Virus record (IMG/VR): IMGVR_UViG_3300028804_000002
Span: 64,001-128,000 of that record
Strand: one strand, 5' to 3'
DNA length: 64,000 bases
Source of the DNA: a virus
Taxonomy: Duplodnaviria > Caudoviricetes
Made by a program: the position numbers and the translations under genes. The notes beneath the pieces were generated by a model. The model was not told the origin of the DNA. It saw only the letters and a list, made by a program, of their open reading frames with translations, and did not search any database. Positions 1-64,000 of this stretch are shown in pieces (the stretch's first letter is position 1; the number at the start of each line of letters is the position of its first letter).

Positions 1-362
1 ACGTATTTTCTTACAGTTCCACAAAAATGATGACTTATTTTATGATTTTGTCTAAGTTTATTCATTGCTTTATGAACTTGTTCTAAAGTAATGTCGGGTT
101 TATAATACTTTGCAGCCTTAAAAACATCCTCAACACTTCTTGCCCTATGCATAGAGCATTGTTGTACTCCATTATTATTAGGTTTTCTTTTATTTGAGTA
201 AACAGTAGCTTCATGATTAACAACCAATCTAAATATCAATTCTGATAAATTTTTTGGATCTTTACCAATAAGCTTAATTTTTCTCCATCTTAAAGCTTTT
301 TCTTTAATAATTTCTATATTACTACCATTAACTTCAAGAAATAGATTATTTATTTTTTTCAT
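1..362 (-). CDS. Hypothetical phage protein, partial (runs off window); paralog of 359-766 and 8520-9050
   Basis: Manual translation MKKINNLF...QQCSMHRARSVEDVFKAAKYYKPDIT...HFCGTVRK; ATGA overlap with the stop of 359-766. Confidence 0.85.
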   Translation of the reverse strand, partial: MKKINNLFLEVNGSNIEIIKEKALRWRKIKLIGKDPKNLSELIFRLVVNHEATVYSNKRKPNNNGVQQCSMHRARSVEDVFKAAKYYKPDITLEQVHKAMNKLRQNHKISHHFCGTVRKY

Positions 363-766
363 TTTAAGACTTTTTTAATATCTGTTAACGTCGCTTTAAT
401 TTTTAAAGCAGTATGTACTCTTCTCTGTACTGTTTCACAAAAGCTTTGTTCTATATAGCCAGCAGAAATTAATTTTTCAATTGCTTTTTCAACTTTTTCT
501 CTAGTTACATTTTTAACATAATTTTTTGCTACTGAATACATATCTTCAACACTTCTTAAACGGCTACCATCGCACTGATGATTTTGATACCCTTTTTCAT
601 CTGTATAATATGTAGGTTCTTGTAAAAAAACCATTCTCCATATTACACTTGCTAAAGTTATTGTTTTTTTATCTTTTGCTTCGTCATTAGATTTTTTAAA
701 TTTAAGTTTTCTGACATAAGCATCAAGTTGTTCTTGAGTTTTTTCATCACCTCTTAATTTCCACAT
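359..766 (-). CDS. Hypothetical protein, QC-x5-RSxED...FCxxV family
   Basis: HQCDGSRLRSVEDMYSVAKNY...SFCETVQRRV. Confidence 0.85.
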   Translation of the reverse strand: MWKLRGDEKTQEQLDAYVRKLKFKKSNDEAKDKKTITLASVIWRMVFLQEPTYYTDEKGYQNHQCDGSRLRSVEDMYSVAKNYVKNVTREKVEKAIEKLISAGYIEQSFCETVQRRVHTALKIKATLTDIKKVLK

Positions 767-776
767 ATAAATAATT

Positions 777-1196
777 TTACATTATATATTTACTTTTATC
801 TTCTTGAGATAAATTTTTAATCCAAAAAGATGAATAGTTTTTAAATTGTTCCGAAGAGAATATATAAATAAAATTTAAGTTGGGTTTTTCTATTCTTAAA
901 TTATCAAATAATATTCTCTCTTTTAAATAATCTTTCTCATTTCTTATACCACGAATTATACTTACATTATATCTTTTTTCAAATTCTTGTACAAGATTTA
1001 CAATATTTAAGCTGTATTGAATATCAATATGTTTGCTTGGGGTACAATATTCAGATCTTTTATGAGGGTCGAATATTCTTACTATTTTTACTATATCGAA
1101 TATATCTTGTGCTTTATCTCGCACATATAAATGTCCTCTATGTAAAGGATTGAATTGTCCTATAAATAAACCCATTGATTTATAAGCTTTTACCAT
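777..1196 (-). CDS. coaD: Phosphopantetheine adenylyltransferase-like (HxGH nucleotidyltransferase)
   Basis: GQFNPLHRGH, IIRGIRNEKDYLKE and C-terminal YSSFWIK match PPAT motifs. Confidence 0.7.
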   Translation of the reverse strand: MVKAYKSMGLFIGQFNPLHRGHLYVRDKAQDIFDIVKIVRIFDPHKRSEYCTPSKHIDIQYSLNIVNLVQEFEKRYNVSIIRGIRNEKDYLKERILFDNLRIEKPNLNFIYIFSSEQFKNYSSFWIKNLSQEDKSKYIM

Positions 1197-1377
1197 TAAC
1201 CTTATATTTAATATATCTAATTAAAAATATAGGTAAATACACCCACCAGAAAAGAAACCAACTAAGAACAGATAATTCATCTGGTTCTGCTGATTGTTTT
1301 CCAGTAATACCTCTATAAACACCTATACCACAAGTTAATAATCCCAATATAAAATACCATGTTGCGAATAATATCAT
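1180..1377 (-). CDS. Small membrane protein
   Basis: Two hydrophobic segments; operonic overlap. Confidence 0.6.
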   Translation of the reverse strand: MILFATWYFILGLLTCGIGVYRGITGKQSAEPDELSVLSWFLFWWVYLPIFLIRYIKYKVNGKSL

Positions 1378-1380
1378 AAT

Positions 1381-1551
1381 TTAATCTTTTTTATTATTTT
1401 TATGACTTCCGTCACAATAAATTTTATCTTTTGATTTACCACATCTACAGAAAGCTTGTTTTTTACCTTTTAATTCTCCATCTACAGTAAGAACATCTTT
1501 ACTTTCTACTATAAGTGGACCATTTTTTACTATTGTTATTTTTGTACTCAT
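1381..1551 (-). CDS. CDGSH iron-sulfur domain protein
   Basis: FCRCGKSKDKIYCDGSH; start reassigned to MSTKIT (ATGA overlap at 1548-1551). Confidence 0.9.
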   Translation of the reverse strand: MSTKITIVKNGPLIVESKDVLTVDGELKGKKQAFCRCGKSKDKIYCDGSHKNNKKD

Positions 1552-1897
1552 TTTAATAATAAATAATATGTTATAAATAATTGCACATAATGAAGCCATT
1601 GATCAAATCCTACGCTTACAAAGAAATTATGAATATCTTTTTTCTCCCAGAGTTTAGAATTTAATCTACTTGTGAAATAGTCTGTTATTGTATGACAAAC
1701 GAAATACTTCTATTATCTGATATAAAATAGTATAATATGGATGCTATGTAGAATACAAAAAAATATGTAAGAGTATGACTTATCAAATCTGTCCAATTCT
1801 TTGATTTACCTTGTGCCATTTTATCTGTTTGTAATACAAAATCTGCAAACCAATGTAGAAAAAGTATTAATAGTATTTCTATTATATTCATTCTCAT
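1548..1897 (-). pseudogene. DUF3307-like membrane protein, frameshifted
   Basis: N-half LHWFADFVLQTDKMAQGKSKNW stops at 1685; C-half FVCHTITDYFTSR...FFVSVGFDQWLHYVQ continues in another frame to TGA at 1548. Confidence 0.75.
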
Positions 1898-2061
1898 TAT
1901 TTAAAATAGTTATTAACTTTTTTTATTTTATAAATCTTTGTCTTTTTAAATGCAATCTTGCAGAAGCACCTTTATAATTTGTTTTAAGAAGACATGGTAT
2001 AATAATTATAAAAATTAATAAACTTTTTCTTTCTAAAATATAGTTTATTACATCTTTCATA

Positions 2062-2298
2062 TTATTTTATTAAATCTTCTGGATAAGCATTAAGAATAGA
2101 ATCTTTATTAATTTTTCCTTCTGGTAATTCAGACATAGAAAAATCAATTTTTAATTCAGCTTTTTTACTAGCAGCTTCTAAAGCAGCTTTTACATGAAGT
2201 TTAGCAAATTTTTGTAATAATGGTATATAATCTTCAGAATGCCAATAATTTTTAGAATTTAAAAACTCTTTTGCTGTTAGTATTTTATCTGTGTTCAT
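2062..2298 (-). CDS. Hypothetical phage protein
   Basis: Operonic ORF, FAKLHVKAALEAAS...ILNAYP. Confidence 0.7.
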   Translation of the reverse strand: MNTDKILTAKEFLNSKNYWHSEDYIPLLQKFAKLHVKAALEAASKKAELKIDFSMSELPEGKINKDSILNAYPEDLIK

Positions 2299-2478
2299 AC
2301 TTCTTTTTCTTTTTCTTTGTATCCTGCAACAAAACCTAATATAAATAATGATTCTGGACTACCTGCATCTCCAAGAGTTACATTTTTAAATGCTTCTCTT
2401 GCTTTTTTTGCTATTTTACTAATTTCATTAGCTTTTTCCTGAAGTTTGTCTTTGCGTTTTCGACTTTCTTCTAAAAAC

Positions 2479-3102
2479 TTATTCTTCATATATCCATTGT
2501 TTTACTATTACTTGATTACCATTAAGTTGCAACTTATAATGCCAATTCTCACCTCTTTCAGGATTGTAGTTCCAAGCATTATCTGAATCTATTTCCATTT
2601 CCACTTCTACAGCTATAGGAAGTTTAGGAGATAGAGATTGTATATAATCTTCTGCTCTTGTTAAATGATTAAATTCTTCTTCTATCCCAGCTTTGCTCCA
2701 ATTTAAAGCAGCAATACTTCCAGTCATATGAGCATTTCTCATATCTTCTCCTGTATATTTATTCTTAGCAGAAGCTGCTTTATAACACTGTTCAACAGTT
2801 TGCTTTATATAAGGATAGTCATCCTCATGTCTTGCCCAATCTCCAGCAATTATATTATACAACTCTTGTTTTAAATTTTTTTCTATATCTGGTAATAAAG
2901 GTAAACCAAGAGATGGATTATTAGTAAAATGAACTTTCCAACAACCTTGATTTAAAGCTGCTTTATGAAAGCATTCTTCCATGTTTACCCACAATCTTCC
3001 TACTATATCTATGATAGTATCATTAGACTTTCCAGAATCTTCTTTATCTATCCCATACATATACCCATCTGATAAATATATAATATCGTATCGTTTTGTC
3101 AT
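2479..3102 (-). CDS. Hypothetical phage protein
   Basis: 207-aa ORF in operon context. Confidence 0.7.
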   Translation of the reverse strand: MTKRYDIIYLSDGYMYGIDKEDSGKSNDTIIDIVGRLWVNMEECFHKAALNQGCWKVHFTNNPSLGLPLLPDIEKNLKQELYNIIAGDWARHEDDYPYIKQTVEQCYKAASAKNKYTGEDMRNAHMTGSIAALNWSKAGIEEEFNHLTRAEDYIQSLSPKLPIAVEVEMEIDSDNAWNYNPERGENWHYKLQLNGNQVIVKQWIYEE

Positions 3103-3134
3103 ATTTCAATTTTATTTTGCAAAATATTTTTTCA

Positions 3135-3866
3135 TTATTTATCAGGTCTAAGCTTTACAAATCTGGGTTGCCGAAAACGATTATTTTTAGTTATTTCCAT
3201 ACACTTTACTTCAATAGTAGTATTAAGAAGTTGTTCTTTTTTATTCCAGAATTCTTTTCTCATTGCATCTGTAAAACCAACTCCTACTCCACCATTTTCA
3301 GTAACAAACTTACCAAGCATACCTTTGAGTCTACCTTTACCTTCTACAAAACCAATTATTTTAGTATCAACTGTATAAGAGGCTTTAACTTTAATAAAAT
3401 GTTTACTTAATTTATGTACAGTAACATTTTTGTTAGTTTCTAGTGGTCTTAGTACTAAACCTTCATAACCTTCTAATCTTACTTTAGTAAACCAGCTTTT
3501 TATCTGCCTGGCTGTTGGATTAGTTATTTTCTTTGCAAGAATAAGTCTGTTATCAATTACTGGAAATAATTTATAAATTTGTTTGTTTTTAATTCTTTCT
3601 CTTTCACCTTCAGGTCCTGATAAAATACTCCAAGTACTGTTGCAAGATCCGTTAAATATTTCAAATATTTGTCCTGATGGAAAAGTTTTTGGAAGATTAT
3701 TTAATTGTTTATCATTTTTACTAACTACATAAAATCCAGAGCTTTTTGCTCCAATATTTGAATTAGCAAAACCAAAAGTAACTTTTCTGCCTTGAATACC
3801 ATCTATTTTGATAGTAAACATCCAGTCTCCTTTAAGAGATTTTCCATTCCAATTTTTAAATTTCAT
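3135..3866 (-). CDS. Compact ATP-dependent DNA ligase
   Basis: Motif I KIDG, motif IV EGLV, KVK, OB domain GKGRLKGMLG/GVGVGFTD, C-terminal RQPRFVKLRPDK. Confidence 0.9.
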   Translation of the reverse strand: MKFKNWNGKSLKGDWMFTIKIDGIQGRKVTFGFANSNIGAKSSGFYVVSKNDKQLNNLPKTFPSGQIFEIFNGSCNSTWSILSGPEGERERIKNKQIYKLFPVIDNRLILAKKITNPTARQIKSWFTKVRLEGYEGLVLRPLETNKNVTVHKLSKHFIKVKASYTVDTKIIGFVEGKGRLKGMLGKFVTENGGVGVGFTDAMRKEFWNKKEQLLNTTIEVKCMEITKNNRFRQPRFVKLRPDK

Positions 3867-4208
3867 TTTATTTCTTTTTTAATTTTGAGATTATTCTCTC
3901 TTATAGATTGTAACTTTTGTTCTAGAGTAGTATTTCTATCTTTAGTTCTTAAATTTAATAATTTTATTTCGGCTTCAGTTAGATGCTTCTTATGAATATC
4001 TATTGCTAACTGTCTTCCAGTCTTTTTTCTTGAAATTTTACTTTGTCTACTCTTTTTAAGATATTTATTATAAGTTATTATGGTATTTATTAAATATCCT
4101 GTAATACCTATTATTGCAATTATGATAATTACTTTCATAAAATAAAGTTTAAAAAAGTAGCCCACATTTCTGTAGGCTACTCTGCCATAGATACGCCGCA
4201 CAAACACA

Positions 4209-5603
4209 CTAAAATTTTGACGCTCTTTCAATTATATTTTCAAACCTATCTTTATTAAATTTTCCATTCTCATAAACAACTTTCATCATATCAGTATATC
4301 CAGCAAACATTTGTGGAGATTCTTCTTTTGATGATATTGTAGTTCCAGGAGAGTGAAGTTTTAACATACCAGATTTTGAATTTTTTGTAGGATCTGTTTT
4401 TGGAGATTTCATCACATTAAAAGATACTTCGTCTTTCTCCATATAAGAAAGTTTAATAGCCCATCTTTGTGTATCTCTAGTAAGATCTTCTTCTAAAAGA
4501 CCTCCACCAGATCCAGTCACAATATTTTCTGCTGACCAACCTGTCTTAACATATTCTTTAAAAAGTTCTGGTATACTATTTTCATCCATACCATCACCTT
4601 GAATAAGTCCTGTATTATACTTAAGAACTTTGTATTGTTTTTGATTCATATCAAATCCAAATATAGCTCCAAGCATATCAGAATATTTAGTTACATTAAG
4701 AAGTGGTTTACCACTATCAGGTCTCCAAACAATTCTTCCTTTATGAGTTTTAACAAGCTCTTTTATTTCATCGCTTCCTACAACATTTTGCATGAAGTTA
4801 TCAGCATCATAAGCATCTATTACAATACTTTTAATAAGATCTGTATGAACAGATAATTGAGCTTTTACATACTCATACTCTCCCTTACCAGGACCATATG
4901 AGCATTCTACTGAATGTTCAGTTGCCCAAACACTTTTAGCCCTACCTTTCATATCATAATAATCTTTGATATGTCTTGATGCTGGCATATTATCAGAACC
5001 TTCAAAATGAACTAAATGAGCCATACCACCCATTATTGCTCCTTGAAAGAAAGTGGCTCCACGAAGTCCAAAATCATTTACAGCAAATGGTAATACCAAT
5101 TCAGATATATCACTTGTCTGTTCAAATATTGGTTTAATAGCTTTTTTTATATTCATGCTCCTTGTACATACAGCTGAACTGTACCAAGGCCACATTAAAA
5201 AGTCTTCGAAATGCGAAATCATATTTGCAAACCATGGTTCTGTACTTTCAATAGTAAAGCAAACATTACCTTCTTCAATAATCGTACCCTCGGGTACTGA
5301 CATTATTTTTAAAGGTAAATAACCAAGATCTCTTACTTTTTGCCAAACTTCTCTATTAAAAAGTTTGTCAGTACCAAAAGTCATAAAGCACTCTTCTTGT
5401 GCTTCTTCTATCATTTCTGTAGTAATTCTTGGTAAAAAATGTTCTTGAATTATTGGCTGTAATCCAAAGAAACATATAAATTTATTCTTACCTCCAACTC
5501 TTGGTTCTCCGTAAGAATAAAATTTTGTTATATTTTTTGGTCTCTGTAACCAGTGACCTATTTTATAGGCATCTGTGTCACTTGGCGTAACTATTCTAGG
5601 CAT
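4209..5603 (-). CDS. nadV: Nicotinamide phosphoribosyltransferase
   Basis: DTDAYKIGH, NDFGLRG, ATEHS, RPDSG, QGDG, GSGGGLL, RDT, KSGML. Confidence 0.95.
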   Translation of the reverse strand: MPRIVTPSDTDAYKIGHWLQRPKNITKFYSYGEPRVGGKNKFICFFGLQPIIQEHFLPRITTEMIEEAQEECFMTFGTDKLFNREVWQKVRDLGYLPLKIMSVPEGTIIEEGNVCFTIESTEPWFANMISHFEDFLMWPWYSSAVCTRSMNIKKAIKPIFEQTSDISELVLPFAVNDFGLRGATFFQGAIMGGMAHLVHFEGSDNMPASRHIKDYYDMKGRAKSVWATEHSVECSYGPGKGEYEYVKAQLSVHTDLIKSIVIDAYDADNFMQNVVGSDEIKELVKTHKGRIVWRPDSGKPLLNVTKYSDMLGAIFGFDMNQKQYKVLKYNTGLIQGDGMDENSIPELFKEYVKTGWSAENIVTGSGGGLLEEDLTRDTQRWAIKLSYMEKDEVSFNVMKSPKTDPTKNSKSGMLKLHSPGTTISSKEESPQMFAGYTDMMKVVYENGKFNKDRFENIIERASKF

Positions 5604-6618
5604 ATAAATATTTTTTTAGTGCTTCGTATAATATGTGATGTGCTTGGCCGAGCCGAGATATATCAAAAGATTCTATATCAAACCATTTAGTTTCTTCTTC
5701 TATATCATCTCCTCCTTTATATTTTTTAAATTCTTTATCTTCAGGATTATTTTTGTCTTTAACCATAATAGTAAAGAAATTAGTCATAATACTGTCTTTA
5801 GTACCTCTATATCTATAGTCATCTATTTTGAATGAATCTATATATTTTAATGGTACTATTATATCAGAGTTTTCAAGATTACTAATCTCTTCATTTAACT
5901 CTCTGAATGCAGCATGCATGTAATTCTTATCTGAAGTATCGACAAATCCTCCTAAAAAACGATATTCTTTTTCTCCTGGTTTTCTTACAAGTAGCATATT
6001 CTGATTTTCTCCAATTATAGCTATATCTACAGTAGAATAAACTATTGGAAATCTATTTTCTATTCCATGAATTAAACCAACACGCATTTGTTTATTAAAA
6101 TCTGTAGCATTTATTTCTTTAAGTCCTTTTCTTATCTTACTTGATGAAATATCATATATTGGCTCAAATCTATATATTGGAAATACACCAGTATAAGAAC
6201 CAAGAAAGCTATCTCTTGAACCAAATAGTGTTGGATTTTCATATTTTGCAATAATATCATCAAGATTTTTTGACCATTGTTCATCTGAAGGATGATCATA
6301 TATCTTTTCTATTTGCATATAAGGATATAAATTCAATATCATTGCACGTCTCATTTCAAAAGTTAGAGGATTTCTATCAGTAAATTGAGCCTCAGATACT
6401 CCAAGTACTATAACTATTGCATCACATTTACTTGCTACAAAACTTATTAGACTTGTATGTCCATCTGTAAGATAAGGAGATTGCATTCTTGCTACTATTA
6501 TTCCAGTTTTCATCATTTTTTGATTTTTTGAATTATCATTTGATTTGTGTTCTAATATAGTAGTTCTATCCCTTTTATCGGGAGATGTTCTATTTATTAT
6601 AGATATACTTTGTATCAT
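5596..6618 (-). CDS. nadM: Bifunctional NMN adenylyltransferase / Nudix hydrolase (start may be ~6516)
   Basis: ARMQSPYLTDGH, RNPLTFEMR, GSRDSF, ISSSKIR; Nudix box GGFVD...AAFRELNEE; GGDDIEE. Confidence 0.9.
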   Translation of the reverse strand: MIQSISIINRTSPDKRDRTTILEHKSNDNSKNQKMMKTGIIVARMQSPYLTDGHTSLISFVASKCDAIVIVLGVSEAQFTDRNPLTFEMRRAMILNLYPYMQIEKIYDHPSDEQWSKNLDDIIAKYENPTLFGSRDSFLGSYTGVFPIYRFEPIYDISSSKIRKGLKEINATDFNKQMRVGLIHGIENRFPIVYSTVDIAIIGENQNMLLVRKPGEKEYRFLGGFVDTSDKNYMHAAFRELNEEISNLENSDIIVPLKYIDSFKIDDYRYRGTKDSIMTNFFTIMVKDKNNPEDKEFKKYKGGDDIEEETKWFDIESFDISRLGQAHHILYEALKKYLYA

Positions 6619-6884
6619 GGTTTCTTTTTTTCAAAGTATTTCATTGCAATATAATGCATAAAAACAGATCCTGTTACAGCTCCTATTAGATAAGTTATTA
6701 ATAATATCCAATTATCTAAATTTAGAATAAGTTGTCTTATTACTAATAAATACATTCCATTACTTAATACTGAAGCAATTGTATGATACAATAGACTATT
6801 ACTATTTCTTGCTCTACTTATTAAAGTAAAACTTGCATGTTGTAATATAACAAGACCTAACATTTTTAATATCTCTATTATCAT
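6615..6884 (-). CDS. Small multi-pass membrane protein
   Basis: Three hydrophobic helices, FTLISRARNS. Confidence 0.7.
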   Translation of the reverse strand: MIIEILKMLGLVILQHASFTLISRARNSNSLLYHTIASVLSNGMYLLVIRQLILNLDNWILLITYLIGAVTGSVFMHYIAMKYFEKKKP

Positions 6885-7675
6885 AACGACTTAAATTTAG
6901 CAAATCCAAATGAAAGTTTTACTGTTGACGTTACAACTGATAATGAATGTGGATATATATCTGGTCTAAAAAATATAAACCTATCATGGATTTTTTTTCT
7001 TGAAATTCCTTTAATTAAAAAATAAGATCTTCCAAAAAGCTTAATATTAAGACGATAATGTTTACCATTTTTTATTGGATCAGTATGCCATGGTAATGTT
7101 GTGTTTGCCTCATATTTTAATATATAAGCATCAAATCCTATATTACCAATTCTTTTAGACCATAAACAAAATTTTTTATATTCGGCTCCATCTTGTCTAC
7201 CTTTAATCCATCTCCAAAGCTTAATTGGATCAGATTTTTTAGCTCTTTGAATGAGATATTCTGTTACTACTTTCCAATTTGGAAATTTGGATGTATTAAA
7301 ATGAATATGCTCTCCTTCAAATTCAAGTTGACCATGTTCGGTCATATCGTCTACTAAAAAATCTCCTTTTAATAGAGATTTATCAGTACACATTATAGTT
7401 TTATTAAGAACATCATAGCCTAAATATTGTTCAACCCAATCAGCTTTTTCAGTATAACAATGTGTATTAGATGGGCTTGGTCTTGTGAGTATCCATACAT
7501 CATAATATTTCTCTAATTCTTTAAAAGATTCTATAGCATCATCCAATGGATCTAATTCTATAAAAAATCCTTTTCTAGAATGTGGAAATGGATTACTTTG
7601 ACTTTGTTCTTGTAGAAATGGTTTATAAAAGTCACAGAGGACTCCATCCATATCAATATAAAGTTTCTTTTTCAT
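6881..7675 (-). CDS. 5'(3')-deoxyribonucleotidase (HAD) fused to 2OG-Fe(II) oxygenase-like domain
   Basis: DMDGVLCD, EKADWV, GDFLVDD; C-terminal KGRQ...YILKY...PWHTDP...HYRLN...FRPDIYPHS. Confidence 0.85.
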   Translation of the reverse strand: MKKKLYIDMDGVLCDFYKPFLQEQSQSNPFPHSRKGFFIELDPLDDAIESFKELEKYYDVWILTRPSPSNTHCYTEKADWVEQYLGYDVLNKTIMCTDKSLLKGDFLVDDMTEHGQLEFEGEHIHFNTSKFPNWKVVTEYLIQRAKKSDPIKLWRWIKGRQDGAEYKKFCLWSKRIGNIGFDAYILKYEANTTLPWHTDPIKNGKHYRLNIKLFGRSYFLIKGISRKKIHDRFIFFRPDIYPHSLSVVTSTVKLSFGFAKFKSL

Positions 7676-7679
7676 ATTA

Positions 7680-8360
7680 TTATCTTTGTTCGTCCCTTAA
7701 TCTGTCTTTTTCTTTTATAATCATGAGTCTATCTACTCCAATAGCAAACCCAGCTCCTCCATCATATTCTCCTCCTCCACAAACTTGTTGTGCAGTTCCA
7801 AGTTCAGGACACATTATTTCAAATCCAATACCTTCTTTATAATAATCAAGACCTCTAGGAACATTATCTCTTACAATAAGGTTAGGAGTTATCTCCTTTA
7901 TAAGATGTTCAGCTATATGTCGTAAATATTGTATAGTAGGCATTTCAGATTCTTTAGTTCCAATATATCCTGTGGGATTTATAATTTCTACTCCAAATTG
8001 AGTAAATTCTCTCCATCTTCCAAATTGTTGTTTTTCTCCTCTAAAACATTGTTGCACATAAAAGATTTTTACATCTTTCTTATACTTAAAGTATTCTTTA
8101 GATAACTTCTGAATAACTGCCGTATATTCTGGTGCTAGACATAAGTTTCTACTACCTCTATCACTAAAATTATACATTAAATTATTATTTTCTTCTCCAA
8201 CTTTATCTTTGAATGTTTCTTGGAATTGTAGTATTGGAATAGAAATCTCTGTAAACTTGTTTGCTACGACGATTTCAATAAACCTGTTAATCATGGTACG
8301 TTTACTACTACCAAATCTTATTACTGTACCTGGAGTACAAGTTTGTTTTATCTCTAGCAT
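7680..8360 (-). CDS. Histidyl-tRNA synthetase-like protein, catalytic core only
   Basis: LAPEYTA, motif 2 FRGEKQQFGRWREFTQFGVE, RGLDYY, GGGEYD, motif 3 GFAIGVDRL; no anticodon-binding domain (226 aa). Confidence 0.9.
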   Translation of the reverse strand: MLEIKQTCTPGTVIRFGSSKRTMINRFIEIVVANKFTEISIPILQFQETFKDKVGEENNNLMYNFSDRGSRNLCLAPEYTAVIQKLSKEYFKYKKDVKIFYVQQCFRGEKQQFGRWREFTQFGVEIINPTGYIGTKESEMPTIQYLRHIAEHLIKEITPNLIVRDNVPRGLDYYKEGIGFEIMCPELGTAQQVCGGGEYDGGAGFAIGVDRLMIIKEKDRLRDEQR

Positions 8361-8519
8361 AAATTAATTATTTAAGCAATAAAATAATTATACCAAAACA
8401 AATAAATCCTGCAGCAAAAGAATTTAAAATATTTGGTCTACCATTTATTGAATCTTTTATAGCTATTACTAAATTTGTTATCATTAGTAATATCATTAAT
8501 ATTATTGATATCATTGTGA

Positions 8520-9050
8520 TTAAGTTTGTATAAATTCGATTGCATCCTTGGTATAATTACCCCATACTGTATTTTTATTACATTTTGAAGTTATACTAGA
8601 TTCGTCAATTTTAAATGTTTTTAAATCTATTCCAAACTCATCAATAAGAGTTCCATTAATATATCCTCCGTTGTCTGACGAAGTTACTCCTCTATAAACT
8701 CTTTTATGAATTACTTTACATAAACCTGAAACTACTAAATCTTGAGTTATTAATTTAAGCAATTCTGTATAAAGTTTTGTAAGAGATGCTTTTGGATAAT
8801 AATGAACTGTTATTAAGAATATATCCTCAATACTTCTTCTTTTACCAGGCATACATTGTATCTTACCATTAGATACATATACAGTTTCAAGTTTCTTATT
8901 ATAATTAGAAAAGAAAGCTTTTAGAAAAGATTGAGGAGATTTTTGTTCTGGTTTAGTTAAACCTTTAAGTTTTAATCCTGGCTGTTTAAGTATATAAGCT
9001 TTAGCTTTTAATATAGCTTCTGCTGTTTTCTCTTTTTTAGTTGTTGCCAT
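8520..9050 (-). CDS. Hypothetical protein, third QC...RSxED paralog
   Basis: IQCMPGKRRSIEDIFLITVHYY...LCKVIHKRVY. Confidence 0.8.
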   Translation of the reverse strand: MATTKKEKTAEAILKAKAYILKQPGLKLKGLTKPEQKSPQSFLKAFFSNYNKKLETVYVSNGKIQCMPGKRRSIEDIFLITVHYYPKASLTKLYTELLKLITQDLVVSGLCKVIHKRVYRGVTSSDNGGYINGTLIDEFGIDLKTFKIDESSITSKCNKNTVWGNYTKDAIEFIQT

Positions 9051-9095
9051 TTTTATTCATATTTTAAAACTTTTTAATAAGTTTAGTTTGCTTTT

Positions 9096-9590
9096 TTATC
9101 TTTTCTTATGTTTATTACCTTTTTTAAGTACATAATTTTCATTCTTATACTTAATAAGTTGATCTCGAAGAACATTAAGTTTTGCTTCAACAGCACCATC
9201 AATGATAATATTAAGATATTCAAGCCGAGGCTTTTTAGTCTTATCGGTTCTATATTGTGGAGGAGATACAAAAGTAAATATTTGTGTACCATCTGGAAGC
9301 TTAAACCAACGTTTATCATAGAGGGCTTCAAAATATTGAAGTTGAGATAACTGTCTTTGAGTTATTTCATAAATAAGACCATGAGTTTCAGCTCCAGGCT
9401 CATATTCAATATTAGCAAAGGTATATTGAGAGTAACTATATCCAGCATCAAAAACTAATTTCCAATGTTCTAATATATGTGGTATACCAGGTGATATATG
9501 TCCAAGCCATCCAAGTCTATCTCTCATTCTATCTAAACTAATATTAGAGCCATAAGCAAAATATTTTACTTTTTTATTTCTTCCAAACAT
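9096..9590 (-). CDS. Gamma-glutamylcyclotransferase family protein
   Basis: YFAYGSN, ANI, GLIYEI, FEALY, PRLEYL. Confidence 0.85.
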   Translation of the reverse strand: MFGRNKKVKYFAYGSNISLDRMRDRLGWLGHISPGIPHILEHWKLVFDAGYSYSQYTFANIEYEPGAETHGLIYEITQRQLSQLQYFEALYDKRWFKLPDGTQIFTFVSPPQYRTDKTKKPRLEYLNIIIDGAVEAKLNVLRDQLIKYKNENYVLKKGNKHKKR

Positions 9591-10297
9591 GTTTCTTTTG
9601 TTTTTAATTCTTTTCCTTCTGGAATATATTTTCCAGTAAGTACTTCAATAATTTTATCAAGATCTACATTATTTGGTAAACTACGATATTCAATTCTATC
9701 ACCTAATTGACCTTCTTTTATAGCATAAACTCCTTTTACTCTATTTGTATCCTTAATTTCTTTTTTGAATGCTTGATCAAGATCAAATATAGGATTCATA
9801 TAATTAAACAAACTCGCATAAGATTTTGTTGTATTACTTGAATCATATCTATATTTATCTTCAACTTCAACTCTTCTATATTCTGTATAGTTAAAGATTT
9901 TATTTTCTGAAAAGTTAATTTGTAATGAAGCCTTTCTTAAACCTTTTGGAAGTACTTTACTTACTGCACCATTAGGATAAATACTAAATTCTTCAAGAGC
10001 TTCAAGTCTTTTAGAATTAACAAAAGCTTTATCCTTTCTGCATTGTCTTATAAATTCGTCAGATAAAGTCACTTCTGGTATAAATCTTATATGACAATTC
10101 TTAGATTCTATAAGAATTTGTTCATTATAAATAAGTTTTTTAAGCTCAAATATACAATCAACAATATTGTTATGTATTCCAGTTCTTATTTCTCCAATAA
10201 GTGGATTACCATCCACATTATTAGTTACAGTTCTAGCTGTTATTATTTCATTTTTTCTATTGAAGACAAAAAATTCAAGTTCAATTCCGTATTTCAT
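9566..10297 (-). CDS. Carboxylate-amine ligase (GCS/amidoligase-like) protein
   Basis: YGIELEFFV, GEIRT, IEYRSLP. Confidence 0.65.
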   Translation of the reverse strand: MKYGIELEFFVFNRKNEIITARTVTNNVDGNPLIGEIRTGIHNNIVDCIFELKKLIYNEQILIESKNCHIRFIPEVTLSDEFIRQCRKDKAFVNSKRLEALEEFSIYPNGAVSKVLPKGLRKASLQINFSENKIFNYTEYRRVEVEDKYRYDSSNTTKSYASLFNYMNPIFDLDQAFKKEIKDTNRVKGVYAIKEGQLGDRIEYRSLPNNVDLDKIIEVLTGKYIPEGKELKTKETCLEEIKK

Positions 10298-10563
10298 ATT
10301 ATTATGTTTTTAGTATTTTATTTAATTCTACTTCAGAAATATATGGAGTGGGAGGACAACCAAGACGATCTTCTTTTTCTTTTCTTCCTGAATGTAATTC
10401 AATATAGGTTGCACGATTATTATTGTCTTCGTTTCTTTCTTCTATACAATCCCATATTTCTTCAAATAGATTTTTTGCTTCTTCTTTAGAACTACAAACA
10501 GCTACCGTAAATCCAGGTTCATATGGATCTCCAATATCTTCTATTAATAATATAGTTTTCATA

Positions 10564-11013
10564 TTATTTTGGTAATTTAATTTTTTCTCTTACAAGAGCT
10601 TCAAGATATTCTATTTTTCTATTTGTAAGTGATAATATAATTATTTTTACGTCGTCTAAACTTAAACAAACTGTTTTATTAATAAGATGACTTTCTGCAG
10701 CATTTTTAGTTGAGAATTTTTGTATCCAATCATAATTTACTGCATTATAATGAGCAATGTCTTTATTTGAGTATATTTTACATTCCAAATTATGTAAAAC
10801 ATTTATATAGAAAAATTCATCTCCTTCATAAATATTTACTCCATCAATTGTTTTAAAAAGAAATTTAGGACTTAATAATTCCCAATCATTACTATTTTCA
10901 ATTATTTCTTTAGGTATTGATTGATCAAACTTTCCATTATTTCTCCAATAATATAAATTATCTGTACCTTCTATATAGATAAGTCCAGTATTTTTATGCC
11001 CATATCTTTTCAT
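10564..11013 (-). CDS. Hypothetical phage protein
   Basis: 149-aa operonic ORF (LFKTIDGVNIYEGD). Confidence 0.7.
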   Translation of the reverse strand: MKRYGHKNTGLIYIEGTDNLYYWRNNGKFDQSIPKEIIENSNDWELLSPKFLFKTIDGVNIYEGDEFFYINVLHNLECKIYSNKDIAHYNAVNYDWIQKFSTKNAAESHLINKTVCLSLDDVKIIILSLTNRKIEYLEALVREKIKLPK

Positions 11014-11154
11014 AATTATTTAAATTTTAAGAATAATACATAACCACACCAGATTATAGAAACATAAAATTTATGTCTATAGTGATGTTTTTGATCTCGA
11101 AAAATTATTATAAATTTTGGATTAAAACTAAATTTGGGTGCTTTATGTATCATA

Positions 11155-11472
11155 TTACCAATTTAACATCCACATAGTAAGTAAGCCTGGAGCATAACCA
11201 TTTCTTCTTTTAAAAGAATTAACTATCACAAAGTTTAAACTACGTAAATTTTTCTGTAAATTAAGTTCACTCTCGGTAGTTATTACAAATACTGCTCTTT
11301 GTCCCCCTATTATTACAGGAGTGTATTCTTTTTTAGCTTCTTCTTTAAGCTTTTCTATCTCATTTCTTATATTTTCAATAGGTTCATCATCTGGCATAGA
11401 TAATTGACAAAGAGCACAACATGCTGTATTTGTTTTTGTTATTGGCATATTATTAAGTTTAAATTGTTTCAA
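11155..11472 (-). CDS. Hypothetical protein, possible degenerate GNAT-like fold
   Basis: TACCALCQL...LRSLNFVIVNSF...LTMW; resembles 12517-12924. Confidence 0.55.
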   Translation of the reverse strand: MKQFKLNNMPITKTNTACCALCQLSMPDDEPIENIRNEIEKLKEEAKKEYTPVIIGGQRAVFVITTESELNLQKNLRSLNFVIVNSFKRRNGYAPGLLTMWMLNW

Positions 11473-11959
11473 CTATAGTTTCAGTATTAAAATATTTAGC
11501 CATTGTCATTTGGAATATTCCAGCTATCTTAGGTTGACATTTAACTAAAGAACATAATTCTTTACCTTCTTGTTTACCAAGATATTTTGTAACTGCCCAA
11601 GAATTACGAAAAACTGGAGTTCTTTTCCATATAACTTCCTTATAAATAAAGGTCTCTCCTGTTTTAAGCCATTTTAATTCTAACTCCATTTTAATCGTAT
11701 ATTAAATGTTCTTGATGAAAGTTTTGTTCTTTCTTAGAAATTTCTTCTGGGTGTTCAAGTTCAAAAGTTCTGTTAAATTCAATTTCTAATTTGTGTTCAA
11801 CAAAATTTTTATCACTTTTATTTCTATTTACTTTCATAAAAAATACCCAAACTCCTTGTTTTCTAATAATATAATATAATATACCTAATGGATTTTTTGG
11901 TGTAGGAAGTGATCTTACTATTCTGCCTTCAATTGTTTTTCCTCTACTCAGTATCATAA

Positions 11960-12520
11960 TTAATCTGTATGAAAATCATTAAATTCATCTTTTTCTTCAC
12001 TTTTTTGTTTTCTATATAATGGATTTGAACCACCACTTTCTTCCCAAGCTCTCCAATCTTCTCTGGTTAATGTACTCCAAGTAGCTACTCCTGGAAAGGA
12101 TTTAAATGGTAATTTAGTTTTTTTAGTTTTCCATTCATTTGTTTCTTTATCGTAATACTCATCTTTTTCAAAGTATTTTTTATCTTTACTAATTTCAGAA
12201 GGATGAGTTGCTTCGGATATTGATTTAATAACCCAAGATATTTGATCTTCTCTTACTGCATATTTTGCAGATAGTTCATATTGTTGAGCACGATCATTTA
12301 TATTTATTTGATGATCAAGCCAACTAAGTTCTTTTTCCAATTTATCTCTGTCAACTAATAGACCTGTAATACCAGGTAAACCTTCAATAAAAATCCAATT
12401 TAGAGCTGATATAGCTTCATTTTTATTAGCGTCATGTTCATGAAATCTCGATTCTAAATTAGTTAGGTAATTTATCTGATCAATTAACTTTGATTCATTG
12501 ACTATTATCATTCTACTCAT
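11960..12520 (-). CDS. Hypothetical protein
   Basis: 186-aa operonic ORF. Confidence 0.7.
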   Translation of the reverse strand: MSRMIIVNESKLIDQINYLTNLESRFHEHDANKNEAISALNWIFIEGLPGITGLLVDRDKLEKELSWLDHQININDRAQQYELSAKYAVREDQISWVIKSISEATHPSEISKDKKYFEKDEYYDKETNEWKTKKTKLPFKSFPGVATWSTLTREDWRAWEESGGSNPLYRKQKSEEKDEFNDFHTD

Positions 12521-12924
12521 AAAATAATTTGATAAAGACTTTGTTTATAATTTCCATCCTTTCCATGTAAATAATTTGGATAAGTACTTAATTTTTGAAA
12601 TCCTAATTTCAAAAGTGTATTATCTGGAAAGCTTTGACCAAGAGTAGTTATTATACTACCTACTCCATTCTTTTTGTAAGTCTTAAAAACATGTTTAATT
12701 AAATCAATTAAATAGTCACTTGATGGTAAATGTCCATATTTACATAATACTACACATCCACAACCAGAATGCATATCTTTTAAAGAAAATGTTGTATTAC
12801 TTATAACAACACAGATTGAAGGATGATAATGTCCATTTCTCACTTCAATTTTAAATTCGGATTGAATCTTATTCTTCTTCAATATTTCTTCTAATTCTTC
12901 TTTCAATTTTGATTCTACTATCAT
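12517..12924 (-). CDS. Hypothetical protein, possible degenerate GNAT-like fold
   Basis: HSGCGCVVL...LLKLGFQKLSTY. Confidence 0.6.
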   Translation of the reverse strand: MIVESKLKEELEEILKKNKIQSEFKIEVRNGHYHPSICVVISNTTFSLKDMHSGCGCVVLCKYGHLPSSDYLIDLIKHVFKTYKKNGVGSIITTLGQSFPDNTLLKLGFQKLSTYPNYLHGKDGNYKQSLYQIIL

Positions 12925-13160
12925 AGTGTTATATTGTAAGTTATTTATATTTTATTTGGATAGTTCAATATATTTTAGTATTATTTAGCATGAATAATAT
13001 AACTAATTCTTGCAATGGATCTAGTGGCTGTGAAATTAAAGTAATACTTCCACACGGTTCCAATTCAATAAAAATTCGATAATCTCATATTATCTTGAGT
13101 AAATGCTTGATAATTAATACTTAACCGTTCCGTTTGCGGTATAACATACGGACCTACAAA

Positions 13161-13736
13161 ATGGCTTCAAAATATTATATTCAAAAAGGTCTGCTTATAA
13201 AAAAAGCTGATCAAAAAGATGACACTAATCTTTTCGATTTTAGTAAACTCATAGAAAATGAGTTAGATCGTCTTAATGTAGCTTCATTTAATGAATGTTG
13301 CGACACTGCTGGTACAGATCCACAACCTGTACAATTTGATCCAACAACTGGATCTTTACAAACTTTTAACGGTACTTCCTACGCAGAATTATCTGCAGGT
13401 ATATCTGCTAATTCAATGCTTGCTGGATTTTTTCCACTTGTAGCACAAAATGATATAACTGCTGGTACAGGAGGTGCAATTGTTGTTACAAATTATCTTA
13501 CTACAATTAATACTGATGCTGGTGGTGATGCGTTTACTTTAGCAGATGGCGTACAAGTTGGTCAGCTTAAAAAGATTTTATTAGTAGCAGACGGTGGAGG
13601 TAATGCTGTTATAACTCCAGTAAATTTATCTGGTGGTACAACCATTACAATGAATGATGCTGGTGATTATGTAGTATTAATTTGGGATGGTACAGATTGG
13701 GTTACACTAGAGAATTCTGGTTCAACTATTGCTTAA
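13161..13736 (+). CDS. Virion structural/decoration protein
   Basis: G/T/D-rich; C-terminal TLADG..GQLKKI..DGG..TP.NLSGGTTIT module shared with next gene; ATG at 13161. Confidence 0.75.
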   Translation: MASKYYIQKGLLIKKADQKDDTNLFDFSKLIENELDRLNVASFNECCDTAGTDPQPVQFDPTTGSLQTFNGTSYAELSAGISANSMLAGFFPLVAQNDITAGTGGAIVVTNYLTTINTDAGGDAFTLADGVQVGQLKKILLVADGGGNAVITPVNLSGGTTITMNDAGDYVVLIWDGTDWVTLENSGSTIA

Positions 13737-13756
13737 TCTTTTAAAATAATTTAATA

Positions 13757-14329
13757 ATGGCAACAAGTCAATTTCAAGCTAGTTCAGGCATACTTTTAGA
13801 TGGAGTAAATATATTGAATGGTACAGTAGATCTTAATGGTACTGCTAATGCTCTTATATTAGATGCTGATGGAGATACTCATATAAGTTCTCCTTCTGAT
13901 GATCAAATAGATATATCTATTAATGGATCAGATGATTTTACAATTACTTCTAATTCATTTAATGTATTAGCGGGATCTACCATTGCAGGACCTTCATCTA
14001 CTTTTGGTACTTTTATACCAATATCTACACAACAGAATTTATCTGGTGCCGGTGCAGTTAATGTAACTTCTTATTATACAGCATGGACTACTACTGGTTC
14101 TAATGCAGGTACATTAGCAGATGGTGTAGTTAAAGGTCAACTTAAGAAGATTCAAATGGTAACTGATGGTGGTGATGGTACTCTCACTCCAACAAATCTT
14201 AGTGGTGGAACAACAATAACTTTTGCTGATGTTGGAGATTATGTTCTCCTCTATTTCAACGGCACAGCATGGGTTTTGTTAGAATCAGGTAATCATGCTG
14301 ATGGTACATCAGCTCCTGCATTTGCTTAA
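13757..14329 (+). CDS. Virion structural/decoration protein, paralog of 13161-13736
   Basis: Same C-terminal module. Confidence 0.75.
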   Translation: MATSQFQASSGILLDGVNILNGTVDLNGTANALILDADGDTHISSPSDDQIDISINGSDDFTITSNSFNVLAGSTIAGPSSTFGTFIPISTQQNLSGAGAVNVTSYYTAWTTTGSNAGTLADGVVKGQLKKIQMVTDGGDGTLTPTNLSGGTTITFADVGDYVLLYFNGTAWVLLESGNHADGTSAPAFA

Positions 14330-14348
14330 TATTTAAAATTATAATACC

Positions 14349-15551
14349 TTGCCTAGCATTCATGAACAAATACTAGAGAAATTAAATACTCTAGATAAAA
14401 AGTCAAAGCAAAAACAAATATTATATAACAATGGGCCTCTCTCCGGAGAGGTTTCCTGTTGTTATGTATTAGGTATAGATAATTCTACAGGTGATATTTA
14501 TTATAAAGATGAAGATGGACAATGGGCATTAATTATTGATGGAGGTTCTTCTCCTTTAACTGCAGATTTACCGTTACTGATATCCTCTGATGTTATAAGT
14601 ATACCATTAGCTGATACAAATAATGATGGATACCTTTCTACAACTGACTGGGATTTATTTGATCGTAAATGGGGTCCAGCAGGAAACACTGCATTAGGTG
14701 GAGATTTTATTGGAACATTAAATGCTCAACCACTTATATTTAAAACTAATAATACTTATGTTGGTAGTGTATCAGGAGACGGTAAATTTAATTGGGATTT
14801 TGCTCAAGGTGGTACAACATTAGGTACTGGTCAAATGAATACGATTTTTGGTTATGATCAAGCAATAGCAGGAACAGCAAGTTATAATATTATAGGTGGT
14901 TTTCAAAGTAATATAGGCGCAAATGTCCTTGCAGCTACAGCTATAGGTTATAACACAAGAGTTAATTATAATTATGGAGCAGCATTTAACTCTGGAACTG
15001 TTGCTAATAGTGTTGGAGCTTTTGCTGCTAATAATGCTGAAGTTATAGCATTTTATGGAGCAGGATTTGGAAAATATAACGAAACTGCCACTGACACTTC
15101 AACTCCAACTAGTACTTCTTCACAGAATAGGATATTTATAATAGGTAATGGTTCGGGAACAGGTAATAGACATAATGCTCTTACTGTTTTACATGGTTCA
15201 GATACTACAAATGGTACTAAGCCATTATTTGGTTTTAATACGTTGCTTCCAACATCTACAGTAAGTGTAGCTGGTTCATTTGAAGCTTCTTATGTTGCTA
15301 AAACAGCAGATTATACAGCTACAGATTTAGATTATACTATACATTTTACTTCAGGAACTGATACTTTTACACTTCCAACTGCAGTGGGATGTACTGGAAG
15401 AATCTATGTAGTAAAAAATACAACTGGAGGAAATCTTACATTAGCTACAACATCTTCACAAACAATAGATGGTGCTGCTCCAGGTACATTAGCTAATGGT
15501 GCAGCCGCTCAATTTCAAAGTACTGGAGCTAACTGGATTAAGATTAATTAA
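14349..15551 (+). CDS. Tail fibre/adhesin with YadA-head-like repeats
   Basis: DGYLSTTDW, FIGTLNAQPLIFKTNN, ATAIGYNTR repeats, IFIIGNG..RHNALTV, C-terminal TLPTAVGCTGRIYVVKN..TIDG. Confidence 0.75.
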   Translation: MPSIHEQILEKLNTLDKKSKQKQILYNNGPLSGEVSCCYVLGIDNSTGDIYYKDEDGQWALIIDGGSSPLTADLPLLISSDVISIPLADTNNDGYLSTTDWDLFDRKWGPAGNTALGGDFIGTLNAQPLIFKTNNTYVGSVSGDGKFNWDFAQGGTTLGTGQMNTIFGYDQAIAGTASYNIIGGFQSNIGANVLAATAIGYNTRVNYNYGAAFNSGTVANSVGAFAANNAEVIAFYGAGFGKYNETATDTSTPTSTSSQNRIFIIGNGSGTGNRHNALTVLHGSDTTNGTKPLFGFNTLLPTSTVSVAGSFEASYVAKTADYTATDLDYTIHFTSGTDTFTLPTAVGCTGRIYVVKNTTGGNLTLATTSSQTIDGAAPGTLANGAAAQFQSTGANWIKIN

Positions 15552-15553
15552 AT

Positions 15554-16474
15554 ATGATAAATAATCTTAAATTATTAGTATCTGGAGATAGTCATACCGT
15601 CTGGGTTCCACCAGGTGGTTTTAATATGGTATGGGTAAATAAATTAAAATCTTTTTTTGAACAGTATTTTCCACAAGTAACATTAACAAATCTTGGAATA
15701 GGTGGAACAACAATAGGTGGTTGTATGCCATCTAGTTATACTTATACAGTAGAGCCTTGCACTCTTTGTCAACCAAATCCTCTTTTAAATATAGAAACTA
15801 TATTATCTTATAATCCAGATTTTGTTGTTATCTCTTTTAGTGGAAATCAGTTTACAAATAGAATGCCAGTATCAGAAGTTGAATATTGTTATACTACAAT
15901 TATAGATATATTGAGAAATAATAATATTAAATTTCTAATAACAGGACAAGGACCAAGAGATAGAACATTTTTTGCTCCAGTTACAGCTCAGACATATTAT
16001 AATGATTCTACAGCTGTTAATACTTTTTTGAAACAGTATGCACCTAATGAATATTGTGATACTTACGAGTATATGTATGATACAATTAATGGATTAAGAC
16101 CTTGGTCATATTTAATGGATACAGGTGGACTACATTATAATGATATTGGAAATCAAGAATATTTAAATGCTCATCTTAGATCAAAATCTTTAGATGATTT
16201 TTTAAATGACTACAAAGCTTCCACAAAAGATTTCTCTTTTACAAAAAGTGGAAGTAATATAGAATTTTCTGGTATTATTAGATATAATACAATAGAAATA
16301 TATGGAAGTAATGATAATTCTACATATGATTTAATAAATACATATACAACTCCTGGAGAAGAAAGAGACTTTGTGATTGTGAATGAAAGTTTTGTAGATA
16401 CTGGATATCTCTGGTATAAAATAAAAATAATAGGTAAAAGATTAACTAAAACAATAACAAAAAAATTAAACTAA
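15554..16474 (+). CDS. SGNH/GDSL hydrolase (putative polysaccharide O-acetyl esterase)
   Basis: GDSHT, NLGIGG, SGN, GGLHYNDIG blocks. Confidence 0.85.
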   Translation: MINNLKLLVSGDSHTVWVPPGGFNMVWVNKLKSFFEQYFPQVTLTNLGIGGTTIGGCMPSSYTYTVEPCTLCQPNPLLNIETILSYNPDFVVISFSGNQFTNRMPVSEVEYCYTTIIDILRNNNIKFLITGQGPRDRTFFAPVTAQTYYNDSTAVNTFLKQYAPNEYCDTYEYMYDTINGLRPWSYLMDTGGLHYNDIGNQEYLNAHLRSKSLDDFLNDYKASTKDFSFTKSGSNIEFSGIIRYNTIEIYGSNDNSTYDLINTYTTPGEERDFVIVNESFVDTGYLWYKIKIIGKRLTKTITKKLN

Positions 16475-18531
16475 TGGCAATATATTACGTAAGTACTACA
16501 GGTAATGATGCATCAAACGGTTCACAATCAACGCCTTGGAAAACACTTAATAAAGCGTTTTCTTCTGTTATATCTGGTGATACCATTCATGTTAATGCTG
16601 GTACATATACTCAAGCAACAACTTTAAATTTACCAGTTGGTGTAAATTTAGAAGGTGATGGTAAAGATTTGACTATTATAAAAGGTACTATGACTGGAGA
16701 TTGGTCTGTACTTTTAAATATAGAAAGTTCTTCATTAACAAATGGTAATCAAATAATATCTAATATTGGATTTGATGGTAGTTATGTTAGTAATACAAAT
16801 TTTAAGACTTGGATAGCTATTTGGAGTACTTTACGTCATAATGTTGTATTAGATAATTGCTCTATAAAAAAGTTTTACCACAGAGGTGTTATTTTTAATG
16901 GTAATGGTGATAATAGTTCTACTATTCCAATAGATCCTAAAATATATACTACAGGTAATAAAATTACTAATTGTGTATTTGATGATGCTGCTGGTTGGTA
17001 TGGTACTACAATATGTGGACAAATTAATGTTGGTGGTACTAAAGATATGATTATATCTGGAAATACAATGACCCAACTTTCACGTCCTGCTGGTACAAAT
17101 GGTGAGCTTATTAAATATTGGGGCTCTGGTTATAATTTAGGTTTAAAGATTCTTAACAATACATTAAAAAGAGCTAATTTTACAGGTCCAAGTTGGAATG
17201 GAGATAGTGATTGGAATTTTGCTATTGAATTATTTAATCAATCCGGATTAGAAATTGCCAATAATGATATTCAAGGAAGTATTGATCTTAATTATAATAG
17301 AGTAGTATCTCCATACACTTACAGTTTATGGATACATCATAATTATAGTGGTCACTCTCCAATAAATACGAAAGAAGAACAAGGTATTATACTTGAGTTT
17401 GAAACTGATAGAGCAATTATAGAAGATAATAGATTTTATAATCAAGCAATGGGTATAACATTTAATGTTCGTACACCTAATAATAATGGTGGATATAATA
17501 ATCCAAAACCAGTTGGTGGTTATAGTGCAGTTACAAACGTAACGATTAAGAATAACTTATTTGCTAATTTATATAGCACACCATCAAGTTCTGCTGGTAT
17601 TCAATTCTTAACAGAAGGTGATACAAAAGATGCATATTGCAGAAACTTACAAATATCTAATAATACATTTGTAACAAATTCTAGTGATGCTGCAATTTCT
17701 GGTATAGATTTATCTCATTTTCAAAAAGCTGTTAATAGTACCCCAGGTGCTGATGGCATTACCATTAATAATAATATTTTTATAGGTTTCGCAGGTCAAT
17801 ATTTAGAAGGTGGTTCTACACAAATGGTTAACATTATCACTAAAGATAACTGTTTGTGGAATAATGGTAATACTAATAATCCAAATTGGATAGGTTCTTT
17901 AATTAATACAAATAATCAAAAAGTAAATCCATTACTTGATTCTAATTATTTAGTACCTACAAATTCTCCAATATATGGTCAAAATATTGGTTATCAAGCT
18001 AATTCAGCTCCACAACCATGTACATATACTTATTCGGTTTGGGGACCATGTGTTAATGGACAACAAACTAGAACTGTAATTTCAACTACTCCTTCAGGAT
18101 GTATAGGAACACCAGTTTTAACTCAATCTTGTGTAGTAGTTAATCAACCTCCTACTGCCAATGCAGGACCTGATCAGACGATCACGCTTCCTACCAACTC
18201 AGTAATCCTGTCTGGTAGTGGCACCGATCCGGATGGAACAATAGTGAATTATACATGGAAAAATAGTGGTGGAGTTGTAGTTGGAACAACAGCTTCAATA
18301 ACTCTTACTAATTTAACTGAAGGAGTATATACATATAATTTAACAGTGACAGATAATCAAGGAGATTCTGATTCAGATTCTGTTATTATAACAGTAAAAG
18401 CAGCTCCAACAAATCAAAATAGTACTCAAGTAATAGTATATGAATATGCTAATAATACTGCAGCAAAAGCTGCTGGATTAAAAGTTGGAATGTTGTATCG
18501 TACAGGAGCAAATGTCAAAGTAGTTTATTAA
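16474..18531 (+). CDS. Right-handed beta-helix depolymerase-like protein with TSP1-like and PKD domains
   Basis: YYVSTTGNDASNGS..PWKTL..GDTIHV..GTY, Asn-rich PbH1 repeats, CTYTYSVWGPC..QTR, NQPPTANAGPDQ..DPDG PKD. Confidence 0.85.
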   Translation: MAIYYVSTTGNDASNGSQSTPWKTLNKAFSSVISGDTIHVNAGTYTQATTLNLPVGVNLEGDGKDLTIIKGTMTGDWSVLLNIESSSLTNGNQIISNIGFDGSYVSNTNFKTWIAIWSTLRHNVVLDNCSIKKFYHRGVIFNGNGDNSSTIPIDPKIYTTGNKITNCVFDDAAGWYGTTICGQINVGGTKDMIISGNTMTQLSRPAGTNGELIKYWGSGYNLGLKILNNTLKRANFTGPSWNGDSDWNFAIELFNQSGLEIANNDIQGSIDLNYNRVVSPYTYSLWIHHNYSGHSPINTKEEQGIILEFETDRAIIEDNRFYNQAMGITFNVRTPNNNGGYNNPKPVGGYSAVTNVTIKNNLFANLYSTPSSSAGIQFLTEGDTKDAYCRNLQISNNTFVTNSSDAAISGIDLSHFQKAVNSTPGADGITINNNIFIGFAGQYLEGGSTQMVNIITKDNCLWNNGNTNNPNWIGSLINTNNQKVNPLLDSNYLVPTNSPIYGQNIGYQANSAPQPCTYTYSVWGPCVNGQQTRTVISTTPSGCIGTPVLTQSCVVVNQPPTANAGPDQTITLPTNSVILSGSGTDPDGTIVNYTWKNSGGVVVGTTASITLTNLTEGVYTYNLTVTDNQGDSDSDSVIITVKAAPTNQNSTQVIVYEYANNTAAKAAGLKVGMLYRTGANVKVVY

Positions 18532-18543
18532 TGAAATACATTA

Positions 18544-21500
18544 ATGAAAAAATTAATATTAAATTATACGTTCAATGCATCAGCTAAGAGTATTACTTTT
18601 AAAGATTATAAGAGTATAAACTTATCTGGTATCTTGTCAATAAAAAATTTGACAAGAAATGTTGTAATTTATATATTAAATACAGAACTTAATGGTAGAG
18701 TTGTAGGCAATCAATTCATTTATGAAGGACATTTTCCATCCTTTAAAAATAATGATAAATTACAAATATGGTATGTAGATAATATACCTGATGAAGTATC
18801 AGAGCCTCCCGTAGGTTCAGTATTTGCTGGAACCTCTAATGCTACTTTAGGTCAAGTGATTTTTTCTAATACCAATGGAGTATCTTTTGGTATTAATGGT
18901 CAAGTAATAACAGCATCAGTAGCTCCTGCTGATGGACTTGTTAATTTTAGTGCAGGTACAACTTCTCGTAGTCTTAGTAATGTAGTATTTTCTAACTCAA
19001 ATGGAATATCATTTGGACTAAATGGTAGTACTATTACTGCTTCAGTTGGAGCAGGTGGTGCTGCAGGAACTGTTTCTGCTGGAACAACTGATGTAGCTCT
19101 TGGTAAAGTTATATTTTCAAATTCTAACGGGATATCTTTTGGTTTAAATGGATCAACACTTACTGCTCAACACAATGCTTTAACCTCACAATCTAATCAG
19201 GCAATAAGTGGTAGCAATGGTAGCTTTACGTTCCAAACTGCAACATTTGGTAATTTAAATGGATTATCATTTTATATCAGCAACGGTTCTTTAGTAGGAT
19301 CATATACAGTGCCTTCAACAGCAGGACATATATCTCGTATAAACGTATCTGCTGGAACAACTTCTAACAATTTAACTAATTTTATTCTAAGTAATTCTAA
19401 TGGAGTTACTTTTGGATTAGACGGTTCTACAATAACAGCAAGCTATAGTCAGTCTACACATAGTCATTCTAGTTTAGTATTTTCTAATGATAATAATGTA
19501 ACTTTTGGAATAGCAGGCTCTACCTTGACAGCTAGTGCGTCTTATTCTAATGTTACCGATTATATTTCTATAGGAGAATCAACAAATTTCTTATTAACAG
19601 ATGTAACTAGCAATTTTCAATTTACATCTCAAATGTCTGATTATCAGTTAACAGCTGATATGACTAATTATCAAACTACTGGTAATTACTTAACAACAGC
19701 AATGGAAAGTGATTATGGTAGTAATTTTATTTATTCTTCAGCATCACTTGATTTAACAAATATATCAGCCACTCTTGGAAGTGATACAATAGCATTGTCT
19801 GTAGCAGCACAATCTACACAGCCAGTTGCTTATTCAGCTAATAATGGATCTGCTTTATTTTCTACTTTAAAGTTTGCAGATAGTAATGGTATTACATTTT
19901 CTACTGGTACACAAGGATTATATGGTACAATAAAAACAGATTATCTAACTACTGCAATGGCTAGTAATCAAGGTAGTGATTTTGTTCAAGCTACAGCTGC
20001 ATTTGCAGGAACTAATGTTAGTGGTACAATAGCCAGTGATGGTATTTCTATATCTGTAAATTCACAATCTTCTGTACCACAAAATGCATCCTTATATGGA
20101 TTAGGTAACACAACACAAAATAGTTCAACTGTTTTATCTGTTAATGCACTTTCTCTCAATGCTATAGGTTCTTTAACAGTAGGATATAGTAATGGTAGTA
20201 TTCAATTAAGTGCTCCAAATGCTTTAACAACAGCCATGGCTTCAAACAGAGGTTCAGAGTTTGTTCAAGCAAATGCTGTATTTAATGGAACTAATGCTTC
20301 TGGTACAATAGCAAGTAATGCTATATCAATATCAGTAGCTGCACAATCCGCTCAAACTGGTATATCAAGTATAGTTTTATCTAATACTACATATACATCA
20401 GGACAAATTTCCTTTAGAGATGGTAATGGTATTTCGTGGGCATCAACTACAGGTCAGGGTGTCTCTATTACTCATGGATTGCAGTTTACTTCTAATACTT
20501 CAGCTATTACTTCTAATGCTTTAAATACCTCACAAAGTAGCTTATTTAGACATACTTCGCAAAATTCACAGTTACAATTTACTTCACAAATGAGTGATTA
20601 TCTTGAGACTGCACAATCCTCTAAATATATACAAAACTGGAAGTTAACAGGTAATACTGCTGGGACTACATCATCAGCTCAAGGAACTGATTTATGGTTA
20701 GCTGGTGGTAATAATATTACTGTATCTGGATCATCAAATACTATTTCATTTTCTGTAGGTAATTATTTAACTACAGCACGTGCATCTACTGATGCGATAG
20801 GATTAAATACAGCTCAATCTAATGTTACTTGGACAGTTAATTCATCAGGATTATCTTTTGATGCAAGAGGATATGCTGGTACGGGCACATCTGCTACTAA
20901 TGCTTCTATTACATTGAATTCCAATGGATTACAAATATCTGTTGCACCAGGTGGTGGAGTTAATCCTGTAGCATCTGCTAGTAATGGTTCATTCTCATTT
21001 ACTACTTTAGCGTTCTCAAATGCTAATAATGTTACATTTGGTACATCAGCGGGATCAATAATTACAGCTTCTGTAGCTGCTCCAGGAGCAGCAGCTGAAA
21101 ATAACTGGTTTAATCTTATAGGAAATACTGCTGGAAATACTACAGCATCTGGATCAACAATAGCACTTTCTGGAGGTAATGGTGTAACAATTTCTGGAAC
21201 AAATGGTTCTCAAATAAGAATTGATGTAAACACAGTACCAGATCAAATATTTTTAAATGGAAATACTGGTGGTACTTCTTCTTGGTCTATTTCCAATGAT
21301 GCGTTTTATTTTTCCGGAGGTAATAATATTACTTTATCAGGAAGTGGTAGTACAGTTGGGATAAATGCTCCAGCTACTTCATCTTTATCTGCTACAGGTC
21401 AAGTATCTATATCAGTAAATGGTTCCACTATTTCAATAGGTGTACCAAATGCATCAACATTATCTGGATATAACGCATATGCAGATTTACCAATGGTAGC

Positions 21501-22056
21501 TGGACAAGTTGGACAAGGTACTCTGCGATTTGAACCAGAGATCTTCCCCAATTTCCAATGTGATAGAATATTGCTACCTATGCATAATACTAACTCATCA
21601 AACTCATCTGGTTCACATACCTTATCTTTTTGGGTTGGTATATACACAAGAAATGCATCTAGTTTATCATTATATAGCAGTATTTCTGCTTCAACAGCAT
21701 TAACTCATTCAGGAACAGCTGGTAGCTATTCATTATATTCTGGCATAAGACATTTTACTATAGGTATGACAAATACTTTTACAGAAGGTGAATATTGGAT
21801 AGGTTTTCTATCTCGTACAACTTCTGGTGGTGCAAATGGAAGTTATTCAAATATGGTAGTATCTAATGTAAACAGTGCTTTTCAGGGATTCTTTGGTTCT
21901 TCAAATAATACAACCATGCAATTTACATTAGGACAAGGAGTATATACAGTTACTACATCAGCTATGCCTGCTTCTGTTGCATTTTCACAAATAAGGGGTA
22001 GTGATTCAATGGCACTTAGGGCACCAATAATGTTATTTGCTTCATCAACTATATAA
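18544..22056 (+). CDS. Long S/T/G/N-rich tail fibre with internal repeats
   Basis: Repeated FSNSNGISFGLNGSTITAS and YLTTAMASN.GS.FVQA...GTN.SGTIAS units. Confidence 0.8.
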   Translation: MKKLILNYTFNASAKSITFKDYKSINLSGILSIKNLTRNVVIYILNTELNGRVVGNQFIYEGHFPSFKNNDKLQIWYVDNIPDEVSEPPVGSVFAGTSNATLGQVIFSNTNGVSFGINGQVITASVAPADGLVNFSAGTTSRSLSNVVFSNSNGISFGLNGSTITASVGAGGAAGTVSAGTTDVALGKVIFSNSNGISFGLNGSTLTAQHNALTSQSNQAISGSNGSFTFQTATFGNLNGLSFYISNGSLVGSYTVPSTAGHISRINVSAGTTSNNLTNFILSNSNGVTFGLDGSTITASYSQSTHSHSSLVFSNDNNVTFGIAGSTLTASASYSNVTDYISIGESTNFLLTDVTSNFQFTSQMSDYQLTADMTNYQTTGNYLTTAMESDYGSNFIYSSASLDLTNISATLGSDTIALSVAAQSTQPVAYSANNGSALFSTLKFADSNGITFSTGTQGLYGTIKTDYLTTAMASNQGSDFVQATAAFAGTNVSGTIASDGISISVNSQSSVPQNASLYGLGNTTQNSSTVLSVNALSLNAIGSLTVGYSNGSIQLSAPNALTTAMASNRGSEFVQANAVFNGTNASGTIASNAISISVAAQSAQTGISSIVLSNTTYTSGQISFRDGNGISWASTTGQGVSITHGLQFTSNTSAITSNALNTSQSSLFRHTSQNSQLQFTSQMSDYLETAQSSKYIQNWKLTGNTAGTTSSAQGTDLWLAGGNNITVSGSSNTISFSVGNYLTTARASTDAIGLNTAQSNVTWTVNSSGLSFDARGYAGTGTSATNASITLNSNGLQISVAPGGGVNPVASASNGSFSFTTLAFSNANNVTFGTSAGSIITASVAAPGAAAENNWFNLIGNTAGNTTASGSTIALSGGNGVTISGTNGSQIRIDVNTVPDQIFLNGNTGGTSSWSISNDAFYFSGGNNITLSGSGSTVGINAPATSSLSATGQVSISVNGSTISIGVPNASTLSGYNAYADLPMVAGQVGQGTLRFEPEIFPNFQCDRILLPMHNTNSSNSSGSHTLSFWVGIYTRNASSLSLYSSISASTALTHSGTAGSYSLYSGIRHFTIGMTNTFTEGEYWIGFLSRTTSGGANGSYSNMVVSNVNSAFQGFFGSSNNTTMQFTLGQGVYTVTTSAMPASVAFSQIRGSDSMALRAPIMLFASSTI

Positions 22057-22057
22057 T

Positions 22058-22630
22058 ATGGCAGGAACAGCTTCAATAGGATGGTTAGGAAATGTGCAGT
22101 CTACAACTTATGCTACTTGGGATCCTGCTAATACAAATGCAGGCATAACCTTGAGCAATGGAGATTTGACAGCTACTGCCAGCAATGCAGATGTTTATGC
22201 TACTCGTAGTACAATTGGTAAATCTTCTGGTAAATGGTATTGGGAGATAATAATTGGAGCAGTAATAAGTAATTCTACATCATATGGTATAAAAACATCA
22301 TCTGAAGGTACTACAGTACTTGTTGGTACTACAGCAAATGGCTATGGATATACAGATACAGGAGAAAAGAAGAATAATGGTGTCGATACTGCCTATGGAA
22401 CAGCCCCTGCAAATGGTGTAGTTATAGGTGTAGCTTTAGATATGGATACTGGACAAATTACATTTTATCGTAATAATGTTAGTCAAGGAGTAGCCTTTAC
22501 TGGACTTACTGGTACTTTTTATGCAGCATTTAGTTCTGGATTTGGTGCTAATGTTGTTACTGCTAATTTTGGAGCTACTACAATGACTTATACAGCTCCA
22601 GTTGGATATAATCAAGGTTTGTATAATTAA
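22058..22630 (+). CDS. SPRY/B30.2 domain virion protein
   Basis: ITLSNGDLTA, SSGKWYWE, VIGVALDMDTGQITFYRN, ANFG, APVGY. Confidence 0.9.
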   Translation: MAGTASIGWLGNVQSTTYATWDPANTNAGITLSNGDLTATASNADVYATRSTIGKSSGKWYWEIIIGAVISNSTSYGIKTSSEGTTVLVGTTANGYGYTDTGEKKNNGVDTAYGTAPANGVVIGVALDMDTGQITFYRNNVSQGVAFTGLTGTFYAAFSSGFGANVVTANFGATTMTYTAPVGYNQGLYN

Positions 22631-22632
22631 AA

Positions 22633-22664
22633 TTTGGTAATTTCAGATTAATTTTGTATATTAT
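22633..22664 (+). promoter_or_regulatory. Bacteroidota-type promoter variant TTTG-N20-TATATTAT
   Basis: Near-identical to the element at 23473-23504. Confidence 0.65.
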
Positions 22665-22668
22665 AACA

Positions 22669-22776
22669 CTATGTCTAATCTGTAATATAAGTATAGGACA
22701 TGTTGAAAAACCAAATTTCTTAGAGAAAGCCAAAAAATATTTAAAATTAAATGAAACCACAAATGATTGGAATTGA
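22669..22776 (+). pseudogene. C-terminal remnant of an Endo VII-type homing endonuclease
   Basis: LCLICNISIGHVEKPNFLEKAKKYL; no in-frame start; overlaps the GT start. Confidence 0.7.
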
Positions 22777-23467
22777 ATCTGGAATGCATAATGCAGATCT
22801 AGATAAGTCTTCTTTACGTATAAAACAAGGAGGATCATGGCGTAAACAACGAGTTATAATGTTAATACCCGCAGGTCCTAGTATACCAACTAAGGTATAT
22901 TTATCACATTGTAGTTTAATATTTCCACCAAATCAGCCTCATTTTAAAATGGCAGCTGTTGGTATGGAAGTAGGAGAAGCATTCTCAAATTCAATACAGG
23001 ACATCCTAAATCATCCAGAATTATCTCAATGGGAGTATCTATTAACTATAGAACATGATAATATACCTCAACCAGGAGACTTAATAGCCCTTTTAAAAAG
23101 AATGGAGGAGCATCCAGAATTTGCTTGTATAGGTGGTCTATATTGGACTAAAGGTGAAGGTGGTGTACCACAAATATGGGGTGATCCAAAAGATACTACA
23201 CTCAACTATCGTCCTCAAGCTCCTGATCCTAATGGTGGTCTTGTCGAATGTTGTGGTACTGGAATGGGTTTTAATCTTTGGAGATTACAAATGTTTAAAG
23301 ATCCTAATCTCAGAAGACCATGGTTTAAAACAATAGCTGGTAAAGAAGGTGTAGGTACACAAGATCTTTATTTTTGGTCAGATGCAAGAAAAAATGGATA
23401 TCGTTGTGCTATAGATTGTAGTGTCAAAGTAGGTCACTACGAACAGGCTACCGACATTACGTGGTAG
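22751..23467 (+). CDS. GT-A fold glycosyltransferase
   Basis: LLTIEHDN, IGGLY, GTGMGF.L, PWF, TQDLYF, IDCSVKVGH. Confidence 0.8.
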   Translation: MKPQMIGIESGMHNADLDKSSLRIKQGGSWRKQRVIMLIPAGPSIPTKVYLSHCSLIFPPNQPHFKMAAVGMEVGEAFSNSIQDILNHPELSQWEYLLTIEHDNIPQPGDLIALLKRMEEHPEFACIGGLYWTKGEGGVPQIWGDPKDTTLNYRPQAPDPNGGLVECCGTGMGFNLWRLQMFKDPNLRRPWFKTIAGKEGVGTQDLYFWSDARKNGYRCAIDCSVKVGHYEQATDITW

Positions 23468-23472
23468 AATTA

Positions 23473-23504
23473 TTTGGTAATATCCAATTTATTTTGTATA
23501 TTAT
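23473..23504 (+). promoter_or_regulatory. Promoter TTTG-N20-TATATTAT upstream of Endo VII gene
   Basis: 9 nt upstream of ATG 23514. Confidence 0.65.
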
Positions 23505-23513
23505 AATAAAAAT

Positions 23514-23948
23514 ATGCAAAATTTAGAAAAATATAGAAAAAGAAAAAGAGAATATGCTAAAACTCCAGATCAAAGAAAAAAGAGAACTGAATATATGAGA
23601 TTATGGAGAGAAAAAAATAGAGATAAACATAATTTACAAGCTAAAGAATCTCATCATAGAAATAAGCATAAACATATAGATAGAGTTAGAAGTTATAGTC
23701 TTTTAATTAAATATGGTATAACTCTTGAAAATAAACTAGAGATGATTAGATCTCAAAATTTTAAGTGTAAAATTTGTGATAAAGAATTTAAAAATAATAG
23801 AACTACACATATAGATCATAATCACAAAACTGGAGAAATTAGGGGTATTCTTTGTCATATTTGTAATACCAAATTAGGATGGTATGAATTATATAAAAAT
23901 CAAATAAACCAATATTTAAATGAAGAAAGTAACAAAAAAACCAATTAA
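23514..23948 (+). CDS. Endonuclease VII-family (His-Me) homing endonuclease
   Basis: KYGIT, CKIC, HIDHNHKTGEIRGILCHICN. Confidence 0.92.
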   Translation: MQNLEKYRKRKREYAKTPDQRKKRTEYMRLWREKNRDKHNLQAKESHHRNKHKHIDRVRSYSLLIKYGITLENKLEMIRSQNFKCKICDKEFKNNRTTHIDHNHKTGEIRGILCHICNTKLGWYELYKNQINQYLNEESNKKTN

Positions 23949-24501
23949 ACAAGAAGGTCCAATTCGCATTGATATTGGATGTGGTAAAAATAAAAGAGAA
24001 GGATTTCTAGGTGTAGATATTCTACCTTTTGAAGGTGTAGATGTAGTAATGGATGCTGGTAATAAAAAATGGCCTTTTAAAGATAATAGTGTAGATGAAG
24101 TACATGCTTCACATTTTGTTGAACATCTATTACCTAAAGAAAGAATTCATTTTGTTAATGAACTTCAAAGAGTATTAAAAGATCCAGTTTATCAAGATGG
24201 TAGACTTATTAGTGGATTTGCAACAATTATAGTACCACATTGGGCCTCACAAAGAGCTTATGGTGATTTGACTCATACTTGGCCGCCAGTATCTGAATTT
24301 TGGTTTTATTATTTAGATAAAGATTGGAGAGCTATAAATGCTCCACATAACCAAGATTATAAATGTCACTTACAAGTAACCTGGGGTTATTCATTACATC
24401 CAGAAGTTAATAATAGAAATATAGAATATCAGCAAGAAGCTATGAAATGGAAAAAAGAGGCTTGTTCTGATATAATTGCACAAATCAGTAAAAAAATATA
24501 A
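23920..24501 (+). CDS. Class I SAM-dependent methyltransferase
   Basis: IDIGCGKNK, WPFKDNSVDEVHASHFVEH, ELQRVLK, DLTH. Confidence 0.9.
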   Translation: MKKVTKKPIKQEGPIRIDIGCGKNKREGFLGVDILPFEGVDVVMDAGNKKWPFKDNSVDEVHASHFVEHLLPKERIHFVNELQRVLKDPVYQDGRLISGFATIIVPHWASQRAYGDLTHTWPPVSEFWFYYLDKDWRAINAPHNQDYKCHLQVTWGYSLHPEVNNRNIEYQQEAMKWKKEACSDIIAQISKKI

Positions 24502-24503
24502 AA

Positions 24504-24716
24504 ATGAATAATGAGATGAATCCTCAAAATGGTCACATTAATTTAGTAATTTCAATTATTTTAGGAATATTTGGAATACTTTTAGATAATGTAGACATTA
24601 TTGCAAAATGGCTTATGTATCTAACTTCTAGTGCAGCAGCAATAGCTTCTTTTATAAATTATATTTATAGTATAAAAGAAAAAAGAAGACGTCTTCGAAA
24701 AGAAAATAAAGAATAA
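24504..24716 (+). CDS. Putative holin/antiholin
   Basis: Two TM segments, basic tail, upstream of lysozyme. Confidence 0.55.
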   Translation: MNNEMNPQNGHINLVISIILGIFGILLDNVDIIAKWLMYLTSSAAAIASFINYIYSIKEKRRRLRKENKE

Positions 24717-24720
24717 ATAT

Positions 24721-24996
24721 ATGAAAAGAAATGTAGTTAAAGGTATTATAACATCTATTGTTGGTATAGCAATAATGCTTATTACTCTTTCACTAGTCTT
24801 TACAGGAGTAATGGACTGGGTTTGGAATGGAATTGGAGGTATTATTATAGGCACTATATTGCTTCTATCTCCAGATACATTAGTAAAAAAGATAGGTCTA
24901 TTTTTTAGAGGAGCTAGTAGAAATAGAGATGACGATGATAATTGTTATACTCCTCCTCCTAGTAATAGAAAAATAGATAATCCAGATGATAAATAA
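24721..24996 (+). CDS. Putative holin
   Basis: Two TM segments, charged tail, overlaps lysozyme. Confidence 0.6.
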   Translation: MKRNVVKGIITSIVGIAIMLITLSLVFTGVMDWVWNGIGGIIIGTILLLSPDTLVKKIGLFFRGASRNRDDDDNCYTPPPSNRKIDNPDDK

Positions 24997-25435
24997 ACAA
25001 TCAATTAATTTAATAAAGTCTTTTGAAGGCTTAAGATTAAAAGCATATCCTGATCCAGGGACTAATGGAGAGCCATACACAATTGGATTTGGGACAACAG
25101 TTTATAATGGAGTACAAAAAGTAAAGCTTGGAGATGTTATAGATGAATCTCAAGCAGAATCTTATCTTTTATTTGATGTTAATCAATTTTCAAAAGGTGT
25201 CTCTAAACTTATTAAAAAACCCCTAAGTGATAATCAATTTGGAGCTATAACTTCATTTGCTTACAATGTTGGTATACCAAATTTAAGATCTAGTACCCTA
25301 TTAAAGAAAGTTAATAATGATCCTAATGATTACTCAATAAGAGATGAGTTCATGAAATGGAACAAAGCTGCTGGTAAAGTACTTAGTGGACTTACAAGAC
25401 GTAGAAAAGCTGAAGCTGATTTATATTTTAGTTAA
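24986..25435 (+). CDS. Phage lysozyme/endolysin (GH24)
   Basis: FEGLRLKAYPDP...TIGFG, FAYNVG, SSTLLKK, GLTRRRKAE. Confidence 0.95.
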   Translation: MINKQSINLIKSFEGLRLKAYPDPGTNGEPYTIGFGTTVYNGVQKVKLGDVIDESQAESYLLFDVNQFSKGVSKLIKKPLSDNQFGAITSFAYNVGIPNLRSSTLLKKVNNDPNDYSIRDEFMKWNKAAGKVLSGLTRRRKAEADLYFS

Positions 25436-25601
25436 ATTTTTATGAGGACTTTCCAAATATGCCTGTATTTCTGCACTTAAATTTAAATGCTCTATATCTG
25501 GCATTCCATATTTACCTGATTGTATATCTATTACAATCTGCTGTAATTTTTCATCTAATGTTTGTTTCATAATTTTTTAGTTAAGAGGAATTACTAAAAT
25601 T

Positions 25602-25630
25602 AAAGCCCTGACTCCACATCAGGGCTTTTT
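25602..25630. terminator. Intrinsic terminator at convergent junction
   Basis: AAAGCCCTGA-CTCCACA-TCAGGGCTTTTT. Confidence 0.75.
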
Positions 25631-25643
25631 GTTTTAGGCAAAA

Positions 25644-26486
25644 CTATTTTAATTCAATAACTTCTAACATAAAAGGATCAATAAGATTTTCATTTTTGTC
25701 TCTTATGCCTCCGTCATTATTTATAATTTTAATTATTCTAATGATATTCCAGTCTAATTGTTTTTCACTAAGATAAGGTTTTAATGGTTTACCCCACATA
25801 GTTTTCATAGAACTAGCGATTTGTATAAATCCATCTGAATTATAATTTATTTTCAACTTCTTCCATTCTTCTTCTGATTTAAATACTATTTCGTAATTCT
25901 TTTCTTTTTTAGGTTCATCAGTTATATAAAAACCTGGTATTGGTGAAGATCCTATAAAGAACATATTTTTATTATTCTTTACATTATGATTAGATAAAGA
26001 ATCTCCGAGAATACCTATTATTTGTTTTGGTAATCTACAATTAGATATTTGCCAATTAGCACCAAATTCTACACAGCATTCTAAAAATGTCTTAAGTCGA
26101 AAAGAAGTATAATCTATCGTTTTAGTAATATCTTTTATATGAATAAAACCTCCTGGTATTAGTCCTTTAGTTCTAAATTTAGTTTTATTATCATCAATAA
26201 ATTCATCCACATTTACTTTTTGTCCAACTTTAAAACTATTATAGTTTCTGGTTAGAGTAACTTCATCATCTACTTTTACATTCATATTATATAATGGATC
26301 AGCTAATATACTTAATTTATTAAAATCATTAGTAAGTATAGTAAACTGATCGGTATGTATATGGTCACTTGTTATATTTGTGACTCTACCTATAGAATAC
26401 TTTGGTATACTTACACCTATTGCTTCATCACATATAACCCATTTATTTATAAGATCATCAATTAATTTTATTTTTACCTTATTCAT
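25644..26486 (-). CDS. Hypothetical protein
   Basis: 280-aa ORF. Confidence 0.7.
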   Translation of the reverse strand: MNKVKIKLIDDLINKWVICDEAIGVSIPKYSIGRVTNITSDHIHTDQFTILTNDFNKLSILADPLYNMNVKVDDEVTLTRNYNSFKVGQKVNVDEFIDDNKTKFRTKGLIPGGFIHIKDITKTIDYTSFRLKTFLECCVEFGANWQISNCRLPKQIIGILGDSLSNHNVKNNKNMFFIGSSPIPGFYITDEPKKEKNYEIVFKSEEEWKKLKINYNSDGFIQIASSMKTMWGKPLKPYLSEKQLDWNIIRIIKIINNDGGIRDKNENLIDPFMLEVIELK

Positions 26487-26902
26487 GTCTTCAAAAAATT
26501 TTTATCATCTTGTGTCAAGAGTGGTAGACCAAGAGTTTGATTACTCCATATATCTACTTGTTCGATTAATTCTGAAATTTCTGATTTTTTTAAATCAGAT
26601 ATTGATTTACATATAGTAATTTCATTACCTTCAATATTAGTACTATAACATAAACCAAAATGATATTTAAGCATTAATTTGATATCTTCTACTGTACTTC
26701 CAGTAAATTTAGCAATTTCTCTGAATTGTTTGTAGAGAAGTCTGATTTGTCTTACAGACTTATAATCTTTTTGATTGGTATATCTAAGAACTATAGTATC
26801 GCCTTCGTTTTGAAGTTTTAACCAATCTGTGATAAGTTCTCTATTTGAAATAATAAGCTTACCATTCTCTATAGTACCGAATATGTTTATTTGATCTCTC
26901 AT
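26483..26902 (-). CDS. NinB/Orf-like protein
   Basis: KSVRQIRLLY...EDIKLMLK...KSISDLKKSEISELIEQV. Confidence 0.55.
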   Translation of the reverse strand: MRDQINIFGTIENGKLIISNRELITDWLKLQNEGDTIVLRYTNQKDYKSVRQIRLLYKQFREIAKFTGSTVEDIKLMLKYHFGLCYSTNIEGNEITICKSISDLKKSEISELIEQVDIWSNQTLGLPLLTQDDKNFLKT

Positions 26903-26907
26903 AGATG

Positions 26908-26939
26908 CAAATATACACTAAATTTAGTAAAATTCCAAA
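26908..26939 (-). promoter_or_regulatory. Canonical Bacteroidota sigma-A promoter
   Basis: TTTG-N20-TATATTTG, 5 nt upstream of ATG 26902. Confidence 0.8.
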
Positions 26940-26961
26940 AAAATTATTTCTTATTTATAAT

Positions 26962-26999
26962 AAAAAAAGATAGGGCCAACCAGGACGATTGACCCTATC
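26962..26999 (-). terminator. Intrinsic terminator
   Basis: GATAGGGTCAA...TTGGCCCTATC followed by T7. Confidence 0.8.
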
Positions 27000-27009
27000 A
27001 TAATTCTCA

Positions 27010-27212
27010 GAAATGGGGTTTCACCAGCCATCTCCTTACTTTTCTTAACAGCACATACACTTGGTAAAAAGCCAAGCTTTTGCTGGCTCTAAGGTGTCTA
27101 AGCTTCCCTACTCTGAATCAGAGCATACTATTAAATCCTTAGAACTTAATACCACCTTCCTAAACAAATCTTCGAGTATTAGGTTCCGTTTTGCACAAGC
27201 ATTGGGAGCTTT
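27010..27212 (-). ncRNA. Candidate structured, pseudoknotted ncRNA
   Basis: AAGCTCCC/GGGAAGCTT closing helix, three inner hairpins, AAGGTG/CACCTT pseudoknot, second domain AGCCA/TGGCT; ORF-free. Confidence 0.5.
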
Positions 27213-27234
27213 ATTTACGATTTGTTGAACACTA

Positions 27235-27312
27235 TGGTATACAGAACGGATTCGAACCGTTCATGACAATCAGGTTTTGGAGTCCCTCATGTCCCTACAT
27301 CACTAGCTGAGT
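27235..27312 (-). tRNA. Atypical or pseudo tRNA-Trp(CCA)-like RNA
   Basis: Anticodon loop CTCCAAA, T arm AACGG-TTCGAAT-CCGTT, 3' ACCA; canonical acceptor and D arms do not pair. Confidence 0.5.
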
Positions 27313-27614
27313 GAACTTGTAGGTCTCCTATTTGTTTTCAGACAATATCTCTCGTGAGAGAGTATCTGCTGAAGTATAGATACTCATACCATTGCTGTGA
27401 TATGTTTTCTGTATCTTATATTTCCAATAATAGTTTTTGCCAGCATTATAATTACTGACAAGTTTTTTTGCTTTATCTGCTTTTATGTTGTCTTTGATAG
27501 TTATAACAAAAGTTGGCTGATTTTTTGCTACTTTATTTCTTACTATGATGTAAGAAGAAAATAAAACAATACCAAATAAACACAACATAGAAGCTATAAT
27601 ATAATTTCTCATTT

Positions 27615-28505
27615 TTAGCTTTTAAATGGAGTATTCCAACCGGACTCAGTGTAAACATCAGAGCCAGACTTTGGCAGAAGCAGAATTGATAACAATGGTG
27701 TTACCAATAACGTACCTACAACAGCAAGTATGTTATATACAGGGTTACTGTTGATGTAAATGTTGGTAAACAACGACAGTCCCAGGAACAGTACAGAAGC
27801 AACAGCCAAACATGTTGTAAACAACATTGTACTTTCATTTCTGTACACAAAGCCTTTAATGGCCCTGGCTACGCTGAAATCGTTACCCCACTTATGAACC
27901 ATTGCCCATTTGTCATCTGCTTTGAAGAACAAAACGGGGTCCCAATCACGAACCTGGCGGATCTTTTCAGGTTTTGGACGTACAGACAGATTGAACATTG
28001 AAGGCGGAGCCATAATGGCAAAATCGTTTTTCAGTTGATGATCATCGAACTTAAAAGGAACATAGTTCTCTTTTGCACGAAGTTGCTCAATTGTGCAGTT
28101 TTCTCTTTCTGCACGATCAGCATCTCTGCTGTCACAGATTTTCTTCTGCATTTCTTTGATCTTAGCAGCAACTTCCACATCAAAGCTTCCAATGAAGTTA
28201 GAAGTTGGTAAGAATTTGAGCTTATATTTCATGCAAAGCTCTTTGATCTCATCAGGAGTGAATACTCTCGAGCCATAATAGTTTTCTGCTTTTTCGAGTA
28301 CAATAGCAGCTCCTTGCATATCGTGAATTACTTTATTAATGGAATTACTACCAATAAGTTGTAAAATACGCTTATCTTCCAATTCTGCATAACCAAGCAA
28401 GCCTTTAACTTCGTTAAGACCAGCATCAGCTAAAATTGTATTTACTTGTGCTTTTTTGGAATCACTGGTTGCAACCAGTTCATCTTCGAGATTTACCTTT
28501 CTCAT
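27615..28505 (-). CDS. Membrane-anchored phage protein
   Basis: DPVLF..W..VHKWGNDF and two C-terminal TM segments; GC higher than neighbours. Confidence 0.8.
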   Translation of the reverse strand: MRKVNLEDELVATSDSKKAQVNTILADAGLNEVKGLLGYAELEDKRILQLIGSNSINKVIHDMQGAAIVLEKAENYYGSRVFTPDEIKELCMKYKLKFLPTSNFIGSFDVEVAAKIKEMQKKICDSRDADRAERENCTIEQLRAKENYVPFKFDDHQLKNDFAIMAPPSMFNLSVRPKPEKIRQVRDWDPVLFFKADDKWAMVHKWGNDFSVARAIKGFVYRNESTMLFTTCLAVASVLFLGLSLFTNIYINSNPVYNILAVVGTLLVTPLLSILLLPKSGSDVYTESGWNTPFKS

Positions 28506-28809
28506 TTAATGTGTTTTAATTGGTTATTAATTGTTCTTCTTTTATTGAAGTTTCTTTTGTATGGCCATCAGAAAATATCATGTTTTGAAGATATAATTGA
28601 CGACCTTTATCTGTTAATTCATATCTTCCACTACCACAATAATCTACTAATCCTATTGATGTAAGATAATTTGGTATAGTACTTTCAAGTCCAAAATGCT
28701 TTTCTCTTGGTTTATCTCCTATAGAAAAAAGAATAAATTTTTCATGATCATTTAATTCATCAAGTTTTATTTCTCCAGTCTTATTCATTACTCACATTTA
28801 AACTATTAT

Positions 28810-29280
28810 TCAATTCAAATTATCCTCTTTTGCTAATCTTGATAAGCTATATCCATGAGATAAAGCAAATTCTGGATTCTGTTCAATATAAGAATGACAG
28901 CTCTGACAAACAGCTAAAAAATATCTTTTATCAAATAAAAGTTCTCCAATTCTACCCTTCTTGTGATGTATTTGTAGCCCTATAGCTTCATAATCTATAG
29001 TAGGTATTAAACACCCTGTAAGCTTAGCTTCACAGCATTTATGAGCCTCTAAATACTCTATACGAGCCTTTTTATAAAGCTTTGCTTTTTCTTTACCTCG
29101 CTCAGCTGTGTAACCATCAGCTTTTTCAAGAAGTTTCTTGGATTTTTTCTTAGTTTGTTTAGCTTTTTCTTTACTATTTCTTCTTAATTGATCCCAATAA
29201 TGGTATTTACAAAGACCTTTAACTTCAGCCTCGTATTTACAACCATTAATCTTACATAAATTGTCGTACTTTACTCTCAT
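28810..29280 (-). CDS. HNH-like nuclease (NinG-like)
   Basis: CEAKLTGC, QIHHKKGR, FLAVCQSCHSYIE. Confidence 0.75.
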   Translation of the reverse strand: MRVKYDNLCKINGCKYEAEVKGLCKYHYWDQLRRNSKEKAKQTKKKSKKLLEKADGYTAERGKEKAKLYKKARIEYLEAHKCCEAKLTGCLIPTIDYEAIGLQIHHKKGRIGELLFDKRYFLAVCQSCHSYIEQNPEFALSHGYSLSRLAKEDNLN

Positions 29281-29285
29281 GGGAG

Positions 29286-29317
29286 CAAATGTACAACAAT
29301 TTTGTTATATTACCAAA
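29286..29317 (-). promoter_or_regulatory. Canonical Bacteroidota sigma-A promoter
   Basis: TTTG-N20-TACATTTG, 5 nt before ATG 29280. Confidence 0.8.
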
Positions 29318-30298
29318 TAAATTATGCATGATGATGAATTGATTCATCACTTGGCTGTGATACTTTCATTTTTATTACCTTTGCAGGATCTGAAAAGAAT
29401 CTTTTGCCAATTTCTTCTCTTTGTTCAGGACTTAAATTTGCAATTATTTTAGTAATGTATTTTAATTTAGGTTTTTTTGTTGAAATACTACCATTTTGAG
29501 ATTTAATATAAGTATCCCAAATGTATTTTTTCTGCTCTTTTGTGAGGATATCCCAGGCATCAATAACTTTACAAATTGTCATATTACGTAACCCTTGTTT
29601 GGTTACATTTTCAGCAATTTTTACTGTTATTGATTTTTGCAGAACAACAGGATTTTCAGCTTTTTGTCCTTCTTCAGGTTTTTCAACCTTTTTTCTTAAA
29701 AAGCAAGTAGCCACTATACCTGTATATTGTGCTCTACTCATTTGTTTACCCAAAAATTGTTTGTAATGCCATGATATATAATAATCAAGGCCATTAATTG
29801 TGATCTTCATGATTTTATCATTTTAAATTAAACCTCTTTGTACAAATTCTTCGTAGATTTCTTGTTTAGTTAAACCCACTATTTTTCTGGGTAAAGCATT
29901 TTTCGTTTCACCCATATCTTCAGCTATCATATCCTCCACAAAATATAAAAGATTGTAGTGTTTCTTTACTATATTTTGTTTTTGAATACTAAGTTCTATT
30001 TTTTGTTTTTCAATTGTTAAATATTTGTTTATTATCTCATTGGTCTTTCGGTTTTTTAAAATGTTAACAATTAAGTGTCCTTCTTTGCTCTGTAACACTT
30101 CTAAAAACTTCTTATATTTGTCTTCAGGTATTCTGAAAATTGTTGATATAGGTAATATTTTACTCATATCATATTTAGGAGCAATTTCATGACTATATGG
30201 TTTAAGTTTGTTATTCTCCTCTTCAAATAAAGTACAAACTACATTATCTTCGTTTGGTTTAAATCTAATAAGTGCTACAGTAGTCATTTTGTTGGAAT

Positions 30299-30850
30299 TT
30301 AATTGGTTAGAAATGAATTTGTAGAAGCAAGATCACCTTTGTAATCTAATAATTCTTTGGTTGATTTTATCTTAACATTTTTTGCTGCATTAGAGTGATC
30401 AGAACCCATCATTGGATAATTTTTAGAAGCAATCATATTTGCTTCTGTAAGTCTTTCTAAAGGATCTTCCTTTTTTGAATTTTCAAGAGTCTCAAAAAAT
30501 GTTTTGGTATAATCTTTTCCAGCATTATATAATGGATTATCCCATAAATTTCTTATAAAATTAAGTAATATTAGATTCTTGTTATAATCGTTTTTCAGTA
30601 GTTGATATTTAATATAAACAACATTTTCTCTTTTTAAAAAAACACAGGGAGTTATTTGATTTATAATTCCAATAAGTAGTTCCTGATATTTTTTGGTTTC
30701 AGGTTCTTCATAATTGGTTATATAAATATACTTTGGTCCATTTTTTACTAAAAAAGTTTTAATTCCAGCCCAACAAGAAGTATTATTATTTTTAGTAAAC
30801 ACTTTATTTACAAATCCGTAATAATGACAACCTATTCTTCTTCTTAACAT
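30299..30850 (-). CDS. Hypothetical protein
   Basis: 183-aa ORF (SCWAG, LLNFIRNLW, HSN). Confidence 0.7.
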   Translation of the reverse strand: MLRRRIGCHYYGFVNKVFTKNNNTSCWAGIKTFLVKNGPKYIYITNYEEPETKKYQELLIGIINQITPCVFLKRENVVYIKYQLLKNDYNKNLILLNFIRNLWDNPLYNAGKDYTKTFFETLENSKKEDPLERLTEANMIASKNYPMMGSDHSNAAKNVKIKSTKELLDYKGDLASTNSFLTN

Positions 30851-30863
30851 AATTTTTAATTTA

Positions 30864-30899
30864 AAAAATAAGGCCCTCTAATTTTATTTAAAGGGCCTT
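30864..30899 (-). terminator. Terminator-like hairpin downstream of tmRNA
   Basis: AAGGCCCTTTAA...TTAGAGGGCCTT-ATTTTT. Confidence 0.65.
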
Positions 30900-30941
30900 T
30901 CGGGTTTAAGCATCAGCGGGAAGTGCTAACAATTTAAATAG

Positions 30942-31307
30942 TGGAGGTGTCCGGGGCGAACCGGAGTCCAAACATTGATTAATAAACCTATTCTTACAAG
31001 CTTAGTACTGTATTTCTACTGCACCGTAAGGGGCTCGAATGCCGAGCGCTCCACCAGATGGTTCAAAACCAACAATTCTGCTTTTTTGATATCGATTATG
31101 TTCCTAAGGAGATACCTACCTTGTGCAATTAAGCGGCCATTTTTACTGAGTAAGAAGAACCTGCTTTTCTGCTGGAGAAAGCCATATTGATGATCTTTGC
31201 TCCGTTGTTTGACGTTTTGTCATTTATTGTTTAGTGATTATTTTAAGAATCACTGACTATTGCTTGCAGATTTACCTTTCAAATGCTGTCAAAACATACA
31301 CACCCCC
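30942..31307 (-). ncRNA. ssrA: tmRNA; tag DKTSNNGAKIINMAFSSRKAGSSYSVKMAA* (31221-31129)
   Basis: 5' GGGGGTG..TTTTGAC, 3' GGACTCCGGTTCGCCCCGGACACCTCCA, G3-U pair, ATAAAT-GAC resume context, tag ends AA. Confidence 0.93.
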
Positions 31308-31317
31308 ACTTTCTATA

Positions 31318-31941
31318 TTAATTAACGGCTGATAATAATGGATTTATTGTAAAATAATCTTCTCTTCCATGTACACCCTTTCCAACAATTCTTATAAATT
31401 GTCTGTTACTTGAGTGCTTTTGATTAATACACTCATGCGGTGTAAATATACTAATTTTAGCAAGTTCTCCTTCTTTAAGGAGTATACCTGTATTTTCAGG
31501 ATAGTTATCAATATATGCACTAAGATCACCATCTTCAGTGAAAGATCTATCTTCAACATCCCATACTCTGCAGGTATTTGAAATACTATTGGCTATCAAT
31601 ACCATAGTATCATCATCAAGAATGGTTTTGTAACCTCCACCCCAACTACCTCCTTCACTTCCTCCCCAATGATTTTTATTACTTCCAACTTCAATATGAA
31701 CATTTCTTTTAATTCCAGATGCATTATAACCCCTTTGAGATGATCCTCCTTTTACAAAAGATTCATTTATTGTCAAAAAACCAATTTCTCCTTTTTCAAG
31801 AAAATTGTTATTTATTATGTCAGAATATGATTTATACTGGGATGGTAAAGAAGAAGCATCACCTTGTATAAAGGGCATCATGTGACAATTAACACCAGAA
31901 AATTGTGGAAATAATATATTTCCAATTATTAATTTATTCAT
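31318..31941 (-). CDS. 2OG-Fe(II) oxygenase-like (DSBH) protein
   Basis: NVHIE, TPHEC, RQFIRIV. Confidence 0.6.
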   Translation of the reverse strand: MNKLIIGNILFPQFSGVNCHMMPFIQGDASSLPSQYKSYSDIINNNFLEKGEIGFLTINESFVKGGSSQRGYNASGIKRNVHIEVGSNKNHWGGSEGGSWGGGYKTILDDDTMVLIANSISNTCRVWDVEDRSFTEDGDLSAYIDNYPENTGILLKEGELAKISIFTPHECINQKHSSNRQFIRIVGKGVHGREDYFTINPLLSAVN

Positions 31942-32546
31942 AAATTTGATTAGGTATCGTCAAATTCTTTTTTAATTTTTTTAATTTCTTCTAGAGGTAT
32001 TTCTTCTATCTCTAATTCAATATTTTCTTCTTTTGGTTCTATAGGACTAAAGTCATTAAATGGATCATTAATTTCTACTCCAGAATCGGCAGCAATAAGC
32101 TCTTGCTCTTTTTCATCTGTAAGTTCCAAATACTGTTCCATAGTTAATAGAACTGTTTTACCTGTGCTTAATTGATATTTTACCACTTTTGTTAGTTTTA
32201 TACACAAAAGTAAATAAAATACTATTATAAAACAATTAATATTTAAGATTAATTTCCAAATATTCAGGGTTTATAGCTATATGTCCGCGTTTTTCTTTTT
32301 CTAATATATTAAGTTTTCTCATATAACTTAATGTATTTCTAGCACATTGTTTATGTTTATATATTCCATTTTTAGTAATTATATCACATATTATTTCTGG
32401 TGATTTATTCTTATTTTTATATATAATAAGTAATATATCTGCCATTCTACGACGATGATAACAAATTTTAAATCTAACGAAATTAGCTAAAAATACGGTT
32501 ATTAAAAAATCATCTCTTCTATTAGTTTTTATTATAATATTATATT

Positions 32547-32930
32547 TCATAAACTTTTATTTCTTAAAAGTATTATCGTCATAAGACTTCCATTAGTACT
32601 AGTATAATCCATTTTGTTAATTATGCAATCTTTAAAAGTAGTTTCTATTTTTTGTACTCTATTACGATTTACATCAACTTGAATTATGTTTCTCAATGCA
32701 TAATCTTTTGCTATCCTTTTCACTAAGTCTCTTAATTCTTGATCAGAATAACTCATTAAATTAACAAATGAAGCTATTATTGACATTTGACAATTATGTG
32801 TTGGCCCATCAATAGTTTCAATTCTATGTTCAAGCTGTCCAGTCTTTTTAACATAAAGTGTTCTTACTTGACCAACTCCAGTAGTAATATTAGCTCCAAG
32901 TTTTATTTCAATTTTTGGTTCTTCAGTCAT
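32547..32930 (-). CDS. Hypothetical protein
   Basis: PTHNCQMSII...YTSTNGS; weak resemblance to 11155 and 12517 ORFs. Confidence 0.6.
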   Translation of the reverse strand: MTEEPKIEIKLGANITTGVGQVRTLYVKKTGQLEHRIETIDGPTHNCQMSIIASFVNLMSYSDQELRDLVKRIAKDYALRNIIQVDVNRNRVQKIETTFKDCIINKMDYTSTNGSLMTIILLRNKSL

Positions 32931-33590
32931 CGCTTAAATATTTTAATTCTTTTTCAGAAAGTCTATTAAAATTCGGATCTATATCAAGATCTTCTTTATT
33001 AAATTTTATAGTATTTTTAGCATTTTTTATTCTTTTTTGCCATATACTAAGAAGACTTCTATAGTCTGGATTATTTCTCACATGATTAATAGCTTTATAA
33101 ACAAAAGCATTTATTTGATCTTTTGTATACATGCTTATTAAGTTGTCAAACTCAAATGGTAAGCTTTTCTGAGTTTTGACTAATTCAGTAATATAAAAAC
33201 TGTCAGAATTTATTTTCATTTCAAGTTTTTTATTACTTTCTGCCAACGCTTTTTTTTCTTTTAAAATAGTATCATATTGTTCTTTTGTATATAATCCTAT
33301 TAAATTAAGAAGGTTTATTATTTTCATCTTCATCCTTTTCGTAGATAACTCTATTACCATCAAGATTTACTGTTGATGCTACTCCAGGTGCAGGTGGTAA
33401 TTGAGGCATTTTATGTTTATGAATTTGATCTAATAAAAAACTATATATATTTATAGATTTTTTACAAAGTATATCAACTTCATCTAAAAAAATTCTTCGT
33501 TCATCGTCTGATATTTCTTCATATTCTCCTTTTGGTGGTAAGTTATCATTTATTATTGCTGCTGCGTCTCCCATAAAATTAAATTTTAAT

Positions 33591-33819
33591 AAGTGAGTAA
33601 AACTAGAAATAATGAAAAGTCACCAGCACTGTCATCCAGGCATAGGTTAATTAGGTTATCCTTTAATCCATGTTTCATTCCGTCATCAATAAAATTTCAT
33701 AACCTTCAACAGAAACTGTTAAATTGAATTCTATTTTATATCCCACATCTTTACTTAGGAAGGACTCACCAAAAAATTATTATTACTTTATATCATTACT
33801 TCTAGCTTTAACATCACTT
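33591..33819 (-). ncRNA. Candidate ~230-nt stem-closed ncRNA
   Basis: AAGCTAGAAGTAATGA/TCATTATTTCTAGTTT (G-U on minus strand) plus AAGTGA/TCACTT. Confidence 0.45.
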
Positions 33820-35155
33820 GTCTATTAGTCTATCACAAGGATAACTAATTAGTTTAGTTAATAACTTCAAATTCAGCTTCAATGGTATTATTTAATAATT
33901 CTTCGGACTCAATAATTTTTTCTATCTTTGATAATGCTTGTAGTATTCTACCTTTAATGGTTTTATGAGTAATATTTAAAGGTTTACATACTTTAAGATC
34001 ACCATCATTTATTGCAGATACTATAACTCCTTGTTCTAATAATAATTCATTATAATAAATCATTTTAGATTTCAATACAGGATAAAGATATTTTATAAAC
34101 AAATCATTAAACTGTTTTGCTTCTGATATAAAGCTTATATTATACCATTTTGAGATATGACAATCCTCTACTCCTAACCAAGCTAATGCACATTTGGCAT
34201 TATTTTTTTCAAGATTCTTTTCACAAAATTGATGAAATGGTATTTTTTGAAATTTTTCTTTATAGTATTGTATAGTAAACATATTATTTTAATTTGAATC
34301 AAATAATGCTGAAATTAATGCTATTGGTATTACTATTGGTACCAGAGCTACAAAATATAAATACGCTGATTTACTAGGTTTATCCTCTTTATCTTTACTT
34401 ATAAATATAGTTATTGCATAAATAAGCATAATAATCCAACACAATAGTGAATATATTAATATACCAATCATCTGTTATAATTTATAAATTTGAAGAAATA
34501 TTTATTAATATTCTTTATAATTTTTTACTTTAAAAAAATAATCTTGGTTATCATCAAAATATTTTATAATCCAAAGCATTAATGCAAACCATGATAATAT
34601 TATTGAAAATATTACTTGTTGTTTGATTGCTGGAACACGAGACTCCCATGCATTTGCATAACATCTCATGAGAGAAAAATAAGAACCAATTAAATAAGTT
34701 AGAAGTACTATTATAGCCATTTTGGTGGTTTTTGTGGTAATTTAATTAAGTATTCTATTTCAGACATAAATACTATTAAAATACCTATTAATGGAAAAAA
34801 GATAGATAAAATCATAACTGGAAATATATGCTTCCACTCCCATAAATGTTTTTGTTTTTTCTTTTCAGAAGCTAATTTATCTAATCCTTTTATAGAATAA
34901 TAAGTAATAACTACTGACAATAAATACAAAATTATATATACAATTACCATAAAAGAGAATTTTAAAATAGCCCCTAATAAAAAGGTTTTAATAATCTTTT
35001 TATTGGGGCTATCATTAAGCTTATATAATTAATCAGATTATTGCAATTCTACTATATCTATATAGGACTTACTCTGAGTTTACCTAGGTAAGATATAATA
35101 ATACAAGACCTGCCGGTACAATGTTCTGACATAATCTATAATTAATTAATTTCAC

Positions 35156-35386
35156 TTAATTATTTTTTAAAACAGGCTTATCATTAAGTATTAAATATAA
35201 CTCAAAAGAATCACTTCTATATTCTCTCCATTCTATTGTATCTCTTGGAGAATAATGGTTATCAATAGAAATATATTTAATTACATTATTTTTAAGCTTT
35301 TTACACCTCATTTTCTTGTTAGTTTCATATTCTTCAAGATTACAAGATACAAGAAATATTAATAATATGGATAATAAATATTTCAT
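35156..35386 (-). CDS. Small lipoprotein, paralog of 38998-39378
   Basis: MKYLLSILLIFLVSC lipobox. Confidence 0.65.
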   Translation of the reverse strand: MKYLLSILLIFLVSCNLEEYETNKKMRCKKLKNNVIKYISIDNHYSPRDTIEWREYRSDSFELYLILNDKPVLKNN

Positions 35387-35630
35387 ATTAATGAGCTTTT
35401 TTTTCAATATTAGATATCTCTTTTTTTATTCTTTGATATTCATGATCTTTAGATAAATCAAGAGGTTTCTCAAGCTCTGAGTTTGTACTTTCAATTAAAG
35501 CAATTTTTGTTTTCAATCCAATCAATGCTTTTTTACGGCGCATAATAGCATAACCATTAGAATTTTTCTTTCTCAATTTGTATCTTTCGTGTCCTGTTCT
35601 ACTTTTGTACGTACTTTTACTCATCTTTTT

Positions 35631-36185
35631 TTATTTTTTAATGTAAATGGATTGTCCTCCTGTAATTAATTGAAGATTCTTCTTACTATTTGTAATAATA
35701 AACCCACATGGAAATATTATTGCTCCTGATTTACATTTACTAATAATCATATCCATAAGAGCATCCATTTTTTCATTATTTTTAAGAGGTTTATAAAGAT
35801 ATATTACATCTGCATCATAATAATCTTCATATTCTTCAGCTCTTCCATAAAATACATTTATATTATTATGAAAAATTTTATATTCTTCTCTAAATTCAAT
35901 ACCCTTTGGTCTAAAATTGGCATATTTTGCTAAATAAAGAATATTACCTTTTCCACAACCAACATCAAGGAAATTTTTGTGTTCTGGAAATGTCTTTCTT
36001 ATTTGAAGCATTGTTTCTAAAACATCTCCATTGATTGGTATTGCTACAAATTCTTCTTGTCTGTCTGTTATTGGATCTAATCTCTTGTTATCAGCAAATA
36101 TTCCTCTCATTCCTTCATAAAAATCTCGTACTGAAAGATAAGCAATTTCTTCTCTTTTATTTAGAAGTTTTAATTTTTTTATCAT
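35631..36185 (-). CDS. Class I SAM-dependent methyltransferase
   Basis: FLDVGCGKGNIL, GIE, DVIYLYKP. Confidence 0.85.
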   Translation of the reverse strand: MIKKLKLLNKREEIAYLSVRDFYEGMRGIFADNKRLDPITDRQEEFVAIPINGDVLETMLQIRKTFPEHKNFLDVGCGKGNILYLAKYANFRPKGIEFREEYKIFHNNINVFYGRAEEYEDYYDADVIYLYKPLKNNEKMDALMDMIISKCKSGAIIFPCGFIITNSKKNLQLITGGQSIYIKK

Positions 36186-37944
36186 ACTAAAACATTATAT
36201 TGTGAACTATTTGCATTATTCCAAAAAATGATCCACAAATAAGTAATATTACCGCAACCCAAGACATAAACTTAATAAAGTCTGTATTTTTATTTATATG
36301 TTCAAAAAATGATATTTGAGCTTTTTTAGCTCTAAAGAAAGATATCATCATACAAACTGTTGAAAATAGAAATAAAACTACTCCAAAGCTTATAAGATAT
36401 TGTACTATTGGATCTGTTATTTTATTCATAAAAAAGTTTAAAAAATATAATTAATAATATTTACTAACATCCATATTATTGTGCTTAAAGATGACCAGAA
36501 TAATATGCCAAATGCTATATCGTTTATAGTAACGATTTTAAATTGTATTACATCAAGTAACATTCTCTTAGGGAGAAGTAGTACTATTCTTAATACAATT
36601 GCTGCAAAAATAAGTAATAAAAGATAAAGTATTATCATTTTTATTGTTTTTCTTTTGTTTCTGTTTTCTTTTTCTTACCTTTTGTACGAACTTTACCATT
36701 TAGTCTCATATAGTCTTTAGAAGCAATATGTTTATTTATCTTTATAACTGCTGCTCTCCTCCTTCTTTTCTTTCTAAACTCTTTTAATTGATCAAGAGCT
36801 TCTCTGGTATTGTTTCTACTAATACCATATTTTTGCATAAGTCTTTTAGCAGTTTTGGAATATCCATATTTCTTCTTAAATGCTGCTCCTTTTGATTCAG
36901 TTTGTTGCATTTTTACTTTTTTTCTCAAGTTTAATAATTTCAGGTTCATGTCCATCATTAAGACATCTATCAATTAAAAATTGTTTGAATATAGTGTGTT
37001 TGCAAGTAGTAAAAGATAACCAAATTGGCTTACCTAGATTATCTATTGACATACTAACTTCTTGATATAAGTCACAAAATGGACATACCAAGAATTTTTT
37101 TTCTATATTCTTCATAACTTCTCCATTTTTATTGGTATCATTTCCTTAAAAGTTTTTTCAATAATTTTGTGAGTTTTTGACCATTTCCAAACTCTTCCAA
37201 AATTCATTATATTGTATTTTGAAAGCATTGATGGAGTTGTTCTCATTATTATAAAACTTCCAATAGATATTGCTTGTCCTCCAAGATAAGTATATGATGG
37301 TGAATTTTTGTTCTTTTCTTTTACTAATTTATTTGACCATTCCTTATCTTTAAGATACCAACCATGAGTTACTAGTAAAAGTATTTCTTTACCAAATATT
37401 AAAGTAATAATAAAAAATCCTAATGATATGTATATTATATATTCCATTTAACAAGTTTTTAAAAATACCATCTACCTTCAATTATGTAACTTTTAATACA
37501 CATAATTAAGATATATAATCCATATAAAATTAATCCAGTTATTCCTAATAAGATAATACCAATTAAACCACAAAATAAAGTAGTATAAAAATAATAACTT
37601 ATAGTTCCTGGTTTTGGCTGAGATTCACCTTTTTCTTTAACAAATTCAGTTATATATACTACATATCCTATACCATAAAGAATTAATGGACATAGTATTC
37701 CAATGAATATTACAATTGCAAATCTTCTTAACATAATTTTTAAGTTTAAAAAGTCATCGAGGGCTGAAGACAAACCGAATACAGCTAAGTATAAAGCCGG
37801 TTTGCCCTCTAGTCCAAGATGTAAACTCTTATTTGGAGAGTTTACAGTATAGCTAATAGTTAAACCAGTTTAAAGTAAACCTATAGCTAAAAAATTGAAA
37901 AGGAAGTAATTAAAACCTTCCTTTATAATAAGTGTAATTGCAAC

Positions 37945-38391
37945 TTATTTCTTTAACGAGTCTTTTGGAGTAATATTAATAAAATAGACTGTATCTTTTT
38001 TATTATCTCCTCCAAATATTGATTTTAATGGATGTCTATCTTCAATAATGACATCTTTAACAAAGTAATTTGTATGTCCTCTGTTTCCAAACCAGTTTTT
38101 ACCATATGTTTCATGATAAATAACCCTCACTTTCCAATTTTCTCTTACTGCACTGTCCAATAAATTTATAATTCTTTGATCCGGAGCATCATTATCTATT
38201 GAAAAATCAAATTCAACAGCATTAGATGTCATTCCAGTTTGTGATACATTCATTTCGCCTTCATAACTTTTCCAAATCATACCTTTTTCAGTAAATTTGG
38301 TAATAAAACCAATTCTTTCTCCATTTGAATAATTTTCTGAGCAACTGGAGAATATTGGTGAAACTAATAAGATTAACAATAATTTTTTCAT
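37945..38391 (-). CDS. Lipoprotein
   Basis: Lipobox FSSC; YSNGERIG..KFTEKG.IWKSYEGE. Confidence 0.8.
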   Translation of the reverse strand: MKKLLLILLVSPIFSSCSENYSNGERIGFITKFTEKGMIWKSYEGEMNVSQTGMTSNAVEFDFSIDNDAPDQRIINLLDSAVRENWKVRVIYHETYGKNWFGNRGHTNYFVKDVIIEDRHPLKSIFGGDNKKDTVYFINITPKDSLKK

Positions 38392-38642
38392 GTGAGTTGT
38401 TTTTGTGGATACATTTTATCTGTTAGGCGATATTTGTTTTGTTTTTTATTTGGTATTCGTTCAAGATAACCCTTATTTATAAGACCGTTTCTTAATCTTA
38501 TAACAGTTCTTTGACTTATTCTTAAACTCTTCTCAATATCAATTATTTTAACAGTATTATTTTCATACATAAGTAATATCATGTATTCTAGTAGTTCAAG
38601 ATTAGTTTCTTGAAAATGTTTTGTATGAAAATAGATAGTCAT
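38388..38642 (-). CDS. Winged-HTH DNA-binding protein
   Basis: IEKSLRISQRTVIRLRNGLINKGYLER. Confidence 0.75.
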   Translation of the reverse strand: MTIYFHTKHFQETNLELLEYMILLMYENNTVKIIDIEKSLRISQRTVIRLRNGLINKGYLERIPNKKQNKYRLTDKMYPQKQLT

Positions 38643-38997
38643 ATTTAAAATTTTTCTAATTCATTAATTTTTATATTCTTTTTACACCATTTATAATATT
38701 TTATATACCAATATAAAGAATATGGACAAAAATAAGTAATAATAGAATTATTTAAGTAATGTCCATCTTTTAATTTAAAATCATTTTTGTCTGTAAACCA
38801 AATAAATCCATTACGCCTACGCATAAATCTAGTAAATTCATAATCATATATTTGGTCATTATTATAATTATAAAATGTTTTTAATGGTAAAGAATTATAA
38901 ATTTCTTTATATAATCTAAAATTATATGATAAAGTTATTGTTGCTGAAAATGAAAATAAAAATAATATAATTAATATTATTTGGATAAATGTAATTA

Positions 38998-39378
38998 TCA
39001 TTTTAAAATATATTTATTTTTTAACTCCCCATTGTGCTTTAGTAGATTAATAGTATCATCTAATTTATTCATCATGATAGTATCTCCTTTTTTAAGACTA
39101 TCTGATAATTGTATATACTGAATTTTATCTGTATAAATTACTGTATTTATTGAATCAATAGCTTGTTCAAGTATCTCAACAATACAAGTTGTACCATCTA
39201 TAGTAACTTTAACTTTATCTCCAGATTTATAATTATTATTAAGCTTAATTATATCATTAACATTATTGTCTACCCTTTTTACTCTAAACCAAGTATTCTC
39301 CTCGGCTTTTTCTATACAAGATGATAATATTAATGCAAAAGCGAGTATTGTAATTATCCAAAAAATAATTTTTTTCAT
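38998..39378 (-). CDS. Lipoprotein with duplicated small beta domain
   Basis: ILSSC; two I..I.L...K.GD units. Confidence 0.7.
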   Translation of the reverse strand: MKKIIFWIITILAFALILSSCIEKAEENTWFRVKRVDNNVNDIIKLNNNYKSGDKVKVTIDGTTCIVEILEQAIDSINTVIYTDKIQYIQLSDSLKKGDTIMMNKLDDTINLLKHNGELKNKYILK

Positions 39379-40050
39379 AACTTATCAATTTTTCTTTGTA
39401 ACTCTTTTTGAAGATTTTGATATTTTTCTTTTTCTTTATCAAGCTCTTCTTGATTCATCCAGTAAGATTCTCTAAATACAATTGGTAATATAAAATAACA
39501 AGAACAACAGAACGACGTTATAGATATCCATAATATTATTTTTAAACCAGTCCAATTAACATTTAATTTTGATACGTCTTTTGTTGTTAAAATAAATATC
39601 ATCATACTTAAAATTAAAATTCCAAATGTAGTTGTAAATAATGTAAGACCTTTAATAAAGTTTCTCATCCAAATAAGTTTAAAGTTTTAACAATATAATT
39701 ATTTGGCCATTGAATAGCCCAAATAGTAATACTTGTATCAATACCAGTAGCTACTACTGCTATAGCATTTTCACATATTTCTTTTTCTTGAATATTAGTA
39801 AGATTTATTATTTTATTATCAAAAGTACGTATCTCATTACCGGTTTTTGATGAAATACCTTTTAATTGTTCTATAGATACTTCATCATTTCCTAATTCTT
39901 TAAATATATCTATCATCCATGATAAATCAAACATTTTTTCAATATCTTTTTTATAGAGAATTTTTGTTTCTCCGCAGCAACAAGTTAGACACATGCTTAT
40001 TATTTTATATGTATAATTTCATCTAAGTGAGTAATAATATTTTTTACAGT

Positions 40051-40096
40051 AAAGTAAAGAAAATCTGCTTTATAACAGATCTTCTTTACTTTTTTT
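40051..40096. terminator. Intrinsic terminator hairpin
   Basis: AAAGTAAAGAA-AATCTG...CAGAT-CTTCTTTACTTT. Confidence 0.6.
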
Positions 40097-40105
40097 CTGT
40101 TTTAA

Positions 40106-40249
40106 TTACTCCTGTGTGGTTGGCTGTTCTGTTTCAGAAGCAGGCTGCTCAACAGAAGTATCAGCTTTAGGTTGCTCAACAGGTTGTTCTGCTGCTATTT
40201 CCTCAGCTGATTCAGGACCATCATGGTACAATCTGAATTTCTTTTTCAT
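40106..40249 (-). CDS. 47-aa acidic EQP-repeat microprotein (not in ORF track)
   Basis: MKKKFRLYHDGPESAEEIAAEQPVEQPKADTSVEQPASETEQPTTQE. Confidence 0.65.
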   Translation of the reverse strand: MKKKFRLYHDGPESAEEIAAEQPVEQPKADTSVEQPASETEQPTTQE

Positions 40250-40296
40250 TGTATAACCGTGTTTTTAAATTATTATAGGTATACGGATTAAAATTT

Positions 40297-41154
40297 TTAT
40301 ATAGCTTGTGGTAATTCTAATCTCTTTGCTTTCCATTGTGCAATAAGTTTAGCTCCAGCAGCAGCATCAACTTGTCTTGATGCACTATTACTATTCATTT
40401 TTGGAAGAATATCTCTTCTAAATACTTCAATATCAGTAGTATAATCACTTAATTTCTGATCTATTTGTTTAATAGCTTCATTAAGCTTTGTTACTTCAGG
40501 AGATTCTTTCATCCATTTGGATGCATTTTTTGTTGCCTTTGCTGCTTGCTCATATATGGTATATAATTGAGCTTTACCTTCAAGTTCTATTTTAAGAATT
40601 TCTACATCAGCTATTCTTGTTTGTAAATAATCATTCATTTCTTCTTCAAGCTTCTTTGTCTCTTGTACTTTTGGTTCCAAATTTTCAATTTGCTCGTTAA
40701 GCATATTTACTTTAGCTTCAAGTACTCGCTTTTTTGTCTCATTGGTTTCAAATTCATGTTCTTGTATTGCTCTTCCTGAATCTTTTATTATATTCTTAAG
40801 TGTCTGTTCAGTATTTGCTCTTGAAGAAGATACAGCTTTAATATCTTGCTGCATCATTTGATTCTGATTAACAAGATATCTATAACCTTGCCATAAATAC
40901 CAAAGTCTATCTGAAGATATATGCTTTTTGGTAAGATTCCATGACATTCTTTTGTAGAAATCCCATACATTTTGGTAGTTCATTATAAGAAATACCAAAG
41001 GGGCTCCGAGTCCTATTGTCCACCAGATATTTGTTAAAATGGTAATTAATGGTGGTAATAGAAACCACAAAATCATTAATGTAGCACCTAACATAAGTAA
41101 AGCATAGAACTTTTGAGTATTGTTTGTCAGATCCGCTGATTTGATATTTAGCAT
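40297..41154 (-). CDS. Membrane-anchored long coiled-coil protein, PspA/IM30-like
   Basis: Two N-terminal TM segments then ~190 aa coiled coil. Confidence 0.55.
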   Translation of the reverse strand: MLNIKSADLTNNTQKFYALLMLGATLMILWFLLPPLITILTNIWWTIGLGAPLVFLIMNYQNVWDFYKRMSWNLTKKHISSDRLWYLWQGYRYLVNQNQMMQQDIKAVSSSRANTEQTLKNIIKDSGRAIQEHEFETNETKKRVLEAKVNMLNEQIENLEPKVQETKKLEEEMNDYLQTRIADVEILKIELEGKAQLYTIYEQAAKATKNASKWMKESPEVTKLNEAIKQIDQKLSDYTTDIEVFRRDILPKMNSNSASRQVDAAAGAKLIAQWKAKRLELPQAI

Positions 41155-41390
41155 TATTTTCTTATTTTGATTGTTAATATATTAACTGAATCACTCATTC
41201 TATCTCCTTTATCAAAATTATCGAAAGTTATACCTTCTTTAAATTGTAATTCTCTACTAAGTAACTCAGTCTTTTCATCAAAACTATTTAAGATACCTTC
41301 AATTTTTTGATCTTCCGCTGTTTCATCTTCAACTGAGATATCATGTTCTGCTATTTGCTCACCTTTCTCATTTATTATTCTTATGAGCAT
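41154..41390 (-). CDS. Small acidic hypothetical protein
   Basis: Coupled to 40297-41154 by stop/start overlap. Confidence 0.65.
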   Translation of the reverse strand: MLIRIINEKGEQIAEHDISVEDETAEDQKIEGILNSFDEKTELLSRELQFKEGITFDNFDKGDRMSDSVNILTIKIRK

Positions 41391-41395
41391 ATAAT

Positions 41396-42379
41396 TTAAT
41401 TTAAAGTCGATAAAAAACCAATGGTAAAATTAGCATCCCAGTCAAATATAAATGTATTTGTTTTGGAAGATTCATATATGGCCCGATAAATATTAATACC
41501 ACATTTGAATTTTACATCATCTCCAGCACTATATGTGTCAGGACTACTTAATGCTGTGAAACGTTCATTACCATTTCTTACACTTTTAGCAAGTTGATAT
41601 GGAACTCCTCCAATAATAAAACAATACTGCAAATTACTTGATGGTATTTTAGTTACAACAGTTTGGATCTCATTATAAACATCCTGATCTGTTTTTGGAA
41701 TAGCATAATATTTAGCACCGGAACATTCTACTGATTTAATTGAAGTACCTTCATACCATGATATTTTAGTATTACCACTTCCAATATCAACTACGTATGA
41801 ATTACTCCAATAATTTCTTGGTAATACAGCTCTTAAAGCATATTTACCTTCCTGTTCAGGAGTTACCCGGTTTACTACATATCCCATTTTTTCAATGGCA
41901 TCTGCTATCATTTTAGTTTTTTCATTTTTAAGAGCCCCTGAAGACATTACAAAATGAATATTTCTTCCAGCTACTCCTTTTGTTGATATATCACTTATAT
42001 ATTCTTTAAGACCTGTTTGTACATCCTGTATTGTTGCAAAGCCTTCGTAAGCTAGTGATTTACCAAACTGTTTTGATACAAGCTCCCAATTTTTATCTTT
42101 ATCCATATTAACAACAAAAGAGTTAAATCCGGATGCACCAACTTCAATAACTCCCTTATAAGTACCATTAATAGGTACTGCTGTTGTTATATTTACAGAT
42201 GAATTTGTGGTTGTATTAGTAGTACTTGCAGTTGTTGGTTCAGAGGTGGTATTATTAGTTGTTGTTTGTGTTGTAGGTGCTGTTATTTTTGGTTGTGGAT
42301 GCTTATAATCATAATACTTCCATCCTCCTAATCCTGCAAGTAATAAGACAATTGCAGCTCCAATAATTTTTTGATTCAT
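41396..42379 (-). CDS. Membrane-anchored ASKHA-fold phosphatase (Ppx/GppA or NTPDase-like)
   Basis: N-terminal TM, Thr-rich linker, IEVGASG, SSG, EQEG, VVDIGSGNTK. Confidence 0.7.
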   Translation of the reverse strand: MNQKIIGAAIVLLLAGLGGWKYYDYKHPQPKITAPTTQTTTNNTTSEPTTASTTNTTTNSSVNITTAVPINGTYKGVIEVGASGFNSFVVNMDKDKNWELVSKQFGKSLAYEGFATIQDVQTGLKEYISDISTKGVAGRNIHFVMSSGALKNEKTKMIADAIEKMGYVVNRVTPEQEGKYALRAVLPRNYWSNSYVVDIGSGNTKISWYEGTSIKSVECSGAKYYAIPKTDQDVYNEIQTVVTKIPSSNLQYCFIIGGVPYQLAKSVRNGNERFTALSSPDTYSAGDDVKFKCGINIYRAIYESSKTNTFIFDWDANFTIGFLSTLN

Positions 42380-42408
42380 GATTTTTAATTTAGTGTGTTT
42401 ATAATAAT

Positions 42409-42440
42409 AAGAAGTCTGTCCTATTACAGACAGACTTCTT
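42409..42440 (-). terminator. Perfect 12-bp hairpin
   Basis: AAGAAGTCTGTC-N8-GACAGACTTCTT. Confidence 0.6.
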
Positions 42441-42465
42441 GATTTGGCTTATTCAGCCGGCCAGG

Positions 42466-42807
42466 TCATTCTTTTTTTCTTATATTATATATAGGAGAGC
42501 CTCTGCATCCACAACTGTTTAGTGGAATAGCTATTTCAGCTAAATCAGAACCTACATTGCTGAATTCAACTTTGTTGCTACCTATATCAGGTACAATAAA
42601 ATCAACATTTGCAGCATCATGGTTATTAACCAATGTAATGATTTTAGATTCTCCTTGTATGAGATCTATGTTATCTACATATTTCTTCATATCAAAATAA
42701 GAACCTACATCATTTTCAAAAGGTTCGCTCTTTGAACTGTTAGGCGCTCCGATAAATAACAAAGAAATACACAAGATAACAAATCTTGATCCTGTAATTC
42801 TCTTCAT
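42466..42807 (-). CDS. Secreted small protein with C-terminal RGSP motif
   Basis: Signal peptide-like N-terminus; CGCRGSP. Confidence 0.6.
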   Translation of the reverse strand: MKRITGSRFVILCISLLFIGAPNSSKSEPFENDVGSYFDMKKYVDNIDLIQGESKIITLVNNHDAANVDFIVPDIGSNKVEFSNVGSDLAEIAIPLNSCGCRGSPIYNIRKKE

Positions 42808-43664
42808 TGTTTCCGGATTTGGTGATATTTAGTCATTAATAATGGACGTGAGTTTTATCCTTGACTAAAATTAATTCTCACTAAAAGATTCCTGGACTTT
42901 TTTGATATTTTGAAGTTTCTGGCGGATGCCCTATTTTTTCAACAATTTCAGCTAAATATCTAGTATTATCAATTGATTTTAGTACTCCTTTTATTTCACT
43001 TAAGCAAATGTAATCATCCAATCTATCATCAAACATACAATCTTGGTTATATTTTTTAATAATAACCATTTCAATCAATGTTCTTTCTGGACTAAATTTA
43101 CATTCAATATCATGTATAAACAATCTTACACAAAATCTTCTTGATTTAGATGGATTAAATATTGTCGGAAATTTTCTTCTGAAGCTGTTATAAAGTAATC
43201 CTCTTAAATCATCATTATCCATTTTAATGATAGTATTGATTTTTAAAGGATTTGTAACAGTATCATTATAATCTTTAATTGCTTCTAATACTTTTTCTCT
43301 TACACTTTTATATTCACTCATTTTATTTTTTCTTATATTCTGACAAATCCAATTGCATACAATAATTATCACCTGTAAAGTAATTAATTTACAAGTTTAA
43401 ATGTTCTTATAATATCTTCATCATTATTCCATTTAGTCATAGCTGCTCTATCTGTATAATAATCAGTTATAGGATATTTTGGAGATACAGTAAATATACC
43501 TTCGGTAGTATCTATTTGATCTGTACCTTTTATACTTATAAATTTATTACCAAAAAATTCTTTAGCTGCATTAGCTAATGGACAATTTTTACCATCATAA
43601 TAAAAATTTCCAAATTTAATATGCTTTACTTTCATTTCAATTTCATTCATAATAATATTTTTTG

Positions 43665-43738
43665 TGATCCGGATTGGATTCGAACCAATGGCCCTCAGCT
43701 TAGAAGGCTGATGCTCTATCCAACTGAGCTACCGGACC
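43665..43738 (-). tRNA. trnR: tRNA-Arg(UCU)
   Basis: GGTCCGGTAGCTCAGTTGGATAGAGCA-TCAGC-CTTCTAA-GCTGA...GTTCGAATCC..CCGGATCA. Confidence 0.97.
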
Positions 43739-43785
43739 AATTATGAAATTATTTAAATTTAAATTAATAATTAATTATTCCAAAG

Positions 43786-43871
43786 TACTGATAAGAGGAA
43801 TTGAACCTCCACTCGCATTACTGCGAACAGGATTTTAAGTCCTGCGTGTCTACCAGTTCCACCATATCAGC
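43786..43871 (-). tRNA. trnL: tRNA-Leu(UAA)
   Basis: CAGGA-CTTAAAA-TCCTG, long variable arm. Confidence 0.97.
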
Positions 43872-43874
43872 ATG

Positions 43875-43948
43875 TGGACCCACCTGGGCTCGAACCAGGG
43901 ACCCGCAGATTATGAGTCTGCTGCTCTAACCGGCTGAGCTATAAGTCC
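43875..43948 (-). tRNA. tRNA with CAU anticodon, probably Ile2 (elongator Met not excluded)
   Basis: GGACTTATAGCTCAG...GCAGA-CTCATAA-TCTGC; paired G1-C72, no triple GC initiator pairs. Confidence 0.9.
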
Positions 43949-44004
43949 AGATTAAAAATGGAGCTGACTCCCCAGCCAGCTCCTTTGGTGATAAAAATCC
44001 TGTT

Positions 44005-44241
44005 TTATACAGGCACACTCTTTAAATTTCTTGAACCTCTTGCAGGTATAGGTCCATGCCCAAATGCAGCACTAGCTGATATAGGTGTACCTACTTTATT
44101 TCTTCTGTAAGATGGAGAACATACTGTACAAGCAGCTTGTCCGTTTTTGTTAACATTATGTACTCTCATTCCTTTACCATACATTTTATCCTGGTCTTCA
44201 TGTTGACAGGTACAATGCAAAATTTCTGTTCTTTCAGCCAT
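44005..44241 (-). CDS. Small Cys/His metal-binding protein
   Basis: CTCQHEDQD.MYGKGMRVHN...CTVC; start reassigned to MAERT. Confidence 0.7.
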   Translation of the reverse strand: MAERTEILHCTCQHEDQDKMYGKGMRVHNVNKNGQAACTVCSPSYRRNKVGTPISASAAFGHGPIPARGSRNLKSVPV

Positions 44242-44251
44242 AATAGGTTTT

Positions 44252-44341
44252 TTAAATCCAGTAAAATCTACCACAACACCATACACCTATTGATTGTTTT
44301 GGTGGAGGTGGCGGAGGATTAAAAATTGTTACGCATATCAT
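44252..44341 (-). CDS. 29-aa hexaproline micro-ORF
   Basis: MICVTIFNPPPPPPKQSIGVWCCGRFYWI; Pro codons vary only at third position. Confidence 0.45.
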   Translation of the reverse strand: MICVTIFNPPPPPPKQSIGVWCCGRFYWI

Positions 44342-45098
44342 ATTTGGTAACTTTTTTCAGTTCAAAATTACAATTAGTCCTGTCCAGTACCTTCATAAAA
44401 GATATTAGAATTCAGGATATCACTACTTAAAATAACTTTAACCATTTTCGTTAGTTTTAGAAGCTTTTTTTATTTTTTTATTATGATCTTTCATATCAGC
44501 AATTCTAAAAAGGGGTAACCACCAATATAAAAAGATTAATCCATATATATGAGCTGGTGATTTTGCTACATCTATAAAAGATTTATCTCCTAATGTTGAT
44601 ATACAGAAAGATAATAATAAATAACCTAAAAAGCCAATTAATAAATACTCCAGAAACATTCTGAAGTTTGAATATTTTTGCATCTGTTTTGTTTTAAAGT
44701 CCCGTATAGTAAGAAATAACTGTATAAAGTATGCCTACACAACCTAACCATGCTACTGCTACAAATATATAGAATATTGTTTTATCTGTAGAGTTCATCT
44801 TGGAAGGCATAGTCATTATTATTCTATACAAACAATAGATACTAATTGGTATTAATAAAGATAACATAAGAAGTTTATTTAAGAGGTTAATTTACATATA
44901 AAGTCAGCAATAATACCATCATATCCTATTAGCCAGATATTTGGTCCTATTTTTATTATATACATAATAATAGAAATTTAATGGGGGCAGCTCATAGTGA
45001 TAAATTGACCTGCAGCAACAGATTTATACCTATAATAAAAGATAAGCCCCTAAAAGGCTAGTGTTATACGACACATCTTTCACTTGTATTATACTTTA

Positions 45099-45575
45099 CT
45101 ATGAGCTGTAGTTATTTTTAAGAAATTCTTTATGAATAAGTACGTCAGGCTCAAATTTTAGACTTTTTTCATTATAGCCAGAACTTATTATTAAATAATC
45201 TACTTTATTCACTTTAATATTTTGCATATCTTTATAAATAGCATTTAATGTTTTTCCACTTGACATGAAATCATCTATTATTATTTGTAAAGCTATACTA
45301 TGTCTATATGAATAGTAACTACATTGGTGAGATTGTTCATTCGGTTTTTTTACATGACATATTTTACATGCATAATTATTTTTGAACAATATATAAGAAA
45401 ATATACCAGCAATTAAAGCTCCACTCCCACCTCTACACCATATATTACATGGACGTTTATATTTATTGTGTTTTATAAATATTTCTGCTGCTTCTTCTGC
45501 ATATTTTATTAAACTCGGAGGATCATCGCCAGTGGGGTAGGTATCAATAATATTGTTGATAATAAGATGTTCCAT
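45099..45575 (-). CDS. Type I phosphoribosyltransferase-like protein
   Basis: CRGGSGALIA, PRPP loop IIDDFMSSGKT. Confidence 0.8.
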   Translation of the reverse strand: MEHLIINNIIDTYPTGDDPPSLIKYAEEAAEIFIKHNKYKRPCNIWCRGGSGALIAGIFSYILFKNNYACKICHVKKPNEQSHQCSYYSYRHSIALQIIIDDFMSSGKTLNAIYKDMQNIKVNKVDYLIISSGYNEKSLKFEPDVLIHKEFLKNNYSS

Positions 45576-45577
45576 AA

Positions 45578-45673
45578 GAAGAATTAGATAAATGTACTTT
45601 ATTATGCTCTAATTGTCATAGAGAAGAGCATGAAAAATTGAGGTCACAGTTGGATTCGAGCCAAGATAAGTAG
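45578..45673 (+). pseudogene. C-terminal remnant of HNH endonuclease, antisense to tRNA-Cys
   Basis: EELDKCTLLCSNCHREEH. Confidence 0.7.
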
Positions 45674-45711
45674 TTTTGCAAACTACGACATAACCACTCT
45701 GACATGCGACC
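45641..45711 (-). tRNA. trnC: tRNA-Cys(GCA)
   Basis: GGTCGCA/TGTGACC, U73, GTAGT-TTGCAAA-ACTAC; T loop CTCGAAT (C54). Confidence 0.88.
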
Positions 45712-45718
45712 AAACATG

Positions 45719-46107
45719 GCTACCCTGGATATAAAGTCCAAGGTAGCTTTGTGTTCTACTTACCTTAGTAAGCATAAGGTATAGTCATTTACCTCAATTT
45801 ATATAAAAATATAAATTAAATGCACAGGTATAAACCATTTATGACTATTTATGAGGTTAAATACTCAAAGCCTCCCATATTGAAATATGGTCAGATAACG
45901 ATTGCTTGTAACAAACATCTGCTTAAAATATACCAAGTTGAGTATTTAATAATTTAATCTGAATGTCCCTACTATAGACCAATCCTTTAAACAGATAAGT
46001 AAATGCTCGCAATACACGCTAACTAGTATTAATGTATATTTTGATTAATTTAAGTTCTGACCAGTTTTAGGCTGGGACAGTCTATAGTAGAGATAGCACA
46101 AACAGAT
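45719..46107 (-). ncRNA. Cassette of ~4 stem-closed RNA domains
   Basis: Closing helices at 45719/45747, 45781/45848, 45857/45949, 45969/46090. Confidence 0.45.
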
Positions 46108-46495
46108 ATCCGTAGATTATTTTAATTTTTTGTTCCAATTTTATTTAAGAGACTATTATCTACCATATAATCTCCAAAATCAGAGGTATCAAATTCATCT
46201 TTTAATTGAGGAATTTCTACAATTTCATCATATTTATCCTTAATGGCTCCTATTATTGTTTCAAATGTATTAGAGTTAATATGAGCTTTTATAGTATTTA
46301 ATCTCTGAGTTTGTTCCTGAAACCATTTTGGATTTTTTAATTTAATGTATTTGAAAGCTGTCGGCAAATGATGGGTCATTAATTCAGTATCACATACATG
46401 ATTTAATATATCATATACATCATCAATAGTATTTGATAATCTTCCATCAATTAATGAAAATAATTGAAGAAAAGTAAAATTTTTTTTCATAAGAA

Positions 46496-46873
46496 CTATT
46501 TTAACAGTGGTAATAGAATAGGATTATTTACCCAGCAGTAATCAAGGGAGGCAATTAATACTTCATTTTTATAGAGAGGTGGTTTAATTATAGCTTTATA
46601 TCCTATCAATTTGAATTGAAAAAATTGAGAAATTGCTTTTGACAATGTTTTATGCATTTCTTCACAACTACCCGATAAGTTTAATTTTTGAATTATTTCA
46701 TCAATTTCTTCATGTTTTACAATAAATCCATTCTTATCAAGTTCTATATTATCATAAAAAAGTAGTTTTATTTCATACTCATATATTTGCTTACCAACTT
46801 TTACACATTGATTAGGAGTATCTTTACTTCGAATAAATTGACCATTTCTAGTCATAATATAAAAACTAGTCAT
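46496..46873 (-). CDS. Possible degenerate QueD/T-fold protein
   Basis: QC..G..YEYEI...LDKNGFIV..EEID...SCEE pattern; catalytic His residues absent. Confidence 0.35.
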   Translation of the reverse strand: MTSFYIMTRNGQFIRSKDTPNQCVKVGKQIYEYEIKLLFYDNIELDKNGFIVKHEEIDEIIQKLNLSGSCEEMHKTLSKAISQFFQFKLIGYKAIIKPPLYKNEVLIASLDYCWVNNPILLPLLK

Positions 46874-47920
46874 GATGGATTAAGACTTTTTTGGGTTTGT
46901 AAAATTGATGCTTTAAAATCAGGTATATAATCCTGAAGATTTTGAAATTTAAATTCTGACCTTATTTGAGCAGGAGTTCCATAATGAGTTTTAATTATTT
47001 GGGATTTTGGTTTTGTACTTATATCCTGTTTCATAAGAATTTTAATTATATGGATAAACAAGTCCAGCTATTATTAAAAACATTAAACATAACAAAAAGT
47101 ATATAGTAGATTTTGTATTTTGATCACTTTCATATTGTATACCGGATACAATAAGAGAAAGAATAGCACATGCTATAAACATCCAAAATATTATCATAAA
47201 TTTAGATTTTAATATAAAATTTGACTAATAATTTATTTTATTAATTGTATTAAAAATAATTAAAATTAATTTAAAAAATTAATTTCTTCTATCTTTTATA
47301 TATATTTTAATAAAATAAATTATTATAAATATTGATAGAGGACCACATACTGTTATCACTAAAAGTTGCATAATAGTAAGTTGAATATCGTTATAATCTT
47401 CATATTGCATCAAATTAGGCCATTTTTTATTTATAGCTATTGAAGTAATATATAAAAACAGTCCTATTCCAAACCATAATAGTGTTTTCTCAATTGGTGT
47501 CATTTGTTGGTATTTTACAGTTATCTGGATCAAAATTCCATGCACAAAATCTACCTAATAATATACCTAATATCCCAGATGCAATATAATATAAGATAAG
47601 CTTGAAAGAGCTATTTATAAAATCATATCCATTATAATTCTCTATTATTAAAAATATTATGGTATAAGTTCCTAAAAATATAGGTAAGGCAAGAACTATT
47701 AAAGCTAAAAAAGTTGATTTCATGATGGTTTTTAATGTTTTACAAATTCAAAAATGAGGTTTAATATACCCCAAGCCATATAAAAATATAAGAATATTGT
47801 GAAATGTCTTTGAGGATGATTAGGATTCCATCTGCTCAAATATCCCTTCCAAGTAAATAATTTTATGTAAAATAAATTAAATAGAATTACTATTATAAAA
47901 CTGGTCATTTTAAAAAATAA

Positions 47921-47952
47921 TTTGGTAGATTAATATATTTTTAGTATATTAA
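47921..47952 (+). promoter_or_regulatory. Promoter TTTG-N20-TATATTAA of HNH gene
   Basis: 4 nt before ATG 47957. Confidence 0.65.
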
Positions 47953-47956
47953 ATCT

Positions 47957-48526
47957 ATGAAAATATGTAGTAAATGTAAAATAGATAAAGAATTATCTGA
48001 ATTTACAAAATCTAAGAAAAAAGTAGATGGTTTAAATAATTATTGTAAAACTTGTTGTAGAGAAATGCATGTAATATGGAGAGATAAAAGAAATTCTCCT
48101 AACTATAAAAGAAAAATGCCAATAAATATGCAATCTCCAAAAAGACCTGAATTTTGTGGTGAAAATAACCCTAATTGGAAAGGTGGTAGAACCAAATTAT
48201 CTGTGCTAATTAAATCACTCGCAGAGTATCATCAATGGAGACAAAATATCTATATTAGAGATGATTATAGATGTCAAATATGTGGTATAAGAAATGGAGA
48301 GCCTCATCAAATAAAATTAGATTGTGATCATATTTATCCATTTAGTAAAATTATGGAGGATTATGATATACAATCAGTAGAGGATGCTTTGAATTGTCCA
48401 GAAATGTGGAATACTGAGAATGGTCGCATTTTATGTAGAAAATGTCATATTGCTACAGATACTTATGGCTTAAAATTTAATGAAGGGTATAAGAAATGTG
48501 AAAATTATATGAAAAGTAAGACATAA
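47957..48526 (+). CDS. Free-standing HNH homing endonuclease (antisense to neighbours)
   Basis: CSKC..CKTC, GENNPNWKGG, RDDYRCQICG, DHI, NGRILCRKCH. Confidence 0.92.
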   Translation: MKICSKCKIDKELSEFTKSKKKVDGLNNYCKTCCREMHVIWRDKRNSPNYKRKMPINMQSPKRPEFCGENNPNWKGGRTKLSVLIKSLAEYHQWRQNIYIRDDYRCQICGIRNGEPHQIKLDCDHIYPFSKIMEDYDIQSVEDALNCPEMWNTENGRILCRKCHIATDTYGLKFNEGYKKCENYMKSKT

Positions 48527-49087
48527 ATCATCAATTACTTTAGACCTAGGTAGTATTACATTATATAGGTAAATAAAATGAAGTGGGCTATTTTTTGTTA
48601 AATAACCCACTTTTCAACCACTACTAGACTACCGAGATTGTTCCTTAACCATTGCCCATATCCATAAACAAAGTAAGAGAGCATTGATTATACTCAAAAT
48701 AACAAGTAAAACTAAACCTATCCAAAAAATGACATTCCACCATGATATTATTGCTATTAAAGAAATAACTGCAAATATAGCAGATTTTCTCATACTATCA
48801 ATAACATCTTTAATGGTAAGTATAAGACCTAAAAAAGAAAATAAAGCAATTGCTAACATACTTATTCAATTTTAACTATTAATCTTATTATTAAAATAGA
48901 GCCGTCCTATAGAAATAGGATAGCTTTGTACTACGGCCCCGTAGTAACTGATAGTAATTTAATGTGATTTAGAGAGATATCTTTGGTGGTAGTATTAAAC
49001 TACCACCGCCGATATCATATAAGCCGTAAACGAGTAACAGCTATTTCTTGTATCAAAGGTGTGGTTTTACACAATCCTTTTAATTTT

Positions 49088-49441
49088 TTAATCAATATTA
49101 ATAAATGCATTTATTATTTCACCATCAGCAAATACTCTACCCTCTGTAAAATATCCATTTTCAAAAGCTTTTTGTATATCTTCTGGTTTATACCAATGAT
49201 TTTCATCTCTTACAAAGTATTTAATTTCTGTATTAGATACAATCCATCCTTTAGATGATTTAGATACATTATAAGTGTCAAAAAGCTTTTGAAATATTCT
49301 TGTAATTGCAGATGTAGAAGCAGCTATCAGAGCAGTATCCCAATGTGGAAATATACCTGATTTTTTGTGGAATTCTATTTTTTGATTTGCATCTAATAAT
49401 TTCCACCATTTTAAAGCTCTTGTTCTTAATTCTATATTCAT
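49088..49441 (-). CDS. Hypothetical protein, WWxxL...ASTS family
   Basis: Shares domain with 52637-52891. Confidence 0.7.
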   Translation of the reverse strand: MNIELRTRALKWWKLLDANQKIEFHKKSGIFPHWDTALIAASTSAITRIFQKLFDTYNVSKSSKGWIVSNTEIKYFVRDENHWYKPEDIQKAFENGYFTEGRVFADGEIINAFINID

Positions 49442-49842
49442 AGTAGTAAATTTAAAAAATATGGTTATATCTGCCTTTCATGTTTACTGGCGATGAACCC
49501 AGCAACCTAATCCAATTAGATAGGAAAACCTCACAACCAGCTCTTATCTTCAGCATCATCTGTTAAGAATCAGAGCTAGTTATTACTAACCTTTTATCAT
49601 ATTACAAATAGGATTGATTAATCTCATTTGTCTTTCATTAAATACTACTACTTGATTTATATAGGCTTCGGGAGTAAAACATTGTCCATTCCACCAAATA
49701 GTATTATAATTCCAATTCTCCTGAATACTAATAGTATGATTAACCATGCCATCAGCTGTTATTCTAAATTGGTCACCATGCTTGGCTCTGTTGAGATTTT
49801 GTACACTAAGTTCCATAAAGCATAGTCTATTTAGGAAATTTT

Positions 49843-50229
49843 TTAGGTTCTTCTTCGTGAGTATATAGTAGCCGTAACATTTATGATTGCCAAACATGTT
49901 TGAATGATAATCCAAACTTCCTGATAACTTAATGTCCCCATGCCATACATTACGGGAGATGGATTAAACCATCCTCCAATACCCACAGACATAAGTATAA
50001 AGCCCATAATACCAGCAAAAGTGGCCTTATAGGAGTAAATTTCTCTGAAAGATACCACTCCTATACTACGGATATGAGCCTTAAACAGGAAATTTACCAC
50101 AATACTCAAGAGAGCAAAGGGTAAATCAAACACGAAGAGTATTCCACAAATGAAGCCAGCTCCCAATCCTTCTTTATGGTTAGGATTAAAACCAGACATA
50201 TTAAATGCCAAAATAAGTCTTTGTTTCAT
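49843..50229 (-). CDS. Multi-pass membrane protein
   Basis: Three hydrophobic segments. Confidence 0.65.
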   Translation of the reverse strand: MKQRLILAFNMSGFNPNHKEGLGAGFICGILFVFDLPFALLSIVVNFLFKAHIRSIGVVSFREIYSYKATFAGIMGFILMSVGIGGWFNPSPVMYGMGTLSYQEVWIIIQTCLAIINVTATIYSRRRT

Positions 50230-50261
50230 AACATGAATTTTGGTTGAGTTATAAAGAATAT

Positions 50262-51267
50262 AAATATAGCTGACTTTCTATTCATGTGGACTCCCTATGG
50301 TATATGATTAAGAAAAGCTTTCTACTGAGTGCTTGTCATTTAAAATAATCTTACCAAAATATTATCTTCCACCGAACTATATCTATATTTTGACACAAAA
50401 TACCCTGATTAAAGATGCTTTATCAGCTTTTAAGTTTAAACTCTTAGCAATCAAGGATGAATTCATTTAAAAAGTAGACTGTAAACACCTCATAATCTCT
50501 TCTTAGCCTCCTCTATACTTTCGTACTAGGTTAGCGGTGGATGCGTCTTTCGACAGCACCGAAGAGGTACAGTTCACTTTGTTATTCGTATGCACTAATA
50601 TCTTGATTATCAACACTATGAATATACGGTGCTATGAGTTTGTATCTCAACTCCGTCAAGCTCTTACGTCTTCTCAGATATTCAGTAATTTACCATTACT
50701 CTTTATAACATTGATAATCAAGAATATAAGCCCCAAGAGAATATAAATACAGTAAGAGTATAAACGTAGAAATACTTTGATTAGCTCTTATTTTAGCTAC
50801 GTTTGGACTATAATGTATTTGGGAGCAACTTCAAGTTATAAATAATATTGGAGCGGACGTACTGCTTCACGGCTCTTGCCTTCAACTACTAGTTCTATCG
50901 TAGTCAATACTATTAATAATTAAAACGAGGTATTAGTGTTTTATTTATTATATATTTATAAATACATAATTTCTTACACTAATACCTCTTAAAAAGTTGA
51001 TCCGTGTGTGCTGATAACCAATCAGCCAGGTTTTTATGATTCTAATTGTCATTAGATATCTGACCCGATTTCTACCCTCAAATAATAATACTGCAAATAT
51101 CACTTTGAGGATCACAACAAATTTTGCAGTTTTGTTGCATAGCCATTTTTATACGTTTATAGTTAATTAGACGTATGTTTCTGGCCCTTCTAAATAATTT
51201 TTATATATTTCTTAACATATCTAGTAAAATATTAATAATAAATTATTAGATTCCGGGTGATCTGCAA
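50262..51267 (-). ncRNA. Tandem cassette of ~9 stem-closed structured RNA domains
   Basis: ORF-poor 1 kb; consecutive inverted-repeat-closed units; G-U pairs and GAAA tetraloops on minus strand. Confidence 0.55.
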
Positions 51268-51312
51268 TGCATAATCTGAATTTTTGTTGATAAGTATTTT
51301 TGATCTATTTAC

Positions 51313-51975
51313 TTACCAGGGTGAATAATGTTCCATTCTAGACCTATGTTTGGGTTTTGGTCTAATTAATGGCTTTTTTTTACCATATGTATATTTGAGT
51401 CTTCGTACGATATTCTGACAATTAAGAATACGCTTAATTAAAAGCTCATAATCAAATGTCATTTCACCAATACGAAACTCAAGGGTGTGTACTCTTTTTG
51501 ATACCCAACCAGCTTTTACACTACTGACTTGTCTCTCATTAAAACTACCTTTATATCCCCATTTATCAAGCGATTTGAGTATCCAATCGTGATCTTGACA
51601 ACTAATGAAACTATGAATGTCCCAAAAATCACCCATATCAATATGGTAATGAATACCACTTCGATCATTTAATCCACAATGAGTTTTAAGCCATTCTGAA
51701 ATGTGATATAAACAAATCATACCTTTTATACCTGGAGGTATTCTGAATCTTTTCTCCATTGAATCATGATAATAATGCATTAAATATGGTATATTTAATG
51801 GTTGTAATTGTTCTGTAAGATCGCAATTCCAACAACATTCAACTTCGATTCCAGTGCTATAAGGTAGGTATGCCTTGGCAATAGCAATAAGCTTTTTGTC
51901 GGTTAACGAATGTAAGGCTAAGGGAGATTTATAAATCATCTCCCTTAACGTACCATAATTAATACTCACCGGCAA
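51313..51975 (-). CDS. Amidoligase-family (carboxylate-amine ligase) protein
   Basis: STGIEVE, EKRF, SGIHYHID, TLEFR. Confidence 0.75.
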   Translation of the reverse strand: MPVSINYGTLREMIYKSPLALHSLTDKKLIAIAKAYLPYSTGIEVECCWNCDLTEQLQPLNIPYLMHYYHDSMEKRFRIPPGIKGMICLYHISEWLKTHCGLNDRSGIHYHIDMGDFWDIHSFISCQDHDWILKSLDKWGYKGSFNERQVSSVKAGWVSKRVHTLEFRIGEMTFDYELLIKRILNCQNIVRRLKYTYGKKKPLIRPKPKHRSRMEHYSPW

Positions 51976-52636
51976 AAGATTTTCCAGTTATAGCCTTGGT
52001 TTCTTTTTTGTTGATCAGCGCCTCCAATTTAGCTTTGTAGTCATCGGCTGTCTCTCCTTTTTGTTTTGGAGGATATTTGATTTGCTTTTGATTACATACT
52101 TCTTGCAGGCCTTTAATTGTTAACTTTGTCATCTCATTTAAGTTTAAAAAGTGATTGTTATGTTTTTAAAAAGTTTAATCTTTATTTTGTTCTATAGGTA
52201 TTACTTTAACAGTATAGTTTGTAAGACTATTTTCTTCTGCTGCTAAGTCACCCATTTGATATGCAATTTCGTGTGATCCGTAGCCCTCAAAATCTTGTCT
52301 TAATTGACTAGATAATACACACTTATTATCTTGCCAAACTTCATAATGATATTTCATAAAATGAACTTTAAAAAAATTATTAAACATTAATTTCGTTTAC
52401 TGTACGTTTAATGTTAATCATATCAAAATGAAGTGTTGGTCCCTCCTTTGTAAAAAAATAATTATATTTAATTTCTGTGCCATTACATATAACTATTTTA
52501 TTACCATAGCTTTTAGCTATTTGAATTCTATTGGAGTCAGTCATATACCACAAAAGTGTACGTGATAATTTAAGTAATTCTTCTTCTGATTTAAGAAATA
52601 CTTTATCTCCTTTTTCTGGTATTAGTTTCATAATAT

Positions 52637-52891
52637 TTAATTTTGTGGACTTATTATTATATGAATCATACTAATAGTTGATGTAGATGCATCTACCATT
52701 TGTAATGTCCAATTTGGCATGATTTTGGTTTGTTTCCAATACTTCTCTTTATCAGTTTCAGATAAACCTCTCCACCATGCTAATGCTATAGCTCTTTGAT
52801 TAGGTGGATCAACATATTTTATAGGTAATCCATTTATACCGTTAGTTTTTCCACTTTTCCATTCTTCTTCTGGTATTTCTTGATATGGCAT
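52637..52891 (-). CDS. Hypothetical protein, WWxxL...ASTS family
   Basis: ALAWWRGL...PNW....VDASTS. Confidence 0.7.
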   Translation of the reverse strand: MPYQEIPEEEWKSGKTNGINGLPIKYVDPPNQRAIALAWWRGLSETDKEKYWKQTKIMPNWTLQMVDASTSTISMIHIIISPQN

Positions 52892-54159
52892 AAGTATTGA
52901 ATTTAATTATCTTTGATAAATGTATATATTAAATAGACTAACATGCATATTAGTGCACATGCTAATAAACTCATTATTAAATGAAACCAGAACGGTTGAG
53001 GCTCAGATTCATGAGATTTAACAAATGTGGCTAATAAATATGATCCTGTAATATATAAACTTAATCCAAGTATGATAAATGTGATTTTCTTTAGTTTTGT
53101 AATCATTTTATTGATTTATTAAACCAGTCATTAAGAGATATATATTCAAATAGCATAAAAATGAATATAAACCACCAAAATACTGAACACATGAAAATAG
53201 ACATTATTACATCTCCATTTGTCACTGTTCCAAATTCTCTTTTGTACCATCTTAGGTTAAATGGAATAGATATTATCCATCCAACTATCCATAAGACTAT
53301 TAAGAATGTTGCCATTTAAAATATACTTTTAAGTTTTGGAAATATAATGTACTCTCTGTTCTTTCCAGAATACTCTCTCTCATCATCATTATTAGCTTGG
53401 AATATCATCAGCATATTGTTTTCTATCCATATACTTGATACTATAAATTGTCCAGCTTTAAATGTGGTGGATTTCTCTATCCAACCATCACACAGTTCTA
53501 ATATTTTGATAATATCTGATGCATTTAGATCTGTTAATACAAGATTATGACCTGATATTTCAATAAATTTCTCTTTATGGTTCTTTCTGAAATCAATTAT
53601 CTCTTGTTGTATTTGTTGAGGTAATAAATGGAAGTTCATAAGATATGATTTAATTAAATGAATATTCTATCATAATAGCATCATTTATAGATATATATTG
53701 ATTAATAATAGCAAATCCTTTTACAAATAATCTACCATTAAAATAACAATATCTATCCCAATAATCTGGGCTATGTTTAATACAATAAAATAAATCTGTG
53801 ATATTCATAAGCTGTGGATTATTTAATTTTATGTCTATAACCATGCATAACAAAATTGTAATAATACAGATACACTAAGTTCATTTGTGTACCATTTATA
53901 CTACCTTCTTGTTTATACTGATTATGAATTATACTTAGTTTGTTCTTTTCTTCAATATTAAGATGAGGATTAATTTCACGACTTTTAAGTGCTCTTATCA
54001 TAGATGTAACAAGAACACCTCTGTATTCTTCTCTATATATTCTTCTAGTTATCTTTTCCATTGCTTTTGATTCATTTAGTTATAAAGTTGATAATTTTAT
54101 ACTTAGTAATAAATAAAGATTAGCCCAGGATATTACTACCCCAAGCTAACCTAAAGAGA

Positions 54160-54396
54160 TCAATCTTCTACAAAATGAAAACTATTTCTATGTTGAATAA
54201 GCTCATTTCTTTCAGCTTGTAATTCATCAACAAGATAGTTCCATTCAAGATTATACTGATAGTTATCAGATATATCTTCAATATCCTCAGCAGTAACACG
54301 ATTAGATTGTTTAAGAGCTTTTATTTCTAACAGTTCTTTATCAATCTCATCTATTCTCTGTTGAGTCTGTTCTTCAGTGAGGTCATTAATGGTCAT
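54160..54396 (-). CDS. Small acidic coiled-coil protein downstream of hammerhead
   Basis: 78-aa ORF. Confidence 0.65.
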   Translation of the reverse strand: MTINDLTEEQTQQRIDEIDKELLEIKALKQSNRVTAEDIEDISDNYQYNLEWNYLVDELQAERNELIQHRNSFHFVED

Positions 54397-54407
54397 AAAA
54401 TAAGTTT

Positions 54408-54456
54408 AGGTTAGACATATAATATGTTTCGACTATTTAAGTCTCATCAGTAACCT
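54408..54456 (-). ncRNA. Type I hammerhead ribozyme
   Basis: AGGTTA-CTGATGA-GACT(TAAAT)AGTC-GAAA-CATA(TTA)TATG-TC^TAACCT; full core, three stems, GUC cleavage triplet. Confidence 0.92.
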
Positions 54457-55096
54457 TTGGTTATTGAAGGGTGTAATATCATCCTCACACACCTTTATTT
54501 TGATGAAAAACTAATGTTTTAGTGTTATATTTACTCAAATAGCCTTGTTATTAGCCATATTAATGCTGTTAATAATAAAAATATCCATACATTATACATA
54601 ATATGAGTATACATTGGCATATTTTGATGAGTTGTTAACATAAATGGAAATATATATCCCCAATATATTGATATCCATAATAAAGAGCCACACCAAATTG
54701 ATATCCGTGTAAATAATTTGTTCATAGTTAGAGGTTTAAAACACTATCCGCAGCAATCTAATAGAACTCCGGCCATACAGCCGGCTCTTATTAGATGCTT
54801 TGGACAGTCAATTATCTACTAGCATGAGACTAATAGACTTTTAATTTAATGTGTCAGAGGTTAATTAATTCATTTAAAAGCTTAATATTAATACTTACTT
54901 AAACATATCTTTATCATATATCTAATAGCACATGCCTTTAGGACTTACAGGATATTAATATTAAAAGCTTTGGATAATACTTATTTTAAAGGACAAATAA
55001 CCTAACAGAATAGTACTATAAAAGTAAAGGCATGAAAAACAAGAACACAACGCATTTCTACGCTGTGTTCTCCGCTACAATCTCATGCTTGGTCTT

Positions 55097-55615
55097 TTAC
55101 GTACCGAGGTCTTCTTCACCTTCTGCTCCTGCTCCTGCGTTCTGTAATATGGCTGCTGCTGCTTCTACTTCATCAGCTGCTGGTTCGAGTGGTTCAGCTG
55201 GCTTTTCTGCAGGTGCTGCAGGTGCTGCTACAGTCCGTGTGTTGGAAGCCTGTCCCAACATAACCATTGCAGCATGCTCACCCAATTTGGCGTTACGTGC
55301 AGCTCTGATTTGTGCAGCATCTTCGATATCCATGGCGACACTTTCATTTGTGTCGTCAATCACGATTCTGTTGTTCACGGTGATTGTAAGGTTGAAGGTC
55401 TTCTGCGCTACTCTGCCTTGTGCCAGATTAGGTACAAACCAGAATAACGGCTGACCCGAGGCTGACAGTGTGAGGTCTTCAACAGCTTTACCGATGGCAT
55501 CTGCCTGTGCTGCTTTGTAAGCTGCAAGCTCCTTTGCTGTGCCTGCTACTGTGTAAGTGTAAACCACTTGTCCAGTTGATTTACGATACTTACCGTTAAG
55601 TGTTGCTTTTAACAT
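55097..55615 (-). CDS. First gene of leftward arm; Ala-rich, GC-richer protein with acidic tail
   Basis: MLKATLNGKYRK...YTVAGT..ELAAYKAAQ...GQPLFW. Confidence 0.85.
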   Translation of the reverse strand: MLKATLNGKYRKSTGQVVYTYTVAGTAKELAAYKAAQADAIGKAVEDLTLSASGQPLFWFVPNLAQGRVAQKTFNLTITVNNRIVIDDTNESVAMDIEDAAQIRAARNAKLGEHAAMVMLGQASNTRTVAAPAAPAEKPAEPLEPAADEVEAAAAILQNAGAGAEGEEDLGT

Positions 55616-55679
55616 AAAACTTTGTGTTTAAACGTTTAGAATTATTGTTATTAATTGAATATAAGTTTCATTGATTGTG

Positions 55680-55800
55680 CAAGACAAGGGGGTACTCCAC
55701 AATCGCTACATTAGGGTGGGGTCAATTTGAGGGTACTTACTCACTCACCTCATAAACACCAAAAATTTTACTCAAAAATATTTTTAAAATAATTACCAAT
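55680..55800. other. Divergence point, candidate genome terminus/packaging site
   Basis: G-run motifs GGGGGTAC, GGGTGGGG, GAGGGTAC between divergent gene arms. Confidence 0.35.
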
Positions 55801-55803
55801 TAA

Positions 55804-55835
55804 TTTGGAAAATTAATAAAAGAGTAGTACCTTTG
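55804..55835 (+). promoter_or_regulatory. Canonical Bacteroidota sigma-A promoter
   Basis: TTTG-N20-TACCTTTG, 4 nt before ATG 55840. Confidence 0.8.
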
Positions 55836-56486
55836 TAGTATGATAAAATTAACAATAACTACAGAAATTGATATTACTAATAATTATTTAGTAATTGAAG
55901 ATGATAAAAAATATTATGTACAATCCTGTAGAGATAATTATGCTGGTGCACATTTTGAAACTACAGGTGATAAAGTAAAGGAGTTTCTTGAAAGAATAAA
56001 AAGTAATAAATCTCAGTATGATATACAAATATATAAAAGATAAAAAATAAAAAAATAACAATAGAAGACATTGAGAAAACCATGGATGAAATTTATGGTA
56101 AAATGTCACAAAAAGAAATAGATGATTTGTTTATAAGAGACCTCGGTAATGGATTATATAGACTACCTGGGGGTGTTATTACTGGCGAAGGTGGAGTTAA
56201 TTTATTTAATAAAGTACTTAAAGAAGAAGCAGAAAAAAATTTAAGAAAGAAATGAAAATAATATATAGAGATAAAGAAACAAACGAAGAAATTATAGATA
56301 ACAATGGTTGGTTATTTATAAGAGATAATGAATTATGGGCTTGTAATTTTGGAAGTGGTAATTCAGATGATACACATATGTGGGCAGGAGAAGCTTGGAA
56401 AGTAAGTGATGATTTTTATATAGAAGTAAATAATAAGTAATTTTGATTATTCATAAAAAAGAGTTATATTGTACTAAAAACAAAGC

Positions 56487-57137
56487 ATGAACAAAGAAAA
56501 TAGAATTAGAAAAAAAGAGATTAAATACGATGTTGAACTTAATGCAGAACAAAGAGAGGCTAAGTCTCTTATAATGGATAATCAAATAGTAATAGTTACA
56601 GGAGTAGCAGGTACAGGTAAATCATTAGTTTGTGCTCAAGCCGCTCTTGATTTTATAAATAAAAAACAAGTAGAAGAAGTATTTGTAACTAGAGCAGCGA
56701 TAGAAGTAGGTAAAAGTTTGGGTTATTTACCAGGATCTCTTGAAGAAAAATTCAATCCATACTTAGAAGGCTTTAGAGATAATTTATATAAATGTACTGA
56801 TAAGATAATAATAGATGAAATAGTGAAACAAGGTAAGGTTAAAGCTTTACCTGTACAATTTATTCGTGGCAAAACTATAGATGATTTACTAATAGTAGAA
56901 GAAGCTCAGAATCTTACCAGACATGAGATTCTTGCACTATTAACTCGCTTAGGTAAATCCGGTAAAATAATCATAAACGGGGATAACGAACAGCGTGATA
57001 TTAAAGATGACTATACTGGACTTTCTTATGCTATTGAATTATCTAAAGCTATTCCAGAAATTAAATGGATTAGTCTTAAAGAAAATCATAGAAGTGGATT
57101 AATTGGTAAGATATTAGAATATGAATACAATCATTAA
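56487..57137 (+). CDS. phoH: PhoH-family ATPase
   Basis: GVAGTGKS, LGYLPG, FIRGKT, EEAQN, LTRLG, GD..QRD, NHRS. Confidence 0.95.
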   Translation: MNKENRIRKKEIKYDVELNAEQREAKSLIMDNQIVIVTGVAGTGKSLVCAQAALDFINKKQVEEVFVTRAAIEVGKSLGYLPGSLEEKFNPYLEGFRDNLYKCTDKIIIDEIVKQGKVKALPVQFIRGKTIDDLLIVEEAQNLTRHEILALLTRLGKSGKIIINGDNEQRDIKDDYTGLSYAIELSKAIPEIKWISLKENHRSGLIGKILEYEYNH

Positions 57138-57139
57138 TA

Positions 57140-57334
57140 ATGACTATTAGAATAGAAGGATGTCATATAAAAGCTAGATCGATAGATGAATTAAATAGAT
57201 TTGCTAAAGATATGGGAGTATCTAAATGTTGGTACTCTTCAGATCCAGAGCCACACTATCAAGTTATTTGTGTACATACTATGGAAAAAATTGAAAAGTT
57301 TTTAGAAAAAAAGAATAAAAAAAGACATAATTAA
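57140..57334 (+). CDS. DUF4031-like protein
   Basis: HIKARSIDELNRFA..MG....WY....PHY. Confidence 0.6.
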   Translation: MTIRIEGCHIKARSIDELNRFAKDMGVSKCWYSSDPEPHYQVICVHTMEKIEKFLEKKNKKRHN

Positions 57335-57366
57335 TTTGGTAAATTAAAATGTTTGTCGTACCTTTG
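57335..57366 (+). promoter_or_regulatory. Canonical Bacteroidota sigma-A promoter
   Basis: TTTG-N20-TACCTTTG before ATG 57371. Confidence 0.8.
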
Positions 57367-57370
57367 CATC

Positions 57371-57727
57371 ATGACAAACATAAAAAGACTATATAGTAAC
57401 TTACCAGAAGAAATTAAGAATGTTCTTTTTATATCAGAAGGATGGTTAGTTGGAAGTTCAATTAGAGATATCTTAATTCATGAAGCACATCCAAAAGATT
57501 ATGATATTTTGGTACCTTCAAGAGAATTATTTCAGATAGTATGTAGTACATTAAAACAGTATCCAATAAAAATTAATACGTTTGGGGGACTTAAAGTCCA
57601 ACTACCATATACAGAACTTGATATATGGGTAGAAGAGTTAAGTCATTTCATAACTACAGCAAGTGTATTTGATTATGCTTATAATTTGAAAAGAAATAAA
57701 TTAATTAAAAACAACGAACAAATATGA
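57371..57727 (+). CDS. Minimal nucleotidyltransferase (CCA-adding/poly(A) polymerase head-like)
   Basis: WLVGSSIRDIL...PKDYDILV, NTFGG, LDIW. Confidence 0.7.
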   Translation: MTNIKRLYSNLPEEIKNVLFISEGWLVGSSIRDILIHEAHPKDYDILVPSRELFQIVCSTLKQYPIKINTFGGLKVQLPYTELDIWVEELSHFITTASVFDYAYNLKRNKLIKNNEQI

Positions 57728-57909
57728 AAAAAGCAGTAATTAAAAGAGTAAGTCACGGTAAACTAAAAGGTCAATATAGATTTATATTAGTAGCAGCTAA
57801 TGGAGAACCAATTGCTACATCAGAAACTTATACTCAGAAACATAATGTAACAGAATTACTTGCTACACATTTCAGTGACTTTGAAGTAGTAGATAAAACC
57901 AAAGAATAA
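57724..57909 (+). CDS. YegP/DUF1508 family protein
   Basis: QYRFILVAANGEPIATSETY. Confidence 0.85.
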   Translation: MKKAVIKRVSHGKLKGQYRFILVAANGEPIATSETYTQKHNVTELLATHFSDFEVVDKTKE

Positions 57910-58691
57910 TGAATATAAAAAAATATTTCACAATTAAAAATATTATAGGAGTTGGAATAATTATAGGATTAATAATAACTCTTTTCTCAGTAGATAGTTG
58001 CAGAAGAAATCAATTATCTGCTAATAGAGCAACCATAGATAGTATGACTTTAGCTAATCAAGAGTTAGTTAAGACTGTAAATAAGCAAGGAGATACTATA
58101 GTAAAACAGCAAGTTATTATAACTGATGATCAAGAAGCTTTAAAAAAATTAGCTTTGGACGTATTTGATTTAAAGAAAAGTGAAGAGAAACGTATTAAAC
58201 AAATTGATGCTCTTATTCGTATTAAATCATCTACCAGAATAGATTCAGTAGAAGTAGCTTATGTAGATAAAGAAGAAAGAAAAAGATTCTCTGATAGTGT
58301 AGAGAAAGCTTGTGCTGATGTAATAGCTTATTACGATACTAATTATATAAAAGTACCTAAACAAGTTTCTATAGATAGTAATCAGAATAAAGACTTTCAA
58401 TTTGGAGGTACAGTAAAAAAAGATAAATTTGTGATAGATTCTGTTATATTTCCAAATAAACAAGATATAATTGTAGTAGAAACTGGAGGTTGGTTTAAAC
58501 GAGATATAAATAAGAAATTTCATATATTTCAGAAAAGAAAAATGGAAATATTTGTTAAGAATAGTAATAAGTATGTTCATGTGAATGGAATGAATTCTAT
58601 TATTTATAAACCAAAACCAAAGGCTAGATGGCTTGAAAGATTAGGATTATTTGGAGTAGGAGTTGCAGCTACAGCGTTAATTTTAAAATAA
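57909..58691 (+). CDS. Membrane-anchored coiled-coil protein (spanin-like)
   Basis: N- and C-terminal TM segments, coiled coil, NSNKYV. Confidence 0.5.
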
Positions 58692-58696
58692 AACCA

Positions 58697-59686
58697 ATGA
58701 ATAAAGAAGAAAAATTAAAAGCAATTAAAGAACTTAAAGAAAAGATCAATAAAGATTTTGGAAAAGGTTCACTTATATCTCTTGGAGAGAAACCAGAAGA
58801 ATTAGATGTTATATCTACAGGTTCATTAGGACTTGATATGGCTCTTGGGGTAAATGGTTTACCTAAGGGTAGAGTAATAGAAATTTATGGTCCAGAATCT
58901 TCTGGTAAGACTACAATAGCTATTCATGCTATGGCTGAATGTCAGAAACAAGGTGGTATATGTGCCTTTATAGATGTTGAACATGCATTTGATAGAGAGT
59001 ATGCAGCAAATCTTGGAGTTAATATAGATGAAGTAGAACTTTGTCAACCAGATTATGGTGAACAAGCTTTAGAAATTGCAGATAGATTAATAGCTTCAGG
59101 TGCATTTGATCTTGTAGTTATAGATTCAGTTGCTGCACTTGTACCTAAAGCTGAATTGGAAGGAGAAATGGGAGATTCTAAAATGGGCCTACATGCTAGA
59201 CTTATGAGTCAAGCTTTACGTAAAATGACAGCTACTATTTCTAAAACTAATACTTGTGTAATTTTTATTAATCAATTACGTGAAAAAATTGGTGTAATGT
59301 TTGGTAATCCTGAAACTACTACTGGTGGCAATGCACTGAAATTCTATGCTACAGTTAGACTTGATGTACGCAGAAGTATAACTACAGCTAACTCAGTGAT
59401 GAATGGAGAGATTAAAATTGGTAATGAAACTACAGTTAAAGTTATTAAAAATAAAGTAGCTCCACCATTTTTAACAACTAAATTTGATATTTTATATGGA
59501 ACTGGAATAGATAAAGTAGGAGAAATTGTAGATATAGGAGTAGATAAAGAAATATTAACTAAATCAGGTTCATGGTATTCATATAAAGAAGCCAAGATAG
59601 GACAAGGTCGTGATTCAATACGTAAACTTTTACTTGATAATCCAGAACTTGCATTAGAAATAGAAACTCAAATTAAACACAAATGA
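58697..59686 (+). CDS. recA: Recombinase A
   Basis: [60 protein letters not shown]. Confidence 0.98.
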
Positions 59687-59849
59687 ATAAATATTATATA
59701 GTTACAAATGAATTAGCAGAAATTTTACATACTCTTAATTATATTAAAATTAAGAAATTAGAAACTGATTCAGCTATAGTATATACAGAATTAACATTAG
59801 AAGAATTAAAAGAATATATAAAACAAATACCACCAAAAATTCCATATTA

Positions 59850-60176
59850 ATGACAAGAGAACAACAATTAAAGATATTCGATGAAATTACGAAGAAAGCT
59901 AGAGAGATTTTACAGAAAAAAGGTAATGATTATGCAAATGAAGATGTACTATCTAATTTTAAATTGGCAGGATCCATATGTGGACTTAGTCCGGAGATTA
60001 ATTGTTTATCTCTTATCGCAACTAAAGTAGCTAGACTAGGGGTACTTTTAAATTCTATAAAAGAACCAGAAAATGAATCTATTAAAGACTCAATGATAGA
60101 TTTAAATGTGTATTCATTTTTGTTAATATGTTTAGAATTAGATAAATATAAAATATTAGAAAATCATGCGAATTAA
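59850..60176 (+). CDS. All-alpha NTP pyrophosphohydrolase-like (DUF1599/nucleotide-modification-associated)
   Basis: KKGNDY...NF...K.ARL...NESIKDS.IDL.VY. Confidence 0.7.
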   Translation: MTREQQLKIFDEITKKAREILQKKGNDYANEDVLSNFKLAGSICGLSPEINCLSLIATKVARLGVLLNSIKEPENESIKDSMIDLNVYSFLLICLELDKYKILENHAN

Positions 60177-60886
60177 ATTACTACAGTTTAACTGGTTCTA
60201 TATTAGATTAGATATAACGTTTTTAGATGGATTAAATTCTTTATTAGGATTATCATATTGTGAAGGTGAATATGTTGCTTGTACTGATAGAACTTTACAA
60301 GATTGTAAAAATTTCTCATATAGTGAATTTCAGATTGGATTTATATTTCTTACACTTGCGTTTGGTAAAGAATTAGAAAGTGGCGAATATAATAAAAGCT
60401 AATAAATTATATACATTTGGTGGAGAAAATCATGAAAAACAGATTTTACTTACTAAAGAAGAAATAATAAAAGAATTAATTAAATTTCCAGCTATCTCAA
60501 TGAAAGGTCATAGAGATGAAGTTATAGAAATAGATACAGAAGTAAATCCTCCAGTATTTAAATGGAAAATAAATTATCTTAATAATATGGATCAGTATTC
60601 TCTTTCAATTCTTAGAGATTTTGCTAAAAATAGAAATAAGTAATTAATTTTAAAAATTAATTGGTAAAGTAAAATAAATTTTATATATTAATTATAAATA
60701 AATCATTATGAATGTATCATTAAATGAGGAGTACTATTTAGAAAAACAAGTAGAACTTGAAATAGAAGCCCTTAAATATCAAAAGAAACAATTGGATATT
60801 CAGAAGAAACAAATAGATTTACGTTTAGAAATTTTAGAAGAAAACAGAGAACAAATAGCTTTGAATAAAGCAAATAGAAACCAATA

Positions 60887-61237
60887 ATGCCTAGTTTAGT
60901 AAAAACCATATTGAAATTTCCGTGTAAAGAGGATGCCTTAAAATTGCACCTATTGGCGGTCACAATGGAGGAAGGTATTAAATTATCCCTTGGAGATATT
61001 GATGTAATAATAGAGATCTACCAAAATGGTTATAATAAAGATACCTTCCAAAATTGTGTTGATAAAGGTTATTATAAATCTGAACAAACAGTTCGTAATT
61101 CTGTAGCTAAATCAACTAAATATAACATTTTATTAAAGACGAGAGGTAATAGAAGAATAAATCCAAAATTTCTACCAGCAATAGAAGATGATTTAATATT
61201 TAACTACCAAGTATACTATGATAATACCCAACCATAA
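60887..61237 (+). CDS. Putative wHTH DNA-binding protein
   Basis: KSEQTVRNSVAK...INP. Confidence 0.45.
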   Translation: MPSLVKTILKFPCKEDALKLHLLAVTMEEGIKLSLGDIDVIIEIYQNGYNKDTFQNCVDKGYYKSEQTVRNSVAKSTKYNILLKTRGNRRINPKFLPAIEDDLIFNYQVYYDNTQP

Positions 61238-61619
61238 GAATATATATAAGACTGTAGCAGAAAAATATAATCTTAATCTAGAACTTGTTGAAAAAATAGG
61301 ATCCTTTACTTGGGGAGATTTAAATGAAAGAATTTCAGATTTTAAGAATAGAGAAATCTATATGTATAAATTAGGAGTCTGGAAGTTTAGAAAAATAAAA
61401 GGTCAAAAATATGTAGATTATCTTAGAAAAGAAATAAGTGTTATAAGAAAGAATCCAAATTTATCAGATAAAGATAAAGAAAAACTAATAGCCAGAATAA
61501 CAGATAAGATAACCAAACTTGTGAAATTATTAAAAGAATGGGAAGAAATAATAGAACAAAGAAATCAATTCAAGAATGAACAAAATCAAAATATCAGAAA
61601 TATTTCAGAACAGAAGTAA
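61218..61619 (+). CDS. HU/IHF-like protein
   Basis: IYKTVAEKYNL..ELVEKI...IYMYKLGVWK. Confidence 0.5.
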   Translation: MIIPNHKNIYKTVAEKYNLNLELVEKIGSFTWGDLNERISDFKNREIYMYKLGVWKFRKIKGQKYVDYLRKEISVIRKNPNLSDKDKEKLIARITDKITKLVKLLKEWEEIIEQRNQFKNEQNQNIRNISEQK

Positions 61620-61923
61620 AATATGGGAAGGTCTTAGAAATAAGATGTTCAAAAAAGAACATGTTGAAGAAATCTATGAAGAAAGATTAAAGATCTGCAA
61701 AGATTGTGAATGTTATGATACTGTTGGAACTGGCTGTTCTTTAAAAGGTACACAACCTTGTTGTAATGTAAAGCTAGGTGGTTGTGGTTGTTCATTGAGT
61801 ATTAAATTGAGAAGCTTATCTACTGATTGTCCTAAGAAAAAATGGCTCGCAGTAACTTCTGATCAAGATGAAAAAATGATTAAAAGTCAAATTGAAGAGA
61901 ATGAAACCAAGAACAAGCTATAA
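61576..61923 (+). CDS. Cys-rich metal-binding phage protein
   Basis: ERLKICKDC...CC...CGCSL..KLRS...CPKKKW. Confidence 0.75.
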   Translation: MNKIKISEIFQNRSKIWEGLRNKMFKKEHVEEIYEERLKICKDCECYDTVGTGCSLKGTQPCCNVKLGGCGCSLSIKLRSLSTDCPKKKWLAVTSDQDEKMIKSQIEENETKNKL

Positions 61924-62258
61924 TCAAATAGAATTTTTTGTAGTAGAACCAGTTTTTAAAACTCTTAGAAGAGATTTAAAAATTAATGGTAAATTTGTTA
62001 AAGACAATTATGGAAATAAGGTAAAAGAAGAAAAAGATGAATTTATTAAAGAAATTTATCTTAGAAAATGGATGGATAAAAGAGATATTTCAATGTATGG
62101 ACAGTTTATAGGATCAAAAGGTGAAATAAATAAGTCTAGAAGTGAAATATATAATAAATCAATAGGTAAATTTTATGTTGTTGCGCATAATGTAGAAGAA
62201 ATTAAACAAGTACTTCAATCAGAAATAAGAATAGGAGTAGGATTTAAACCAACAGACG

Positions 62259-63014
62259 ATGACATTTAAAGAAAAGAATCATACATACATGTCCACTGAG
62301 GGAGATATTTATATAAGTGGAACATCTTTTATTAAAAAGTTTTGTAAACCTTTTGATAGAATTAAAATAGGTACTAAATATGCTAAGAAAAATAAAAAAA
62401 CTTTAGAAGAAGTACTTGAAGAATGGGATAAACTTGGTGCAGAAGCAATAGAAAAAGGTATTGCTTATCATAAAATGAAAGAAGAAGAACTATTAAGTTC
62501 TAAAGATATTATGATAGAAAATGAAGTACATTTTATATATCCTCCAGAATATGTAGATGGAGATAAAGTTAATAATTCTTTAAAATTAGAACCAGGTGTT
62601 TATCCGGAACTTATTGTTTGGTCTGATCGTTACCGTATTGCTGGTCAAGCTGATTATGTTGAAATTACTAAGAGTGGTAAAATCAATATTAAAGATTATA
62701 AAACAAGTAAGGAGATTAAATTAGAATCATTTACAGATTGGAAAGGTCAACATCAAATGATGTCTTTTCCATTTAATAATCTACAAGATTGTAATTTTAA
62801 TCATTATGCTCTTCAGTTAAATTTATATGCTTATTTAATAAAATCTCATAATAGAGATTTAGAAATAGGTAATCTTAAAATAGAACATATAGTTGGAGAA
62901 TATAATAAAGAGGCAGAAACATTTAATATAGAAACCATAAACCAATACATTGTTCCAAATTTACAAGATGAAATAAAAGTAGGATTGGAATATTGGAAAA
63001 ATAAAGATATATAA
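62259..63014 (+). CDS. PD-(D/E)XK exonuclease
   Basis: TFKEKNHTY, G.AYH, PE, IAGQAD, DYKT, YALQLNLYAY. Confidence 0.88.
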   Translation: MTFKEKNHTYMSTEGDIYISGTSFIKKFCKPFDRIKIGTKYAKKNKKTLEEVLEEWDKLGAEAIEKGIAYHKMKEEELLSSKDIMIENEVHFIYPPEYVDGDKVNNSLKLEPGVYPELIVWSDRYRIAGQADYVEITKSGKINIKDYKTSKEIKLESFTDWKGQHQMMSFPFNNLQDCNFNHYALQLNLYAYLIKSHNRDLEIGNLKIEHIVGEYNKEAETFNIETINQYIVPNLQDEIKVGLEYWKNKDI

Positions 63015-63532
63015 TGGCAATAAGATTATTCGATATTGAAGGTGGTAAAGTAAAAGCTACAGAGCATTGTTATACCATTGAAACTTTTAGAAAAATAATA
63101 GAAGAATATCCTGAAGATTATAACAGGATATTTGCATTTTTTCACTATATGTCATCTTTAGATGATAGAGATAATCCATTTGCGAATACTCCAGAAGCTG
63201 ATAAAGAAACTTTAATACTTAAAGAAGTTGGAGGCAAATTTTCAGTAGAAGAAGAACTTATTTATAAGGGATTAGAACTAACAAAGAAAATGTATGAAAC
63301 TACAACATATTATGCTTATCTTTCAATTAAAATAGCTCTAGAAAAATTAGGTAAATATATGAGACAAATGCAAATTACAGATGGTAGAGATGGTAATATA
63401 GGTGATATTCTTAGAACTGCTGAGAAATATGATAATATCTGTAAGTCTTTTGAAGCTAGATATAAAGCTTTTAAAGAAGAGAATTCTACAACCTCACGTG
63501 GTGGTCAGGATATCTCTTATGATCAAATGTAA
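63014..63532 (+). CDS. Conserved phage protein, possibly packaging-related
   Basis: RLFDI..GKV..TEHCYT...NPF...ITDGRDGNI...RGGQ..SYDQ. Confidence 0.6.
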   Translation: MAIRLFDIEGGKVKATEHCYTIETFRKIIEEYPEDYNRIFAFFHYMSSLDDRDNPFANTPEADKETLILKEVGGKFSVEEELIYKGLELTKKMYETTTYYAYLSIKIALEKLGKYMRQMQITDGRDGNIGDILRTAEKYDNICKSFEARYKAFKEENSTTSRGGQDISYDQM

Positions 63533-63746
63533 TGGAAACATATCAAGATTTAGAACAAGAAGCAATAAATAAGAAAACCAATATGTTAAGAAAGGATAAA
63601 TTATACGGATGGATATTTCATTTTAATCCATTCAGAAATAAATGGGAGGCGGTTCATAGAGATCATTATAATGAACTATTTAGTGGAGGTTCTAATGTAT
63701 TACGTAATAGTTCATTAGAAGTTCTTAAACATCAAATAGTAAGTAA

Positions 63747-64000
63747 ATGATGTTACAATTAAATCCAACTATAGATGTTAATACTCCTAATGGTGATGGA
63801 GAAGCAATTATAGTAATAGATTATGGAATTAATACAAATACTGTGTGGATAGTAAGACATGATGGAGGTAAAATATTACATTACTATAGTGATGACATAA
63901 GAGTATATGATAATCCAATGAATGGTAAAGGTTGGAATATAGAAAAATTTAAATTTAATGACAGAACCAAAATATCAAATAGGAGACAAAATAAAAAATA
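63747..64000 (+). CDS. Hypothetical phage protein (reaches window edge)
   Basis: MMLQLNPTIDVNTPNGDGEAIIVIDYG...VW. Confidence 0.7.
   Translation, partial: MMLQLNPTIDVNTPNGDGEAIIVIDYGINTNTVWIVRHDGGKILHYYSDDIRVYDNPMNGKGWNIEKFKFNDRTKISNRRQNKK

What the first reader, a model, noticed from the sequence alone, without database searches (positions are those of the whole stretch)
50262..51267. One-kilobase tandem cassette of ~9 unrelated stem-closed RNA domains: candidate phage small-RNA array
Seen: in a genome where genes overlap or abut, this 1 kb has no credible sense ORF. It parses into consecutive units, each closed by its own inverted repeat and separated by short, mostly A/T-rich linkers: 50262-50390, 50403-50456, 50471-50580, 50601-50723 (19-bp closing helix TCTTGATTATCAATGTTAT/ATAGTGTTGATAATCAAGA), 50730-50826, 50841-50914, 50927-50988 (13 perfect bp), 50996-51118, 51135-51267. 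Many mismatches resolve as G-U only on the minus strand, and unit 3 has two GAAA tetraloops (GTC-GAAA-GAC, GTAC-GAAA-GTAT), indicating RNA in the sense of the early arm. Units share no sequence, so this is not CRISPR or a simple repeat. Inference: a polycistronic precursor processed (for example by RNase III) into diverse 55-130 nt RNAs, acquired like modular early genes and possibly acting as decoys for host RNA-binding defence or regulatory proteins.
Basis: partly seen in the sequence, partly recalled or inferred. Interest (0 to 1): 0.8.

Follow-up and report, generated by a model that had tools for sequence, protein, structure and literature searches.

The report
Two conserved phage RNAs plus spacer
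The 1-kb gene-free stretch of this crAss-like phage is not an array of nine small RNAs: it holds one new ~350-nt folded RNA that starts with a conserved 8-codon mini-gene and ends in a terminator, one new conserved long hairpin, and about 500 nt of unconserved spacer.

Summary
Window 50230-51312 is the longest ORF-free stretch of a 148-kb crAss-like phage genome, and the quoted helices exist. It is a mosaic, not nine equivalent modules.

It has three parts:
- An 8-codon micro-ORF (MHCRSPGI; M-x2-3-R-S-P-x conserved as a peptide, with synonymous and Ser-family codon switches).
- A ~265-nt RNA with 8 covarying helices and a 6-8 bp kissing loop that also covaries.
- An intrinsic terminator whose stem differs in every lineage.

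(C) 50745-50588 (unit 4 plus flanks) is a single-copy hairpin found only in phage contigs. It has a 22-bp bulged stem, 7 covarying pairs, invariant flanks and a variable tip. I found it in at least 9 distinct phage contigs, where it usually lies 19-46 nt upstream of a small ORF.

(B, D) Units 1, 2, 3, 5 and 6 fold no better than shuffles and have no homologs. The closest relative swaps out the block that contains them, which also holds element C and three genes.

Neither A nor C matches Rfam. Function is inferred: an early structured RNA whose fold or stability is set by ribosomes on an arrest-like micro-ORF, plus a processing or protein-binding hairpin. No expression data could be obtained.

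The parts
50230..51312 (-). ORF-free stretch between the GS-fold gene and the 128-aa membrane-like gene. It is a mosaic of segments A, B, C and D.
   Evidence: Largest gap without a 60-aa ORF in the genome. No ORF under alternative codes. Mosaic conservation by blastn against relatives.
51246..51272 (-). Conserved micro-ORF ATG CAT TGC AGA TCA CCC GGA ATC TAA = MHCRSPGI*.
   Evidence: The same in-frame ORF occurs in 7 lineages: MHCRSPGF, MLKIRSPG, MNRIRSPV, MIRIRSPDILY, MNRIRSPVSY, MNSIRSPG. Variation includes a 3-nt in-frame indel, Pro CCC/CCT/CCA and Ser TCA/TCG/AGT. The pattern occurs nowhere else in the genome or the other loci scanned.
50999..51262 (-). Core of structured RNA A, closed by helix H1 (GAUC 51262-51259 with GAUC 51002-50999).
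   Evidence: Alignment A4 of 6 lineages: 57 pairs, 84% of cells paired against 38-41% when partners are slid, 32 pairs with compensatory changes against 8-13 when slid, 0/500 shuffles reach the observed values. No Rfam match.
51142..51185 (-). Helix H2 (outer GCCA/UGGC, inner AUACGU/ACGUAU), preceded by the conserved motif CCAGAAAC.
   Evidence: 100% of cells paired; 8 of 10 pairs have compensatory changes.
51114..51138 (-). Hairpin H3 with conserved loop ACUGCAAA (51130-51123).
   Evidence: 6 of 7 pairs covary. The loop is complementary to the H4 loop in all 6 lineages.
51075..51111 (-). Hairpin H4 with conserved loop UUUGCAGU (51097-51090), the kissing partner of the H3 loop.
   Evidence: 6-8 bp loop-loop complementarity in all 6 lineages, with compensatory changes: CUGCAAA/UUUGCAG, CUGCAAUA/UAUUGCAG, CUGCAU/AUGCAG.
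51010..51067 (-). H5 (51067-51062 with 51032-51027) encloses hairpin H7 (51060-51038). Next come the conserved AAACCUGG block and hairpin H6 (51026-51010, loop UGGUU).
   Evidence: Covariation in H5, H7 and H6. The AAACCTGG + hairpin block is also kept in the more distant L065, L096 and L097.
50912..50988 (-).
   Evidence: z -8.1, 0/200 shuffles. At the same position, 7 lineages have a strong hairpin of entirely different sequence followed by a U-rich tail. One compensatory A-U to G-C change against L015.
50750..50911 (-).
   Evidence: z +0.7 on the minus strand. No homolog in any relative. A 99.6%-identical strain (L018) carries a 66-nt insertion at about 50839.
50588..50745 (-). Stem arms are 50733-50709 and 50615-50592. 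Invariant flanks are UAUAUUCUCUUGGGGCUUAUAU and AAG(G/A)UAUUAGUGC. The tip is variable.
   Evidence: 9 distinct full-length homologs plus 3 truncated ones. 22 pairs, 96.4% of cells paired, 7 compensatory pairs, 0/500 shuffles. Single copy in the genome. Absent from 185,579 prokaryote species genomes at pattern level.
50230..50587 (-). It contains an unverifiable 27-aa ORF (50466-50383).
   Evidence: z -0.5 on both strands. No homolog by blastn, translated search or pattern scan.
51313..51975 (-). Upstream gene: 220-aa protein with a minimal glutamine-synthetase-like (amidoligase) fold.
   Evidence: 413 homologs. No Pfam or PHROG hit. AlphaFold2 pLDDT 87.9. Nearly all listed Foldseek hits are glutamine synthetases, probability 0.99, TM about 0.4.

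Best explanation
The stretch is a mosaic in the leftward small-gene (presumably early) operon of a crAss-like phage.

(1) Segment A (51272-50912, minus strand) is one conserved RNA unit, probably co-transcribed with the 57-aa and glutamine-synthetase-fold genes upstream.
- It opens with an 8-codon micro-ORF whose R-S-P core is selected as a peptide.
- The micro-ORF overlaps the 5' strand of the closing helix H1.
- Next comes a ~265-nt multi-helix fold held together by a 6-8 bp kissing loop.
- The unit ends at an intrinsic terminator.
- Inferred mechanism: transcripts ending at the terminator give a compact, stable early RNA. A ribosome translating, or stalling on, the arrest-like R-S-P micro-ORF opens H1. 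This sets the fold, the stability or the terminator read-through of the RNA.

(2) Element C (50745-50588) is a second, independent conserved RNA hairpin with a 22-bp bulged stem, invariant flanks and a free tip.
- In relatives it sits just upstream of small ORFs.
- Inferred function: a site for a double-strand-specific nuclease (RNase III type) or another RNA-binding factor that processes or modifies the early transcript.

(3) Segments B and D (about 510 nt) are unconserved spacer in a recombination-prone region.

Shown here: conservation, covariation, strand, the micro-ORF and single-copy status. Inferred: transcription, ribosome stalling, processing and any trans function.
For: Genome context:
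- The genome is a 148-kb virus record. An earlier follow-up identified it as crAss-like.
- Synteny and mosaic conservation were established with relatives fetched through the flanking gene.

RNA A:
- 57 pairs, 84% paired, 32 compensatory pairs, 0/500 shuffles, slid controls 38-41% paired.
- The kissing loop has compensatory changes.
- The terminator stem differs in every lineage and is always followed by a U-rich tail.
- GU:AC is 39:16, which favours the minus strand.

Micro-ORF:
- 7 lineages, in-frame indel, synonymous Pro codons, a TCA/AGT Ser switch, and no other occurrence in the sequence scanned.
- R-x-P-P/G motifs with a small residue at x, including Ser, are documented ribosome-arrest cores (PMC12992588, PMC10951233).

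Element C:
-, with GU:AC 17:2.
- It lies 19-46 nt upstream of an ORF in 7 relatives.

Segments B and D:
- No structure signal and no homologs.

Precedent:
- The crAss-like phage phi14:2 makes abundant, persistent early long non-coding RNAs from long intergenic regions (bioRxiv 10.1101/2020.03.07.982082).
Against: - There is no transcript, end-mapping or ribosome data.
- Only 6-7 lineages are available, and the secondary structure was derived from the same alignment on which it was then counted.
- The residue after R-S-P is G in 4 lineages but V or D in 3, so it does not match the P/G seen in the A site of known RAPP/RAPG peptides. An 8-residue peptide also lacks the N-terminal region those peptides need (PMC12992588).
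- It is unknown whether the crAss virion RNA polymerase stops at such hairpins.
- Element C occurs once per genome, unlike the multiple RNase III sites of T7 early RNA.
- More distant homologs of the flanking gene have no RNA (L004-6, L067) or a different one (L096, L097), so the RNA is not needed by that gene.
- Folding z-scores of A (-3.1) and C (-2.8) are not extreme against this genome's background.
Confidence: 0.6

Rival explanations
1. Segment A is purely a cis-acting attenuator. The leader micro-ORF and the alternative folds decide whether RNA polymerase stops at the 50988-50927 hairpin or reads into the downstream early genes. The RNA has no function of its own.
For: The layout of leader ORF, structured RNA and terminator followed by genes is the same in every lineage. 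The micro-ORF overlaps the H1 5' strand. The segment ACC(C/U)G inside it can alternatively pair with the H5 arm C(G/A)GGU, with a C-to-U / G-to-A co-change in L024 and L020.
Against: About 265 nt with 8 helices and a conserved kissing loop is far more than known leader-peptide attenuators need. The terminator lies about 260 nt from the ORF. The alternative pairing fails in L019 and L023.
Confidence: 0.2
2. One reading: a polycistronic precursor of about nine unrelated stem-closed small RNAs, processed (for example by RNase III) into 55-130 nt RNAs that act as decoys.
For: The inverted repeats exist. Element C could be a processing site. A sub-threshold hammerhead ribozyme lies in the same operon at 54408-54456.
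Against: Five of the nine units have no homologs and fold no better than shuffles. Three units form one RNA with long-range and loop-loop pairs. The closest relative replaces the whole block 50913-49090, which includes element C and three genes.
Confidence: 0.05
3. The conserved inverted repeats act at the DNA level, as a replication origin, a cruciform, a recombination site or a hairpin promoter for the virion RNA polymerase, rather than as RNA.
For: The region is a recombination hot spot with indels even between 99.6%-identical strains. The plus strand folds nearly as well. N4-type virion polymerases use DNA hairpin promoters (from general knowledge, not tested here).
Against: G-U pairs greatly outnumber A-C mismatches on the sense strand. 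A loop-loop interaction that covaries, and a peptide-level micro-ORF, are RNA and translation features. There are no AT-rich iterons or direct repeats.
Confidence: 0.07
4. The whole stretch is decaying or junk intergenic DNA with chance hairpins.
For: This holds for segments B and D.
Against: Segment A and element C stay conserved across phage lineages whose flanking protein is only 48-81% identical to the window's. This includes a 38-nt stretch at 100% identity and many compensatory changes.
Confidence: 0.03

Closest known systems
Early long non-coding RNAs of the crAss-like Cellulophaga phage phi14:2 (g004-g005 and g005-g006 intergenic regions; bioRxiv 10.1101/2020.03.07.982082)
   Same: They are long ORF-free intervals among small early genes of a crAss-like phage and lie on the sense strand. 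In phi14:2 they are transcribed more strongly than most genes and persist late in infection. Both genomes also carry a tmRNA in this arm.
   Different: There is no sequence similarity (nhmmer and motif scans). The upstream gene g004 is not homologous to the GS-fold gene. One of the two phi14:2 RNAs is simply a tmRNA. No structure or micro-ORF has been described for the other.
RAPP/RAPG/RAGP-type ribosome arrest peptides (ApdA, ApdP, ApcA, SecM; PMC12992588, PMC10951233)
   Same: An invariant Arg, a small residue and then Pro near the C-terminus of a short regulatory ORF. Ser is tolerated at the second position (RSPP). Gly follows in 4 of 7 lineages, as in the RAPG of ApcA.
   Different: The ORF has only 8-11 codons and so lacks the N-terminal tunnel segment those peptides need. 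The residue after Pro is V or D in 3 lineages. The ORF is not upstream of a Sec/YidC gene. Stalling was not tested.
RNase III processing hairpins of phage T7 early mRNA (from general knowledge)
   Same: Element C is a conserved helix of about two turns (22 pairs), interrupted by fixed mismatches and bulges. It lies between cistrons of an early polycistronic unit.
   Different: There is one copy per genome rather than several. The invariant single-stranded flanks and the highly variable 40-170 nt tip have no counterpart in T7. Cleavage was not tested.
Large phage-associated structured RNAs in Rfam (GOLLD, ROOL and similar)
   Same: Several hundred nucleotides, many helices, phage-borne, in a genome arm that also carries tRNA and tmRNA genes.
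   Different: No Rfam model matches, even at E up to 10 with relaxed filters. RNA A is smaller and starts with a translated micro-ORF.

Membership tests
Any Rfam 15 family | A covariance-model match at or near the gathering score | tested here: not met
   The whole window at gathering threshold gives only tmRNA and tRNAs. The region 49900-51700 at E up to 10 gives only two chance miRNA hits.
Intrinsic (factor-independent) terminator | A stable hairpin followed directly by a U-rich tract, at the end of a transcription unit | tested here: met
   A 13-bp perfect stem with z -8.1, followed by GUUUUAAUUAUU. Hairpins of different sequence with a U-rich tail sit at the same place in 7 lineages. The simple consensus scan did not call it, because the loop is long and the stem is A+U-rich. 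Termination itself is not testable here.
RAPP-like arrest peptide | An R-(A/G/S)-P core with Pro or Gly decoded in the A site | tested here: inconclusive
   R-S-P is invariant in 7 lineages. The next residue is G in 4, V in 2 and D in 1.
RAPP-like arrest peptide | An N-terminal adjacent segment in the exit tunnel, and demonstrated ribosome stalling | not testable with these tools
   The peptide is only 8-11 residues long. Toeprinting or a reporter assay is needed.
Protein-coding micro-ORF (any) | A conserved start codon, frame and peptide, with synonymous variation | tested here: met
   The ATG is invariant. There is a 3-nt in-frame indel, Pro CCC/CCT/CCA and Ser TCA/TCG/AGT. The regex occurs only at the homologous site.
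Conserved structured RNA (covariation standard) | Base pairs kept through compensatory changes, more often than in controls | tested here: met
   RNA A: 32 of 57 pairs are compensatory, 0/500 shuffles. Element C: 7 of 22 pairs, 0/500 shuffles. R-scape was not available.
RNase III substrate | A double-stranded helix of about 20-22 bp, with cleavage by RNase III | tested here: inconclusive
   The conserved part of the element C stem is 22 pairs with fixed G.G and U.U mismatches and a bulge. Cleavage is not testable here.
CRISPR array or tandem repeat | Repeated units of shared sequence | tested here: not met
   Self-BLAST and the repeat search find no direct repeats.
phi14:2 early lncRNA | Sequence or synteny homology to the phi14:2 g004-g006 intergenic RNAs | tested here: not met
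   No nhmmer or motif hit in NC_021806 positions 1-9000. g004 is unrelated to the GS-fold gene.

The most novel reading that the evidence does not exclude
The 57-aa gene, the glutamine-synthetase-fold amidoligase gene, the R-S-P micro-ORF and RNA A form one functional module. Either the octapeptide (or its stalled peptidyl-tRNA/ribosome complex) or the RNA itself is the substrate or cofactor of the amidoligase, giving for example a peptide conjugate or a new ribonucleoprotein. Alternatively, RNA A is a new class of large catalytic or ligand-sensing RNA whose activity is gated by a minimal ribosome-arrest peptide.
Probability: 0.1. Interest if true: 0.9.

Novelty: new variant of a known kind. 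Interest (0 to 1): 0.62.

Why it matters
CrAss-like phages are among the most abundant viruses known, and how their early genes are controlled is poorly understood. In the one well-studied relative, phi14:2, abundant early long non-coding RNAs were reported with 'functions to be determined'.

This analysis gives the first comparative, covariation-supported anatomy I know of for such an RNA in this group. It has a multi-helix fold with a kissing loop and a terminator. Unusually, it also has a translated 8-codon ORF with an arrest-like R-S-P core overlapping its closing helix.

If the micro-ORF stalls ribosomes, it would be one of the shortest natural arrest peptides and a phage example of ribosome-gated RNA folding. 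Element C adds a second conserved RNA signal found only in phage contigs.

Both elements are small and well delimited, so they are directly testable in vitro. The result also corrects an attractive but unsupported reading (nine modular small RNAs).

Tried and rejected
- Alternative genetic codes (code 4, TAG=Q, TAA=Q) give no long ORF.
- Rfam gives nothing, at gathering or relaxed thresholds.
- GenBank phages by blastn: no match.
- IMG/VR relatives found through the flanking proteins were too distant (38-45% identity) and lack the RNA. A large structural protein found no relatives.
- Repeated promoter hypothesis for the element C motifs: each motif is single-copy in the genome.
- Sigma-70-type promoter and terminator scan: counts are no higher than in shuffles.
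- Host origin of element C: the first pattern gave 0 hits and the second only chance hits in 185,579 species genomes.
- Pseudogene remnants in B and D: the translated search found only nucleotide-level matches to element C.
- Homologs of unit 3 (the GAAA and sarcin-ricin-like motif): the pattern scan gave three unrelated coding hits.
- Homology to the phi14:2 lncRNA region: none.
- A covariance model of RNA A was not built, because about 300 positions would exceed the calibration limit. nhmmer profiles were used instead.
- Pfam, PHROGs and profile scans of the flanking proteins gave no curated hit.
- I could not check whether pieces of A or C are among the 8,495 unnamed candidate viral RNAs of PMC10690425.

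Full report
**Context.** The window is bases 64001-128000 of a 148,085-bp IMG/VR virus record rated complete. It has 28.6% G+C. An earlier follow-up in this scan identified it as crAss-like. The window carries a tmRNA and four tRNAs. The finding lies in a 30-kb block of mostly small minus-strand genes. It sits between a 220-aa gene (51313-51975, minus) and a 128-aa hydrophobic protein gene (49843-50229, minus).

**Observation.**
- The 1083 nt at 50230-51312 are the largest stretch of the genome without a 60-aa ORF. The stretch is broken only by a 69-aa antisense frame.
- It stays closed under code 4, TAG=Q and TAA=Q.
- The quoted helices are real: I1 and I4, and the folds.
- As nine 'domains' the evidence is uneven. 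The plus strand does about as well.
- Random 300-nt windows of this genome already average z -1.2 (sd 1.7). Segment B (50750-50913) has z +0.7 and segment D (50230-50578) has z -0.5.
- Rfam gives nothing. GenBank phages give nothing.

**Relatives.**
- The flanking 220-aa protein has 413 homologs.
- Contigs encoding the closest ones were fetched: L015-17 (81% aa identity), L018 (99%), L019 (59%), L020-22 (61%), L023 (58%), L024-25 (56%), L065 (48%). More distant ones were also fetched.
- blastn shows a mosaic.
- In L015 (about 84% nt identity), homology runs from the gene through 50914 and then stops. It resumes at 49089.
- So 50913-49090, which holds 684 nt of the 'array' plus three genes, is replaced by 556 unrelated nt.
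- L018, 99.6% identical, already carries a 66-nt insertion near 50839.

A homologous non-coding stretch follows the gene's stop codon in WIN/L018, L015-17, L019, L020-22, L023 and L024-25. A diverged version follows it in L065.
- *Secondary structure.* On a plain MAFFT alignment of six lineages, the RNAalifold structure has 57 pairs. Of the cells, 84.1% form pairs, against 38-41% when partners are slid by 1-3 columns. Compensatory changes occur in 32 pairs, against 8-13 when slid. No shuffle out of 500 reaches the observed values.
- *Helices.* H1 (GAUC/GAUC) closes the fold. H2 is 100% paired, with 8 of 10 pairs covarying. H3, H4, H5 (enclosing H7) and H6 are all supported.
- *Kissing loop.* The conserved loops of H3 (ACUGCAAA) and H4 (UUUGCAGU) are complementary over 6-8 nt in every lineage. 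The complementarity is kept through changes on both sides: CUGCAAUA/UAUUGCAG in L020 and L024, and CUGCAU/AUGCAG in L023.
- *Strand.* In paired cells, G-U outnumbers A-C 39:16, which points to RNA of the gene strand.
At this position every lineage has a strong hairpin of completely different sequence followed by a U-rich tail, which is the signature of an intrinsic terminator.

**Micro-ORF.** Just 5' of H1, and overlapping its 5' strand, all seven lineages have an ATG-initiated ORF of 8-11 codons.
- The peptides are MHCRSPGI (window 51272-51246), MHCRSPGF, MLKIRSPG, MNRIRSPV, MIRIRSPDILY, MNRIRSPVSY and MNSIRSPG.
- The frame is kept across a 3-nt indel. Pro is coded CCC, CCT or CCA. Ser is coded TCA, TCG and, in L065, AGT. 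This pattern fits selection on the peptide, not only on the RNA.
- A regular expression for M-x2-3-R-S-P-x0-5-stop hits only these sites. It hits nothing else in the 148-kb genome or the other loci scanned, on either strand.
- R-x-P-P/G with a small x is the core of a widespread class of ribosome-arrest peptides, and RSPP retains partial activity (PMC12992588).
- The match is partial. The following residue is G, V or D, and the peptide is very short. Stalling is therefore a hypothesis.

- L019 matches 38 nt at 100% identity here, although its flanking gene is only 59% identical.
- Pattern scans and the fetched loci give nine distinct full-length copies: WIN, L019, L020, L024, L047, L050, L057, L060 and L061. 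Three more copies are truncated by contig ends.
- All share the invariant 5' block UAUAUUCUCUUGGGGCUUAUAU and the 3' block AAG(G/A)UAUUAGUGC(G)UAA.
- The stem has 22 pairs with fixed mismatches and bulges. Of the cells, 96.4% are paired and 7 pairs have compensatory changes (U-A / C-G / U.G and G-C / A-U). No shuffle out of 500 reaches the observed values. The tip is unconserved and 40-170 nt long.
- GU:AC is 17:2.
- The element is single-copy in this genome. It is absent from prokaryote genomes at pattern level.
- In relatives it lies on the gene strand, 19-46 nt upstream of a small, often hydrophobic ORF. Its position relative to the GS-fold gene differs between lineages.
- In the window the next ORF is 360 nt away.

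**Segments B and D.** No homolog was found by blastn, translated search or pattern scan, and there is no folding signal. The GAAA loops of unit 3 are in the predicted fold, but nothing supports them.

**Neighbouring gene.** The 220-aa protein has no Pfam or PHROG match. Its confident model (pLDDT 87.9) hits glutamine synthetases almost exclusively (probability up to 1.0, TM about 0.4). The invariant E-x-E, H-x-H and E-x-R positions fit that fold. It is probably a minimal amidoligase. More distant homologs have no downstream RNA (L004-6, L067) or a different long one that shares only UAAACCUGG plus a hairpin (L096, L097).

**Comparison with what is known.** In phi14:2, two long early intergenic regions are transcribed above most genes and persist late in infection, with unknown function. 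I found that one of them is a tmRNA (46 bits). Neither region is homologous to the present RNA. The present elements are therefore new families of a known kind, phage early structured RNAs. The unusual feature is the translated arrest-like micro-ORF built into the closing helix.

**Verdict.**
The 'nine-module small-RNA array' reading is largely not supported.
- What is there is one new ~350-nt unit (micro-ORF, folded RNA, terminator), one new conserved hairpin, and spacer.
- The structural claims are well supported within the limits of 6-9 lineages.
- The functional claims are inference: a ribosome-gated fold or stability switch for A, and a processing or binding site for C.
- No expression data could be obtained.

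Noticed in passing
L064 (NC_021806, phi14:2) 4031-4502: One of the two abundant early 'long non-coding RNAs' reported for phi14:2 (the g005-g006 junction) is a tmRNA by Rfam. It scores 46.0 bits (E 6.8e-16), just under the gathering score of 47.
   Followed up: partly
window 54408-54456 (-): A type I hammerhead ribozyme gives a sub-threshold Rfam hit (24.1 bits against a gathering score of 34; E 0.0026 for an 801-nt search).
   Followed up: partly
L020 ~2340-2395; L023 ~7095-7150; L065 ~3460-3510; L097 ~2830-2870: In several relatives a tRNA-like minihelix follows directly after the RNA A terminator. It has a T-arm (GGUUCGAUUCC or GGUUCGAAUCC) plus, in L020 and L023, a short acceptor-like stem and the linker GAUGGUACU. 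ARAGORN does not call it. The L020/L023 form (GAUGGUACU linker plus GGUUCGAUUCC) was not found in the window's genome.
   Followed up: partly
window 51313-51975 (-): The 220-aa protein with no family match has a minimal glutamine-synthetase-like (amidoligase) fold. It is always preceded by a conserved 57-aa gene, and one homolog of that gene gives a weak Rho_N hint (E 0.02).
   Followed up: partly
L018 ~4883-4948; L015 ~11050-11070: A small hairpin, ACTGTGAGAATCAGT, lies within a 66-nt insertion that distinguishes a 99.6%-identical strain. The same hairpin also sits just after the terminator in L015. It may be a tiny mobile or recombination-associated element.
   Followed up: no
L015 11425-11445: The closest relative lacks the element C hairpin but keeps a lone copy of its 3' block (AAAGTATTAGTGCGTA) inside the replaced segment. 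The 5' arm of the window's terminator (50988-50976) also resembles this block (GGTATTAGTG).
   Followed up: no
window 45641-45711 (-): A fourth tRNA is found by Rfam (39.6 bits) but not by ARAGORN.
   Followed up: no
window 50383-50466 (-): A 27-aa ATG ORF (MNSSLIAKSLNLKADKASLIRVFCVKI) lies inside unconserved segment D. There are no homologs to judge it by.
   Followed up: no
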